A stretch of 64,000 nt of DNA from a virus. Of this stretch, positions 1 to 64,000 are shown piece by piece. The stretch is from UHGV virus genome UHGV-0167591; one strand, written 5' to 3'. A program made the translations under genes and the position numbers. The notes under the pieces were generated by a model. The model had not been told where the DNA came from. It worked only from the letters and a program-made list of their open reading frames with translations, and ran no database searches. How positions within the stretch are numbered: the stretch's first letter is position 1; each line of letters opens with the position of its first letter.

Positions 1-12218: not shown

Positions 12219-13007
12219 ATGCTGGAAAAAGACTACCAGTTATCCGCATATAAGAAATTGGCCGCCGCCGGTGGGATGAAAACACCTGGTGCCATAACAT
12301 CGGCACGAAACAGTGCTAACACGGCAAAACTGCTTGCAGAAGAATTGACCGGATTAATTCTGGATACAATTGTCTATCCCGACACTATTACCAGCTATGT
12401 TTCAACGATCAGAACAACCGCAACCGGTTTAACGAATATTGGAGGGCTAGCAACTCAGCACGCTGACCTGTTGGCTGGTTATGCTGATCTGTCAATGCTC
12501 CTTCAACTCGATATTGGTTGGGATGTTTACTGTCGTGCTAATGAGCGAGAAGTTTCAGAACTGCCGATCTCTATTGCCATTGGCGACGCGACTACAACGA
12601 AATCGCTTGAGGACGCTGTAAATACGCTTAATACGTCGAGTTTAATCGCTGCTATGGGGGACATTAACCAGACCCTTAACACAGGCTCAGGCAGCTCGTC
12701 AGGCTCTGATTCCGGTGGTGGCGCAGTCACTCCCCCACCATCACTGACAGAACAACAAGTTGAAGCACTGAAGGAAGCAACTGAACAATTTGGTGCTTTT
12801 TTCGACCAGACAACAGTACCGGTAGCAGCATTGCAACAGCAGTATGAACGAGCGAAGGAAAGCGCCAGCGTAGCCATAACTGCTTATAACCATGCTATCG
12901 GTACCGCGCTGGCAGAAGCATCAGCAAATAAGGCCAGCACAGCCAGCGCAGTCGCAGCTTTGGTTCCTGATTCTGTTCTTGATGAATTAAATAAGGCAGC
13001 ACAGTAA
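12219..13007 (+). CDS. hypothetical protein with Ser/Gly-rich linker
   Basis: About 262 aa from MLEKDYQ; low-complexity GSGSSSGSDSGGG segment; overlaps the PAAR-like gene. Confidence 0.4.
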   Translation: MLEKDYQLSAYKKLAAAGGMKTPGAITSARNSANTAKLLAEELTGLILDTIVYPDTITSYVSTIRTTATGLTNIGGLATQHADLLAGYADLSMLLQLDIGWDVYCRANEREVSELPISIAIGDATTTKSLEDAVNTLNTSSLIAAMGDINQTLNTGSGSSSGSDSGGGAVTPPPSLTEQQVEALKEATEQFGAFFDQTTVPVAALQQQYERAKESASVAITAYNHAIGTALAEASANKASTASAVAALVPDSVLDELNKAAQ

Positions 13008-13027
13008 CAAAGGACTTCACAGATAAT
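13006..13027 (+). promoter_or_regulatory. late-promoter-like box upstream of the spanin genes
   Basis: aacaaaggacttcacagataat: variant of the recurring ACAAGTGACT box followed by gataat. Confidence 0.3.
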
Positions 13028-13046
13028 TTTTCTTCAGGAGGAAGAC

Positions 13047-13469
13047 ATGTCATTCTTTTCTACGTTAAAAACAGCTTTGTCTTTGAAGGAGAAACTTGCT
13101 GCTACTGGTGTTCTTGTTCTGATTTGCGCACTTGTTGGTGCTGGGTTTGCATGGGAACGTTATCAGCTAAAGCAAGCCTTGGAGAAAATTGGCAGTCTTG
13201 ATCAGGCTGTTAAGGAGCGTGATAAGTCAATAATGGATCTTAACCAGACCATTGAGACGATGAACAAAGCAGATCAACATTTTCACAGCCAGGAAGTGAA
13301 AAATGAATCAGAACAAGCCAAGTATGCTGACAGGCAAATGGAACGAAAAGCAGAAGTTCAGAAACAACTGGTTGCGGCGGGTAATGTTCGCCAGCGCATT
13401 CCTGCTGACACTCAGCGGTTGCTCCGGAAGTCGATCAGCGAATTTAACGCCGACGCCGACAAAGGTTAA
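13047..13469 (+). CDS. i-spanin (Rz-like inner-membrane lysis protein)
   Basis: N-terminal transmembrane helix (AATGVLVLICALVGAGFAW) followed by a charged coiled-coil region. Confidence 0.55.
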   Translation: MSFFSTLKTALSLKEKLAATGVLVLICALVGAGFAWERYQLKQALEKIGSLDQAVKERDKSIMDLNQTIETMNKADQHFHSQEVKNESEQAKYADRQMERKAEVQKQLVAAGNVRQRIPADTQRLLRKSISEFNADADKG

Positions 13470-13635
13470 CCACCCTGCCCCCAAAAGTGCATTTATGTGC
13501 AGGATGCCGGAGTTTAGCAGTGAATATTTTGATGATCTGCCAGCGTATATCCTCGATACAGAAACGATGCTGATGGGGATTAACAGGAAGAATCGCAACG
13601 TTAATGATTACAACCGCGCTATCAGCGGTAACTAA
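13384..13635 (+). CDS. o-spanin (Rz1-like outer-membrane lipoprotein) overlapping the i-spanin in another frame
   Basis: Lipobox LTLSGC, Pro-rich mature region (PTPTKVNHPAP); starts inside and extends past the i-spanin gene. Confidence 0.55.
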   Translation: MFASAFLLTLSGCSGSRSANLTPTPTKVNHPAPKSAFMCRMPEFSSEYFDDLPAYILDTETMLMGINRKNRNVNDYNRAISGN

Positions 13636-13646
13636 AAGGGATTTTT

Positions 13647-14039
13647 ATGTCTGATAAAGTAACAGTAAAGCAAACTATCAACAAAGCGACTTCAATCTAC
13701 AAAATTGAGCAAATCACTGTTGGCAAGCCAGGATCTGAACAATTCCGTCATGCTTTCGAACTTGCCGATCAGCTTGGTTTAAAACATCCAGATTGTATTG
13801 AGCATGTATTTCCAACTTATGCTGATGAGCAATGTACTCAAGTGCTTACTGAAGAGGATTTCTTCAGCACTGAAGAACGAGAAGGTGTTGATCGCTGCAT
13901 TGGTGTGATTTGTTCTTCAGTGAGTGATGAGTTATTCCCTAATGTGCCTGAATATGGTGGTATTGGATACCAGTTCTTGTACGAGGGCGATGAGCTTAAA
14001 TGCTATGAACATGGCCTTCTCATTGAAAGCGTAGAATAA
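13647..14039 (+). CDS. hypothetical protein
   Basis: 130-aa ORF with its own Shine-Dalgarno; no recognisable domain. Confidence 0.35.
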   Translation: MSDKVTVKQTINKATSIYKIEQITVGKPGSEQFRHAFELADQLGLKHPDCIEHVFPTYADEQCTQVLTEEDFFSTEEREGVDRCIGVICSSVSDELFPNVPEYGGIGYQFLYEGDELKCYEHGLLIESVE

Positions 14040-14052
14040 TACGACTCCCTTC

Positions 14053-14080
14053 CAACCGGCTACGTTGGCCGGTTTTTCAC
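14053..14080 (+). terminator. rho-independent terminator
   Basis: aaccggctacgttggccggttttt. Confidence 0.5.
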
Positions 14081-14160
14081 TTATCCACATTATCCACTGG
14101 ATAGATCCAATAATTAGACCCATACAGATCCTAATTAGATCCATATAGATCCCTGATCGT
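14081..14160. promoter_or_regulatory. plasmid origin core (oriR-like): tandem DnaA boxes and a cluster of five GATC sites
   Basis: TTATCCACA at 14081-14089 and TTATCCACT at 14090-14098; GATC repeated five times within 14104-14160; a further DnaA box at 14331-14339. Confidence 0.75.
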
Positions 14161-14197
14161 TGCAGGCCGCGCCACGTCTGGCTTAGAAGCCTTTCGC

Positions 14198-14303
14198 GAT
14201 GTGTGCTGGAGGGAAAACGATGTGCGCTGGAGGGAAAAAAATGTGTGCTGACGGGTTGCTAATGTGTGCTGGCGGGATATAGGATGTGTGCTGACGGGAA
14301 AGC
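14198..14303 (+). repeat. five direct 19-bp iterons upstream of repA (incC-like)
   Basis: gatgtgtgctggagggaaa and four variants (tgtgcgctggagggaaa, tgtgtgctgacgggtt, tgtgtgctggcgggat, tgtgtgctgacgggaa). Confidence 0.85.
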
Positions 14304-14358
14304 ATGGGTAGTTATCATCACTTATAAAAACTATCCACATAATTCTGGAAAAGCTAAT

Positions 14359-15219
14359 ATGAATCAATCTTTTATCTCCGATATTCTTTACGCAGACATT
14401 GAGAGTAAGGCAAAAGAACTAACAGTTAATTCAAACAACACTGTGCAGCCTGTAGCGTTGATGCGTTTGGGGGTATTCGTGCCGAAGCCATCAAAGAGCA
14501 AAGGAGAAAGTAAAGAGATTGATGCCACCAAAGCGTTTTCTCAGTTGGAGATAGCTAAAGCCGAAGGTTACGATGACATTAAAATCACCGGTCCTCGACT
14601 CGATATGGATACTGATTTCAAAACGTGGATCGGTGTTATCTACGCGTTCAGCAAATACGGCTTGTCCTCAAACACCATCCAGTTATCGTTTCAGGAATTC
14701 GCTAAAGCCTGTGGTTTCCCCTCAAAACGTCTGGATGCGAAACTGCGTTTAACCATTCATGAATCACTTGGCCGCTTGCGTAACAAGGGTATCGCTTTTA
14801 AGCGCGGTAAAGATGCTAAAGGTGGCTACCAGACTGGTCTGTTGAAGGTCGGACGTTTCGATGCTGACCTCGATCTGATCGAGCTGGAAGCCGACTCGAA
14901 GCTGTGGGAGCTGTTCCAGCTTGATTATCGCGTCCTGTTGCAGCACCACGCCTTGCGTGCCCTTCCGAAGAAAGAAGCTGCGCAAGCTATTTACACCTTC
15001 ATTGAAAGCCTTCCGCAGAACCCGTTGCCGCTATCGTTCGCGCGAATCCGCGAGCGCCTGGCTTTGCAGTCAGCCGTTGGCGAACAAAACCGTATCATTA
15101 AGAAAGCGATAGAACAGCTTAAAACAATCGGCTATCTCGACTGTTCAATTGAGAAGAAAGGCCGGGAAAGTTTTGTAATCGTCCATTCTCGCAATCCAAA
15201 GCTGAAACTTCCCGAATAA
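14359..15219 (+). CDS. repA: iteron-binding plasmid replication initiator RepA
   Basis: 286 aa from MNQSFISDILYADIESK, as I recall P1 RepA; flanked by iteron arrays. Confidence 0.9.
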   Translation: MNQSFISDILYADIESKAKELTVNSNNTVQPVALMRLGVFVPKPSKSKGESKEIDATKAFSQLEIAKAEGYDDIKITGPRLDMDTDFKTWIGVIYAFSKYGLSSNTIQLSFQEFAKACGFPSKRLDAKLRLTIHESLGRLRNKGIAFKRGKDAKGGYQTGLLKVGRFDADLDLIELEADSKLWELFQLDYRVLLQHHALRALPKKEAAQAIYTFIESLPQNPLPLSFARIRERLALQSAVGEQNRIIKKAIEQLKTIGYLDCSIEKKGRESFVIVHSRNPKLKLPE

Positions 15220-15220
15220 G

Positions 15221-15503
15221 TGTGTGCTGGAGGGAAGCTGCATTAAAAAAATGTGTGCTGCCGGGAAGGCTTGTCCAATTTCCTGTTTTTGATGTGCGCT
15301 GGAGGGGGACGCCCCGCAGTTTGCCCAGACTTTCCCTCCAGCACACATCTGTCCATCCGTTTTTCCCTCCAGTGCACATGTAATTCTCTGCCTTTCCCTC
15401 CAGCACACATATTTGATACCAGCGATCCCTCCACAGCACATAATTCAATGCGACTTCCCTCTATCGCACATTCTGGTCCTGCATCATCCCTCCAGCACAC
15501 ATC
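15221..15503. repeat. nine iterons downstream of repA (incA-like copy-control array), three direct and six inverted
   Basis: tgtgtgctggagggaag, tgtgtgctgccgggaag, tgtgcgctggaggggg, then ttccctccagcacacat-type copies in opposite orientation. Confidence 0.85.
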
Positions 15504-15612
15504 TAATAGCCCCTTCGCTATTGCATAACGTGCAATAAATAACGCACATATCAAAAAAAGTTGCACGTAACAGAATCACACGTACAATTCACTTATACGA
15601 AACGATAAGGAG
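15504..15612 (+). promoter_or_regulatory. parA promoter/operator region with short inverted repeats
   Basis: attgcataacgtgcaat and gttgcacgtaac palindrome-like elements directly upstream of the parA start. Confidence 0.4.
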
Positions 15613-16824
15613 ATGATGATGAAACGCGATTACGGCGGTGTCGGCACCATAGCTCTTCGTGCAAGCGCATTGCTGAAGGCCATGAGCCAGGATATCGAAG
15701 ATCAGCGCAAAGAGTTCAATCAGACCGAGTATTATCAGACGTTTACTCGTAACGCTGTGGCAAAGTTGCCGAAGCTGAGCCGCCGCATTGTGGAGCAGGC
15801 CATCAAAGAGATGGAAGATGATGGGTACCAGTTCAACAAGAAACAGGTCGGTAACGTTGAACAGTATGCGCTTACCATCCAGAACGTCATTGATATCTAT
15901 GCCCACCGCAAGGTTCCCAAATATCGCGACATTCACAAATCGCCTTACGTTATTTTTGTCGTAAACCTGAAAGGTGGCGTATCCAAAACGGTTTCCACAG
16001 TCACGTTGGCGCACGCGCTGCGTGTGCATCAGGATTTACTGCGTCACGACCTGCGCATTCTGGTTATTGACCTTGACCCGCAGGCATCCAGCACAATGTT
16101 CCTCGACCATACTCACAGTATTGGATCCATTCTGGAAACAGCCGCACAGGCGATGCTGAACGACCTGGACGCGGAGACGCTACGCAAAGAGGTGATTCGT
16201 CCGACCATCGTTCCTGGCGTAGACGTGATTCCAGCCTCTATCGACGATGGCTTTGTTGCCAGCCAATGGAAAGAGCTAGTTGAAGAGCATCTTCCTGGAC
16301 AAAATCAGTACGAAATCCTTCGACGCAATATCATTGATCGTGTTGCTGACGATTATGACTTTATCTTTATCGATACCGGTCCGCACCTGGATCCGTTCCT
16401 GCTTAACGGTCTGGCGGCAAGCGATCTGTTGCTTACCCCTACCCCACCAGCCCAGGTTGATTTCCACTCAACTCTGAAATATCTCACCCGTCTGCCAGAA
16501 ATGCTGGAGCAACTGGAGGAGGAAGGCGTAGAGCCGCGTTTAAGCGCCAGCATTGGTTTTATGTCGAAGATGACCGGCAAGCGCGATCACGAGACATCAC
16601 ACAGCCTTGCGCGCGAGGTTTACGCCAGCAACATTCTGGACTCTTCTCTGCCTCGCCTGGATGGCTTCGAGCGATGCGGCGAGTCTTTCGACACCGTAAT
16701 CAGTGCCAACCCGCAATCGTATCCAGGCAGTGCTGAGGCACTGAAGAAGGCACGAACCGAGGCCGAGCGTTTCACTAAGGCTGTGTTTGATCGGATTGAG
16801 TTTGTCAGGGGTGAGTCGGCATGA
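15613..16824 (+). CDS. parA: type Ia partition ATPase ParA
   Basis: Walker A NLKGGVSKT; N-terminal extension; overall ParA/Soj layout. Confidence 0.85.
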   Translation: MMMKRDYGGVGTIALRASALLKAMSQDIEDQRKEFNQTEYYQTFTRNAVAKLPKLSRRIVEQAIKEMEDDGYQFNKKQVGNVEQYALTIQNVIDIYAHRKVPKYRDIHKSPYVIFVVNLKGGVSKTVSTVTLAHALRVHQDLLRHDLRILVIDLDPQASSTMFLDHTHSIGSILETAAQAMLNDLDAETLRKEVIRPTIVPGVDVIPASIDDGFVASQWKELVEEHLPGQNQYEILRRNIIDRVADDYDFIFIDTGPHLDPFLLNGLAASDLLLTPTPPAQVDFHSTLKYLTRLPEMLEQLEEEGVEPRLSASIGFMSKMTGKRDHETSHSLAREVYASNILDSSLPRLDGFERCGESFDTVISANPQSYPGSAEALKKARTEAERFTKAVFDRIEFVRGESA

Positions 16825-17786
16825 AGAAAATAGTTTCCCGTGGACGAGTGCTGGGTAAGAATAGCTCCGAGTTTGCTCGCATGCTTGAAGGCAGTGAAGG
16901 CACCAAAACCTTTACCCTAAAATCTGGCCGCCAGGCTAAATTTTTGCTTACCGTTGTGCTGAGTGGTGAGATTGAGTCGCGCACGTTCGTTGACCCGGCA
17001 GTTAACGGCCGCGATCAGTCTCTGCTTACTCCTGAGTCGGTAAGCGATATTTCCCGCACCATTAAATTGCAACAGTTCTTCCCGGCTATCGGTCGTATGG
17101 TTGGGGAGCGCATTGAGGTATTGGACGGATCACGCCGCCGTGCTGCGTGTATCTTCAATGAAACGAAATTTGAGATTCTGGTGACAAAAGATGAGATCAG
17201 CCTGGCGGATGCCCGCCAGCTGGCCATTGATATCCAGACAGCCCGCGAACACACCCTGCGCGAGCTGGGTAAACGCTTCGAGGTTATGTACGGCAAGAAT
17301 ATGACCAAAGAAGAGATCGCCCGAGCTGAGAACATCTCAAAGGCTAAAGTGACGCGAGCTTTCCAGGCTGCGGCGGTGCCGGATGAGATGATTGCTGTCT
17401 TCCCTGTTGCCAGCGATCTCGCCCTGCCTGATTACCAGTTGCTGCTCCAGATCTCCGAAGATGCTAACGCTAAAAACGTACCGATTGGAGAACTGGTTGA
17501 TACGGTGCGCGAGCGAATTGCAGAGACTGAGGGCGCGAAAGAGGATAAAGCGAAGATACTGGCTATCTTCAAAGCGGAAAGCAAAAGCCTGAAACCTGCG
17601 CCGGTTAAATCTGTAGTGGTAGAGAAGCTGCGAGATTTCTCTGACCGACGCCAGTACGCACGAAAGAAGACCGATCCAAAAAAACGGGTAGTCGCTTACG
17701 AGTTCTCCCGACTCCCGTCTGAAGTGCAAACTGAAATTGACGAAGCAATAAAAAAAATCATTGGAAAAATGTCTGCTGGGGAATAA
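16821..17786 (+). CDS. parB: centromere-binding partition protein ParB
   Basis: Overlaps the parA stop; ParB-like N-terminal region (RRRAA motif). Confidence 0.8.
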   Translation: MKKIVSRGRVLGKNSSEFARMLEGSEGTKTFTLKSGRQAKFLLTVVLSGEIESRTFVDPAVNGRDQSLLTPESVSDISRTIKLQQFFPAIGRMVGERIEVLDGSRRRAACIFNETKFEILVTKDEISLADARQLAIDIQTAREHTLRELGKRFEVMYGKNMTKEEIARAENISKAKVTRAFQAAAVPDEMIAVFPVASDLALPDYQLLLQISEDANAKNVPIGELVDTVRERIAETEGAKEDKAKILAIFKAESKSLKPAPVKSVVVEKLRDFSDRRQYARKKTDPKKRVVAYEFSRLPSEVQTEIDEAIKKIIGKMSAGE

Positions 17787-17834
17787 TTCCGCTGGTGGGA
17801 GGTGGTGTTATCCCCTCCCCTTCCTAAAATGTCC

Positions 17835-17930
17835 CGCGCCAATTTCATGTTTAACTGTATGATATATATAGATATTCATGAAAAATTTCAGGCTGAAATT
17901 CCCACGATTTAACGCCTGCTTTCACCGTCC
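17835..17930. promoter_or_regulatory. parS-like centromere (heptamer/hexamer boxes around an AT-rich IHF-like core)
   Basis: atttcat, atttcag, tttcacc heptamer-like boxes and ttccca hexamer flanking tatgatatatatagatatt. Confidence 0.5.
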
Positions 17931-17970
17931 ACTTCCCCGCATAAAAAATTTAAAAAATTACTTTTCGCGA

Positions 17971-17999
17971 GAAAGTCAACAAGTGACTTTCAATAAAAT
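17971..17999 (+). promoter_or_regulatory. late-promoter-like element (8-bp inverted repeat plus -10)
   Basis: gaaagtcaacaagtgactttcaataaaat; the ACAAGTGACT box recurs upstream of other late genes. Confidence 0.4.
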
Positions 18000-18029
18000 C
18001 TCTTCCGAAAAGGGATTCACACAAGTGCC

Positions 18030-19757
18030 TTGTGTTTAAGGAAGAGTAACTTGAGTAACTTACGCGAATACCAGAATCGTATTGCAGATATCGCAAAACG
18101 CTCTAAAGCCGTTCTTGGCTGGGCAAGTACAGCACAGTTCGGTACTGATAACCAATTCATCAAAGATGATGCTGCGCGTGCCGCATCTATCCTTGAAGCT
18201 GCACGCAAAGACCCGATTTTTGCTGGTATCTCTGATAATGCCACCGCTCAAATTGCTACCGCGTGGGCAAGTGCACTGGCTGACTATGCCGCAACACATA
18301 AATCTATGCCGCGTCCGGAAATTCTGGCCTCCTGCCACCAGACGCTGGAAAACTGCCTGATTGAGTCCACCCGCAATAGCATGGACTCCACCAATAAAGC
18401 GATGCTGGAATCAGTCGCGGCAGAGATGATGAGTGTTTCTGACGGTGTTATGCGTCTGCCTTTATTCCTGGCGATGATCCTGCCTGTTCAGTTGGGGGCA
18501 GCTACCGCTGATGCGTGTACCTTCATTCCGGTTACGCGTGACCAGTCCGACATCTACGAAGTCTTTAACGTGGCGGGTTCTTCTTTTGGTTCTTATGCTG
18601 CTGGTGATGTTCTGGACATGCAATCCGTTGGTGTGTACAGCCAGTTACGCCGCCGCTATGTGCTGGTGGCAAGCTCCGATGGCACCAGCAAAACCGCAAC
18701 CTTCAAGATGGAAGATTTCGAAGGCCAGAATGTCCCAATCCGCAAAGGTCGCACTAACATCTACGTTAACCGTATTAAGTCTGTTGTTGATAACGGCTCC
18801 GGCAGCCTACTTCACTCGTTTACTAATGCTGCTGGGGAGCAAATCACTGTTACCTGCTCTCTGAACTACAACATTGGTCAGATTGCCCTGTCGTTCTCCA
18901 AAGCGCCGGATAAAGGCACTGAGATCGCAATTGAGACGGAAATCAATATTGAAGCCGCTCCTGAGCTTATCCCGCTGATCAACCACGAAATGAAGAAATA
19001 CACCCTGTTCCCAAGCCAGTTCGTTATCGCGGCTGAGCACACGGTACAGGCGGCGTATGAAGCACAGCGTGAGTTTGGTCTGGACCTGGGGTCCCTACAG
19101 TTCCGCACCCTGAAGGAATACCTGTCTCATGAACAGGATATGCTGCGTCTTCGCATCATGATCTGGCGTACTCTTGCGACCGACTCCTTTGACATCGCTC
19201 TGCCGGTTAACCAGTCCTTTGATGTATGGGCAACCATCATTCGCGGCAAATTCCAGACTGTATATCGCGACATTATTGAGCGCGTTAAATCTTCTGGTGC
19301 GATGGGGATGTTTGCTGGTGCTGATGCTGCATCTTTCTTCAAACAGCTTCCGAAGGATTTCTTCCAGCCAGCTGAAGAATATACCCAGACTCCGTACGTA
19401 CACTTCATCGGCACCCTGTTCGGTAACGTGAAGGTGTACGAAGTACCTGAGGGTATTTGCACGAACCTGACCGCCGAAGGTATCCAGTTCAGCCCGATGG
19501 ATGTGCTGTGCTACGTCCGTGATGAAAATCCGGGCAAGGCAGGCTTCGTGACTGGTGATGCGGTCCCGGCTATCCCATTCCAGCATCCGACCACCCCGGC
19601 ACTGGTCAACCGAACCACTCTGTGGGGTTCTGCTATTAACGATATGCATCCACGCAACGGTGCTGACTACTTCACCCGTGTAACTCTGACTATGGCCAAA
19701 AATGGCGGAATTAACTTCCTGACCGGTAACACGATTGATGCTGGTGACTCTGAGTAA
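18030..19757 (+). CDS. large head structural protein, candidate major capsid protein (P1 gene 23 position)
   Basis: 575-aa ORF right after parS with a late-promoter-like box; real start may be the TTG at 18051 after AAGGAAG. Confidence 0.45.
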   Translation: MCLRKSNLSNLREYQNRIADIAKRSKAVLGWASTAQFGTDNQFIKDDAARAASILEAARKDPIFAGISDNATAQIATAWASALADYAATHKSMPRPEILASCHQTLENCLIESTRNSMDSTNKAMLESVAAEMMSVSDGVMRLPLFLAMILPVQLGAATADACTFIPVTRDQSDIYEVFNVAGSSFGSYAAGDVLDMQSVGVYSQLRRRYVLVASSDGTSKTATFKMEDFEGQNVPIRKGRTNIYVNRIKSVVDNGSGSLLHSFTNAAGEQITVTCSLNYNIGQIALSFSKAPDKGTEIAIETEINIEAAPELIPLINHEMKKYTLFPSQFVIAAEHTVQAAYEAQREFGLDLGSLQFRTLKEYLSHEQDMLRLRIMIWRTLATDSFDIALPVNQSFDVWATIIRGKFQTVYRDIIERVKSSGAMGMFAGADAASFFKQLPKDFFQPAEEYTQTPYVHFIGTLFGNVKVYEVPEGICTNLTAEGIQFSPMDVLCYVRDENPGKAGFVTGDAVPAIPFQHPTTPALVNRTTLWGSAINDMHPRNGADYFTRVTLTMAKNGGINFLTGNTIDAGDSE

Positions 19758-19817
19758 TCAGGGGAAGCTCTCCGTTTAACATAGCGCCCCCGCGCGGGGC
19801 GCATAACAGGGAAAGTT

Positions 19818-21407
19818 ATGTCTCAATATTCAATTCAACAGTCATTAGGTAATGCATCCGGCGTAGCGGTTAGTCCGATCAATGCCGATGCGACGTTATC
19901 TACCGGTGTTGCATTAAATAGCAGCTTATGGGCTGGTATTGGCGTATTTGCGCGTGGCAAGCCGTTTACTGTTCTCGCTGTTACTGAGTCCAATTACGAA
20001 GATGTTCTCGGCGAACCGTTGAAGCCATCTTCCGGCTCACAGTTCGAACCAATTCGTCATGTGTACGAAGCTATTCAGCAAACGTCTGGTTATGTTGTTC
20101 GTGCTGTTCCGGATGATGCGAAGTTCCCGATTATTATGTTCGATGAATCAGGCGAACCGGCTTACAGCGCGTTGCCATACGGTTCTGAAATTGAACTTGA
20201 TAGCGGCGAAGCCTTTGCGATCTACGTTGATGACGGCGACCCATGCGTTTCACCTACGCGTGAGTTAACCATCGAAACGGCAGCTGCGGACAGCGCAGGT
20301 AATGAACGCTTCCTCCTGAAACTGACCCAGACGACTTCGCTCGGTGTGGTTACGACCCTGGAGACACATATTGTATCTTTGGCGGAAGAAGCGAAAGATG
20401 ACATGGGCCGCTTGTGTTATCTGCCTACGGCTCTGGAAGCCCGTTCTAAATATCTGCGCGCGGTTGTTAATGAAGAGCTGATTTCTACCGCGAAAGTAAC
20501 AAATAAAAAATCGCTGGCGTTCACTGGCGGTACCAACGGCGATCAGTCGAAAATCTCAACTGCTGCTTACCTGCGTGCGGTGAAAGTGCTGAACAATGCG
20601 CCGTACATGTACACCGCTGTTCTCGGCCTGGGTTGCTATGACAATGCGGCGATCACCGCGTTAGGTAATATCTGTTCTGATCGCCTGATTGATGGCTTCT
20701 TTGATGTCAAACCGACATTGACGTACACGGAAGCGATCTCTGCTGTTGAAGATACCGGTTTACTTGGTACCGATTATGTAAGCTGTGCTGTCTATCACTT
20801 TCCGTTCTCCTGCAAAGACAAATGGACCCAATCCCGTGTGGTCTTCGGTCTGTCTGGCGCGGCGTATGCGGCGAAAGCTCGTGGCGTTAAGAAAAACTCC
20901 GATGTCGGCGGTTGGCATTACTCACCGGCTGGTGAAGAACGTGCCGTCATTGCTCGTGCATCACTTCAGCCGCTGTATCCGGAAGACACCCCGGACGAAG
21001 AAGCTATGGTTAAGGGGCGTCTCAATAAAGTATCTGTAGGCACCTCTGGCCAGATGATCATCGATGATGCTTTAACTTGCTGCACGCAGGACAACTATCT
21101 GCATTTCCAGCACGTACCATCCTTGATGAATGCAATCAGCCGTTTCTTTGTCCAGTTAGCCAGACAGATGAAGCATAGCCCGGACGGCATTACTGCGGCT
21201 GGCCTGACTAAAGGGATGACGAAACTTTTAGATCGCTTTGTTGCCTCCGGCGCTCTGGTGGCTCCTCGTGATCCGGATGCTGACGGTACAGAACCGTATG
21301 TGCTGAAAGTTACGCAGGCGGAATTCGATAAATGGGAAGTGGTCTGGGCCTGCTGCCCGACAGGTGTAGCCCGTCGTATCCAGGGCGTACCGCTGCTTAT
21401 TAAGTAA
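19818..21407 (+). CDS. contractile tail sheath protein
   Basis: 529 aa; overall sheath-like organisation and C-terminal region, judged from recall only. Confidence 0.6.
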   Translation: MSQYSIQQSLGNASGVAVSPINADATLSTGVALNSSLWAGIGVFARGKPFTVLAVTESNYEDVLGEPLKPSSGSQFEPIRHVYEAIQQTSGYVVRAVPDDAKFPIIMFDESGEPAYSALPYGSEIELDSGEAFAIYVDDGDPCVSPTRELTIETAAADSAGNERFLLKLTQTTSLGVVTTLETHIVSLAEEAKDDMGRLCYLPTALEARSKYLRAVVNEELISTAKVTNKKSLAFTGGTNGDQSKISTAAYLRAVKVLNNAPYMYTAVLGLGCYDNAAITALGNICSDRLIDGFFDVKPTLTYTEAISAVEDTGLLGTDYVSCAVYHFPFSCKDKWTQSRVVFGLSGAAYAAKARGVKKNSDVGGWHYSPAGEERAVIARASLQPLYPEDTPDEEAMVKGRLNKVSVGTSGQMIIDDALTCCTQDNYLHFQHVPSLMNAISRFFVQLARQMKHSPDGITAAGLTKGMTKLLDRFVASGALVAPRDPDADGTEPYVLKVTQAEFDKWEVVWACCPTGVARRIQGVPLLIK

Positions 21408-21416
21408 GGGAATACA

Positions 21417-22232
21417 ATGAGCAAAAACTTTTTTCAATCCGGGGCATTTTTGGGAAATGAATTGTCCCGTTTCGCTTTGAACGCTGATCCGGTGCAGTTG
21501 ATGGAATCTGCCCGTGCAAGTGCCCAACCGCCAACCGAACCGGAGATTAATAATAATCCGGAACAGGCGGCACAGATTAACGAGAACGTTCCACCTGACC
21601 AGGCTCCTGAGCAAATCCTGGAAGGGAAAGAAGGTAAAGAATGGACCGTCGAACAGGCGCACCAGATGATTCTGGAAGCTGCAAATCGAAGTGCTATGCA
21701 GAATGCGTTGAGTAATGCGGCTGATGCCGTTTTCGCCTGGGCTGATAGCGGTGATCTGACTTTCGACTCCCTTGATGGTTTCGTTCAGGCTATCGCTGGT
21801 ATCTCTGACGACGACGATACCGAAGTTACAGAAGAACAGGACGATGCCTATAACGAAGCATGGGCAAATGTTGCTGACTTCCTCGCAGCATGCGGTGTAG
21901 ATGATGACCTGATCGAAGCACTGGCTGACGATGAAGACGACGACGCAGCTGCTGATGTCGGTTCCGCTATTGCAGGTTTGGATAGCGACGACCGCGACGA
22001 ACTGGAAGCGGCGTTTGTTGTTGCTGGCACTTCTGATGAAATGCTGACTGAAGCATTTAAGAAGGTTGTTCGTAACGGTGAGATCAAACTCATCCGTAAA
22101 CGCCTGCGTAAAAAACGTCTGACTGCGGCTCAAAAATCGGCGCTGAAAAAAGCGCGTCGAAAAGCCCAGACTGGCGCGGCAAAACTTGCCCGCAAAAAGT
22201 CAATGAAACTGCGCCGTAAGCGCCTTGGCTAA
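21417..22232 (+). CDS. highly acidic protein with polybasic C-terminal tail
   Basis: D/E-rich core (DDDDTEVTEEQDD, DDEDDDAAAD) ending in KRLRKKRL...RKKSMKLRRKRLG. Confidence 0.4.
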   Translation: MSKNFFQSGAFLGNELSRFALNADPVQLMESARASAQPPTEPEINNNPEQAAQINENVPPDQAPEQILEGKEGKEWTVEQAHQMILEAANRSAMQNALSNAADAVFAWADSGDLTFDSLDGFVQAIAGISDDDDTEVTEEQDDAYNEAWANVADFLAACGVDDDLIEALADDEDDDAAADVGSAIAGLDSDDRDELEAAFVVAGTSDEMLTEAFKKVVRNGEIKLIRKRLRKKRLTAAQKSALKKARRKAQTGAAKLARKKSMKLRRKRLG

Positions 22233-22267
22233 AGGAGGAGGCCGGAGAACTCCGGCCTTTAACTTGA

Positions 22268-22849
22268 ATGGCTCCTATAGCTTATGGGGTTTACAGCCAG
22301 GCTGACGGTGTATCGCCATATCTGAAAGTTACTTTAACGAACTCTCAGTACCAGGTTACCGGATATATCAGCCAGGGAGCGGCAATGAACATGGCCCAGA
22401 ATTGGGAAGCGCCGTTTACCGGTATGTCCATGGGATCTGTTTCTGGTGCTCTGGGTGGTTTTGTGCAAGTAGGTACTGAAACAACGTCAGTTGCCCGTTG
22501 GAATAGCTTAATGGTTTGGGAAGGGGGGACACCGCCGACGTTCACGCTGCCCGTAACTTTCATTGCTTTGAACAATCCATTCATTGAAGTTTCAGGCGCT
22601 ATAGCCGCGTTGACAGCCATGATTAGCCCGGAACTAAAAGCGGCCAATGTTGGCGGTCGAATCCCGGAGCGTGTGACGCTAAACATTGGTCGCCGGATCA
22701 ACATCACCGATGTCGCCATCCAGGACTTAAGTTTTGATCTCGATGCGCCAAGGGACAGTAATGGATATTTCCTGAAAAACACCGTCAACCTCCAGTTGAC
22801 CGGTTCTTCGATATATAACAGCTCCGATATTGTTCGGGCGTTCCAGTAA
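22268..22849 (+). CDS. tail tube-like protein (tentative)
   Basis: 193-aa ORF downstream of the sheath gene. Confidence 0.4.
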   Translation: MAPIAYGVYSQADGVSPYLKVTLTNSQYQVTGYISQGAAMNMAQNWEAPFTGMSMGSVSGALGGFVQVGTETTSVARWNSLMVWEGGTPPTFTLPVTFIALNNPFIEVSGAIAALTAMISPELKAANVGGRIPERVTLNIGRRINITDVAIQDLSFDLDAPRDSNGYFLKNTVNLQLTGSSIYNSSDIVRAFQ

Positions 22850-22860
22850 AAGGATTTTAT

Positions 22861-23370
22861 ATGGGGCACAATAACACTAAGGGAAACAGTAAATTTATTA
22901 AGGGCCGCTATACTGCCAACGCGGCCAAAGGCGAACGACTGGTATCTTCTGAATTCCAGCTCACTTTTGCAGGCTATGAAGATATCAGTGTACTTGTTCG
23001 TACGTCGCAAATCCCTGAAATGACTCGCGAGGATGTGGAGGACTATGGTCCGAATGGTGTCAAGTTCAACCAGCACGGTCCAATTCGAAACTCTGGGGAA
23101 ATCCAGGTCCAGTGCGTGGAGACTATCGAAGGCGATATTCTTCAGTTCATTAAAGATCGCATTGCGGCGAAGGACTATGTTGATATCACGATGGCTGCGA
23201 CCCCTGAATCCAAATCTTCCGGGGTTAACGCTGTGACAAAAGCTGCTACAACAATTGAAATGTTGGACTGCAAAATCTACAGTGATGCAATCGACTTTAG
23301 TACCGAAGATGTGACTGCCGCTGTGCGTCCGTCACTTCGTATCGTCTACAACTGGATTGAGTGGGATTAA
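22861..23370 (+). CDS. tail protein (tentative)
   Basis: 169-aa ORF, last gene before a strong terminator. Confidence 0.4.
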   Translation: MGHNNTKGNSKFIKGRYTANAAKGERLVSSEFQLTFAGYEDISVLVRTSQIPEMTREDVEDYGPNGVKFNQHGPIRNSGEIQVQCVETIEGDILQFIKDRIAAKDYVDITMAATPESKSSGVNAVTKAATTIEMLDCKIYSDAIDFSTEDVTAAVRPSLRIVYNWIEWD

Positions 23371-23388
23371 GAGTCATCCCTTGTATTT

Positions 23389-23411
23389 TAAAGCTCCTTC
23401 GGGAGCTTTTT
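23389..23411 (+). terminator. rho-independent terminator
   Basis: aaagctccttcgggagctttttt. Confidence 0.65.
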
Positions 23412-23453
23412 TGTGCTTAAATTATGCCGGTATAGATAGATTTTGAGCATGTA

Positions 23454-23750
23454 ATGGAAATTGATTTCTCATACTCTCCTGAGACGATAGAAAGAAGATT
23501 CGAAATAATTGGATGCATAACTATTTCAGATGAGCATTATTGGATTCTCTATGATGCCAATACATGGTTATGTGCCTTAGCAGAATGTCAGCCATCGTTA
23601 TGTGTAGGGGAGGGGGCTTTTCGACATAAGGTGCTGGCTACACTTGAAGTGAACACGTTACGATATTGGTGTGTAGAAATACTTAGTGATAACAAAGAAT
23701 TGCATTTATTATTGCTGAATAAGTGTGCTTCTCTGCGCAGAAAAGCATGA
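23454..23750 (+). CDS. hypothetical 98-aa protein in the AT-rich island
   Basis: Isolated ORF followed by a long hairpin at 23876-23916. Confidence 0.3.
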   Translation: MEIDFSYSPETIERRFEIIGCITISDEHYWILYDANTWLCALAECQPSLCVGEGAFRHKVLATLEVNTLRYWCVEILSDNKELHLLLLNKCASLRRKA

Positions 23751-23914
23751 GAAAACCCAACCGCTCTCCCGAATTATCAGAAGAATATGTGCGGAAAGTT
23801 ATAGCTAGCTATTGAAAAGCTAAAGTAGATCGGTTAGAGTTGCCTTACTCATCTACCATGTGTAGAAAGAGCGATCGAACCCGATACATAGCAATATGTG
23901 TCGGGTTCAGCTTT

Positions 23915-24394
23915 TTATGTCCCAAGTGCTCTTTTTCTGCTTTGTTTGAGTGTTCTGATTTTACTGTCATAGGTTACAACATAGGCTGTTTTGAGAAGCC
24001 AATAGTCTCTACGTGCGGATAGCACAACAACGTAGTTTTCACACTCATTCCAGATTACCCACTCTTCAGTTGGTCCTCGTCTTTCAGACCAACATGATAT
24101 ATCGCAATGGTTATAATTCCTTATCATATGCGCGATCCAGCGAATTCGCTTGCACCGTTCAAGATCGGGTATACGTTCTTCTTCTATTTTTCCCTCTGAT
24201 ACTAAATGCCAAAATCCGAATTCTTTCCCATCATATTCCGGTGAATAACGTAATCGAACAGGGAGACCCTTAAACGTTATATTAGAGATTAAAATATCTT
24301 CTCTAACAACATCATATACATCGTCTATATACTCTTGCCAACTTCCATTGAAGTACAATAAATCTGGCATTTGAAGCATCAACGAGCCTCCCAC
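23915..24394 (-). CDS. hypothetical protein, distal gene of the AT-rich cassette (P1 rlfB position)
   Basis: 159-aa ORF overlapping the upstream gene by 16 nt; very low G+C. Confidence 0.45.
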   Translation of the reverse strand: MGGSLMLQMPDLLYFNGSWQEYIDDVYDVVREDILISNITFKGLPVRLRYSPEYDGKEFGFWHLVSEGKIEEERIPDLERCKRIRWIAHMIRNYNHCDISCWSERRGPTEEWVIWNECENYVVVLSARRDYWLLKTAYVVTYDSKIRTLKQSRKRALGT

Positions 24395-25083
24395 ACGAAA
24401 ATATTAAATTTACTTTCTGTTGGAAGAGTGCTTTTTAGTAACTCCCTGTTTGTATGTGATTTTATCCTATTTATGACTTGGATTTTTCCCGCGTTGCTAT
24501 TCATTCCTCGATGAACGTAGCCTAACGCACCAATGAAAAGATCCGTTAGCTGCAATTGTTGCACTTCATGAGATCGTATATGTTGAATTCTGTTTATCGA
24601 CTCATGATTGTAATCATAGCGATCATTGTGAAGAACCCCTCTTAATTTCTCAATTTTTTCAATACCTAAAGTATCTTTTATATCTAGGTAGATATTGTAT
24701 GTGTTGTTACTTTCTATTATGTTTTTTAAGACATAAAAAAACATCTTATAATAGAAAGTATTATGATCTTGATGGAATCGAGCATGGTCCAGTTGCTCTT
24801 TATCAGGAACAACAACACCTCTAAAGCGCAATGCTGGGTTGCTGAAGAAGTAATCTACGACATCTAAGTAAAATTCAACTTTGGACGCAGATACTTTAGT
24901 CCACTTGATTTCGAAATCAGGTTTTAGATTGTGTTTTAATTTTAATTCCTTGATATCTCTAGCAATTTTTTTTGTGATAGTGCCAGGGCACCAAAGCGCA
25001 CCCAATACCATGACTTTATTATGATCATTTAGTAGGTGACAGGATTCATCGCAGAATACATTAAATGTTCTTCGGTTCAACAT
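24379..25083 (-). CDS. DUF3800-like protein (P1 rlfA position)
   Basis: 234 aa with N-terminal FCDESCH motif and NIYLDIKD / QLTDLFIG segments recalled from DUF3800-family proteins; very low G+C. Confidence 0.45.
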   Translation of the reverse strand: MLNRRTFNVFCDESCHLLNDHNKVMVLGALWCPGTITKKIARDIKELKLKHNLKPDFEIKWTKVSASKVEFYLDVVDYFFSNPALRFRGVVVPDKEQLDHARFHQDHNTFYYKMFFYVLKNIIESNNTYNIYLDIKDTLGIEKIEKLRGVLHNDRYDYNHESINRIQHIRSHEVQQLQLTDLFIGALGYVHRGMNSNAGKIQVINRIKSHTNRELLKSTLPTESKFNIFVWEAR

Positions 25084-25234
25084 GTTAACTCCACTTATTG
25101 TTAGGTAGAATTGTCCGTTAGTTGTTTATTAATTGCAATAATGGGACGTCCAGTTTTGGCAACTGTGTCCTCTTACCAAGACGCCTATGAGTTCGCCTCA
25201 TGGCAAACTAGAAGTGTTGAAAGTATGCATGGTT

Positions 25235-25253
25235 CTAATTAGAGCAATTTATT
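25235..25253. promoter_or_regulatory. partial C1 operator-like site just downstream of the repL stop
   Basis: ctaattagagcaatttatt contains the attgctctaat core (11 of 17 consensus positions). Confidence 0.35.
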
Positions 25254-26097
25254 AACCTCTGAATCCTGCCGGTATACCCCATTGTTCGTTATCTTTATTT
25301 TTGGCTAAAACCGCATTAAGAGCTTCGTTTACCGTCATGCAATGCGGCAGATTATCGAAGTTTGATATCCCACCAATATCAGGAGAACGCTTGTTCTTCA
25401 GGTAAGCATATTTCCGCGCTGCCGCCTCTACTTTCTGCTTGAACTCATGTTTTTGAGCGCGTTTTTTGGATAACCGCAGATTGTCAGCCTTTGCTTTTGC
25501 CTCAGCGATCCATGAAGTCAATTTTTTGAGTCTGGTCGTTCCGGCACCGCCGGAAACTGATCTTTTTGTTTTTTTAACTTGTGACTTCTTATTCTTTATT
25601 GCCACGTCATCCTGACAGGGGGAGGGGGTATCATTTTGACATGGGGGTGTGGATAAAAAATCAAATAAAGCCAATGTCTTAGCGAGAACAGCTTTAACCT
25701 TGGTTGCGGCTGAAGAGATCTTTAATTTGCTTTCAGTCAGCGCGTTTTTAGCTTGTTGTGCGAAGGCCAAAAAGGATGGTGTAAACCGGTACAGGTTAGC
25801 GCGGCGTTCACGGTGATCGCCGATAACAATCTCTACAGACAGGATTCCTTTGTTTACAGCTTCACGGAATGCACGAACGACGGTTGATTGACTATAACCA
25901 GTTTCTGCCGCGATCAGGCGGTGAGGCTTGTGAATGAAGTATTCACTGGTTGTAGCCGCGAGATTTGCACATTGCGACAGGATATACCCGGCGCTACGGG
26001 ATAGACCGGAGTGTGTTACAAAGCAGGCCAATTCATAGCCAGAAAAAGTAAAATCGCTCATCGTTATACAGCTCAGGAAAGTGACTTTAGCCAGCAT
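25252..26097 (-). CDS. repL: lytic replication initiator RepL
   Basis: 281 aa directly downstream of kilA in the same operon; basic C-terminal half. Confidence 0.7.
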   Translation of the reverse strand: MLAKVTFLSCITMSDFTFSGYELACFVTHSGLSRSAGYILSQCANLAATTSEYFIHKPHRLIAAETGYSQSTVVRAFREAVNKGILSVEIVIGDHRERRANLYRFTPSFLAFAQQAKNALTESKLKISSAATKVKAVLAKTLALFDFLSTPPCQNDTPSPCQDDVAIKNKKSQVKKTKRSVSGGAGTTRLKKLTSWIAEAKAKADNLRLSKKRAQKHEFKQKVEAAARKYAYLKNKRSPDIGGISNFDNLPHCMTVNEALNAVLAKNKDNEQWGIPAGFRG

Positions 26098-26126
26098 TAC
26101 AATGCTGGTGGTTCTTACTACGTCTG

Positions 26127-26927
26127 TTAGCGCGTTGCCGCGACAGGTACCAGCACACCAGCATCAAGCAATCGCTTCATCAGCCACTGCTGACCTTTGC
26201 CGGTTATACGAGTCGTGAAAGAAATCCTGCTTCCATTGCTTGTATCGATCACGGTTTCTTTGAGGGTGAAATACCCACGGGATATGTATTCTTGTTTTGG
26301 GACGTTCCTGCGCTCACCGGTTGCGATCAGAATTCCGTTATCACGCAACCAGGTGAAGAGATAGTTTTGGCCCAGGCCGAGCACTTTGGCATAGTTGCCG
26401 ATTAGAACCCCGCTGGCGGTAGCAACGCGTTCGGCAAATTCGACTTTAGGGGCATCCAGAAGCATTTTTTGCTCCAGCCGTTGCTTTTGCTCTGCCAGGT
26501 CGGCAGCCAAACGGAGAGCTTCAGGGAGACTCTGCGGAATAGCAGGTTGTAATCTTCCGGCTCGATAGTCGATAAATGTCTGGTTTACCTTCAGCCGAAA
26601 CGCGGGAGAAATCCAGCCTGCGTACTCCACAGCGAGCAATTCATGGGCAAAAGTGCCGCCGCCACGGCCTTCGAACGAAACTATGCAATTCTGCATAGTT
26701 TCTTTTTCCAGCTCTTCGATGAGCTGTTTGGCTGACAGCGTTCTTAGCCATTGAGCTGGCGCTTTATGGGCACCGAGTCCGCTCGCTCTGTGTAGAGCAT
26801 TAAGGTTGTAACGGCCAGCGCGGTCGGTCGTAATTTCAACACCACAAATAACAGGCAGAGTGGTTGAAGGATCGACATTTTGATGAAGGTTTGATATATT
26901 CATATCCGCATTGAATGTTTGTTGCAT
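26127..26927 (-). CDS. kilA: KilA (antirepressor-family C-terminal domain protein)
   Basis: 266 aa; C-terminal segment (PEALRLAADLAEQKQRLEQKMLLDAPKVEFAERV...) parallels the Ant C-terminus. Confidence 0.75.
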   Translation of the reverse strand: MQQTFNADMNISNLHQNVDPSTTLPVICGVEITTDRAGRYNLNALHRASGLGAHKAPAQWLRTLSAKQLIEELEKETMQNCIVSFEGRGGGTFAHELLAVEYAGWISPAFRLKVNQTFIDYRAGRLQPAIPQSLPEALRLAADLAEQKQRLEQKMLLDAPKVEFAERVATASGVLIGNYAKVLGLGQNYLFTWLRDNGILIATGERRNVPKQEYISRGYFTLKETVIDTSNGSRISFTTRITGKGQQWLMKRLLDAGVLVPVAATR

Positions 26928-26996
26928 TTTTTCTCCAAATTTGCATCAACCTTCAATCACCAGCTCGAAATGGTGATTCTTTGCACTTAGAAAACG

Positions 26997-27014
26997 AAAT
27001 TTATTAGAGCAAAT
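26997..27014. promoter_or_regulatory. C1 operator upstream of kilA-repL (Op53-like)
   Basis: aaatttattagagcaaat: 16 of 17 match to the reverse complement of ATTGCTCTAATAAATTT. Confidence 0.6.
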
Positions 27015-27055
27015 TTTTCCAGTCCGATCCAGATCGGGTTGGTCGATCTGCTCAG

Positions 27056-27086
27056 AAACCTGCCAGTTAGCTGGCAGGTTTTTTTG
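27056..27086 (+). terminator. rho-independent terminator on the plus strand, antisense to the kilA leader
   Basis: aaacctgccagttagctggcaggttttttt. Confidence 0.55.
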
Positions 27087-27211
27087 TATAAGGCGTTTTT
27101 CAATGTGGATTTGTGGCTGGCTAAAACGGAAAAGGCCACAGGTTTTACCCTGTGGCCTGTTCGGGCGCAACGCGCTGCTGTTACACTGCGAACTAACGCC
27201 CTTCAATGTTG

Positions 27212-27328
27212 TTATGCAATGTGGAGAAGTGAGGCAATCACTGATGCCAACACAGAACTTGAAGCTCCGATGATGACAGGAACAATGATGTTGGTCACAA
27301 TCCACTTGCAAGCTTTTTGAAGAGTCAT
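27212..27328 (-). CDS. 38-aa hydrophobic micro-ORF (possible small membrane peptide)
   Basis: MTLQKACKWIVTNIIVPVIIGASSSVLASVIASLLHIA; GGAG 7 nt upstream of the ATG. Confidence 0.3.
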   Translation of the reverse strand: MTLQKACKWIVTNIIVPVIIGASSSVLASVIASLLHIA

Positions 27329-27394
27329 TACGAAGCTCCGCACACTTGCAACAGCAACTGCTTGCGGCTATCCTCTTGTTGATCAGACATAAGG

Positions 27395-27445
27395 AATGCC
27401 CTCGCTGGTTGCCTCCATGCAACGTTGTGGCGAGGGTTTTTTCTG
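27395..27445 (+). terminator. terminator-like structured hairpin (plus strand)
   Basis: gccctcgc...gcgaggg stem followed by ttttttct. Confidence 0.4.
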
Positions 27446-27566
27446 TCTGGAGGCTACGCATCCAGGAGTTCATAACCCCCGCATAACGTTGCGCCTCCCC
27501 TGAAAAACAGGGTTGGGCATATCGTACACATGCCTGTAATTTATGGCAAATCCTGGTCTGAATACG

Positions 27567-28613
27567 TTAAGACAAGGACGCCACTGGTTTTAACAAACCA
27601 GCATCAAGTAGCTTGCGAGTTAACCACTGCTGGCCTTTACCCGTTAATTGGGGCGTCAGCCGTATCTGGTAGCCATTTTCATCATCCAGCACCACTTCTT
27701 TCACCGTGAAATACCCGGCGTTGATGTACTGTTGGCGCGGTACGTTTTTGCGCGCTCCAAAAGCCATGAGAATGCCATTCTGGCGCAACCATGAGAAAAG
27801 GGCGTTTTGCTTAAGTCCAACGACCTTTGCAAAGTTCCCGATCAGGATTCCATTGGCCACTGATACCCGGTCGGCAAAATCGACTTTAGGGGCTGCGGCC
27901 ACCAGCTGTTGTTCCAACTGCATTTTCTGTTCTGCTAACTCGGCAGCCAGGCGTAGGGCTTCTGGTAATGTCTGGGGGATCGATGGGGTAGGGGAGTTTG
28001 CCTGCTGTAATTCTTCCAGTTTGTCGATCAGCGAACGGCGGACCGCTTTCGATTCGCGCGCGGCGACTCGCAGGGCTTGTTTGTAGGTCATGGTTATGAC
28101 AACCATAGGCGTACCGCCACCTGGCGGCACGGTTGCACTTTTTGTGTAACCGTCCTCACCTTCTAATTCGTCGAGTATTTTTTCGATGAATTTGTTGTTC
28201 CGAACCTCTGGTTCCCCACATAACTTACGCGCTTCATTGACCATCTTTAACAGTGTCAGGCTGTCGATTGTGTCTCCGGTGGTGGGGATGACATTCACGG
28301 CTGGTGCTGGCGTTGCTGAAGCAACAGGTGCTGGTTTTTCAACATTTAAATTATTACCGGTCATTCTATGTGCCTCCTTTCTCATTTCTGCTGCCACTGT
28401 TGCGTAACGTAGACGTCCTTGTTCAATCAAATAATCCCTGATCTCGGCTATCAGTAGCCTGTTGATCACAGCCTTATCTGTTCGGGTATAAAAACGTCTG
28501 GTTATCATGAAATAGTTAGCAATTGCGCCGGGGATCTCCCGTGTCGGCATACAGGTAGTATGCAAGGCGATCGCTTCGGCTATTTCATTACGGGTGACGA
28601 GAGGTGTTTTCAT
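27567..28613 (-). CDS. ant: antirepressor Ant
   Basis: 348 aa; C-terminal Ant/KilA-type domain (QTLPEALRLAAELAEQKMQLEQQLVAAAPKVDFADRV); start overlaps the icd stop. Confidence 0.8.
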   Translation of the reverse strand: MKTPLVTRNEIAEAIALHTTCMPTREIPGAIANYFMITRRFYTRTDKAVINRLLIAEIRDYLIEQGRLRYATVAAEMRKEAHRMTGNNLNVEKPAPVASATPAPAVNVIPTTGDTIDSLTLLKMVNEARKLCGEPEVRNNKFIEKILDELEGEDGYTKSATVPPGGGTPMVVITMTYKQALRVAARESKAVRRSLIDKLEELQQANSPTPSIPQTLPEALRLAAELAEQKMQLEQQLVAAAPKVDFADRVSVANGILIGNFAKVVGLKQNALFSWLRQNGILMAFGARKNVPRQQYINAGYFTVKEVVLDDENGYQIRLTPQLTGKGQQWLTRKLLDAGLLKPVASLS

Positions 28614-28831
28614 AAACCCCCCTGAACGTCGGCAGAGAAGGGGAGGCTCCAGTAACTAAGTGAATTGCGCGAGTCAGTTGAAAAACGGGCAGTAAAAATG
28701 CAGGGGCCATCAGGCAATTGAGAGCGTGCTTCGTCTTCAGTTGCTGCGATAACGAAGTGATAGTGGTGTTTTTTACAGGAATAGAAACGCCAGATGAATT
28801 CTGGGCGTGCGCAAGGATTGGCATTAACCAT
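28610..28831 (-). CDS. icd: small protein overlapping the ant start (P1 Icd-like)
   Basis: 73-aa ORF ending in ATGA overlap with ant. Confidence 0.5.
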   Translation of the reverse strand: MVNANPCARPEFIWRFYSCKKHHYHFVIAATEDEARSQLPDGPCIFTARFSTDSRNSLSYWSLPFSADVQGGL

Positions 28832-28869
28832 AGTTACGGCCTCACTAACAGGTTTAACAACCTGCTACC

Positions 28870-28965
28870 CGCTGCTAAACAGGTGGCAGGACGTGACGGG
28901 GTTAGCAGACTGGCGTTAGTGAAACCAGCAGGCCGAAGCCTCCCCATCACGCCCCACCATAATTT
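28870..28965 (-). ncRNA. c4: c4-type antisense RNA region (approximate bounds)
   Basis: ctgctaa at 28872-28878 and 29041-29047 with complementary ttagcag at 28902-28908, the arrangement expected for c4 and its target sites. Confidence 0.4.
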
Positions 28966-29145
28966 GGGCGTAACGCGGTTTTACGGACACAAAAATACCG
29001 CAATATCGGATATCTGCGGTTGTCCGCACTAACATTCAGGCTGCTAAACCCGGTCGCAGAATTTGCTACGACGGCGGAACTATAAGCCTGAACGATTAAA
29101 AGGTCAATATGATGCGAAAAGATAGCATTCGCGACTTAAAAATAC

Positions 29146-29160
29146 AAATTTATTAGAGCA
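29146..29160. promoter_or_regulatory. C1 operator-like site in the immunity-region promoter
   Basis: aaatttattagagca: 15 of 17 match to the reverse-complement consensus. Confidence 0.5.
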
Positions 29161-29231
29161 TTAATTGTATAGTAAATACACAAATGGATCTAATAACCTC
29201 TTTTTTTTAAAGGCGAAAATATGTACCCTAA

Positions 29232-29906
29232 ATGGGTTGTAAGGCAGGTGAGGTTATAATGAGAAAACTATTATTACCGTTATTATTTATGGCTGGGACT
29301 GTTAATGCAGCATCAAGTGTAAAGGAGATTTGTACCGATTATACGAAATACCTTGGGCACGTTTACGGCTTTGCTGTCAGTCAAGACGAATCCATGCGCA
29401 AGAAGTTACTGTCAGATATGAAACGTCTTAAACTTTCTGAAGCGATGGTGCAGCAAGAACTATATAAAGTCGCAACCAACGAAAATGCTAAATATCAATA
29501 TTCTCGCCTATTAAATCCCGACGCAAACGAGATCAATCGAAGCACTTTCGATTATATGGTAAAGGCATGCGAAACCGCTCCTGATTTTGCTATCCCTAGC
29601 TGGGGTGTGCTGGTGGCGAGCAATGCCGTTAATAAAGAAGATGTTGGAAGAAATGGCATTGACTCAATCAGAAATGCCCCAGGAATGCGCCATCAAAGCG
29701 TGCAGAGTACGCTTGAAGAGCGGGCCAGGGGGCCGGGTACAAACTCCCCAATGGGAAACCTCTCACCAGAGGAATTGCAAGAGTATAACCAACGGATGGA
29801 GCAGTATGAGAAAGCGGCACGCGAACAAATGGAACAACAAAAGAACGGCTCACTTAATACCTTCCAGCAAGGTTTAAAGGCGCTTAATTTACCATATGAA
29901 TGGTGA
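29232..29906 (+). CDS. secreted superinfection-exclusion-type protein (P1 Sim-like)
   Basis: Signal peptide MRKLLLPLLFMAGTVNAASS; internal segment IRNAPGMRHQSVQSTLEERARGPGT shared with Sit. Confidence 0.5.
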   Translation: MGCKAGEVIMRKLLLPLLFMAGTVNAASSVKEICTDYTKYLGHVYGFAVSQDESMRKKLLSDMKRLKLSEAMVQQELYKVATNENAKYQYSRLLNPDANEINRSTFDYMVKACETAPDFAIPSWGVLVASNAVNKEDVGRNGIDSIRNAPGMRHQSVQSTLEERARGPGTNSPMGNLSPEELQEYNQRMEQYEKAAREQMEQQKNGSLNTFQQGLKALNLPYEW

Positions 29907-29957
29907 ATATATGGTGGTTAACTAATTAAAATATTAATATCCAAAGGAGATAAATTA

Positions 29958-30434
29958 ATGCACATCAAACGATTTTTTCTAATTCTTGCTTTGCTTACTC
30001 CTTTTTCGTCAATGGCAAATGTAAGCAAATGGTCAACCAGCGAGACTCATGGTGTTCGTTCTTATGCTGTTTCCAGCAAAGATAATTATACGCTTACATT
30101 TGAGTGCGATGTTGGATTTAATAATACGGATCCCAATCAAGTAGGAACACGACTACTCACTCTCATGAAAACAGAACCTGGCGGTGAGTCATTTGATGCT
30201 AAAAAAGAACAAATAACGCTGAAAGTTGGTGATGATGAATATCCTATCAGTTCTATCGGTTCCTCTGTGGGTGATAGTTACTGGTATGGTTTCTGGTCAG
30301 ATACCCCTGATATGGAAGTTAAAACATTCGATGCATACGTAGACGGAAAAAAAATCGCAACATTTACGCTACGTAAGGCCGCAGAGCTTTTCAACGCGGC
30401 ACCTAAAGATGGCTGCCTGAAGCGCGCAAAATGA
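29958..30434 (+). CDS. secreted protein of unknown function
   Basis: Signal peptide MHIKRFFLILALLTPFSSMA; about 38 percent G+C by eye. Confidence 0.45.
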   Translation: MHIKRFFLILALLTPFSSMANVSKWSTSETHGVRSYAVSSKDNYTLTFECDVGFNNTDPNQVGTRLLTLMKTEPGGESFDAKKEQITLKVGDDEYPISSIGSSVGDSYWYGFWSDTPDMEVKTFDAYVDGKKIATFTLRKAAELFNAAPKDGCLKRAK

Positions 30435-30436
30435 CC

Positions 30437-30461
30437 TGTCACAAATGACTACTCGTAGAAT
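30437..30461 (+). promoter_or_regulatory. late-promoter-like box
   Basis: tgtcacaaatgactactcgtagaat. Confidence 0.3.
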
Positions 30462-30468
30462 CGGTTAA

Positions 30469-31059
<591 letters not shown>

Positions 31060-31069
31060 GGGGGCTGAT

Positions 31070-31681
31070 ATGGGGCTTTATGTTGCTTCAGTAAAGTCTT
31101 ATGTATCTTCGGCATTAACGACGACATTATTTGGCTCCGGCGTTGGTGAGCGGGAAGTTGGTAAGCTGACGTCAATCATCATGAACAAAATGCTGTTCGC
31201 GCAAGGATGGCAGTTCTCTGTCGAAGTTGATGGTCTGGAGGGGGCAGACTTCTTTGCTAAAGACATTACCTACCACGATTACAGCATCGAATATGAAACG
31301 ATTAAAATCGGCGGAGGGAATATCCTTCAGCCAACGGAGCGTTCGCCTGGGCAGATAACAATGATGGTCAGGGATACCGTTGATGGCCTCGTTTTGGACT
31401 GGTTTAAGACGGCAAAAAGTCGGGTGATCAATCCGGACGGTACCGGGAATATACCGTCTAAATATTTGCTCAATGTGCGTATTTATCGGTTGCTGTCCTC
31501 CGGTTTAACCAAACTGGAAAATGAGATGACGGTATTCCCGGTCACTACCGGCGATGTCACCTATGCGAGGGATCAGGTTACGGAATTTAAGTCATTCCCA
31601 ATGACCTTCGCATTGCACAGCACGTTTAACCAATCCTCAAGTTCTTTAGCTTCCCTTCTGGGCTTTAGTTTTTCGCTTTAA
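31070..31681 (+). CDS. hypothetical tail protein (tube-like, tentative)
   Basis: 203-aa ORF in the tail operon. Confidence 0.35.
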   Translation: MGLYVASVKSYVSSALTTTLFGSGVGEREVGKLTSIIMNKMLFAQGWQFSVEVDGLEGADFFAKDITYHDYSIEYETIKIGGGNILQPTERSPGQITMMVRDTVDGLVLDWFKTAKSRVINPDGTGNIPSKYLLNVRIYRLLSSGLTKLENEMTVFPVTTGDVTYARDQVTEFKSFPMTFALHSTFNQSSSSLASLLGFSFSL

Positions 31682-31695
31682 ATTAAGGAGCAAGG

Positions 31696-32577
31696 ATGCT
31701 TTTACCCCTTTTCCCGCTACCATCGCGGCCAACTGAATTAATCCAGTTCCGTCAGCCAAATATTGCTGATGCGATGCGTTTCAACTCGATAACACCGGAG
31801 GAACAAGAACAGCAGACAACGGCGTATTTAAAAGCCTTGCTGGCTGAACCTGCGAAACATGATCCCCTGACATGGACGGCGCAGGACCGGATTACCGCGT
31901 TATGGTGGATATTTACTGGCTCCCGTGAAACACCGGTCGAGACATTCACCTACACCTGTAAACATTGCGGTAAAGAGCATTATTACGATTGCGATATGAA
32001 TGCTCTGGCTGAAGATATCCAGGTCCTGGAAGTGGAACCGTTCATTGACGATATTGAGGTGTCTGTAGAGGGCGTGCCTTATCAATGGCGTATCGTGCCG
32101 CTTGATGGTTGGGCAATGGAAATGCTGGAGATGCGCCGTGCAGCATTGCCACCTGAAGACGACGCGGAATTCAAAGAAGCGATCGTTGATTTGCGTTTTT
32201 GGGAATTCGCTTATCAGTGTGAACTTTATAACGATGTTAGCGGTACTCGTGAAGAGCAGGCAGAGCGTCGTTATGAAACGATCAAACGGATGGCCATTGA
32301 TACTGAATTTATGAAGCTGGCGGCACACATCCGGCTGGCTCATGAAAAGCTCGAACATGGTTTACCGTGCTACATCGATAAAGGCGAAATGCGTCTTCGT
32401 CTCCCGCCGCACAAATGCCCAAACCAGGATACAAAGGAGTCCACAGAGGGTGCGTATACCCGTCTGTGGGTGCCCTTTCGGGCTACCGACTTCATTCCAC
32501 AGGTGGGGATTGAAAAGCTATCAGACCTTAGTGTCCAACCTGGTTTTGTATGGGGGTATACCGATTCAGGACGCTGA
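31696..32577 (+). CDS. tail assembly chaperone-like protein (tentative), possibly with a frameshift extension
   Basis: 293-aa ORF immediately upstream of sit; an overlapping open frame (32342-32647) runs to 12 nt before sit. Confidence 0.35.
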   Translation: MLLPLFPLPSRPTELIQFRQPNIADAMRFNSITPEEQEQQTTAYLKALLAEPAKHDPLTWTAQDRITALWWIFTGSRETPVETFTYTCKHCGKEHYYDCDMNALAEDIQVLEVEPFIDDIEVSVEGVPYQWRIVPLDGWAMEMLEMRRAALPPEDDAEFKEAIVDLRFWEFAYQCELYNDVSGTREEQAERRYETIKRMAIDTEFMKLAAHIRLAHEKLEHGLPCYIDKGEMRLRLPPHKCPNQDTKESTEGAYTRLWVPFRATDFIPQVGIEKLSDLSVQPGFVWGYTDSGR

Positions 32578-32658
32578 AAGGCTCACTGAATCCTATGCGT
32601 TTTTCCTGTTGGAGAAACTGGAAGAAAAACTTAAACCGAAGCGGTAGGCGATAAGATC

Positions 32659-35600
32659 ATGGAAAGAAAAAACGCCAACATTGACGATGTGATAAGGACG
32701 GTTGAAACCGCCAGCGCAAAAGAGCTGGAAGAGCTTGCAGGTATTCGGGAAGCTGTTGAAGATTTGAAAGGGGGGCGAGTTGCAACTGTTGATCCTGTCT
32801 CTCGCAGTGTGTCGGCATTAAATCGCACAATCGAAAATTCCCAGTCAGACTTTGTGGCCAAAGCGCCATCAGTGGACCCTATTGTTGAGGCAATGAAACG
32901 GCTTAATTTAGGGGACGTTCCTCGTGTAGTTCAGGAGGATGTTGCTCTACAGGAACCGCAGGCCAAATCAACTACGCGAAAGGGTAAAAAACGACGCAGG
33001 AAGGCTATAACAGAAGATGTAAAGGCGCAACGGACCGAAGCAGCCGAACACGCCCGCGAAATGTTCGGTCAAAAAGACGGTACGCAAAAAAGCCAAAACC
33101 AACGCGATGCGCGTGGTCGTTTTATTGGAAAGTCAGGGAGTAAGGCCGCAGCGGAAGATGCCCGTGCTGAACGCGCTGAAAAGGCCAGGCGCAAAGAGGA
33201 TGATGAGCGTCTAAATGCTGAATCAGGTTTATTAAAAAAACTGTCAAAAGTAGCTGAAGGTATAGGTAACCCTTCAGAGACTCGTGCCGTCGATGCTTTA
33301 GGTTATGCCGTTGCTGGCCCATTGTGGGCAGCGGGAAAAGAGCTTGGCGGGATATCAAAAGAAGTTGGCGGATCGCTTAATGGTGCCAGAAAGTCTATTG
33401 CCGATGTGATTCGTGGCAATGACGATAACAGCCGTAAAAAAGGTTTTTTTAGGCGTAAATCGCAAAGTAGTGCCGATGTCGTTCAGGTTAACACCCAAAA
33501 ACGGACGGTTCAGGAACTTCAGGATCAGACCAGCGAAATTAAAGAGGGCAATGACAAGATTCTCAGCGCCCTTGAGCAGATAGCCAAAAACACCGGGAAA
33601 AAGAAGGGCGGCTTGCTGTCCAAATTATTTAGCTTGTTAGGGAAGGGGGCCGGAGGCGTCGCGTCGTTATTAATGGGGCGTGGCATGCTGAAAAAAGCGG
33701 GAGCACTCGCTTTTGGCGCTCTGGGGGCAAAGAGACTCGTAGGAATGCTACGCGGTGGGGGCAAGAAGACTCTCGCCCATGAAGGCGGAGACTTGGCTGC
33801 CCGGGCAGCTGGTAAACTGGGGTTAAAGGCAGTTGGTAAAGGGGCGTTACGCGCAATTCCCCTAGTCGGCACAGTGGCTGGAGGTATTTATGATGCGGTA
33901 ACCGGTTGGAATGATACAGAAGCGCAACGTCGAGCGTTTGGGCTTAAATCAGGACAAGATCCATCATTCCAGCAAAAAGCCGCTTATACGTTAGCCAATG
34001 TTCTCGATATGGGGGGACTGGTATCTGGTATTAGCAGTGCTATTGGTGATGTTCTCAAATCACTTGGATTTGAGGATATCGGCAATATGTTGCAATCATT
34101 TTCGACGGAAAGTATTGCCCAGGCCATTGATAGCGGGGTTACCAACTTAGAAACATATATTTCTAACCTTGGCGACACCATTTCTACCAAGTTCGATGAT
34201 TACACAGCAAAGATTGGTGATGCTGTTTCAGCATGGTTTAGCGATACATCTAATAAGTTGCTTGAAAAGCTGGATGCCATAAAAGACTTCTTTACTGTCG
34301 ATAACCTGAAACAGGTTTTCAGTGATGCAATTGATAGTGCAATTGACTTCATTAAGAACCCAGGGAAACACATTAAAGAGGCGGCTGGTAATATTTGGGA
34401 TGGGGTTAAAAATTTACCCGGTAAAGCATTAGATGCAGCGGTTGATGCCGTTAAAAATACCCCTGCGGCAATGATTGTATCAAAAATACCCAATCCGATC
34501 GGCGAGGCTAATGCAAAAGAAATCACTCCAGAGTTAAAAGCTCCGGTTAATAGCCACCAGGAGACATCTGATTCTAAAACTGAATCCGATGCTAAACAGA
34601 CTAATATTGCTACCCGCGTGATAAATGCGGCACTGAACACGGCGAAAGATAGCAATAAAACAGTTAAAGAAACTGCCAATCAGATTATCAATGCAAATGC
34701 CGTAGAAACGGGCAATAGCGCGGTGCGGAAAATTGATTCAGCTATTGGACAAAATAGCTCGTCATCATCGTCGCGTAATACCACCGGCACCAGGAATGAC
34801 ATTCAGAAAGCTGCTGATACCTACAATAATGGCAACTTAGATGTAAAAGTCGGAAGCCTTGGCGCTGAAGGTAAGGCAAATCTCGATAAGTTAGCTCCGT
34901 ATTTTGCTGAACTAGAGAATAAATATGGTCTTCCTGAAGGCACTCTTTACGCGATTGCTGCAACTGAATCTGGTGGTAATCCGTACGCAAAATCCCAAAC
35001 TGGTGCTCTAGGGATGTTTCAGTTCACGGGCATTGCTCGTGAAGAGACTGGCTTAGCTAAAGGTGAATCGTTTGATCCTGTGAAATCGGCAGAAGCTGCG
35101 GCTCTTCTCATGAGCAAGTATCTGAAGCAAGCCAATGGGGACTTAAACGAGGCCATCACTGCATATAACGCTGGGTTTGGCACTATTAATAAGTGGAAAA
35201 AAGGCACCGGTGACTTATCGAGGGAAAACCGCGAGTATGCGATCAAGGTCAATACGCATCGTGCTCGCTATTTAGGTGGTGAAATCTATACACCTGGGGC
35301 AGGAGCACAGGGTGGGGCGCAATATGGAGTGAGGGGACCACTGCCTGATAACGCCGTTATCGATCAGTCTACTGGCCTGGCGTTTACCCCTGGTGATAGC
35401 CCGTTTGAGAAAGGCGGTTTGGTAGACAAAATCGGCAATGCTGTTGGCGTTAACGATCTGGTCAACAAATTTATGAATGGCCGGGGGATGCGTCGAGAGG
35501 TCGTCCAGGGAACGCTCGAAGAACGCGCACGAGGAAAGGGAACCGCAACGGCAGCTGGCAATGTGTATGTCGATACGCCTATGCCAGTTGAAGAGGCGCG

Positions 35601-36051
35601 TCCGGTTGCCAACAACTCAAGTTACTTTGACCAGATCGGCGCACAAATGGGGATTGATGGACTATTCGATAAACTCCGCAACGCGCCGGGGATGCGGAAA
35701 AGTAATGCGCCTGAACCAGCCTCCACGTCCCAGGTGACGACAGCCGCCAACGATTTGCAGCAACCAACCGGTCGTATGCAGATAGACGGGCAGGTTATTA
35801 GTGACCTTGGCGGTTCTGGTGCCAAGCCGACAATGCAGTTGGCTGATAATACCGTTTCACTTGATGGTGAAACGAAGCGGCTGTTTGCGCAGATGACCTC
35901 ATTGCTTGCCAGGATTGAAGAGCACACCAAAGACTCGGCGAAAGGCCAGGGAACTGTCGTAAAGGTCAGCACGCCTCAGCCGGGCGTTATGCGCACGGTA
36001 CCACTGTCAATTGATGATCCGTTGATGAATGACTACGCGAGAGTTGATTGA
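32659..36051 (+). CDS. sit: tape-measure-like internal protein with lytic transglycosylase domain (P1 Sit-like)
   Basis: 1130 aa; SLT-type motif ESGGNPYAKSQTGALGMFQF; long Gly/Ala/Lys-rich low-complexity stretches. Confidence 0.8.
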   Translation: MERKNANIDDVIRTVETASAKELEELAGIREAVEDLKGGRVATVDPVSRSVSALNRTIENSQSDFVAKAPSVDPIVEAMKRLNLGDVPRVVQEDVALQEPQAKSTTRKGKKRRRKAITEDVKAQRTEAAEHAREMFGQKDGTQKSQNQRDARGRFIGKSGSKAAAEDARAERAEKARRKEDDERLNAESGLLKKLSKVAEGIGNPSETRAVDALGYAVAGPLWAAGKELGGISKEVGGSLNGARKSIADVIRGNDDNSRKKGFFRRKSQSSADVVQVNTQKRTVQELQDQTSEIKEGNDKILSALEQIAKNTGKKKGGLLSKLFSLLGKGAGGVASLLMGRGMLKKAGALAFGALGAKRLVGMLRGGGKKTLAHEGGDLAARAAGKLGLKAVGKGALRAIPLVGTVAGGIYDAVTGWNDTEAQRRAFGLKSGQDPSFQQKAAYTLANVLDMGGLVSGISSAIGDVLKSLGFEDIGNMLQSFSTESIAQAIDSGVTNLETYISNLGDTISTKFDDYTAKIGDAVSAWFSDTSNKLLEKLDAIKDFFTVDNLKQVFSDAIDSAIDFIKNPGKHIKEAAGNIWDGVKNLPGKALDAAVDAVKNTPAAMIVSKIPNPIGEANAKEITPELKAPVNSHQETSDSKTESDAKQTNIATRVINAALNTAKDSNKTVKETANQIINANAVETGNSAVRKIDSAIGQNSSSSSSRNTTGTRNDIQKAADTYNNGNLDVKVGSLGAEGKANLDKLAPYFAELENKYGLPEGTLYAIAATESGGNPYAKSQTGALGMFQFTGIAREETGLAKGESFDPVKSAEAAALLMSKYLKQANGDLNEAITAYNAGFGTINKWKKGTGDLSRENREYAIKVNTHRARYLGGEIYTPGAGAQGGAQYGVRGPLPDNAVIDQSTGLAFTPGDSPFEKGGLVDKIGNAVGVNDLVNKFMNGRGMRREVVQGTLEERARGKGTATAAGNVYVDTPMPVEEARPVANNSSYFDQIGAQMGIDGLFDKLRNAPGMRKSNAPEPASTSQVTTAANDLQQPTGRMQIDGQVISDLGGSGAKPTMQLADNTVSLDGETKRLFAQMTSLLARIEEHTKDSAKGQGTVVKVSTPQPGVMRTVPLSIDDPLMNDYARVD

Positions 36052-36407
36052 TGGCCAACAATAACGAAATTGATCCTTTGCTGACGCTGGAGTTATCCGG
36101 CGTAAAAACGTATGAGTCCCAGGAGGAGGCCTGGGGCGCTCGTTTATATGAGTGGCTAAACACTTATCAGGGTGAGGTATACGGCGATCCGTCATGGGGC
36201 AATGTTTTACCGCAGTTTAAACACGAACCGACCAACTTGTCGCATGTTCAAATTGCGGTTGAGGCAATGCTATTGCAAAAACTGACGGTAGATTTACCCG
36301 ACATACCGATTTCTGGCTTGTCAGTAGCCGAGGGGGATGCTTTTGATAAGTTGAAAATATCCATTCGTATCAGGGATATAACTATCACACAGGACGTGGT
36401 GCTATGA
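36048..36407 (+). CDS. baseplate wedge protein (gp25/GPW-like, tentative)
   Basis: 119 aa, overlaps sit stop and next gene start; position and size fit gpW. Confidence 0.5.
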   Translation: MMANNNEIDPLLTLELSGVKTYESQEEAWGARLYEWLNTYQGEVYGDPSWGNVLPQFKHEPTNLSHVQIAVEAMLLQKLTVDLPDIPISGLSVAEGDAFDKLKISIRIRDITITQDVVL

Positions 36408-37837
36408 GTAAAACAACACCGACTAAAGACAGTATTCGCGCAGAGTTTGAAGAGCTTGTCGAGAAAGATTCATTCTGGTCGAAGTTTGTCGGCTCTCAAT
36501 TTGTCTCGATGCTGACATTGTTTATTACCCAGATTGTATACAGGTGCTTTCAGTATGCCGATGCGGCGCTGGCTGAAGGCTTTATATCGACCGCGACGCG
36601 GCGTTCCTCTATCCTGGCAGCGGCAGAAACGAATAGTTACGTTGGTACCAAGCCAACACCGTCATCGGGGATGGTTGAGATCACAGCCACAAGTGAAGAT
36701 GCCCCAGCGGTAATCCCCAAAAACATGCCTTTAATATCTGACGACCAGTACCCTTACATGACTATGGATGTATGCAGGTTGGTTGACGGCACCGGTACGG
36801 TAGAAGTGGCACAGTTGGAAATCCAGGAGGTGACATATACCGTTACGGCAGCCAAAGAATTTCTGGAAGTCGTGTTATCAAAGGCTCTCACTGCTGTCTG
36901 CTATAAGCTGGAAGTATTCGTGACGACCGATGGTAAGACCACGCAGTGGTCTTCCAGCACTATGTTTCGGTTAGCCGGTAGTAAAAGCCAGGTCTACGTT
37001 GAGTTTTATAAACCATCCGAGCAGTTGGGGGTTCGATTCGGCGATGGGCTAATTGGGCAAATACCGCCAGAAGGCTCGACAATTACACTTAAGGTATGGT
37101 GCACCAACGGCGATATCACCCTGGTTGCTGGCCAAAACCTGACGCCTGTCGATTCTGCGGCTAATTTAGCTAACTCGATTTCAGTTAAGACAACGACACC
37201 TATAACCGCCGGTACCGATGCCGAAACAACGGAGATCACACGTAACCGTGCACAATATTACCTTGCCTATGATGATCAGGTCGTATGGGGCGGGGACTAT
37301 ACGTATTTTCTGGTGCGTAACATCCCTGGCCTGTCTTGGGTAAAAGCATGGGGTGAGGGCCAGCAAGAGAAATTAGATGGTGCTTATAATGTCCAGAATA
37401 TCAATAAGATATTTATTTCAGGGTGGCATCCAAATAAAAGTCAGTCAGAACTTGAAGAAATGATCCTGGCTGCCTTTAAGAAGGTGCCGAATGAGCTGAA
37501 CAAGAAATTCTCTTATAAAGAGGTCAGAAAACTACCATTTAAGATAACAATCACCGGGCGGATATCGGCAAGCCTGACCATTGAAAACGTGACCGATGAA
37601 CTGACGTCGGCGCTGGAAACAAAATTCGGGCGTGACTCAGCTTTCTTTGACCCAAACCGCGTTGGTAAGTACATCCTGATTAAGAAAAAAGACGTTTGGG
37701 CGTATATCGAAACGCTTGGCTATTTCCGTGATTTTTATCTGGAATTTGTCGAGTGGAATGAGTCCAATGGCTTTTATGATTTCGTTTATCTGGATACAGA
37801 AAACTCCACCTTTAATATTTCGTATGAGGAGGAGTGA
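36404..37837 (+). CDS. baseplate J-like protein (tentative)
   Basis: 477 aa, translationally coupled on both sides. Confidence 0.45.
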   Translation: MSKTTPTKDSIRAEFEELVEKDSFWSKFVGSQFVSMLTLFITQIVYRCFQYADAALAEGFISTATRRSSILAAAETNSYVGTKPTPSSGMVEITATSEDAPAVIPKNMPLISDDQYPYMTMDVCRLVDGTGTVEVAQLEIQEVTYTVTAAKEFLEVVLSKALTAVCYKLEVFVTTDGKTTQWSSSTMFRLAGSKSQVYVEFYKPSEQLGVRFGDGLIGQIPPEGSTITLKVWCTNGDITLVAGQNLTPVDSAANLANSISVKTTTPITAGTDAETTEITRNRAQYYLAYDDQVVWGGDYTYFLVRNIPGLSWVKAWGEGQQEKLDGAYNVQNINKIFISGWHPNKSQSELEEMILAAFKKVPNELNKKFSYKEVRKLPFKITITGRISASLTIENVTDELTSALETKFGRDSAFFDPNRVGKYILIKKKDVWAYIETLGYFRDFYLEFVEWNESNGFYDFVYLDTENSTFNISYEEE

Positions 37838-38673
37838 TGCAACGTTCCTGGTTTAATAACCGGCTTACATCAGCTAAGCAAAAGTCATTGCTCTATAAAT
37901 CATTGGCTGATTTGGTTCAGTCAATGATGGACACTTTTGTTGACCCATGGTTGGAGCGAATTACCAACCGGAAGTCTATTTTCTCCATGAGCAAGGAGGA
38001 TCTGGAGACCAGGACAAATGAACTTGGCCAGTTCTTTACTATCAGAACGTCGAATTCGTCTTCCGTGCCAATGCTGTTACAACAGCGGCTTGACGAGATC
38101 CACTTTAAGGGGACTGAACGCCCTATAAACCAGACAATTTACCGCGAATTTAACGGTATTTCTGTTTTATGGGATCCGATATATGCCCCGGTAGACCTTG
38201 AACGTCATCCCTATGGCACGGTCCTGATTCCAGAAAGCACACTGGAGACTACCGGCGGCACATTCGGTGAGATGTTTCTGACTTCCAGAGGAATGATCAG
38301 TATTCCCATAAACGACCTGGCCCGGACAATGGGAATTACCGGCACGATAGATCAGTCCGCAATCACAGAAGAAATTCTCAGAAAGTTTAATCAGTTCGTA
38401 AAGCCTCTACTACCACTGCATATAGTGTTTGATGGGCTTACGCTCTATTTGTCGGTTGTGGTGAATGAACAGGCCGACATGATCACTTTGAACGAGATTT
38501 CTGACACCGAAAAAGCGTACTGCTGGTTTGAAACTTCGGATACAACTTCGCTTACTGGAGTTACGTCGATTAGTGCCCCGATCACCGCAACGCCGGGCGG
38601 CACTATTGTGAAAGCAACGCCTACGTTTGATCGCACTCGTGCAGATGATTTGCTGCTGGATAGCGATGCCTGA
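37834..38673 (+). CDS. baseplate / tail-fibre attachment protein (tentative)
   Basis: 279 aa, coupled to the preceding baseplate gene. Confidence 0.4.
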   Translation: MMQRSWFNNRLTSAKQKSLLYKSLADLVQSMMDTFVDPWLERITNRKSIFSMSKEDLETRTNELGQFFTIRTSNSSSVPMLLQQRLDEIHFKGTERPINQTIYREFNGISVLWDPIYAPVDLERHPYGTVLIPESTLETTGGTFGEMFLTSRGMISIPINDLARTMGITGTIDQSAITEEILRKFNQFVKPLLPLHIVFDGLTLYLSVVVNEQADMITLNEISDTEKAYCWFETSDTTSLTGVTSISAPITATPGGTIVKATPTFDRTRADDLLLDSDA

Positions 38674-38675
38674 CA

Positions 38676-38700
38676 ATCACCCCGTCCGCCGGGCGGGGTG
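38676..38700 (+). terminator. hairpin terminator
   Basis: caccccgtccgccgggcggggtg. Confidence 0.45.
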
Positions 38701-38721
38701 ACAAGTGACTTCTCTTACAAT
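38699..38721 (+). promoter_or_regulatory. late-promoter-like box upstream of the tail-fibre operon
   Basis: tgacaagtgacttctcttacaat. Confidence 0.4.
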
Positions 38722-38751
38722 GAGGCTTCACAACATTGATTAGGGAAAATC

Positions 38752-39186
38752 ATGTCTGACGTCTCAACAAACCTCTATAAGAGTCAGTTGTTGGACTATT
38801 ACTATCAGCGGCGCGCTGAATCGTCCATTAACAAAGGCTCCCGATTTTTAATCAGCAAGGCCGTTTTCGGTACCAGCTCACTGGTTACCAAAAATGAAGA
38901 TGGCACTTATGAGATTGGAGAACTGCCAAAGACTTTCGAGCTGGCAGAACTGACCAGTCAATTTTGCACCATCAACCTCGTCCCTACCTACTCTGGCGGG
39001 ATAATTACTGTCCGAATGGACCTTGATCAAAGCCAGTTGCAGGAAGGGAAAAACTACCCATTCAACACTCTGGTTGTTCTGGATAACGAGAATAAGCCCA
39101 TCGCAATTATTTGTGTTCAGGAAGACTCGCTGTATGTGGGTAAAACATATACCGCAGTTATGGCCATCAACTCGACTATAGCATAA
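38752..39186 (+). CDS. tail-fibre operon protein (P1 gene R position)
   Basis: 144-aa ORF immediately upstream of the tail-fibre gene. Confidence 0.45.
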   Translation: MSDVSTNLYKSQLLDYYYQRRAESSINKGSRFLISKAVFGTSSLVTKNEDGTYEIGELPKTFELAELTSQFCTINLVPTYSGGIITVRMDLDQSQLQEGKNYPFNTLVVLDNENKPIAIICVQEDSLYVGKTYTAVMAINSTIA

Positions 39187-39194
39187 GGATATGC

Positions 39195-42100
39195 TTGATG
39201 AATGACGTTACAGTTGTCACATCAGTTACTTACCCATCGCCCGAGTCACTGGCTCTGGTGGCTGATGTGCAATATCACGAACCATATCTGTCAGCCGCGC
39301 TAAACCGAAAATTCAGGGGAATTGTTGACCCAGGATTTTATGCCGGTTTCCTGCCGAAGCCTGGCGGTGGGATGAACCTGTTAATCACCTCACTGGATGG
39401 TGATAAAACCGCTGGCGCGGCGTCAGTGGATATTGGCGAATTCTATCAGGTAACTATTCAACACCGTAAGGATATCTCCCTTGCACTTAGTGCAGGCAAA
39501 AAATATGCAATTGTGCTGAAGGGAAGATACCTTCTTGGAGAAGACACCTATCAGGTTAATACCGCCTCACATATTCATGCGGCTGAATTTGTCGCCAGAA
39601 CCTATACCGATTCATATCAGTTAGGAGATGGTGAGCTGCTTGTTTGTACGGTGAATATCCCTGCCGGGGTATCTGCCATTACCCAAGAGATGATTGATAC
39701 ATCAGAGCGTATCAACCGCACGATTGGCATTGAAATTTCAGACTCTGTAACCAGCAGCAGAAGCGATGTCGCTGCAAGTTCTCTGGCAGTTAAAAAAGCC
39801 TACGATCTGGCGAAAAGCAAGTATACGGCGCAGGATGCAAGCACAACGCAAAAGGGGTTAGTTCAGCTCAGTAGCGCAACTGACAGCGACAGCGAAATAA
39901 TGGCGGCTACCCCTAAAGCCGTTAAGTCTGTAAAAGATCTGGCTGATACCAAAGCGCCAATAGAAAGCCCGAGTCTGACAGGAACGCCAACTGCGCCGAC
40001 GGCAACGCAAGATACAAACAATACGCAGATCGCAAATACAGCCTTTGTTAAGGCAGCTATAACTGCACTTATCAACGGTGCTCCGGGAACACTGGATACG
40101 TTGAAAGAAATAGCGGCTGCGATCAATAACGACCCGAATTTCAGCACAACTATCAACAATGCCCTGGCTCTCAAAGCGCCTTTGGCAAGCCCTGCATTAA
40201 CGGGAATCCCTACTGCGCCTACCGCTGCACAGGGCACAAATAATACGCAGATCGCTACGACTGCTTACGTACGGGCTGCTATATCTGCATTGGTCGGCTC
40301 ATCACCAGAAGCTCTTGATACCCTGAATGAGCTTGCAGCAGCACTTGGCAATGACCCGAACTTTGCGACAACAATGACCAATGCGCTGGCAGGCAGACAG
40401 CCTCTGGATGCAACTTTAACCGCGCTCGCTGGCCTTGCGACTGGTGCAAACAAACTGCCTTATTTCACCGGTAAGGATATGGTAGCTCAGACTGATTTAA
40501 CGTCAGTTGGTCGCGATATTCTTGCTAAAACAAGTGTCCTTGCTGTTATCCAATACCTTGGTTTAAGAGAACTCGGCACCAGCGGCGAAAAGATCCCCCT
40601 GTTGAGCACGGCTAACACATGGAGTGCACGCCAGACTTTCAACGGTGGGATCACCGGTGCGCTGACAGGGAACGCCGATACCGCAACGAAATTAAAAACA
40701 GCGCGGAAGATTAACAACGTTTCATTTGACGGTTCGGCGGACATAACGCTGACTCCTGCGAACCTTGACGTTACCAGCCTGACGTTTATGAAGCACAATG
40801 GAATAATCCCAACCACTGACAATCTTGAATCCTATGGTCCAGAAGAAAAATATCTTGGGACGTGGTCATGCCCGTCACAATCCACTGCAAAACCAGAGTC
40901 TGGTTACCCTGAAGATAAAGGAAATGGGGTTCTGGAAGTATTCAATGCTGGTCGCTTTCACTGCACACAACGCTACACCACCCGAACCGGTAATATTTAC
41001 ATTCGGATGCTTGATGCAGAATGGAACCCAGCCAGTCCAACATGGAGTGCATGGAGAGTTATTACAAGCGGGACTCGACCATTAAGCACGTCAATTGACC
41101 TGAATTCTTTAGGTGGCGCGGAACACCTGGGAATATGGCGCAATAGCAGTACATCAATAGCCTCATTTGAACGTCATTTCCCGGAGGAAGGGAGTTTTGG
41201 GCAGGGTGTTCTGGAAGTCTTTGAAGGCGGTCTGTACGGGATAATGCAACGCTATACGACCCGCCGTGGGAATGTATATGTTCGCTGCCTTTCTGCTACA
41301 TGGAATGCAGAGAACCCACAGTGGGAGCCGTGGTCAAGAGTAGGCCATCAGTCAGAGTGTCGTTATTACGAAGGGGATTTAAATGTTCTAACCGACCCCG
41401 GTATTTACAGTGTTACAGGAAAGGCAACAAACGGTCCGATGCTGGACACCGTTGGCGCGACACTACTTGGGATACTGGAAGTAATCAGACGTTTTGATGG
41501 TGTGTCTGTCTGGCAGCGTTACACAACTACAGGGAAATCAGAAACTACACAGGGACGCACTTTTGAGCGCGTCTACGCCGGGAGCAAATGGACCGAATGG
41601 CGAGAAGTATATAACTCCTTTTCGTTGCCTCTGAATCTGGGCATCGGTGGCGCAGTGGCAAAACTATCCAGTCTGGACTGGCAGACCTACGATTTTGTGC
41701 CGGGCAGTCTGATAACCGTGCGGCTTGATAACATGACCAACATTCCCGACGGTATGGACTGGGGCGTCATTGATGGCAACCTGATAAACATCGCAGTTGG
41801 TCCGAGTGATGATTCCGGTGCGGGGCGCTCAATGCATGTATGGCGCAGCACTGTAAGTAAAGCGAACTACCGCTTTTTTATGGTGCGTATTTCAGGAAAT
41901 CCGGGCAGCAGAACGATCACGACAAGACGAGTGCCAATTATCGACGAAGCCCAGACATGGGCAGCGAAGCAAACCTTCAGTGCTGGCCTTTCTGGTGAGC
42001 TGTCCGGCAATGCGGCTACAGCTACAAAGCTGAAAACCGCACGAAATATTAATGGTGTCAAATTTGATGGTTCCAGCGATATAAATATTAATACGCTGGT

Positions 42101-42866
42101 ATCCAGGAACCGCGTCACTGCATTAAGCGGGAGTGAGAAGGGGACGCCTGGTATTCAGATGTATGAGGCATATAACAATGGCTACCCTTACGCCTATGGC
42201 AATGTGCTTCATCTTACGGGGGTATCCGCAACAGGAGAAGGTGAGTTACTCATTGGCTGGAGTGGAACCAGCGGTGCTCATGCGCCAGCATATATCCGCT
42301 CAAGGCGGGATACAAATGATGCTAACTGGTCTGAATGGGCGCAGCTTTATACGACAGCACATAAACCATCCGCTGGTGATGTTGGTGCTTTACCAATATC
42401 CGGTGGCACTATTACAGGCGGTTTAACTGTTGATGGGGAAGTTATTTCAAGGTCAGCAAACGGTTATCGCATCGTATGTGGGAACTATGGATTCTTTATC
42501 CGAAATGATGGCAATTTCACCCATTTCATGTTGACCAACTCCGGTGACAGTATGGGGGAGTGGAATAGTTTTAGGCCATTCTATATTCAAAATTCCACTG
42601 GTGGAGTCACTATTGGGCATGGATTAACTGTTGGCGGACAAGTTGTGCCAAGTAACTACGGTAATTTCGACGGGCGTTATGTGATGGATGTTCGCCTGGG
42701 CACACGTGTTGTTCAGACCATGCAAAAAGGCGTGATGTATGAGAAATCAGGCCATGTAATTACAGGGCTTGGCATTGTCGGCGAAGTTGATGGCGATGAT
42801 CCGGCAGTATTCAGACCTATACAAAAATACATTAATGGCACATGGTATAACGTCGCACAGGTGTAA
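39195..42866 (+). CDS. S: tail fibre protein S (constant part joined to variable part Sv in this orientation)
   Basis: 1223 aa with repeated fibre modules (QTFNGGITG...ATATKLKTAR...FDGS); cix site inside at 40546-40571. Confidence 0.8.
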   Translation: MMNDVTVVTSVTYPSPESLALVADVQYHEPYLSAALNRKFRGIVDPGFYAGFLPKPGGGMNLLITSLDGDKTAGAASVDIGEFYQVTIQHRKDISLALSAGKKYAIVLKGRYLLGEDTYQVNTASHIHAAEFVARTYTDSYQLGDGELLVCTVNIPAGVSAITQEMIDTSERINRTIGIEISDSVTSSRSDVAASSLAVKKAYDLAKSKYTAQDASTTQKGLVQLSSATDSDSEIMAATPKAVKSVKDLADTKAPIESPSLTGTPTAPTATQDTNNTQIANTAFVKAAITALINGAPGTLDTLKEIAAAINNDPNFSTTINNALALKAPLASPALTGIPTAPTAAQGTNNTQIATTAYVRAAISALVGSSPEALDTLNELAAALGNDPNFATTMTNALAGRQPLDATLTALAGLATGANKLPYFTGKDMVAQTDLTSVGRDILAKTSVLAVIQYLGLRELGTSGEKIPLLSTANTWSARQTFNGGITGALTGNADTATKLKTARKINNVSFDGSADITLTPANLDVTSLTFMKHNGIIPTTDNLESYGPEEKYLGTWSCPSQSTAKPESGYPEDKGNGVLEVFNAGRFHCTQRYTTRTGNIYIRMLDAEWNPASPTWSAWRVITSGTRPLSTSIDLNSLGGAEHLGIWRNSSTSIASFERHFPEEGSFGQGVLEVFEGGLYGIMQRYTTRRGNVYVRCLSATWNAENPQWEPWSRVGHQSECRYYEGDLNVLTDPGIYSVTGKATNGPMLDTVGATLLGILEVIRRFDGVSVWQRYTTTGKSETTQGRTFERVYAGSKWTEWREVYNSFSLPLNLGIGGAVAKLSSLDWQTYDFVPGSLITVRLDNMTNIPDGMDWGVIDGNLINIAVGPSDDSGAGRSMHVWRSTVSKANYRFFMVRISGNPGSRTITTRRVPIIDEAQTWAAKQTFSAGLSGELSGNAATATKLKTARNINGVKFDGSSDININTLVSRNRVTALSGSEKGTPGIQMYEAYNNGYPYAYGNVLHLTGVSATGEGELLIGWSGTSGAHAPAYIRSRRDTNDANWSEWAQLYTTAHKPSAGDVGALPISGGTITGGLTVDGEVISRSANGYRIVCGNYGFFIRNDGNFTHFMLTNSGDSMGEWNSFRPFYIQNSTGGVTIGHGLTVGGQVVPSNYGNFDGRYVMDVRLGTRVVQTMQKGVMYEKSGHVITGLGIVGEVDGDDPAVFRPIQKYINGTWYNVAQV
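40546..40571. promoter_or_regulatory. cix-type inversion crossover site (left)
   Basis: ttatccaataccttggtttaagagaa at the outer edge of the inverted repeat; half-sites resemble gix/hix. Confidence 0.6.
40556..40700. repeat. left inverted repeat of the invertible segment
   Basis: About 145 bp, near-identical to the reverse complement of 45160-45304. Confidence 0.7.
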
Positions 42867-42869
42867 TTT

Positions 42870-43397
42870 ATGCAGCATTTAAAAAATATTAAGGCAGGGA
42901 ATCCAAAAACAGTTGAACAATATCAACTGACAAAAAATTTCGACGTTATCTGGTTATTTTCAGATGATGGAAAAAACTGGTATGAAGAGGTAAAGAATTT
43001 TCAGGAAGACACAATAAAGATTGTTTACGATGAGAATAATATTATTGTCGCCATTACTAAAGATGCATCAACGCTTAATCCAGAGGGGTTCAGTGTCGTT
43101 GAAGTCCCTGATATTACCGCCAACCGACGAGCTGATGACTCAGGTAAATGGATGTTTAATGACGGTGCCGTGATTAAGCGGATTTATACGGCAGACGAAC
43201 AGCAGCAACTGGCGAAGTCAAAAAAGGCAGCTTTGCTTTCCGAAGCTGAATCCGTGATTTTGCCGCTGGAACGCGCTGTCAGGTTGAATATGGCAACAGA
43301 TGAGGAGTGTAGTCGACTGGAAGCCTGGGAGCGTTACAGCGTTCTGGTCAGTCGCGTGGATGTCACAAATCCAGAATGGCCTGATAAACCAGAATAA
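42870..43397 (+). CDS. U: tail fibre assembly protein U
   Basis: 175 aa directly after S. Confidence 0.65.
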
Positions 43398-43455
43398 TCA
43401 TTATAGCCAGATGCACTGGAGGAAGTAGATATCTCCAGTGCTCCATATGTTGGGC

Positions 43456-44058
43456 TTACGCCTCTGGCAGTTCAGGCCAGGTGACATCCGGCGCAGTGCT
43501 GGTATCCGTTGACGTTATCGCGTCAATATAATCCAGCACGGCGTTTAGTCGGGTGGATTCCGTTTGCGTCAGCTTCCGCCCGGCCTGTAATTTCAATTGA
43601 ATTAGACTAATAGAAGCAATTGCAGCATCAATCAATGACTGGCGCTGTGCTTCTGCCGCTTCTACTGCGGCATTGTGTTGTGTCTCGGTTTCTGTCACCC
43701 ATTTCTCACCATCCCATTTATCATATGGCGTTAACGGGGCGATAGTGGTTGTGTTTTCAGGATAGTCGCCCGGTGCTGTGATTTCTTTGGCGTCACCCGT
43801 TTCGGTGTTATAGACGATTTCACCGCGATGGTCTGGCACATATTCCCATGAGTTAAAATCCGATGAGCGGCAGATTGTATAGCCAGCCTTATGTGTGCCT
43901 GGTGCATCTAAACAAGAACATGCCGGGATACCGACACCAGCAGCAAGATATTCAGTTGATGTGGAAATATATTCCCGCGTCTCGCCATCATAGTTATAAA
44001 CTGTAATATCCCCAGCCTCTATTGCAATAAAGCTACTATTTAAAACCGCTGTATTCAT
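43456..44058 (-). CDS. alternative tail fibre assembly protein U'
   Basis: 200 aa, convergent with U, downstream of Sv' on the opposite strand. Confidence 0.65.
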   Translation of the reverse strand: MNTAVLNSSFIAIEAGDITVYNYDGETREYISTSTEYLAAGVGIPACSCLDAPGTHKAGYTICRSSDFNSWEYVPDHRGEIVYNTETGDAKEITAPGDYPENTTTIAPLTPYDKWDGEKWVTETETQHNAAVEAAEAQRQSLIDAAIASISLIQLKLQAGRKLTQTESTRLNAVLDYIDAITSTDTSTAPDVTWPELPEA

Positions 44059-45272
44059 TACGCAGCCCTCACGATATAGTTAAACGCATTGTTGATAGGT
44101 CTGGTATCAACAGGGGTTACTTCAACGTAATTTTCCGATGCGCCGGAATCGTTATTTACCGCAACACTGGATGGTGATTGTCCTATTAAAATCGCATCGG
44201 TTATATAGATACTGCCAGGACTTACGGTATATGTTGTTCCTCTTGCCCAGAACTGACCAACTTTAGGTTGCTGCTCTGAAAGTAGAGCACGACTGGTATC
44301 AATTCCCCGTCCATCATCCCAGCCACGAATAAACACGCCACGCAAATCAGGTAATTTCCCGGTAGGGTATACCTTGGCAAGCAGAGGATATTTAGCCATA
44401 TCAAATGCAGCACCATTGCATTTCAGCCACCCCGTCGGAGGCGTGGCGGAAGGCCACGGCAAGGGAACGCCCACGGGAATGATTTCGATATTTGCGCTAC
44501 CGTTAAATGATACGCCGCTGATTGCACGAGCGGTTTGTAGCTTTGTAGCCGTTGCAGCATTGCCAGTCGTATTTTGATTTCCCGTAGTGTTAACGCCAGG
44601 CAAGTTAATATTTGCAGTCCCATTGAATGACACGCCGCCTATAGTTCTTGCGGTTTGCAATTTTGTTGCAGACGCCGCATTTCCTGTAGTGTTCTGGTTT
44701 CCTGTTGTATTTACACCAGGAATCGAATCTTTAGATGTATAGATTTTCGCCCATTCTGACCACTCGGCAGTCGTTACATCTCTTCGAGAACGGATATAAC
44801 TTGGAGCATGTGCACCACTTGTGCCACTCCAGCCAATCAGGAGTTCCCCCTCCCCGACAGAGGTTGCACCTTTAAGATGAACAACGTTTCCGTATGTAGT
44901 GGGATAACCATTATTGCTAACTTCATACATCTGGATGCCCGCTGATGCTCCCTGTGTGGCACCTGTTAAGGCGGTAACACGCCCGCGACCAACGAGAGTA
45001 TTGATACTAATATTTTTGGTTCCATCAAAGGACACACCATTAATACTGCGCGCTGTTGCCAGTTTTGTCGCGGTTGCCGCATTACCTGTGGTGTTCTGGT
45101 TTCCTGCGGTGTTTACACCAGGGAGGTTGATGTTTGTAGAGCCATCAAATGCCACACCACCGATCGTGCGGGCAGTTTTTAATTTCGTCGCGGTATCGGC
45201 GTTCCCCGTCAGCGTTCCGGTGATCCCGCCGTTGAAAGTCTGGCGTGCATTCCATGTGTTAGCTGTGCTCAA
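44058..45272 (-). CDS. alternative tail-fibre variable segment Sv' (promoterless here; fused to the constant part only after inversion)
   Basis: Same fibre repeat modules as S; its 5' end lies inside the right inverted repeat. Confidence 0.7.
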   Translation of the reverse strand: MSTANTWNARQTFNGGITGTLTGNADTATKLKTARTIGGVAFDGSTNINLPGVNTAGNQNTTGNAATATKLATARSINGVSFDGTKNISINTLVGRGRVTALTGATQGASAGIQMYEVSNNGYPTTYGNVVHLKGATSVGEGELLIGWSGTSGAHAPSYIRSRRDVTTAEWSEWAKIYTSKDSIPGVNTTGNQNTTGNAASATKLQTARTIGGVSFNGTANINLPGVNTTGNQNTTGNAATATKLQTARAISGVSFNGSANIEIIPVGVPLPWPSATPPTGWLKCNGAAFDMAKYPLLAKVYPTGKLPDLRGVFIRGWDDGRGIDTSRALLSEQQPKVGQFWARGTTYTVSPGSIYITDAILIGQSPSSVAVNNDSGASENYVEVTPVDTRPINNAFNYIVRAA

Positions 45273-45304
45273 CAGGGGGATCTTTTCGCCGCTGGTGCCG
45301 AGTT
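45160..45304. repeat. right inverted repeat of the invertible segment
   Basis: Reverse complement matches 40556-40700 with a few substitutions. Confidence 0.7.
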
Positions 45305-45328
45305 CTCTTAAACCAAGGTTTAAGATTG
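45303..45328. promoter_or_regulatory. cix-type inversion crossover site (right), overlapping the cin stop
   Basis: tcttaaaccaaggtttaaga, near-palindromic around central AA/GG. Confidence 0.6.
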
Positions 45329-45880
45329 AAATGATGATGCCGGAAACTTTTTATAAAGCGTGGACATAGCCACATCATAGATGATTGCAACCTGTTTACG
45401 GGGGATGCCATTTTCTAGCAATCGTCGCATTTGCTGCCATGTCTCTTCCGGGTATTTAGGCCGACGGCCTCCTATTCGCCCCTCCGCGCGAGCTGCATCA
45501 AGCCCAGCGCGTGTACGTTCGACGATAAGTTCGCGTTCCATTTCTGCCAGCGCCCCCATTACGTGAAAGAAAAAGCGCCCCATTGGTGTACTGGTGTCGA
45601 TGGAGTCAGTGAGACTCCGGAAGTTAATGCCTCTGTCACGCAGCTCTTCCACCAGCACAACTAAGTGACGCATGCTGCGCCCAAGACGATCTAACTTCCA
45701 TACGACCAGGGTGTCACCTCTGGAAAGCATACGCAGAACCTTTTTTAACCCAGGGCGTTCAGCCTTTTTGCCGCTCGCCTTATCCTCAAAAATTAGCTCA
45801 CATCCTGCGCTTTCAAGGGCATTTCGTTGCAAAGCAGTGTTTTGTTCATTTGTTGATACGCGTACATAGCCTATTAGCAT
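45320..45880 (-). CDS. cin: serine recombinase / DNA invertase Cin (Hin/Gin/Cin family)
   Basis: 186 aa; N-terminal catalytic motif MLIGYVRVSTNEQ, C-terminal helix-turn-helix. Confidence 0.9.
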   Translation of the reverse strand: MLIGYVRVSTNEQNTALQRNALESAGCELIFEDKASGKKAERPGLKKVLRMLSRGDTLVVWKLDRLGRSMRHLVVLVEELRDRGINFRSLTDSIDTSTPMGRFFFHVMGALAEMERELIVERTRAGLDAARAEGRIGGRRPKYPEETWQQMRRLLENGIPRKQVAIIYDVAMSTLYKKFPASSFQS

Positions 45881-45992
45881 ATTTTCTGCTCACTATCGTT
45901 ATTTATAGCAAGCTGCGGATTTTAATTAACAAAAACCAGTGTGTGTGGAAATCACAAAGTGCATACCGTTTCCCAGTGATGTTTAACTCACC

Positions 45993-46289
45993 ATGAGGGA
46001 AATTATTATGTTTGATTTAAAAATAATTCTCATATCCATCCTTGGCGGAGTGCATTCGTTTCTGAATGGGGTTCGTGAAAAACGTTACGAAGCGTCATGC
46101 AGGAAATTGTTGGCCGAGTGTATTTCTGCCGTACTTGCAGGCTTTATAGGCATGTGTTTCGCGGAATATAAGGGGATGGATGAAAGTCTTCAGAATTGCG
46201 TGACTCTTATTTGCAGCATCAATAACAGGCTCATTCTTGAAAGGTTACAAAGGCTTATCGATTCGTACCTCAATAGAAATGCCTCTTAA
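45993..46289 (+). CDS. small two-helix membrane protein (holin-like, tentative)
   Basis: 98 aa with two hydrophobic segments; directly upstream of the holin gene. Confidence 0.4.
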   Translation: MREIIMFDLKIILISILGGVHSFLNGVREKRYEASCRKLLAECISAVLAGFIGMCFAEYKGMDESLQNCVTLICSINNRLILERLQRLIDSYLNRNAS

Positions 46290-46356
46290 GCAACAAATGA
46301 CCGGTTGAGAAGTTACTTTGCATACCATTACCTCCTGACAACGTAGGAGGGAACTT

Positions 46357-46686
46357 GTGCTTGACACACAGGAATTAGCTCCAGTTGCTATTGCGCTCCT
46401 GCTTTCAGTAATTGGTGGGATAGGCACGTTCCTGATGGATGTCCGAGACGGTCGTCAGTCTGGCAATTTGTTGGGATTGGTTACGGAGATCTTTGTTGCA
46501 GTGACAGCTGGCGCGGTGGCGTACCTATTGGGGCAACACGAGGGCTGGGAGTTATCAATTACGTACTTAATGGTAACGATAGCCAGCAATAACGGTCATG
46601 AGGTGATTTCAGGGATGAAACGAGTGAATATCGATAGCATTCTGAATGTTCTTACAAGTTTGGTGAAAAAGGGAGGCGGGAAATGA
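46357..46686 (+). CDS. lydA: holin (P1 LydA-like)
   Basis: 109 aa with hydrophobic transmembrane segments and a charged C-terminus. Confidence 0.55.
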   Translation: MLDTQELAPVAIALLLSVIGGIGTFLMDVRDGRQSGNLLGLVTEIFVAVTAGAVAYLLGQHEGWELSITYLMVTIASNNGHEVISGMKRVNIDSILNVLTSLVKKGGGK

Positions 46687-47126
46687 TTGGCTGGGGTGTA
46701 TGCGCTCTTGCGTTAGCCTTAGCCGATCGCTATTTGCTAAAACGCAAGGACATCACGAATTTAGAGCTTGGCGAAGTGGAAATTAAACCGGGCTTCATCC
46801 GGGTGCCGTTCAAATACCGGTCCAAATTTCCTTTTTTGCGCGGCGCAACGGTCAGGTATTGGATCCGCGATGTTCAGAAGCCGACGACAGTGATTGAAGG
46901 CGAGCAACGTTGTCTGACATCGGCTGAACAGGGCGAAAACAGCGAATGGTTATACATACCCACTGAATATATGGGTAAAGGAGAACGGCTGTGGCATTTC
47001 AACGTCATGGTTACGCATGGCGACTCGTTCATTAACCCGTTGTATCGGATTTTCCCTGTTACTCAGCAAATCCGCAGAAGTTACGTAATAAATCTCGCAC
47101 AGGATGTGTCAGATGACGAAAAATAA
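46683..47126 (+). CDS. lydB: antiholin (P1 LydB-like)
   Basis: 147 aa, overlaps the holin stop. Confidence 0.5.
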   Translation: MIGWGVCALALALADRYLLKRKDITNLELGEVEIKPGFIRVPFKYRSKFPFLRGATVRYWIRDVQKPTTVIEGEQRCLTSAEQGENSEWLYIPTEYMGKGERLWHFNVMVTHGDSFINPLYRIFPVTQQIRRSYVINLAQDVSDDEK

Positions 47127-47715
47127 GTATGCAACGGTCGATTTTGACCAGGTTAATGAAAAGGGGCTGAAATCCCTTATCGCGGCGATCAATAAAACCG
47201 GTGTTACGGTAATTGAGGTTGACTCCAGCAACCGCGCAACAACGAAAGATGGCGTTAAAGTTAAAACCGCAAAGCTGGTTCTTAACGACGGACAAATTCT
47301 TGCCATACAGGTAAACGATACTGGCGATATATCGTCTGTGAGGCTGAATGGAAAAGCTATTCCTAACGCTCAGTCGCCGGATATCAAGACGCTTGGTACC
47401 GTCATGGGGCAAGCGGCCCGCAAAAACTCCGCAAAATTCCAGAAATCACTGATCGCCAAAGCGAAACGTGTTGCCAATCCGGTAGACAAGAAACCGGCAG
47501 TAAAATCCAACTTTCAGCGCCTGCAAGAGGCAAAACAGCGGAATGCTCAGGTGGTTGCCGCTTATAAATCAGCGCAGAACTCGGTGTCTTTCAATCAACA
47601 GCAGATCACTGATTTGCGGGCGAAGCTGGATAAGGAGACAGGCCGACTCAATAACGAAAAGGCCCGAAATGGCGAACTCAAACGCCGTCTTAAGCAACTG
47701 AAAGCAGGAAATTAA
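47104..47715 (+). CDS. DarA-fragment homolog (P1 Hdf-like)
   Basis: 203 aa; AARKNSAKFQKSLIAKAKRV parallels NLAEKNSAKFQRAQKKKKALV in the next gene. Confidence 0.5.
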   Translation: MCQMTKNKYATVDFDQVNEKGLKSLIAAINKTGVTVIEVDSSNRATTKDGVKVKTAKLVLNDGQILAIQVNDTGDISSVRLNGKAIPNAQSPDIKTLGTVMGQAARKNSAKFQKSLIAKAKRVANPVDKKPAVKSNFQRLQEAKQRNAQVVAAYKSAQNSVSFNQQQITDLRAKLDKETGRLNNEKARNGELKRRLKQLKAGN

Positions 47716-47716
47716 C

Positions 47717-49636
47717 ATGGAACAGTTCAATATCAATAAAGGGGTGACGATTAAGCCTGGGCTTGACGTGCTTCCCCCGCCGGTGACTGATGATGAATAT
47801 CGCGCATTAATGGCCGGTGAGGACCGCTATCTGATGACGGAATCCAACACGCTGGAGGAAATCGAGGCTACGTTCTTCTATGACACGCCGATCCACTGGT
47901 GTGCTACGGATTTACTGGAGGCGATTAGTTCTACTCGTTTGCAGTTACACCGGACCATGCAGGCATTTGTCCGGGCATTGAACCAGAAGTTGAATGGTAC
48001 AGGAATCTCTGCGGGGAGTGATAAAACGGGTGATGTGGCCCAGAGCGGCGCGCGAGCGATCGGCGGCGCTGAAATTGGCCGGGCGCGTAACGTTAACGGG
48101 CTGCCGGTCCTGCCAGCCATTATTCCGCTCAGTGATGGTCAGACTATCAGCATTCTGTTTCATAGCCCGACGGCGGAAAACCGGATCACAAATAGCGATA
48201 CGCTGGTTGCTTTCCAGTTCTTACTGAATAAAAAAGACGTTACTCACACCGTTGCGCCGATGAGTGGACGTGATATGACGCTGGCGCAGGTCACCATGAA
48301 ACTTGCCAACCTTGCAGAGAAAAACTCGGCAAAATTCCAGCGTGCGCAGAAGAAGAAAAAAGCCCTGGTTGATGAAATAACCCAGCTACAGGATGACAGT
48401 GACCAGAAAGAGGATGCCATGAGCGACCTCGCGGATCAGGTGGCTGCGGTAGAAGGCCAGAAGGCAGATCTGGAGCAGAAAATTAACGCGGTTGCTTCGG
48501 AAGCGGATTCTCTTTATCAAGAAAATGAGCGTTTGCAGGCGGAGATTGATCAGCTCAATCGCACTGGTGGGCGCGATACCATTGCTCCAGCGGGGATGAC
48601 TGGTGGGCACTCTCGCGCGCTGACGGATCGCCTTGCAAGTATCAAAAATCGTATGCATATGAACGGGGAAGTGACGCTCAGTAATGGTGCATCAATGAAG
48701 CAATTCATTGAGGACGGTGAAGGGTATATCCAGTTAACCGATTCGGATGGCAGCGTGTACATGATCAAGGCTAAATCCATACAGGGTGTGGACATGGCAG
48801 ATGCGATCGGCAAGCTGTTTAAAGCCTATAAAGCGGGTAATGTATCGGAATACCTGGTCCAACCAGAAGAACATAAACCGGAAAAGGTCGAACCTGAACC
48901 AGCGGAGGATACCGGTAGCTCTTCGCCTGAACCAGAAGTCTCTGTAGGTGCATATCGATATGCCCTGCAAATGCGTCCGGCGGCCCCTGGCGCAATACCT
49001 GAAGGTAACAAAGCAATTCTGCCGCGCCCTGATGAAGGTGACCCGTATTATGAATATGCACGCTACGGCATTGCTACTTACGATACCCCGCTTTCTGATC
49101 AGCAAATGAGTGAGTACGACCTGAAGTTATTGCCTCGCGAGGATTCTTTCGACTTCCTGGCGAAGACACTTGCTAATGGTCCGTTTGGCAAATATGCACA
49201 AAAAGCTCTGGAGCTGGCCACCAGCTCACCAGACGAGTTCCGCGTAATGCTGAAAACTCAGTTTCAAAAAACTTTCCTCAATATTGCGTTTCCTGGGGGC
49301 GCTGGCACCGAGAAAATGGTGCAGAGCATGATCAATGCATTGCAGGCCGAAGTCGGTGAGATTACTCAGCCAGAACCGGCCCCGGCACAGCCTGATGAAA
49401 CGGTTAGCGAAGCAGATGCAGAGGCTAATAAAGCCATTGAATATCTCAATAACGTGATGGATATGCAAAGCACTGACATGGCGGAGATCCGTAACGCTCG
49501 GGGCAATGTCCGGGAAGCGATTGCAGCCCTTCAGGCTGCCGGACGTTTTGAGGAAAACGAAGAGCTGGTTAACGGCGCAGCTCGCCACCTGGCTGATCTG
49601 TTGGTAGCAATCCAGAAAGCGGGGGTAGCGGCATGA
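47717..49636 (+). CDS. darA: virion antirestriction protein DarA-like
   Basis: 639 aa (the size I recall for P1 DarA); coiled-coil central region; position next to cin. Confidence 0.55.
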   Translation: MEQFNINKGVTIKPGLDVLPPPVTDDEYRALMAGEDRYLMTESNTLEEIEATFFYDTPIHWCATDLLEAISSTRLQLHRTMQAFVRALNQKLNGTGISAGSDKTGDVAQSGARAIGGAEIGRARNVNGLPVLPAIIPLSDGQTISILFHSPTAENRITNSDTLVAFQFLLNKKDVTHTVAPMSGRDMTLAQVTMKLANLAEKNSAKFQRAQKKKKALVDEITQLQDDSDQKEDAMSDLADQVAAVEGQKADLEQKINAVASEADSLYQENERLQAEIDQLNRTGGRDTIAPAGMTGGHSRALTDRLASIKNRMHMNGEVTLSNGASMKQFIEDGEGYIQLTDSDGSVYMIKAKSIQGVDMADAIGKLFKAYKAGNVSEYLVQPEEHKPEKVEPEPAEDTGSSSPEPEVSVGAYRYALQMRPAAPGAIPEGNKAILPRPDEGDPYYEYARYGIATYDTPLSDQQMSEYDLKLLPREDSFDFLAKTLANGPFGKYAQKALELATSSPDEFRVMLKTQFQKTFLNIAFPGGAGTEKMVQSMINALQAEVGEITQPEPAPAQPDETVSEADAEANKAIEYLNNVMDMQSTDMAEIRNARGNVREAIAALQAAGRFEENEELVNGAARHLADLLVAIQKAGVAA

Positions 49637-49998
49637 CACTATCAGCTATTGAGTTAATGGATCTCAGCGATAAGTTGGATGCTCTGATGTCCAAAGCGGC
49701 TACCGCGAGTGGCATGGAGTTGCTGGATATCAGCGATGAAATTGACCAGATCATGCAACAGATGGGGTACGGTGTGTCCGGCGGCAGTAGTGGCGAGGAA
49801 AAACAACCTTCGGTACATGATGGTGTGCCAAAACTGGTTGCTGATTTCCTGGCTGATAAATTCGTCGATCAGAGCACCGATGCATTTATCGGTACCTTGC
49901 AGGATTTGAGTCAATATGTTGGCACATACATCGACCTGGACCAGGTTAAACAGCACACGGCGGCATGGATAGCCGCCAACATTAAAGAGGCAGCATAA
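49633..49998 (+). CDS. small dar-operon protein (DdrA-like)
   Basis: 121 aa, overlaps the darA stop. Confidence 0.4.
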   Translation: MTLSAIELMDLSDKLDALMSKAATASGMELLDISDEIDQIMQQMGYGVSGGSSGEEKQPSVHDGVPKLVADFLADKFVDQSTDAFIGTLQDLSQYVGTYIDLDQVKQHTAAWIAANIKEAA

Positions 49999-50010
49999 GG
50001 CGTAACAGGG

Positions 50011-62300: not shown

Positions 62301-64000
62301 GTTGCCGCCGGGCGCGTAGCCAGCGCAATGGATTCCGACTCCCATCGTAAAGAGGCGGCGCGTCGCCGGGTATTGTCGGAGTATTCAGATACCGGTACCG
62401 AAAAAGCAGAGAAATATCCGTACTTTGAGGATATGGGCTTCGATAGTGTGATCGCCGACGAAGGCCACAACTACCGCAATAGCTATAAAAATGGTCGCGA
62501 AGCGTCACAACTGGCCTATCTGCCCACCAGCGCGGTGGCGCAATCGGCGCGGGATATGGCAATCAAAAACGCGTACCTGATGAAAAAGAATGGCGGGCGC
62601 GGGCCGGTTCTCCTGACTGCAACGCCAGTCGTTAACACCCCGATCGATGCATACAACATGCTTTCTCATGTTCTGCCGAAGGAATACTGGCAGAAGATGG
62701 GGATCTACGGTCCTGATGACTTCGTTAAATTCTTCGGCAAGACCAGGCTGGAAACGGTACAGAAAATCAGCGGTGAAGTTGAAGAAAAAATGGCGCTGGT
62801 GGGCTTTGAAAACCTTGATGCGCTGCGCGGTATATTCCATCGCTGGGTAACGCTTAAAACGGCGGAAGACGTTAAGGATACCGTGGAGATCCCGGAGCTG
62901 GACGAACACCAGCAGGATGCACCACTTACTGAAGAACAACTGGCGGCGTATGAAGAATTGCGTCAGCAGGCGGAAGCGGCGGCCAAAGCCAACAATGGCG
63001 TAACGACCTCGGTCAATGAAGACGGCGTGATTGAGCACGAGAAAGCCCGTCCGATCTTCTCAATAATCAGGGATATGGACCGCGTATGTACTGACATGGA
63101 CCTGTACTATCGCCGGATCACCTATCGTTTCCTGCCGGAGTACGCCGATGCGGTGCAGCAGCTGGCGGACAGTTTGCCTAAACAAGCCACCAGCGAAGAC
63201 GACGACAGTGATGATTCAATCACGCAGCAATCGCAATACTCCCTGATAGATAAGGGCGAGTTTATTCAGTTGCAGGTTCCGGAAGCGTTCGAGCAGGAAG
63301 TGAATAAGCGCCTGGCCAGGTTTGGCATTGACGAACAGACCGTAACTCACCCCGTTACGCCCAAATACGCGAAGCTGATTGCCACGCTGAAGGAGTTTTT
63401 CCCGGAAGGTAAGCAAATCATCTTCACCGATGAAAAATCGCAGCACCAGAAGCTCAAGCGCATTATCTGCAATGCTCTTAACCTTGAACCTTCAAAGGTG
63501 GGGATACTGAATGCTCAGACGGTTGCCGAGGCAGGTAAAACCGGTAAGAAACTGAAAGCGGTTAAACCGCCGAAAGAGTTACCGGATGAACCAACAGATG
63601 CACAGATAGCGAAATACAACGAGCAAATGGCTCTGTATGACGCCTATATCGCGCAGCAAAATGAAATGTCGTTGGGCGGTCTGGAAAAGATTGCAGCCGA
63701 CTTCCAGGAGGGCCGGACTCCGATCATCATCTGCAACAAAAAGGCAGAGGTGGGTATCAACCTGCATCGAGGAACGACTGACATCCATCATCTGACGTTG
63801 CCATGGACTCCAGCCAGTATTGCGCAACGAAACGGTCGCGGTGCCCGAGTTGGCTCCAACCGTGCAAGCGTTCGCGTTCACTACTACTGCGGCAAGGGGT
63901 CTTTCGATGAATACCGACTGAAGACGCTGAAGCGTAAAGCAGGCTGGATCTCCGATATCCTCCGTTCAGATAAGTCAGAAATGGAGAACGCCGACGCCAA
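59304..64000 (+). CDS. darB: DarB-like giant methyltransferase-helicase, 5' part only (runs past window end)
   Basis: Open frame from ATG 59304 to the window end (at least 1565 codons); N6-adenine MTase motifs (EPSAGTGVF, VVGNVPFG), Walker A GFGTGLGKTTTA, DEGH box DEGHNYRN. Confidence 0.75.
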   Translation, partial: MNKLSMGVFRCSSVSEILKYIRAITSHRAPIKYGVEKVEGKSYDRLRREANQKAIDLLNSLVDGATLTDEQRQILAGYTGEGGIGGSVSEYYTPKPIAEGVWEIMKLYGADVGNTLEPSAGTGVFNETKPVGTVMTATEISSVSGRINQLLHPEDSVQISPFEQLAVSTPNDSFDHVVGNVPFGGRDNTRNIDKPYAEETDMGSYFMLRMLDKIKPGGFMCVIVPPSIVSGSNMKRLRLRLSRKAEFLGAHRLPTGTFDANGTSTVVDVVLMRKHPAEMAEKIPLVDESTLESANVLWPTFISGKWFEKDGRRFVHGTQEKGFQGRIEVRADGQIDNQALKAKLIHRFESRIDWSLLDMAEPSPTADVVGEGEMRLINGVWQKYAGGRWIEADAGKELKIDAASYGADSWEALQRNLTTTEGRLGMTFTQMANVRYMYTTSISDDMVQLVDWINSQPEKYRERLYRGAMIGRMLIEYQDMKAAGHSAEQIEQQRLSLVSRLQAEIDRFGNPGRGPIAKLSGSGARAWFAFRGAIKLDGTISDELTGKLVTHDSSASYDSTSYQDTLRYLYSDLTRDPIQLDDFRLAFTGELPASDEELLNLLASTPGIAVSPYGGIVPFARATSGDINEIVAPKQEFLATLPDGPVKNNVLNQLAAIEEKRIKTPAENIRFKLNSRWFDRSVILEFLQENGYPDLRYVQSVQLEGDEMVSDTYHGGDGLFVGHRYGVVQRKDKETGEIRYEWDRKSGENATGFPAQLEKYLNGARIGGKDSATANGYREQMALLEDQFNKWIKTHDRYDELVAKYNDVFNSNIPYEHSGDPLGLKGLSGKRQPFDYQNSEVRRLSEDGRGILGFGTGLGKTTTALALEAFNYENGRSTRTAYVVPKSVLENWYYEAKEFLSEEAFSNYLFVGLDVLMDGDQIRQVPVLNENGKPVLGTDGTPVMRDALKLADEATITARMNAIPHSNYRAVVFTKEQYARIPLRDDTVDEHAQDMLYDFVAAGRVASAMDSDSHRKEAARRRVLSEYSDTGTEKAEKYPYFEDMGFDSVIADEGHNYRNSYKNGREASQLAYLPTSAVAQSARDMAIKNAYLMKKNGGRGPVLLTATPVVNTPIDAYNMLSHVLPKEYWQKMGIYGPDDFVKFFGKTRLETVQKISGEVEEKMALVGFENLDALRGIFHRWVTLKTAEDVKDTVEIPELDEHQQDAPLTEEQLAAYEELRQQAEAAAKANNGVTTSVNEDGVIEHEKARPIFSIIRDMDRVCTDMDLYYRRITYRFLPEYADAVQQLADSLPKQATSEDDDSDDSITQQSQYSLIDKGEFIQLQVPEAFEQEVNKRLARFGIDEQTVTHPVTPKYAKLIATLKEFFPEGKQIIFTDEKSQHQKLKRIICNALNLEPSKVGILNAQTVAEAGKTGKKLKAVKPPKELPDEPTDAQIAKYNEQMALYDAYIAQQNEMSLGGLEKIAADFQEGRTPIIICNKKAEVGINLHRGTTDIHHLTLPWTPASIAQRNGRGARVGSNRASVRVHYYCGKGSFDEYRLKTLKRKAGWISDILRSDKSEMENADA

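Follow-up and report, generated by a model that had tools for sequence, protein, structure and literature searches.

A conserved small RNA gene adjoins the rlfAB gene pair of P1-like phage-plasmids in a three-part module with putative defence associations

The window analysed here, the whole 64,000-nucleotide stretch of virus genome UHGV-0167591, carries between repL and pmgF an AT-rich cassette that is the rlfA/rlfB gene pair of phage P1, named rapA/rapB in phage P7. The region 23400-25300 is 97.8–98.1% identical to the P1 and P7 reference phages, and the genes, their slot and their arrangement are those of P1 with no structural difference. The pair had been named and catalogued before, although an earlier sequence-only reading of this DNA missed both the names and a third part of the module. 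The third part is new here: a highly conserved gene for a small RNA of ~70 nt, adjoining rlfB. The P1 and P7 records hold only the two coding sequences, described as 'possibly associated with lytic replication', and leave the RNA gene unannotated; the RNA element is 100% identical in these phages and the window. The features of the locus are as follows.

23454..23750, + strand: pmgF, annotated in P1, in the variable low-GC slot flanked by bplB and repL
23812..23840, + strand: predicted small RNA promoter from a promoter scan; -35 TTGAAA at 23812-23817, 17-nt spacer, -10 TAGAGT at 23835-23840
23846..23918, + strand: small RNA gene, tail-to-tail with rlfB, matched by covariance model R1
23848..23871, + strand: conserved 5' hairpin CUCAUCUACCAUGUGUAGAAAGAG, with a 3-bp stem, 1x2 internal loop, 5-bp stem and CAUGU loop
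23877..23916, + strand: intrinsic terminator from a terminator scan; 14-bp stem-loop at 23877-23908, U tract at 23912-23916
23915..24379, - strand: rlfB (P7 rapB), 154 aa, obligate partner whose translation is coupled to that of rlfA via TGATG
24379..25083, - strand: rlfA (P7 rapA), 234 aa, DUF3800 family, predicted RNase H2-like fold
25110..25138, - strand: PrlfA, weak predicted promoter, TTGCAA-17-GACAAT, also predicted in the P1 record
25232..25248, - strand: homologue of the C1 operator Orlf/Op55, ATTGCTCTAATTAGAAC, directly past the repL stop

Both minus-strand reading frames of the sequence-only reading were recovered. The first encodes 234 residues with FCDESCH at residues 10-16, and the second (23915-24394, - strand) encodes 159 when read from a GTG. 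The true rlfB start is likely the ATG at 24379, which yields a product of 154 residues (MLQMPD...). It shares the sequence TGATG with the stop codon of rlfA, has GGGAGG upstream as its Shine-Dalgarno sequence, and is also the rlfB start given in the P1 annotation. The described AT-richness also holds in a G+C profile, with 36.3% G+C in the cassette against 48.6% in the window and exactly 14 G+C among the 60 nt at 24661-24720. Just 0.5% of same-size windows are equally low in G+C, and every one of them overlaps the rlfAB locus. The low-GC island extends over pmgF (23454-23750), a member of PHROG 7349 that is missing from bacterial rlfAB loci and lies outside the conserved module. pmgF and rlfAB are lost together in RCS47 and phi456.

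The locus corresponds to the published low-GC variable region of P1-like phage-plasmids (PMC9603915). Of 516 PLSDB plasmids bearing repL, 101 (~20%) carry rlfAB, as do 8 of 19 phage records. Around 80% of P1-like plasmids have lost the cassette or have something else in its place, and insertions interrupt some copies with no evident cost. Both genes are non-essential for P1, and their knock-down by CRISPRi leaves plating unchanged (PMC10695390). The pair is neither a constant companion of repL nor a requirement for lytic growth, and it is not tied to lytic replication. Partial presence, non-essentiality and location in a low-GC variable region bear out the proposal that this is a horizontally acquired accessory module rather than a core replication function.

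The partial C1 operator-like site noted earlier proves to be the homologue, one base apart, of Orlf/Op55, which is annotated in P1 (NC_005856) as a monovalent C1-controlled operator. The predicted PrlfA lies ~95 nt downstream of it and scores below the promoter-scan threshold. Because rlfAB sits behind both the C1-controlled kilA-repL operon and Op55, the proteins are probably made mainly during lytic development, and this placement suggests lytic-phase expression. Early-gene behaviour of rlfA and rlfB is seen in RNA-seq.

An HMM search confirms the suspected DUF3800 affiliation of RlfA, which scores 54.2 bits with PF12686 (gathering cut-off 21; E 3.5e-14) in an alignment covering positions 1-148 of the 149-position profile. 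Both hallmarks of DUF3800, an N-terminal DE and a C-terminal QxxD motif (PMC7736814), are present. D12-E13 within CDESCH and Q178-x-x-D181 are invariant across 28 homologues, and D134 and D137 of a DIKD motif are likewise invariant. RlfA is a putative nuclease, with a predicted RNase H2-like fold in which the conserved acidic residues would be arranged in a DEDD-like manner. It matches no RNase HII sequence family, either in Pfam, which gave DUF3800 only, or in the PDB sequence search, and differs from RNase HII and RNase H2A in carrying extra conserved Cys/His residues. Searched against PDB sequences, the two proteins and an RlfB profile returned chance-level matches only, and neither protein matched NCBIfam. 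Pfam matched none of the 25 RlfB homologues, leaving RlfB an orphan family; no search made supports its description as an 'oxidoreductase' (NCBI) or a 'replication protein' (PHROG, RefSeq). The PADLOC models PDC-M04A and PDC-M04B match RlfA (E 1e-95) and RlfB (E 5e-52), respectively, and the two genes stand side by side as PDC-M04 specifies, overlapping by 1 nt. PDC-M04 is a two-protein candidate with the RNA component outside its definition, and the literature searched contained no mention of it and no experimental report of phage protection.

The small RNA gene scores 80.9 bits (E 3e-18) with covariance model R1, and its probable transcript spans ~23847-23916. Its predicted sigma-70 type promoter ends 7 nt upstream of a conserved CUCAUC, and TTGACA-like and TAnnnT-like hexamers occur at the same distance from the element in 77 loci from many phyla. 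The 5' hairpin is near-invariant in sequence across phyla, with 5 of 8 pairs covarying and helix 1 paired in 99%, and its loop takes an extra inserted hairpin in some loci. In the terminator stem compensatory changes affect 13 of 14 pairs. The U tract overlaps the rlfB stop codon (23915-23917), the RNA and the rlfB coding sequence share ~0–3 nt, and the DNA AAAGCTGA is kept although the RlfB C-terminus varies. Over the whole element 94.3% of cells are paired and 18 of 22 pairs show compensatory changes, a level reached by none of 500 shuffles; the predicted minimum free energy is -29.8 kcal/mol (z -6.9). G.U pairs number 106 on the RNA strand against 11 on the opposite strand. Selection maintains the RNA structure on the strand that does not encode rlfAB.

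Rfam 15 gave no match at the element (E up to 10 over 22500-27500, and E up to 1 at five other loci). A tRNA-like reading of GGTTCGATC was dropped after ARAGORN found neither tRNA nor tmRNA. The + strand reading frame over the RNA (23840-24022, 60 aa) was judged non-coding, as the alignment shows 1–2-nt and variable-length indels and hairpins inserted in loops. Upstream of rlfA, conservation is confined to close relatives, with no sign of a second element or a transposon end.

By covariance model, the RNA element adjoins rlfB in all 80 genome loci and is found at 58 of 61 RlfA-anchored viral loci, and P1-like phages without rlfAB also lack it. Weak second copies occur at three loci only. At three loci (L106, L108 and L111) the RNA gene is flipped and co-directional with rlfAB, which rules out a purely cis-antisense role. 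These flipped copies keep a terminator and their own promoter, a perfect TTGACA-17-TATACT, and the RNA therefore appears to be an independent, trans-acting gene. RlfA, RlfB and the RNA occur together almost without exception, and the three-part architecture is well supported.

The module has relatives in the genomes of 477 species and on 238 viral contigs; IMG/VR contigs of this kind may carry host flanks. RlfB alone forms 1,791 clusters at 50% identity. The distribution covers many bacterial phyla and is patchy, as in horizontal transfer, with rlfA preceding rlfB in 79 of 80 genome loci and 62 of 63 viral loci. Most copies are on bacterial chromosomes, co-oriented with hsdMS and with overlapping start and stop codons. 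The commonest neighbour families are restriction-modification and defence genes: hsdM, hsdS and hsdR occur at 28, 25 and 17 of ~79 loci, and in around a quarter to a third of bacterial loci rlfAB lies between hsdS and hsdR of a type I restriction operon. SIR2, PLD-helicase, AAA_15/21 and RhuM genes are further neighbours, and bacterial homologues are found in defence islands as well as in restriction operons. The 25 Pfam families commonest in 231 neighbour proteins include no reverse transcriptase, and the window locus has none either.

Orphan copies of the RNA are present on E. coli satellite-like islands without RlfA or RlfB, where they lie near the island boundary and show compensatory changes. 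One copy spans 1084426-1084496 of NZ_CP123240, and a gene for a ProQ/FinO RNA chaperone is present on one of the islands. These copies are consistent with a trans-acting RNA, which may also act independently of RlfA and RlfB. Outside E. coli, copies were sought only at loci anchored on RlfA or RlfB, and all those found adjoin rlfAB.

Several characterised systems offer comparisons. PrrC/EcoprrI and RloC are restriction-linked anticodon nucleases. Like them, RlfA is a putative nuclease accessory that can lie between hsdS and hsdR of type I restriction operons; unlike them, rlfAB has no ABC-ATPase or anticodon-nuclease domain, its folds are different and it has an RNA partner. The type III toxin-antitoxin and abortive-infection system ToxIN combines a protein nuclease with a dedicated small RNA, and phage phiTE carries a pseudo-ToxI that acts as a decoy. 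ToxIN serves as a working analogy, in that a putative nuclease would be accompanied by an abundant separate RNA, and orphan RNA copies could by the same analogy serve as decoys. However, the ToxIN RNA is a tandem repeat array upstream of one toxin, whereas the rlfAB RNA is a single hairpin gene beside two protein genes. As a single-copy RNA adjoining the second of two protein genes, it does not fit type III. Nor does it fit type I, given the ~0–3-nt coding overlap and the co-directional RNA of the three flipped loci. The proteins, at 154 and 234 aa, are soluble and not small hydrophobic toxins, and antisense pairing would not require an RNA so invariant across phyla.

Other comparisons come from DUF3800 systems. 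In retron type VII, too, a DUF3800 protein with the DE motif, and with the RNase H2-like fold that is predicted for RlfA, is accompanied by a non-coding RNA of its own at a defence-type locus, but there DUF3800 is joined to a reverse transcriptase and lacks the QxxD motif (PMC7736814), whereas RlfA keeps QxxD and pairs with RlfB at loci whose commonest neighbours include no reverse transcriptase. DUF3800 genes associate with structured RNAs in either orientation, and the DUF3800-I to -XI motifs of Weinberg et al. 2017 are similarly structured, DUF3800-adjacent and equipped with a Rho-independent terminator (PMC5737381). The RNA described here differs in being tied to one DUF3800 subfamily with an RlfB partner and in being unmatched by Rfam 15, which includes DUF3800-I and -IX. 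Its identity with a DUF3800 motif outside Rfam is conceivable but unlikely.

We infer that the module is a widespread, mobile three-part RNA-protein system for defence or abortive infection, and assign this reading a probability of about 0.5. In the proposed mechanism the invariant 5' hairpin of the RNA would be bound by RlfA, RlfB or both to give an RNA-protein complex, as the co-occurrence of the parts and the invariance of the sequence suggest. An abundant RNA may then restrain the nuclease like an antitoxin, or alternatively license it. Disturbance of this state on infection by another phage would trigger nucleic-acid cleavage, and consequently abortion of the infection or exclusion of the competitor. 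In P1, the proteins would be supplied mainly in the lytic phase and the RNA from its own promoter. A system that serves to protect a lysogen would not usually be expressed in the lytic phase, which counts against a defence model, as does the null effect of CRISPRi on P1 plating.

The same architecture could represent toxin-antitoxin addiction, with toxic RlfA/RlfB held by a short-lived RNA antitoxin and the P1 plasmid, restriction operons and islands stabilised by post-segregational killing with no dedicated immune role. A compact coupled operon beside a separate, strongly promoted small RNA is in keeping with this, as are the patchy distribution and the residence of the module on a plasmid-prophage and within restriction operons, which are themselves addictive. 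P1 already has phd-doc, however, the frequent loss or replacement of the cassette and its insertion-split copies are hard to reconcile with addiction, and in the flipped loci the RNA is not antisense to the coding region. We consider a pure addiction role rather unlikely, while noting that defence and addiction roles can coexist. There is less to recommend a counter-defence or element-competition function, in which the phage-borne RNase H-like enzyme and the RNA would target host systems or rival elements that depend on RNA-DNA hybrids or on guide RNAs, with retrons and CRISPR as examples. DUF3800 domains are known with retron type VII, Cas12a2/a3 and Cas13 loci, in P1 the cassette is associated with Op55 and the early lytic operon, and phage satellites bear orphan RNAs. 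Yet the RNA sequence is invariant across phyla and so is not a programmable guide, and the predominance of chromosomal copies co-oriented with hsdMS through overlapping codons fits a host-side function, which makes this explanation improbable.

It is equally improbable that the small RNA is the functional cargo, regulating host or phage genes, with RlfA and RlfB only processing, stabilising or degrading it. The predicted nuclease fold of RlfA, the RNA kept alone with compensatory changes on E. coli islands and the chaperone gene on one of these would all suit such a role, but the copies beyond E. coli, at RlfA- or RlfB-anchored loci, all adjoin rlfAB, a regulator conserved from Saccharibacteria to Proteobacteria would require a universal target, and the defence-island context would be left unexplained. 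That RlfA and RlfB are accessory factors of P1 lytic replication, the 'replication-linked function' from which the PHROG label 'replication protein' originates, is already largely refuted and very unlikely. The genes adjoin repL/oriL and are presumably co-regulated with it, behave as early genes, and an RNase H-like enzyme could process primers or R-loops; however, they are non-essential, missing from ~80% of repL-bearing plasmids, and have homologues in bacterial restriction operons and islands where restriction-modification and defence neighbours predominate. It is likewise very unlikely that the conserved element is no RNA gene but a bidirectional terminator, or a regulator or recombinase DNA site. 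Its position at the operon end, and near the island boundary in E. coli, would accord with a DNA site. The G.U asymmetry, the promoter conserved at a fixed distance, an invariant 5' hairpin unnecessary for termination, the retention of promoter and terminator in flipped copies and the lack of a matching repeat at the other module end all argue for an RNA gene.

A more specific version of the defence reading is that RlfA, RlfB and the RNA constitute a new three-component immune class in which the universally conserved RNA would be antitoxin or sensor of the RNase H2-like nuclease and its partner, and the orphan RNAs of satellites would be decoys that disarm it. This version is tentative, and we regard it as possible but doubtful.

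If this version is correct, it would provide the first functional account of DUF3800-associated RNAs, which have been unexplained since 2017. Few phages have been studied as closely as P1, which laboratories use as a standard tool, yet its genome seems to contain a small RNA gene that annotation has missed. A two-protein candidate known as PDC-M04, or by its 'replication-linked function', becomes a defined three-part system, and the association of DUF3800 nucleases with structured RNAs is tied to a tractable model, with promoter, hairpin and putative catalytic residues as handles for experiments in E. coli. An RNA-decoy relation of phage satellites to P1-like elements is possible. Even if the function is not defence, the strict three-way linkage and the near-invariant hairpin need explaining.

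The minus-strand gene pair at 23915-25083 of UHGV-0167591 belongs to a strictly linked trio comprising a DUF3800 protein of probable RNase H2-like fold (RlfA, encoded by rlfA), a small partner (RlfB, encoded by rlfB) and a structured small RNA. We put the probability of this three-part architecture at about 0.9. The pair is rlfA/rlfB of phage P1 and rapA/rapB of P7, with 97.8% and 98.1% identity, respectively, over 23400-25300. It is already known as P1 rlfAB and as the PADLOC candidate defence system PDC-M04, and its AT-rich, variable character is known too. The two minus-strand ORFs lie where a sequence-only reading had placed them, and its figure of 14 G+C in the 60 nt at 24661-24720 is exact on recounting. 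Windowed G+C bears out the AT-richness it described, the cassette having 36.3% against 48.6% for the window, the lowest among all 1.17-kb stretches of the 64 kb; the low-GC island extends over pmgF (23454-23750). Outside the cassette, G+C is also low (0.36-0.37) in a second patch at 29000-29450. The features are as follows.

25232-25248, minus: homologue of Op55, ATTGCTCTAATTAGAAC, one base off P1 Op55
25110-25138, minus: PrlfA, a weak promoter predicted in the P1 record
24379-25083, minus: rlfA, 234 aa, with FCDESCH at residues 10-16
23915-24379, minus: rlfB, 154 aa from the ATG at 24379 (alternative GTG at 24394, giving 159 aa)
23812-23817 and 23835-23840, plus: small RNA promoter hexamers TTGAAA and TAGAGT
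23846-23918, plus: small RNA gene, 80.9 bits with R1, our covariance model of the rlf-associated RNA
23877-23908, plus: small RNA terminator, from a promoter/terminator scan that also found the hexamers independently

The rlfB ATG forms a TGATG overlap with the rlfA stop and has a GGGAGG ribosome-binding site ahead of it; the P1 record starts the gene there as well.

The proposal that the pair is an accessory module holds when presence and absence are compared across P1-like elements. Among PLSDB plasmids repL occurs in 516, of which 101 carry the cassette, as do 8 of 19 phage records matching the repL end and 121 of 5,426 complete E. coli genomes, where it is nearly always plasmid-borne. In phage RCS47 the slot is occupied by an IS605-family transposase and another gene, and in phi456 by almost nothing. 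The pair therefore counts as accessory cargo that occupies a variable slot, outside the replicon. This agrees with descriptions of rlfA-rlfB-pmgF as one among eight low-GC variable regions of P1-like phage-plasmids (PMC9603915), replaced in several elements (PMC6906374). Certain P1-like plasmids and viral contigs carry an rlfB that breaks near residue 80 (matches H34 and H68 in plasmid NZ_CP045829.1; contigs L100, L101 6001-6246). In NZ_CP045829.1 some 8.5 kb separates the RNA gene from the remainder of the cassette, suggestive of an insertion within rlfB that left rlfA intact.

The C1 operator-like site proposed between repL and the cassette corresponds to the monovalent C1 operator Orlf/Op55, annotated in the P1 record just after repL. 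As PrlfA lies downstream of Op55, simple occlusion by the operator is impossible. The main source of rlfAB mRNA is likely read-through from the C1-controlled kilA-repL operon, given the signal layout of the P1 record and the early-gene behaviour reported for rlfA and rlfB in the literature. Since the next minus-strand terminator-like site in the scan lies only at 23749-23770, rlfAB mRNA probably runs antisense through the RNA gene, and this convergent arrangement could possibly add a cis-antisense layer. Further along, a strong plus-strand terminator hairpin directly after bplB (23390-23409; AAAGCTCCTTCGGGAGCTTT then a T run) divides the tail genes from pmgF and resembles the 3' end of Rfam STnc130 at a sub-threshold score. 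Upstream, KilA (26127-26927, minus) and Ant1 (27567-28613, minus), both annotated as anti-repressors in the reference record, have clearly similar C-terminal halves (…LPEALRLAA-LAEQK…GKGQQWL…LLDAG-L-PVA).

RlfA scores above the Pfam DUF3800 threshold in an HMM search, as the sequence-only reading had anticipated, and the PADLOC HMMs identify RlfA as PDC-M04A (1e-95) and RlfB as PDC-M04B (5e-52). RlfA is very conserved (52-66% identity across many phyla), with invariant D12-E13, D134/D137, Q178-x-x-D181 and a Cys/His cluster. The cluster (C11, C15, H16, C32, H100 and H107, invariant or nearly so) lies beside the putative catalytic DE pair and may be a metal-binding site; it is not known from RNase HII. 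The RlfB family comprises 1,791 clusters at 50% identity, and among the best-scoring 150 almost all members are 150-190 aa, domain fusions not being evident. The RefSeq names for RlfB are 'oxidoreductase' and 'replication protein', the latter also given by PHROG 16230; neither label is supported by any search in this analysis.

The third component emerges from the DNA just 3' of the rlfB stop, which gives 1,142 significant pairwise matches among all loci, with up to 96% identity over 24-40 nt between different phyla. A variable GC-rich hairpin precedes a near-invariant block, and the consensus on the strand opposite rlfAB runs from GUCUCAUCUACCAUGUGUAGAAGGAGCAUUCGA through a stem-loop to UCAGCYUUUU. 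The structure predicted by RNAalifold consists of a 5' hairpin, whose 3-bp and 5-bp stems flank a 1x2 internal loop and which is capped by a CAUGU loop, plus a terminator hairpin; compensatory changes occur at 18 of 22 pairs. Pairing holds in 94.3% of cells of the MAFFT alignment. Its covariation score of 0.452 exceeds the 0.185 of shuffles, none of 500 scoring as high, and sliding the partners yields no more than 0.135; an independent set of viral and orphan sequences, fitted to the model, behaves likewise. G.U pairs number 106 on the RNA strand and 11 on the opposite strand, and a U tract follows the stem on the RNA strand only. Covariation, structure and strand asymmetry together support an RNA on the strand opposite rlfAB. 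In 77 loci TTGACA-like and TAnnnT-like hexamers precede the RNA with constant spacing, and the folding energy of the window RNA is -29.8 kcal/mol (z -6.9). The P1 record annotates no feature here, Rfam 15 offers no matching family although its library includes DUF3800-I and -IX, and ARAGORN finds no tRNA. A protein-coding reading is ruled out by indels and loop insertions in the alignment.

The searches covered loci reached through RlfA, RlfB or E. coli. In them R1, whose E-values are rough, detects the RNA in the window, P1 and every one of the 80 genome loci, always adjoining rlfB. Over 1.05 Mb it gives no strong match besides these adjoining copies, and two P1-like phages without rlfAB have no RNA element. 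RlfA relatives are encoded on 238 viral contigs; in viral loci anchored on either protein RlfA precedes RlfB in 62 of 63 and the RNA accompanies them in 58 of 61, those without it lying at contig ends. Weaker second matches beside the main copy (L078 8539-8593, L057 8533-8599, L007 8591-8666) may be tandem duplicates or decayed copies.

RlfB relatives occur in 477 species genomes of phyla including Proteobacteria, Nitrospirota, Planctomycetota, Chloroflexota, Bacteroidota, Cyanobacteria, Acidobacteriota and Saccharibacteria. In 79 of 80 fetched loci rlfA is immediately upstream of rlfB, overlapping or nearly abutting, the exception being cut by a contig end. With neighbours called by a simple greedy ORF method, the two genes upstream include 28 type I methylases and 25 specificity subunits, and the two downstream 17 type I restriction subunits. 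Many loci, e.g. L013, L022, L046 and L058, have the order hsdM-hsdS-rlfA-rlfB-hsdR, in which hsdS shares 4 nt with rlfA; SIR2, PLD-helicase, AAA_15/21, RhuM and Csy2 are also found nearby. Together these genes make up the environment of defence islands. PrrC is a restriction-linked nuclease, and the restriction-operon setting of rlfAB resembles its own. In L057 and L078 rlfA was merged into very long high-GC ORFs, probably an artefact of the caller. A LOOT RNA (Rfam RF03000, 71.5 bits; L029 3400-3513) ~5 kb from a Saccharibacteria rlfAB is probably unrelated.

The trio is accessory, mobile and enriched in restriction and defence neighbourhoods, and a role in defence or exclusion is slightly favoured. 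Counter-defence is an alternative, as is a replication accessory; the P1 record describes rlfA and rlfB as 'possibly associated with lytic replication', CRISPRi finds both non-essential (PMC10695390), and no paper found in our literature search assigns them a function. The RNA element might instead be a mere terminator or DNA site. In three viral loci (L106 6561-6631, L108 5310-5379, L111 6545-6614) the RNA gene shares the strand of rlfAB instead of converging on it, yet retains a perfect TTGACA-17-TATACT promoter and its own terminator; it is therefore an independent gene, with a product able to act in trans.

The RNA could also be cargo. Of the 61 chromosomal matches of the 73-nt sequence in E. 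coli, 53 show 80-90% identity, and about 56 of 5,426 complete genomes have an orphan arrangement. Orphan copies score 62-71 bits with R1, at 83-86% identity to the P1 RNA.

L196 7000-7072: orphan RNA
L197, L198 and L199 4000-4072: orphan RNAs
L200 (NZ_CP123240.1 1064000-1088500): region carrying an orphan RNA

The four inspected sit where integrated satellite-like islands finish, at their far end, and a six-frame search found no RlfA or RlfB remnant in any. One island encodes an integrase at tRNA-Gly, antirepressors, a DUF927 primase, SSB, a ProQ/FinO protein, PerC and three large ORFs without a Pfam family; another encodes a RepA helicase, a major capsid protein and a head-decoration protein. 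The RNA alone is shared with P1, its terminator stem carrying compensatory changes. The remaining alternative is a pure addiction module.

That DUF3800 genes associate with structured RNAs is known in general (PMC5737381). What appear new are this RNA (relative to Rfam 15), its obligate tie with the RlfA/RlfB subfamily, the fact that P1 itself has it, the embedding in restriction operons and the orphan copies on satellite-like islands. In a defence or exclusion role, the invariant hairpin would serve as a protein-binding handle in an RNA-protein complex, and RNA made from the near-consensus promoter would restrain or license the nuclease; an antitoxin-like role of the RNA is a tentative suggestion, less likely than not. 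Disturbance linked to infection would then lead to cleavage, and the infection would be aborted.

What the first reader, a model, noticed from the sequence alone, without database searches (positions are those of the whole stretch)
26928..27566. Structured intergenic region between ant and kilA with plus-strand terminators and a 38-aa hydrophobic micro-ORF
The 640-bp spacer holds a C1 operator (26997-27014), two plus-strand terminator hairpins (27056-27086 and 27395-27445) that are antisense to the flanking minus-strand genes, and a minus-strand 38-codon ORF (27212-27328) encoding an almost entirely hydrophobic peptide with a GGAG Shine-Dalgarno. This looks like antisense-RNA control of the lytic replicon and possibly a type I toxin-like peptide with an antisense regulator.
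Basis: seen in the sequence. Interest (0 to 1): 0.45.

Follow-up and report, generated by a model that had tools for sequence, protein, structure and literature searches.

The report
Ldr/Rdl-type toxin cassette in P1-like plasmid
The long spacer between ant and kilA is the normal phage P1 control region plus a roughly 490-bp insertion, and that insertion is a complete but divergent copy of the E. coli ldr/rdl "long direct repeat" toxin–antisense-RNA module, a family previously reported to be absent from mobile elements.

Summary
The spacer has two parts.

**Part 1, 26928-27086.** This is about 97% identical to phage P1. It holds the annotated C1 operator Op53/OrepL, promoter P53/PkilA and Dam sites. 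The first plus-strand hairpin ends the known P53as antisense RNA of the lytic replicon.

**Part 2, about 27087-27575.** This is absent from P1 and P7. It is one complete LDR (ldr/rdl) type I toxin-antitoxin unit.
- A DNA profile built from 73 enterobacterial LDR units hits 27531-27121(-) at E=1e-37.
- The 38-codon ORF sits exactly where ldr sits.
- The second plus-strand hairpin is the terminator of an Rdl-like antisense RNA, about 62 nt (27381-27442). Its promoter (TTGCAA-17-TATCCT) is kept in all 43 aligned representative units.

**How it departs from the curated families.** The peptide gets no Pfam or NCBIfam match and lacks the Trp and basic tail of Ldr, but it keeps the PxxxG motif. Against two divergent relatives on other mobile elements, dN/dS is about 0.3. 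Rfam rdlD scores below threshold.

**Verdict.** This is a new variant of a known kind. Toxicity and repression are inferred, not shown.

The parts
26872..26900 (+). PaskilA (P53as) promoter inside the kilA 5' end; the antisense RNA starts at about 26908
   Evidence: P1 annotation mapped across 97%-identical sequence. The promoter scan gives TCGACA-17-TATATT, 10/12, with an upstream TG.
26908..27086 (+). P53as-type antisense RNA of the kilA-repL lytic replicon, about 180 nt, ending at hairpin 1
   Evidence: Annotated transcription start in P1. Terminator hairpin at -21.3 kcal/mol, z = -5.7. This stretch is conserved with P1 and P7.
26997..27013 (-). C1 repressor operator OrepL (Op53)
   Evidence: P1 annotation protein_bind at L001 3098-3114. 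The sequence is identical in alignment A1.
27003..27031 (-). PkilA (P53) promoter, with three Dam GATC sites at 27026-27048
   Evidence: P1 annotation; sequence read directly.
27054..27086 (+). Hairpin 1 with T7 run: terminator of the P53as RNA. This is the last stretch shared with P1.
   Evidence: I8; megablast matches to P1/P7 end at 27085.
27087..27575 (-). Insertion relative to P1/P7: one LDR (ldr/rdl-type) type I toxin-antitoxin unit. It replaces about 20 bp of P1 and changes the last Ant residues (PVAIG* becomes PVASLS*).
   Evidence: Alignment with P1. Full-length in only 17 PLSDB plasmids and in 9 of 5426 E. coli genomes, with one further genome holding a partial copy. nhmmer LDR profile hit 27531-27121(-), E=1.3e-37.
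27123..27158 (-). Intrinsic terminator of the toxin mRNA: 10-bp GC-rich stem followed by UUUUCCGUUUU
   Evidence: Conserved with covariation across 43 LDR units (cols 396-423).
27164..27172 (-). 3' box CGUUGCGCC, which pairs with the 5' box to give a hok fbi-like end-to-end closure of the mRNA
   Evidence: Perfect 9-nt inverted repeat I11. Paired in the minimum-free-energy fold. The GGCGCA/UGCGCC core is kept in 41-43 of 43 units.
27212..27328 (-). 38-codon toxin-position ORF, the divergent 'class 3' Ldr-like peptide, with SD GGAG at 27339-27336
   Evidence: It sits in the same position as ldr in 73 units. dN/dS is 0.27-0.34 against two divergent relatives. hhalign against canonical Ldr gives P=6.7e-5, gapless; Pro17 and Gly21 line up with the Ldr PxxxG motif when the sequences are read side by side.
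27328..27390 (-). Candidate 20-codon leader ORF (MSDQQEDSRKQLLLQVCGAS). Its SD GAGGG is at 27403-27399 and its stop overlaps the toxin start as UAAUG.
   Evidence: The start and SD lie inside the Rdl-complementary stretch. The frame is not conserved in relatives, so this part is inference.
27346..27374 (+). Promoter of the Rdl-like antisense RNA: -35 TTGCAA, 17-bp spacer, -10 TATCCT. This is the conserved 26-nt motif read on the other strand.
   Evidence: Near-invariant in all 43 aligned representative units. The motif recovered 57 genome loci. The same 10-nt offset to the annotated K-12 rdlD 5' end and to the Rfam rdlD hits is seen.
27381..27443 (+). Rdl-like antitoxin RNA, about 62 nt: single-stranded 5' tail, then hairpin 2 as terminator, then U6
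   Evidence: Rfam rdlD aligns full-length here at 18.4 bits. My own CM, built from 40 class 1+2 Rdl sequences, gives 25.9 bits, E about 2e-5, the only significant hit in 64 kb. Fold -22.4 kcal/mol.
27487..27495 (-). 5' box GGCGCAACG, the partner of the 3' box
27498..27512 (-). 5'-terminal stem-loop of the toxin mRNA (CCCUG/CAGGG)
   Evidence: The structure is kept with different sequences in LDR units: GCCGGG/CCCGGU, UCCCG/CGGGA, GCCAG/CUGGU, CUCAG/CUGAG.
27521..27549 (-). Predicted toxin-mRNA promoter TTGCCA-17-TACGAT, with transcription start at about 27514
   Evidence: Promoter scan. The -10 element aligns with the conserved TAGAAT of LDR units.
27567..28613 (-). ant (antirepressor, KilAC domain), the upstream flank
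26127..26927 (-). kilA (KilA-N + KilAC domains), the downstream flank

Best explanation
The spacer is a composite of two modules.

**(1) 26928-27086: the ordinary P1 lytic-replicon control region.** C1 binds Op53 and represses P53 (kilA-repL). The roughly 180-nt P53as RNA, started inside kilA, runs antisense across P53 and stops at hairpin 1.

**(2) About 27087-27575: a single inserted LDR unit, a type I toxin-antitoxin cassette of the ldr/rdl family.**
- The minus strand gives a highly structured mRNA of about 390 nt (27514 to about 27125). It has a 5' stem-loop, a 5'-3' closing helix, a 186-nt 5'UTR, an SD, a 38-codon ORF for a single-helix membrane peptide, and its own terminator.
- The plus strand gives an Rdl-like RNA of about 62 nt (27381-27442). 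It comes from a conserved promoter embedded in the 5'UTR and ends at hairpin 2.

**Proposed mechanism (inferred, by analogy with ldrD/rdlD and hok/sok).** The antisense RNA pairs with the 5'UTR about 50 nt upstream of the toxin start. Pairing blocks toxin synthesis indirectly, probably in one or both of two ways. It may occlude the SD and AUG of a short leader ORF (27390-27328) whose stop overlaps the toxin AUG. It may also create an RNase III substrate. The stable, closed toxin mRNA outlives the labile antisense RNA. If transcription of the element stops or the element is lost, the peptide is made and damages the inner membrane. On a low-copy phage-plasmid the likely payoff is post-segregational killing or phage exclusion.

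**Shown:** homology, architecture, RNA structure conservation, and purifying selection on the ORF.
**Inferred:** transcription, toxicity, repression and biological role.
For: **P1 part.** 26900-27085 is 97% identical to P1/P7 and carries their annotated Op53, P53 and P53as features.

**Insert is homologous to LDR units.**
- Absent from P1.
- The nhmmer profile of 73 LDR units, built without any class-3 sequence, hits 27531-27121(-) at E=1.3e-37 and nothing else in the window.
- With the 26-nt search motif removed, the 5'UTR part still gives E=3.4e-16 and the 3'UTR part E=4.5e-13.
- The motif ATAGCCGCNANCNGTTGCNNTTGCAA recovered 57 genome loci, many in 2-3 tandem copies about 475-530 bp apart. 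Most carry canonical Ldr ORFs 12-14 nt downstream.
- Rfam rdlD hits these loci above its gathering score, exactly 10 nt from the motif. The annotated K-12 rdlD has the same offset.

**Antisense RNA in the window.**
- Rfam rdlD aligns full-length at 27381-27442.
- A CM from 40 class 1+2 Rdl sequences gives E about 2e-5, the only significant hit in the window. It is absent from P1.

**mRNA structure.**
- Fold -164 kcal/mol, z = -6.6.
- The 5'-3' helix is conserved in 41-43 of 43 units.
- The 5' stem-loop and the hairpin stem show compensatory changes.

**Peptide.**
- Three divergent class-3 versions exist: the window, a Pantoea ColE1 plasmid, and a metagenomic primase/resolvase element. They keep length and start, and carry an in-frame indel. 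dN/dS is 0.27-0.34 with dS of 1 or more.
- The PxxxG motif of Fst/Ldr toxins is present (PMC7472228).

**Precedent.**
- LdrD is toxic and RdlD represses it; a Sok-like leader-ORF model has been proposed (PMC4147584).
- The ldrD/rdlD duplex is an RNase III substrate (PMC7373196).
Against: - There are no expression or toxicity data for this cassette.
- The peptide gets no Pfam Ldr_toxin or NCBIfam hit. It lacks the conserved Trp and charged C-terminal cluster of the Fst/Ldr signature. In one relative (Lpt) the charged tail was needed for toxicity.
- Its lysines are N-terminal, so its membrane topology may be inverted relative to Ldr. This is inference.
- Rfam rdlD scores 18.4 bits against a gathering score of 50.
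- My CM score of 25.9 bits is no higher than the reverse-strand 'echo' hits at canonical loci. The strand call therefore rests on the T-run, the promoter, and the 12.8-bit plus-over-minus difference in the window.
- The leader ORF is not conserved in frame among relatives. The literature's ldrX start position is ACG here.
- Chromosomal ldrD-rdlD did not give post-segregational killing (PMC5367252).
Confidence: 0.8

Rival explanations
1. Decayed LDR relic. The RNA scaffold is a hitch-hiking remnant, and the ORF has drifted into a harmless hydrophobic reading frame that is not a working toxin.
For: - The ORF region is the only part of the unit that the LDR DNA profile cannot align.
- There is no Pfam or NCBIfam match, and the Trp/basic tail is lost.
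- Several carrier plasmids tolerate IS insertions in the cassette.
Against: - The ORF is intact in all 21 plasmid copies that tblastn found.
- Three lineages at 53-59% amino-acid identity keep start, length and hydrophobic helix. Their indel is in-frame, and dN/dS is about 0.3 at saturated dS.
- SD, promoters and both terminators are all intact.
- IS insertions that specifically uncouple the ORF from its promoter fit a costly gene at least as well as a neutral one.
Confidence: 0.1
2. A non-toxic small membrane protein 'moron'. The peptide would have a benign accessory role, such as superinfection exclusion or modulating a host membrane protein. The Rdl-like RNA and structured mRNA would merely tune its level.
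For: - The peptide differs from Ldr in charge distribution and lacks the C-terminal signature.
- It is found only on mobile elements: P1-like plasmids, a ColE1-type plasmid and a primase/resolvase element.
- Phage-plasmids commonly carry such cargo (general knowledge).
Against: - The full regulatory apparatus of a toxin module is retained under evident constraint. This includes the closed, stable mRNA, the sequestered SD and the cis-antisense RNA.
- PxxxG-containing single-helix peptides of this superfamily are toxic wherever tested (PMC7472228).
Confidence: 0.08
3. Both plus-strand hairpins belong to antisense control of the P1 lytic replicon or of ant, and the micro-ORF is incidental.
For: Hairpin 1 is part of that system. 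Both hairpins lie between ant and kilA on the strand opposite to those genes.
Against: - Hairpin 2 and everything from 27087 to about 27575 are absent from P1, P7 and most P1-like plasmids, which regulate kilA-repL without them.
- Hairpin 2 has its own conserved promoter.
- It is homologous to rdlD in chromosomal loci that have no phage context.
Confidence: 0.02

Closest known systems
ldr/rdl long direct repeats (LDR-A to -D) of E. coli K-12: type I toxin-antitoxin, LdrD toxin and RdlD antisense RNA (Kawano et al. 2002; Rfam RF01813; Pfam PF13940)
   Same: - Unit size of about 450-500 bp.
- The same order of parts: promoter, 5' stem-loop, GAGGCGCA box, Rdl-target hairpin, embedded Rdl promoter, SD, short hydrophobic ORF, UGCGCCCGAA box, terminator (alignments A3 and A4).
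- Antisense RNA of about 62-66 nt, starting about 50 nt upstream of the toxin AUG at the same offset from the conserved motif.
- PxxxG in the helix.
   Different: - The peptide is 38 aa, not 35.
- No WHD motif, no Trp plus basic C-terminal tail, and lysines at the N-terminus.
- No Pfam or NCBIfam hit.
- The antisense RNA is below the Rfam threshold, with a C:G to U:A compensatory change in the stem.
- Single copy on a phage-plasmid, instead of tandem chromosomal copies.
hok/sok of plasmid R1 (and the chromosomal hok loci)
   Same: Both are cis-antisense type I modules. The antisense RNA targets the 5'UTR rather than the toxin SD. The long, stable mRNA is closed by 5'-3' pairing (fbi-like). A leader reading frame is possibly coupled to the toxin. 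Both reside on plasmids.
   Different: There is no sequence relationship. The peptide is not Hok (no Pfam Hok_Gef hit). Rfam sok scores 13.2 bits, E=0.44. Whether the mRNA is 3'-processed here is unknown.
P53as (PaskilA) antisense RNA control of the P1 kilA-repL lytic replicon
   Same: 26872-27086 is this system, 97% identical to P1, with the same operator, promoters and terminator.
   Different: It accounts only for hairpin 1 and the operator. It does not explain the micro-ORF, hairpin 2 or the minus-strand terminator.
Fst/RNAII (par of pAD1) and the Fst/Ldr toxin superfamily
   Same: Single-helix peptide with a PxxxG motif. Plasmid-borne relatives act in post-segregational killing (PMC7472228).
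   Different: In Fst systems the antisense RNA overlaps the 3' end. The superfamily's Trp/charged C-terminus signature is missing here.

Membership tests
Ldr/Rdl (LDR) type I toxin-antitoxin unit | Whole-unit colinearity and sequence homology with LDR repeats (5'UTR, embedded antisense promoter, 3'UTR, terminator) | tested here: met
   nhmmer profile of 73 units gives E=1.3e-37 at 27531-27121(-). With the search motif removed, E=3.4e-16 (5' part) and E=4.5e-13 (3' part). Alignment with K-12 LDR-D and Citrobacter units.
Ldr/Rdl (LDR) type I toxin-antitoxin unit | Cis-encoded Rdl antisense RNA reaching the Rfam RF01813 gathering score (50 bits) | tested here: not met
   18.4 bits, E=0.11 in a 141-nt search, though full-length at 27381-27442(+). 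Canonical and class-2 loci score 50-81 bits.
Ldr/Rdl (LDR) type I toxin-antitoxin unit | Antisense RNA of about 60-66 nt opposite the 5'UTR, about 50 nt upstream of the toxin AUG, with its own promoter and a terminator hairpin | tested here: met
   - Promoter TTGCAA-17-TATCCT, conserved in 43 of 43 aligned units.
- The offset to the K-12 rdlD 5' end is identical.
- My own CM gives 25.9 bits, E about 2e-5, the only significant hit in the window.
- Hairpin plus U6 on the plus strand only.
- Transcription itself was not tested.
Ldr/Rdl (LDR) type I toxin-antitoxin unit | Toxin matches Pfam PF13940 (Ldr_toxin) | tested here: not met
   No hit at E<=10 for the 38-aa or 43-aa form. A canonical Citrobacter Ldr scores 84 bits as a control. 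NCBIfam gives nothing either. Profile-profile comparison with canonical Ldr gives only P=6.7e-5, probability 64%.
Fst/Ldr toxin superfamily | P/D/S/T-xxx-G motif inside the transmembrane helix | tested here: met
   P17-V-I-I-G21 in the window peptide. hhalign aligns residues 1-28 without gaps to canonical Ldr, which puts it opposite Ldr's P-x-x-x-G when the sequences are read side by side. Motif definition from PMC7472228. The Pantoea variant has Q in place of P.
Fst/Ldr toxin superfamily | Conserved Trp after the helix, followed by a cluster of charged residues at the C-terminus | tested here: not met
   The peptide ends ...ASLLHIA. There is no Trp after the helix and no Arg, Lys, Asp or Glu in the last 30 residues. 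Signature from PMC2887945 and PMC7472228.
Ldr/Rdl (LDR) type I toxin-antitoxin unit | Peptide is toxic on over-expression, and toxicity is relieved by the cognate antisense RNA | not testable with these tools
   This needs experiments. The only indirect evidence is purifying selection and IS insertions that uncouple the ORF from its promoter.
Hok/Sok | Hok/Gef toxin (Pfam PF01848) and Sok RNA (Rfam RF01794) | tested here: not met
   No Pfam hit. Rfam sok scores 13.2 bits against a gathering score of 59, E=0.44. Only the architecture is analogous.
P1 lytic-replicon control region (Op53 / P53 / P53as) | Sequence identity with the annotated P1 operator, promoters and antisense transcript | tested here: met
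   97% identity over 26900-27085 to NC_005856, with features mapped one to one.

The most novel reading that the evidence does not exclude
The conserved Ldr/Rdl RNA scaffold would be a portable regulatory chassis carrying at least three different peptide payloads:
- canonical 35-aa Ldr;
- a 30-aa ...GPxxVALIRHFFKF class;
- this 37-38-aa ACKWI...HxA class.

The third class would be specialised for mobile elements (P1-like phage-plasmids, ColE1-type plasmids, a primase/resolvase element). There it would act as an addiction or anti-phage module, with a toxin whose membrane topology is inverted relative to Ldr. This would contradict the published view that Ldr-type systems are not on mobile elements and are not horizontally transferred.
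Probability: 0.35. Interest if true: 0.6.

Novelty: new variant of a known kind. Interest (0 to 1): 0.42.

Why it matters
Ldr/Rdl is a textbook chromosomal type I toxin-antitoxin system. Surveys reported it on no mobile element (PMC5367252) and concluded that type I loci are not spread horizontally (PMC2887945).

Here a complete Ldr/Rdl-type unit sits in a phage-plasmid, between the immunity (immI) region and the lytic replicon. Copies at 98.7% nucleotide identity or more occur in E. coli, E. albertii and Salmonella plasmids and in one chromosomal prophage. Divergent relatives sit on a Pantoea ColE1-type plasmid and on another mobile element.

The peptide and the antisense RNA both escape the curated Pfam, NCBIfam and Rfam models, and genome annotation misses the gene. 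Some records instead call a probably spurious ORF on the opposite strand.

Practical consequences:
- P1-derived elements may carry an unrecognised killer or addiction function.
- Model-based searches for type I toxin-antitoxin systems under-count the family.
- Comparing three peptide classes in one RNA scaffold gives a natural experiment on how these modules evolve.

Tried and rejected
- **Protein searches with the peptide.** The 5.8-billion-protein word search found only one near-identical entry. The exhaustive HMMER search of 1.84 billion representatives found that entry plus one 53%-identical 38-mer, P0002. tblastn against plasmids found only near-identical copies.
- **Rfam.** A search over 24000-31000 gave nothing in the insert except a chance EF3314_EF3315 hit at E=0.23.
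- **Phage collection.** The distant blastn search gave only trivial 32-nt matches to the terminator.
- **Salmonella Newport plasmid match (L007).** This turned out to be only a look-alike terminator hairpin. The LDR profile does not hit it.
- **The 175-aa and 93-aa ORFs across the region, and the PGAP 'hypothetical protein' on the plus strand.** I rejected these. They cross terminators, promoters and the toxin ORF in antisense, and the LDR homology explains the region.
- **ldrX-type leader ORF at the 5' box.** Not conserved: ATG 49, GTG 13, ACG 12, GCG 5 of 79 units, and ACG in the window.
- **Target-site duplication or terminal inverted repeats around the insert.** None found, only a 13-mer similarity.
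- **Łobocka 2004 (P1 genome paper).** Not held in the library. A literature search for P53as was swamped by unrelated papers. The P1 features therefore rest on the GenBank annotation.
- **Alignment A6 from the CM search.** It contains reverse-strand echo hits, so I did not use it for pair counts.
Full report
**Context.** The window is a P1-like phage-plasmid. On the minus strand lie, in order:
- c4 RNA (Rfam C4, 70 bits, 28879-28964);
- icd;
- ant (27567-28613; KilAC domain);
- the 639-bp spacer;
- kilA (26127-26927; KilA-N + KilAC);
- repL (25252-26097);
- rlfA/rlfB homologues.

**Observation check.** All the reported elements are present.
- The operator at 26997-27013 is identical to P1 OrepL/Op53.
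- Hairpin 1 (27056-27081, then T7) folds at -21.3 kcal/mol, z = -5.7.
- Hairpin 2 (27392-27445) folds at -24.1 kcal/mol, z = -3.9. Its T-run is on the plus strand only.
- The 38-codon ORF at 27212-27328(-) has GGAG 7 nt upstream.
It closes a small minus-strand transcription unit before the kilA promoter.

**The spacer is composite.**
- Megablast against phage genomes matches P1, P7, SJ46, RCS47 and others only over 26900-27085, at 96-97% identity.
- In P1 the ant-kilA spacer is 164 bp. The window sequence from 27087 to about 27575 replaces about 20 bp of P1, and the last Ant residues change from PVAIG* to PVASLS*.
- Mapping P1's GenBank annotation (window = L001 + 23899) places the following: PaskilA/P53as at 26872-26900(+), also the best promoter-like site in the scan; its transcription start at 26908; OrepL at 26997-27013; PkilA/P53 at 27003-27031. 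Hairpin 1 lies about 180 nt from the antisense start.
- This half of the finding is therefore the already described antisense control of the P1 lytic replicon.

**Distribution of the insert.**
- 493 PLSDB plasmids match the query, most of them only over its last ~40 bases at the ant 3' end. Only 17 carry the full insert, and a few more carry IS-split or truncated copies.
- In complete E. coli genomes, 10 of 5426 have it (9 at 94% coverage or more), including one chromosomal prophage, ST2747.
- Copies are 98.7% identical or more across E. coli, E. albertii and Salmonella.

**What the insert is.** A sensitive blastn search of plasmids found diverged matches (70-74%) to the ORF start plus upstream region. 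These were in a 4.4-kb ColE1-type Pantoea plasmid, a Lelliottia plasmid and a Klebsiella aerogenes plasmid. Each has a short hydrophobic ORF at the same place.

Aligning them exposed a near-invariant 26-nt motif just upstream of the SD. Scanning one genome per species for that motif gave 57 loci in Kluyvera, Klebsiella, Citrobacter, Atlantibacter, Salmonella arizonae/diarizonae, Lelliottia, Pluralibacter and others. Many hold 2-3 tandem copies about 475-530 bp apart. The ORF 12-14 nt downstream is, in most, a canonical Ldr toxin such as MTLTQLGVAFWHDLAAPIIAGIIASLIVNWLRNRK. These are LDR (long direct repeat) units.

Rfam rdlD hits these loci above its gathering score on the opposite strand, starting exactly 10 nt from the motif. 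The annotated rdlD of E. coli K-12 has the same offset.

**Statistical test of homology.** I built a DNA profile from 73 units, excluding the window class, and searched the whole 64-kb window.
- It gave one hit, 27531-27121(-), 123 bits, E=1.3e-37.
- The units had been collected with a motif partly derived from the window, so I removed those columns. The upstream part still gives E=3.4e-16 (27533-27372) and the downstream part E=4.5e-13 (27213-27122).
- The coding segment itself is not aligned by the profile.

**The antisense RNA.**
- On the plus strand the motif reads -35 TTGCAA (27346-27351), a 17-bp spacer, then -10 TATCCT (27369-27374).
- The homologous start is 27381. The hairpin and U6 end at 27442.
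- Rfam rdlD aligns end to end at 27381-27442, but at only 18.4 bits.
- A covariance model from 40 Rdl sequences of the other two classes gives 25.9 bits, E about 2e-5, the only significant hit in the window. It also finds the equivalent sites in the Pantoea and metagenomic relatives, and nothing in P1.
- Caveat: reverse-strand echoes at canonical loci reach similar scores. The strand assignment therefore rests on the promoter, the U-run, and the 12.8-bit advantage of plus over minus in the window.
- The outer stem carries a compensatory C:G to U:A change relative to canonical Rdl (pair 99-138).

**The toxin mRNA.**
- A promoter-like site, TTGCCA-17-TACGAT (27549-27521), aligns with the conserved TAGAAT of LDR units. 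It predicts a start at about 27514.
- The 390-nt transcript to about 27125 folds at -164 kcal/mol, z = -6.6.
- A perfect 9-nt pairing joins the 5' box GGCGCAACG (27495-27487) to the 3' box CGUUGCGCC (27172-27164). Its GGCGCA/UGCGCC core is present in 41-43 of 43 aligned units.
- A 5'-terminal stem-loop is kept in structure with different sequences across units.
- This resembles the closed, stable hok mRNA. Reviews already note that ldr/rdl is organised like hok/sok (PMC4147584; PMC8594479).

**The peptide.**
- MTLQKACKWIVTNIIVPVIIGASSSVLASVIASLLHIA has no Pfam or NCBIfam match. A canonical Ldr scores 84 bits as a control.
- Two divergent relatives exist: the Pantoea plasmid peptide MMFVNACKWIGNIILQIAIGVAGSVLASVILAHFHLA, and MMLLKACKWIVTTVIVPTIVGVAGSMIASILLAHFHLA on metagenomic contigs that also carry a PriCT_2/DUF5906 primase, a resolvase and IS1.
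- Pairwise dN/dS is 0.27-0.34 with dS of 1 or more and an in-frame indel. This supports the ORF being translated and constrained.
- Profile-profile comparison with canonical Ldr is weak but gapless over residues 1-28 (P=6.7e-5). Read side by side, this places Pro17 and Gly21 opposite the Ldr PxxxG motif.
- The PxxxG motif of the Fst/Ldr superfamily is kept. The Trp plus charged C-terminus signature is lost (PMC7472228, PMC2887945).
- The only charged residues are two N-terminal lysines. By the positive-inside rule (inference) this suggests a topology opposite to that of Ldr.
- A third, 30-aa peptide class (MTFKEALLLAVVTSVVGPVLVALIRHFFKF) occupies bona fide rdlD-positive units. It is also unrecognised by Pfam and NCBIfam.

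**Mechanism.**
- Shown for E. coli ldrD/rdlD: LdrD kills, RdlD prevents this, and RdlD overlaps the 5'UTR rather than the SD. A Sok-like leader-ORF (ldrX) model has been proposed but not proven (PMC4147584).
- Also shown there: the duplex is an RNase III substrate (PMC7373196).
- In the window, a 20-codon leader ORF (27390-27328) has its SD (GAGGG, 27403-27399) and its AUG inside the Rdl-complementary stretch. Its stop overlaps the toxin AUG as UAAUG. This makes translational coupling plausible.
- The other two class-3 relatives have a start codon at the same place but in other frames. The 5'-box ORF seen in K-12 is not conserved. I therefore treat the coupling step as inference.

**Indirect sign of cost.** Two independent IS insertions in carrier plasmids cut the ORF off from its promoter.
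- An IS of about 1.1 kb, with a 6-bp duplication at 27341-27346, lies between the 5'UTR and the SD.
- An IS1A lies at about 27536, inside the toxin promoter.

**Comparison with what is known.**
- At the level of the unit and its RNAs, the insert is a member of the Ldr/Rdl family.
- At the level of curated models (Pfam PF13940, Rfam RF01813), both components fail. The peptide also fails one of the two superfamily signatures.
- Published surveys found Ldr on no mobile element and found no horizontal spread (PMC5367252; PMC2887945). My literature searches found no report of an Ldr-type module in P1-like elements.
- I therefore rate it a new variant of a known kind. It is of moderate interest, and function is still to be shown.

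Noticed in passing
window 27341-27346 and ~27536; L079 (NZ_CP030784.2), L081 (NZ_CP148447.1), L080 (NZ_CP104510.1): Two independent IS insertions in cassette-bearing P1-like plasmids separate the toxin ORF from its promoter and 5'UTR. One is an 'integrase core domain' IS of about 1.1 kb, with a 6-bp duplication, lying between the 5'UTR and the SD. The other is an IS1A inside the toxin promoter spacer. The Rdl gene stays intact in the first case.
   Followed up: partly
L005, L016, L021, L031, L032, L034, L042, L049, L052, L060, L064 (e.g. L021 4447-5946): A 30-aa peptide class (MTFKEALLLAVVTSVVGPVLVALIRHFFKF and variants) replaces Ldr inside bona fide rdlD-positive LDR units. These are tandemly repeated in Atlantibacter and Kluyvera, and one copy is on a Lelliottia plasmid. 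Pfam and NCBIfam do not recognise it.
   Followed up: partly
79 LDR units from L002-L073, 5' box GGCGCA-NNN (window 27489-27487): In K-12 LDR-D a reading frame opens at an ATG in the 5' box; I took this to be the proposed ldrX, without a source for its coordinates. That position is ATG in 49 units, GTG in 13, ACG in 12 and GCG in 5. The resulting ORF varies from 10 to 87 codons. A leader ORF at that position is therefore not a conserved feature of the family.
   Followed up: partly
window 26922-27320 (+); L002 2336-2734: RefSeq/PGAP annotates a 132-aa 'hypothetical protein' (WP_063099948.1) on the plus strand. It overlaps the kilA start, the P53/Op53 region and the antisense of the toxin ORF. 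It is probably a spurious call, while the real micro-ORF is unannotated.
   Followed up: partly
window 28991-29072 (-): A sub-threshold Rfam isrK hit (46 bits against a gathering score of 50) overlaps the c4-a1b1 target element upstream of the C4 RNA in the immI region.
   Followed up: no
window 27135-27147 and 27580-27592: The 13-mer GCCAC(A/T)GGTTTTA occurs once in the LDR terminator loop region and once at the right-hand junction inside the ant 3' end. It may be microhomology involved in acquisition of the cassette. No target-site duplication was found.
   Followed up: no
L003 (E. coli ST2747 chromosome, NZ_CP007393 2224905-2233384): The same cassette, with the same junctions, lies in a chromosomal prophage-like region. 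Its ant (463 aa) and kilA (282 aa) alleles are of different length. Next to it are an Ail/Lom gene and a truncated lambda-type tail gene J.
   Followed up: no
L002 33-188; L081 533-688: Some cassette-bearing P1-like plasmids also carry a hokD type I toxin gene downstream of repL, where this window has rlfA/rlfB homologues. Two different type I toxin modules can therefore flank the lytic replicon.
   Followed up: no

What the first reader, a model, noticed from the sequence alone, without database searches (positions are those of the whole stretch)
29232..29906. Secreted Sim-like protein carries a copy of a motif from the ejected Sit protein
The periplasmic protein (signal peptide MRKLLLPLLFMAGTVNAASS) contains IRNAPGMRHQSVQSTLEERARGPGT. 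Sit contains NGRGMRREVVQGTLEERARGKGT (about 35476-35550) and LRNAPGMRKSNAP (about 35671-35710). A superinfection-exclusion protein that copies a segment of the injected transglycosylase protein suggests exclusion by molecular mimicry, for example competition for a host envelope partner that Sit needs during DNA entry.
Basis: seen in the sequence. Interest (0 to 1): 0.55.

Follow-up and report, generated by a model that had tools for sequence, protein, structure and literature searches.

The report
Secreted prophage protein copies tape-measure motif
A secreted protein encoded in the superimmunity locus of this P1-like phage-plasmid really does carry a conserved copy of a short peptide motif from the phage's own injected tail tape-measure protein Sit, which gives a testable (but untested) way for a resident phage to block entry of related phages.

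Summary
ORF 29259-29906 (215 aa, signal peptide) shares a 48-55 residue segment with Sit (32659-36051): BLASTP E 2e-8, shuffle P about 1e-6, reciprocal PHROG profile hits. There is no DNA-level similarity, so the peptide is conserved by selection and is not a recent copy. A profile of the motif found it only in these two protein families among 1.84 billion representative proteins.

The label "Sim-like" needs correcting. The ORF is unrelated to SimC, the P1 exclusion protein. It is the full-length form of SimA, and P1's 52-aa SimA is its truncated remnant. It sits in the variable sim locus, followed by a second secreted protein.

The core N-x-x-G-M-R-x-Q is nearly invariant across the family, down to 38% identity. 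Its variable residues tend to match those of the Sit in the same genome (permutation p 0.005-0.05). Sit's second motif copy is a local diversity hot spot. In both proteins the motif lies in a region modelled with low confidence.

Best reading (confidence about 0.45) is a periplasmic anti-injection factor that acts through the shared motif. Exclusion by this protein has never been tested and no partner is known. It would be a new variant of known superinfection-exclusion proteins that target the tape-measure protein.

The parts
29146..29162 (-). C1 repressor operator (equivalent of P1 Oc4/Op51), between the leftward c4-icd-ant operon and the rightward SimA-like gene
   Evidence: 17-mer AATGCTCTAATAAATTT has 1 mismatch to the C1 operator consensus; 7 such sites in the window against 0.17 expected by chance. 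The P1 annotation places Oc4 and a predicted PsimA at the homologous position.
29259..29906 (+). SimA-like gene (215 aa; the ORF also opens at ATG 29232): full-length member of the family whose truncated remnant is P1 SimA
   Evidence: ORF list and sequence. phrog_3933 hit E 7e-136. P1 SimA (52 aa) matches its N-terminal 45 aa, and DNA homology to P1 breaks down near 29405. 28 protein clusters in E. coli, Salmonella and Klebsiella P1-like elements.
29259..29309 (+). Predicted Sec signal peptide MRKLLLPLLFMAGTVNA, with cleavage after VNA and no lipobox
   Evidence: Read from the sequence. The hydropathy maximum is at residues 5-15. The N-A-[AS]-S site is conserved in all homologues. Prediction only.
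29310..29633 (+). Conserved all-helical N-terminal domain (residues 18-125) with two invariant cysteines (C25, C104)
29619..29762 (+). Sit-like segment of the SimA-like protein (residues 121-168); the core N-A-P-G-M-R-H-Q is at 29673-29696
   Evidence: BLASTP alignment, shuffle test, coordinates. N139, G142, R144 and Q146 are invariant or nearly so across the family. Low pLDDT of 46-57, so probably flexible.
29958..30434 (+). Second secreted protein of the locus (158 aa; phrog_3429; counterparts in related loci carry the precomputed Pfam label PF27224 YfjT)
   Evidence: Same position in L076, L078, L080 and L165. No similarity to SimB, SimC or Sit.
32659..36051 (+). sit: tail tape-measure protein with a lytic transglycosylase domain (1130 aa)
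   Evidence: 95% identical to P1 Sit. Pfam SLT E 1.9e-26 at residues 748-856, window 34900-35226. Named as the tape-measure protein and found essential in P1 (PMC10695390; PMC12810830).
35434..35565 (+). Sit motif 1 (residues 926-969: NAVGVNDLVNKFMNGRGMRREVVQGTLEERARGKGTATAAGNV)
   Evidence: Highly conserved among close Sit variants (pi 0.016-0.034). Present in all Sit lineages examined.
35635..35703 (+). Sit motif 2 (residues 993-1015: IGAQMGIDGLFDKLRNAPGMRKS). It duplicates the proximal half of the motif and lies in a 68-aa insertion specific to P1-type Sit
   Evidence: It is the only diversity peak in the C-terminal module (pi 0.144 against 0.00-0.04). Alleles are N[AS]PGMRK and NARGMRSN.

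Best explanation
The ORF encodes a soluble periplasmic protein of the SimA family. It has a folded helical domain followed by a flexible tail, and the tail displays a copy of a linear motif from Sit, the phage's own tape-measure/transglycosylase protein. In a cell carrying the phage-plasmid, I propose that this protein interferes with DNA entry of superinfecting P1-like phages. When the incoming tail contracts, the C-terminal part of Sit enters the periplasm. The SimA-like motif then occupies the site where Sit's own motif must dock, and so blocks assembly or function of the Sit conduit. Because motif variants tend to match between SimA and the Sit of the same genome, I think the docking site is more likely on a phage-borne component than on a host protein. 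That component could be another Sit copy or segment, or another ejected tail-tip protein.

Shown here: the motif is shared, specific, under purifying selection, and lies in a region modelled with low confidence. The locus is the sim hot spot. Inferred: periplasmic location, expression in the lysogen, exclusion activity, competition as the mode of action, and the identity of the partner.
For: - The similarity is significant.
- Synonymous sites are saturated: 58% nucleotide identity, and only 5 of 18 identical residues use the same codon. The peptide is therefore maintained by selection in both genes.
- A motif profile searched against 1.84 billion representative proteins hits only SimA-family and Sit-family proteins (9 hits).
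- N-x-x-G-M-R-x-Q is nearly invariant in a family diverged to 38-50% identity. In the most distant clade the motif and tail are almost invariant while the N-domain varies.
- That distant SimA and its Sit lie on one 94-kb contig, 16 kb apart. Both carry NAPGMRHQ..GSMA[DE]RA.
- Same-genome pairs are more similar than cross-genome pairs (permutation p 0.005-0.05).
- In genomes whose Sit has two motif copies, SimA N[AS]PGMR goes with Sit motif 2 N[AS]PGMRK in 32 of 35 cases, against 5 of 11 in genomes with only the simA remnant (Fisher p 0.003).
- Sit motif 2 is the only diversity peak in an otherwise near-invariant C-terminal module.
- The gene replaces simB-simC at the known variable sim locus next to the C1 operator (PMC9603915).
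- The signal peptide and invariant Cys pair fit the periplasm.
- The motif sits in low-pLDDT segments in both models, as expected for a linear binding motif.
- Precedent exists for exclusion proteins that bind the tape-measure protein or ejection proteins: T4 Imm and P22 SieA.
- Closely related D6-like prophages were reported to differ mainly near simB and in sit (PMC6799933).
Against: - There is no functional evidence that any full-length SimA-family protein excludes phage. In P1 the phenotype is assigned to SimC, which is unrelated, and P1's own simA is a remnant.
- The covariation signal is modest. It is not corrected for shared ancestry or for multiple tests, and some pairs do not match (L044, L010, L027, L031).
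- Part of the family keeps only the proximal half of the motif and has a different cysteine-rich C-terminus.
- No partner or docking site was identified, and the structure models give no confident contact.
- Expression in the lysogen is not shown. Only a weak predicted promoter lies next to a C1 operator.
- No match to known defence-system models.
Confidence: 0.45

Rival explanations
1. The protein is an inhibitor of the incoming transglycosylase, like T4 Sp, which blocks the gp5 lysozyme. The SimA-like protein would bind the SLT domain of Sit in the periplasm and stop local peptidoglycan digestion. In this view the shared motif is a segment that normally packs against or regulates the SLT domain in Sit.
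For: - In Sit the motif lies about 70 residues downstream of the SLT domain.
- The 215-aa SimA form is always found with SLT type A (23/23), and the 163-aa form mostly with SLT type B (10/12).
- T4 Sp is cited as precedent in PMC11436027.
Against: - Sit variants with a swapped, different SLT module keep an identical motif module. The motif therefore belongs to the C-terminal module, not to the enzyme (P0029).
- The SLT-type association may simply reflect linkage, since the genes are 3-6 kb apart.
- Nothing shows a contact between the motif and the SLT domain.
Confidence: 0.15
2. The motif is a shared envelope-interaction element and has no exclusion role. Both proteins would use it in the periplasm to bind the same host component, such as peptidoglycan, a chaperone like FkpA, or a protease. 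The SimA-like protein would have another job, such as lysogenic conversion, envelope modification, or helping the resident phage.
For: - Core residues are conserved across E. coli, Salmonella and Klebsiella lineages, which would fit a conserved host ligand.
- A tape-measure protein that needs a periplasmic chaperone and an inner-membrane protein is known for HK97. This is from my own knowledge of Cumby et al. 2015 and was not read here.
- No defence-model hit.
Against: - The motif is absent from every other protein family in 1.84 billion representatives. That is odd for a general ligand-binding element.
- Variation matched by lineage and by allele within one host species is not expected for a fixed host ligand.
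- The gene sits where P1 keeps its exclusion genes.
- Even so, binding the same host ligand would still produce competition with incoming Sit.
Confidence: 0.2
3. The motif is a relic of an old recombination between sit and the sim locus and has no present function. The similarity would be historical accident or chance.
For: The sim locus is a recombination hot spot with mosaic cassettes.
Against: - Chance is excluded.
- A functionless relic would have decayed. Instead the core is nearly invariant at 38-50% overall identity with saturated synonymous sites.
- The 163-aa variant ends just after the motif and so retains it.
Confidence: 0.03

Closest known systems
P1 SimA (simABC superimmunity operon of phage P1)
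   Same: Homologous. P1 SimA (52 aa) matches the N-terminal 45 residues of the window protein, including the signal peptide. It has the same position and orientation next to the C1 operator Oc4.
   Different: P1 SimA is a truncated remnant lacking the helical domain and the Sit-like motif. The window protein is the full-length form (215 aa). In P1 the rest of the locus is simB-simC; here it is a YfjT-like gene.
P1 SimC (the Sim superinfection-exclusion protein)
   Same: Same locus. It is a secreted, processed protein and is non-essential for lytic growth (P1 annotation; PMC10695390). It is reported to block infection after adsorption (my own knowledge of Kliem and Dreiseikelmann 1989 and Maillou and Dreiseikelmann 1990, not read here).
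   Different: No sequence similarity to the window protein, and no Sit-like motif.
T4 Imm
   Same: A phage-encoded envelope protein that stops genome entry of superinfecting phage by directly binding the tape-measure protein (bioRxiv 10.64898/2026.03.06.709160).
   Different: Imm is an integral inner-membrane protein that binds a helical-bundle domain of the tape-measure protein, and it is not reported to share sequence with its target. The SimA-like protein is predicted to be soluble and carries a copy of a tape-measure protein segment.
P22 SieA, and HK97 gp15 / TP-J34 Ltp
   Same: Prophage-expressed proteins that block DNA injection of related phages. Escape maps to C-terminal regions of ejection proteins (P22 gp16/gp20; PMC10883804) or to the tape-measure protein (Ltp and HK97 gp15; own knowledge, with PMC3952083 listed).
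   Different: They are membrane proteins or lipoproteins with no reported sequence copy of their target. None is related in sequence to the SimA family (no PADLOC, Pfam or NCBIfam hit).
T4 Sp
   Same: An envelope-located exclusion protein that neutralises the peptidoglycan-degrading activity carried by the incoming tail (PMC11436027).
   Different: It targets the enzyme. Here the shared segment lies outside the SLT domain and stays the same when the SLT module is swapped.

Membership tests
SimA family (phrog_3933; 'simA domain protein' in NCBI names) | Sequence homology over the whole protein to family members, including P1 SimA | tested here: met
   phrog_3933 E 7e-136 over residues 1-215. 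28 clusters at E<=1e-45. P1 SimA equals the N-terminal 45 aa.
SimA family (phrog_3933; 'simA domain protein' in NCBI names) | Location in the sim locus, between the c4/C1 operator and pmgC, transcribed away from c4 | tested here: met
   Window ORF map, P1 and Ro157c2YLVW annotations, operator at 29146-29162. Same synteny in L076, L078, L080, L164 and L165. The most distant clade (L085) has it elsewhere.
P1 SimC-type exclusion protein | Sequence homology to SimC | tested here: not met
   BLASTP finds no alignment better than E 28.
P1 SimC-type exclusion protein | Confers exclusion of P1 after adsorption when expressed | not testable with these tools
   Needs plating and DNA-entry assays.
Superinfection-exclusion proteins that target the tape-measure or ejection proteins (T4 Imm, P22 SieA, HK97 gp15, Ltp) | Located in the cell envelope | tested here: met
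   Prediction only: a Sec-type signal peptide with a VNA|A site conserved in all homologues, an invariant Cys pair, and no other hydrophobic segment.
Superinfection-exclusion proteins that target the tape-measure or ejection proteins (T4 Imm, P22 SieA, HK97 gp15, Ltp) | Specific genetic or physical link to the tape-measure/ejection protein of the excluded phage | tested here: inconclusive
   The motif is shared only with Sit. Motif similarity is higher within a genome than between genomes (p 0.005-0.05). There is an allele association (p 0.003, not corrected for phylogeny). No binding or escape data.
Superinfection-exclusion proteins that target the tape-measure or ejection proteins (T4 Imm, P22 SieA, HK97 gp15, Ltp) | Expressed from the prophage and blocks DNA entry | not testable with these tools
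   Only a weak annotated or predicted promoter next to a C1 operator. No expression or phenotype data.
Sit / tape-measure protein with SLT domain (phrog_2533) | Homology to P1 Sit and presence of an SLT lytic transglycosylase domain (applies to ORF 32659-36051) | tested here: met
   95% identity to P1 Sit. PF01464 E 1.9e-26. phrog_2533 match over the full length.
PTP-like phytase (Pfam PF14566) | Score above the Pfam gathering threshold, plus the catalytic C-x5-R signature | tested here: not met
   27.4 bits against a cutoff of 27, covering only profile positions 46-132. The two cysteines (C25, C104) are not followed by R at +6 (read from the sequence). Treated as spurious.

The most novel reading that the evidence does not exclude
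P1-like phage-plasmids defend their host cell with a periplasmic decoy: a small secreted protein that displays a copy of a linear motif from the phage's own tape-measure protein. The motif would evolve in step with the resident Sit, and superinfecting phages would escape by changing their Sit motif. This would be the first exclusion mechanism based on mimicry of a tape-measure protein segment. It would also mark Sit residues 926-1015 as the docking element needed for genome delivery by a contractile-tailed phage.
Probability: 0.3. Interest if true: 0.8.

Novelty: new variant of a known kind. Interest (0 to 1): 0.55.

Why it matters
How the P1 tape-measure protein Sit works after ejection is unknown. 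It is essential (PMC10695390) but was not resolved in the virion structure (PMC12810830). The function of simA has also been open since the P1 genome was annotated.

A motif private to Sit and to a secreted protein of the superimmunity locus links the two and gives precise targets. These are about 8 core residues in the SimA-like protein and two sites in Sit, with natural alleles available for swapping.

If the link is functional, it would show a new way for exclusion proteins to recognise their target, namely by carrying a piece of it. It would also explain why the sim locus and sit vary together among otherwise near-identical P1-like and D6-like plasmids, which are common carriers of resistance genes in Enterobacteriaceae.

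If the protein has no exclusion activity, the shared motif still marks a functional element of Sit in the periplasm.

Tried and rejected
- **Homology to SimC, SimB:** none. P1 SimC has no Sit-like motif either.
- **Recent DNA duplication or gene conversion between the ORF and sit:** rejected. blastn finds nothing, and the codon-aligned identity is 58%.
- **Known families:** the borderline Pfam PTPlike_phytase hit is judged spurious. PADLOC gave nothing, and NCBIfam nothing meaningful. A PDB sequence profile search gave only a 0.017 hit to an unrelated giant protein.
- **Other similarities inside the window:** phmmer of the ORF, its N-domain, its C-terminal tail and the YfjT-like neighbour against all window ORFs found only Sit.
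- **Wider distribution of the N-domain without the motif:** a profile search found nothing outside P1-like elements.
- **Structure of the Sit C-terminal module:** the model is too poor (pLDDT 47) to show a docking site.
- **Longer contigs for the distant SimA P0035:** the direct look-up gave only 1-kb contigs and the metagenome scan found nothing. The viral-contig scans succeeded.
- **The P1 genome paper (Lobocka et al. 2004):** not held, so what it says about simA could not be checked.
- **Excess of amino-acid-changing variation in the motif among close SimA variants:** not significant (8 changing to 12 silent, against 8 to 32 in the N-domain; p 0.13).

Full report
**1. Where we are**

The window is a P1-like phage-plasmid. 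Region 28900-30500 is 96.9% identical to Escherichia phage vB_EcoM-Ro157c2YLVW. It matches P1 itself only at its two ends.

The ORF in the finding lies between two conserved blocks:
- the leftward c4-icd-ant immunity operon (ant at 27567-28613);
- the rightward tail genes pmgC (30493), tub, pmgB and sit (32659-36051).

A C1 operator with one mismatch lies at 29146-29162, at the position of P1's Oc4. In P1 this interval holds simA-simB-simC. It is one of the eight variable regions of P1-like plasmids (PMC9603915).

**2.

The ORF opens at ATG 29232. The likely start is ATG 29259, which is preceded by AGGTGAGG and is shared with homologues from other genera. The 215-aa product begins MRKLLLPLLFMAGTVNA|ASS. 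This looks like a Sec signal peptide with no lipobox, and there is no other hydrophobic segment.

The similarity to Sit is significant by several measures:
- BLASTP against Sit aligns residues 121-168 with Sit 926-969 (22/48 identical, E 2e-8). Residues 129-144 also align with Sit 997-1013 (E 0.014).
- The Smith-Waterman score of 96 exceeds all 2000 simple shuffles and all 2000 block shuffles. The highest shuffle scores were 75 and 71, and the Gumbel P is 1-2e-6.
- Family profiles agree in both directions. The ORF hits the Sit family phrog_2533 at positions 929-972 (E 4.5e-7). Sit hits the ORF's family phrog_3933 (E 9.8e-6).
- Nothing else in the window resembles the ORF.

**3. What the protein is**

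It is not a SimC homologue. Translating P1 simA gives MSYKAGEVIMRKLLLPLLFMAGTVNAASSVKEICTDYTKYLGHVYAFAINDY. This is the first 45 residues of the window protein followed by a divergent stop. DNA homology between the window and P1 runs through the start of the gene and breaks down near 29405. P1 SimA is therefore a truncated remnant of a longer protein, and the window carries the full-length form.

Distribution of the family:
- It comprises 28 clusters at 90% identity, in E. coli, Salmonella and Klebsiella. The window's own cluster has 906 member sequences.
- In PLSDB, 267 plasmids match. Of these, 84 match over at least 80% of the length. About 150 carry only the 48-residue remnant.
- A profile of the N-terminal domain finds no relatives outside P1-like elements.
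- There is no match in PADLOC, NCBIfam or the PDB. The borderline Pfam PTP-like phytase hit (27.4 bits against a cutoff of 27) lacks the catalytic signature, and I regard it as spurious.

AlphaFold2 models a confident all-helical domain, with pLDDT about 86-96 over residues 21-110. The Sit-like segment follows at low confidence (pLDDT 46-57) with two short helices, and then a helix at 170-197. The domain has no significant structural neighbour.

**4. Anatomy of the shared motif**

Across the family the invariant or near-invariant positions in the tail are N139, G142, R144 and Q146, giving N-x-x-G-M-R-x-Q. The distal half (V-x-G-[TS]-L-x-x-R-A-x-G-x-G-T) is present in about half of the subfamilies. 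The others continue with an unrelated cysteine-rich C-terminus. A common 163-aa variant ends just after the motif and is followed by a different gene cassette.

In members other than the window's, the ungapped similarity to Sit extends upstream to about 55 residues, including D-[KE]-F before the asparagine.

Every Sit lineage examined has motif 1. P1-type Sit has in addition a 68-residue insertion carrying motif 2, which duplicates the proximal half (IG..G[VI][ND].L..K...N..GMR).

A Sit variant with a different SLT module keeps an identical motif module (P0029). The motif therefore belongs to Sit's C-terminal module and not to the enzyme domain. The C-terminal module is modelled with low confidence as a monomer (pLDDT 47). 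This fits a linear motif in both proteins.

**5. Selection and specificity**

Selection: at the DNA level the two motif copies are 58% identical, and only 5 of 18 identical residues use the same codon. blastn finds nothing. The copy is therefore old and is kept at the protein level. In the most distant SimA clade (38-40% identical in the N-domain), four sequences differ at many N-domain positions. Their motif and tail are almost invariant.

Specificity: a 55-column profile of the motif was searched against 1.84 billion representative proteins. It gave 9 hits, all from the SimA family, the Sit family, or fragments of them. The motif is private to these two protein families of P1-like phages.

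**6. Do the two copies track each other?**

I paired SimA and Sit from the same genome in 11 lineages. In the most distant lineage the two genes are 16 kb apart on one 94-kb contig. Both read NAPGMRHQ..GSMA[DE]RA.G.GT.

- Permuting the pairings gives p = 0.013 for the 27-residue motif in 7 lineages.
- For the 12-residue core and for the two variable residues of N-x-x-G-M-R in 11 lineages, p ranges from 0.005 to 0.05.
- Among genomes with a two-motif Sit, SimA N[AS]PGMR is found with Sit motif 2 N[AS]PGMRK in 32 of 35. The single SimA with NARGMR is found with Sit NARGMRSN.
- Genomes with only the simA remnant are split 5 to 6 (Fisher p 0.003).

These tests are not corrected for shared ancestry or for multiple testing, and there are clear mismatches (L044, L010, L027, L031). 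I therefore call the signal suggestive.

Independently, among 74 closely related Sit sequences the C-terminal module is almost invariant (pi 0.00-0.04 per 20-residue block). The exception is the block holding motif 2 (pi 0.144). A published comparison of D6-like prophages also noted that near-identical elements differ mainly around simB and in sit (PMC6799933).

**7. Mechanism**

Sit is the P1 tape-measure protein. It is essential (PMC10695390), lies in the tail lumen and baseplate centre, and is unresolved in the virion structure (PMC12810830). By analogy with other tape-measure proteins, its C-terminal part should be the first to enter the periplasm on contraction. This step is inferred.

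A soluble periplasmic protein displaying the same linear motif on a flexible tail is well placed to compete for whatever the Sit motif docks to. The lineage-matched variation favours a phage-borne docking site, either Sit itself or another ejected tail-tip protein, over a fixed host protein. This too is inference.

Direct binding of an exclusion protein to a tape-measure protein has precedent in T4 Imm. Exclusion through the C-terminal regions of ejection proteins has precedent in P22 SieA. In neither paper as I read it is the exclusion protein said to share sequence with its target.

I put 0.45 on motif-mediated interference with Sit. The rivals are:
- an Sp-like inhibitor of the SLT domain (0.15). 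Its main support is the association of SimA length variants with SLT module type, which may be linkage;
- a shared envelope-binding element with no exclusion role (0.2);
- a functionless relic (0.03).

**8. Verdict**

The name needs correction: SimA-like, not SimC-like. The mimicry idea is plausible and testable but unproven, because no experiment links any full-length SimA protein to exclusion.

I found no mention of the SimA-Sit similarity, or of P1 SimA being a remnant, in the papers I could search. The P1 genome paper was not available.

I rate it a new variant of a known kind, namely envelope exclusion proteins aimed at the tape-measure protein. Interest is 0.55.

Noticed in passing
L001:7326-7484 (P1 simA) versus window 29232-29405: P1's annotated 52-aa SimA is the N-terminal remnant (signal peptide plus about 25 residues) of a 160-250 aa protein family. 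Homology to the window ends near 29405, where P1 has a stop codon and simB begins. About 150 PLSDB plasmids carry only this remnant.
   Followed up: yes
window 29958-30434 (+): A second secreted protein (158 aa, phrog_3429) follows the SimA-like gene. Its counterparts in Salmonella and Klebsiella P1-like elements carry the precomputed Pfam label YfjT (PF27224). It has no similarity to SimB, SimC or Sit, and its function is unknown.
   Followed up: partly
window 35635-35838 (Sit residues about 970-1037): P1-type Sit carries a 68-residue insertion relative to D6/Salmonella-type Sit. The insertion contains a duplicate of the proximal half of the motif (motif 2). This block is the only variable spot in the C-terminal 230 residues among close relatives.
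   Followed up: yes
window 34700-35350 (Sit SLT region); protein P0029: Sit exists with two different SLT modules (ATESGGNP..GMFQFT and SAESSAGQR..FQI) swapped into an otherwise near-identical protein. The 215-aa SimA form was found only with the first type (23/23), and the 163-aa form mostly with the second (10/12). Whether this is linkage or functional coupling is not resolved.
   Followed up: partly
L031:8748-12258: In elements with the 163-aa SimA variant, the locus also holds a TnpB-like ORF (402 aa) just upstream. Downstream are a different YfjT-like protein (168 aa) and a 394-aa protein with a hydrophobic segment. This shows cassette exchange right after the motif.
   Followed up: no
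window 8254-8281, 11829-11845, 26997-27013, 29146-29162, 55507-55523: Matches to the 17-bp C1 repressor operator with 0-1 mismatch (6 sites, including an overlapping inverted pair at 8254-8281). About 0.2 matches at up to 3 mismatches are expected by chance. The site at 29146 lies between c4 and the SimA-like gene.
   Followed up: partly
protein P0008; plasmid hits H41-H43 (Escherichia albertii): Some copies of the SimA-like gene are frameshifted just before or within the motif. P0008 reads the +1 frame from residue about 138. The E. albertii plasmid matches come in 2-3 pieces. This suggests occasional inactivation.
   Followed up: no
L084 (metagenome scaffold) and L085/L086 (IMGVR_UViG_2871745582_000001): A distant P1-like lineage, whose Sit is about 41% identical to P1 Sit, has no immunity/sim block between bplB and pmgC. 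Its SimA-like gene lies 16 kb away from sit, next to methyltransferase- and helicase-like genes. It still keeps the shared motif.
   Followed up: partly
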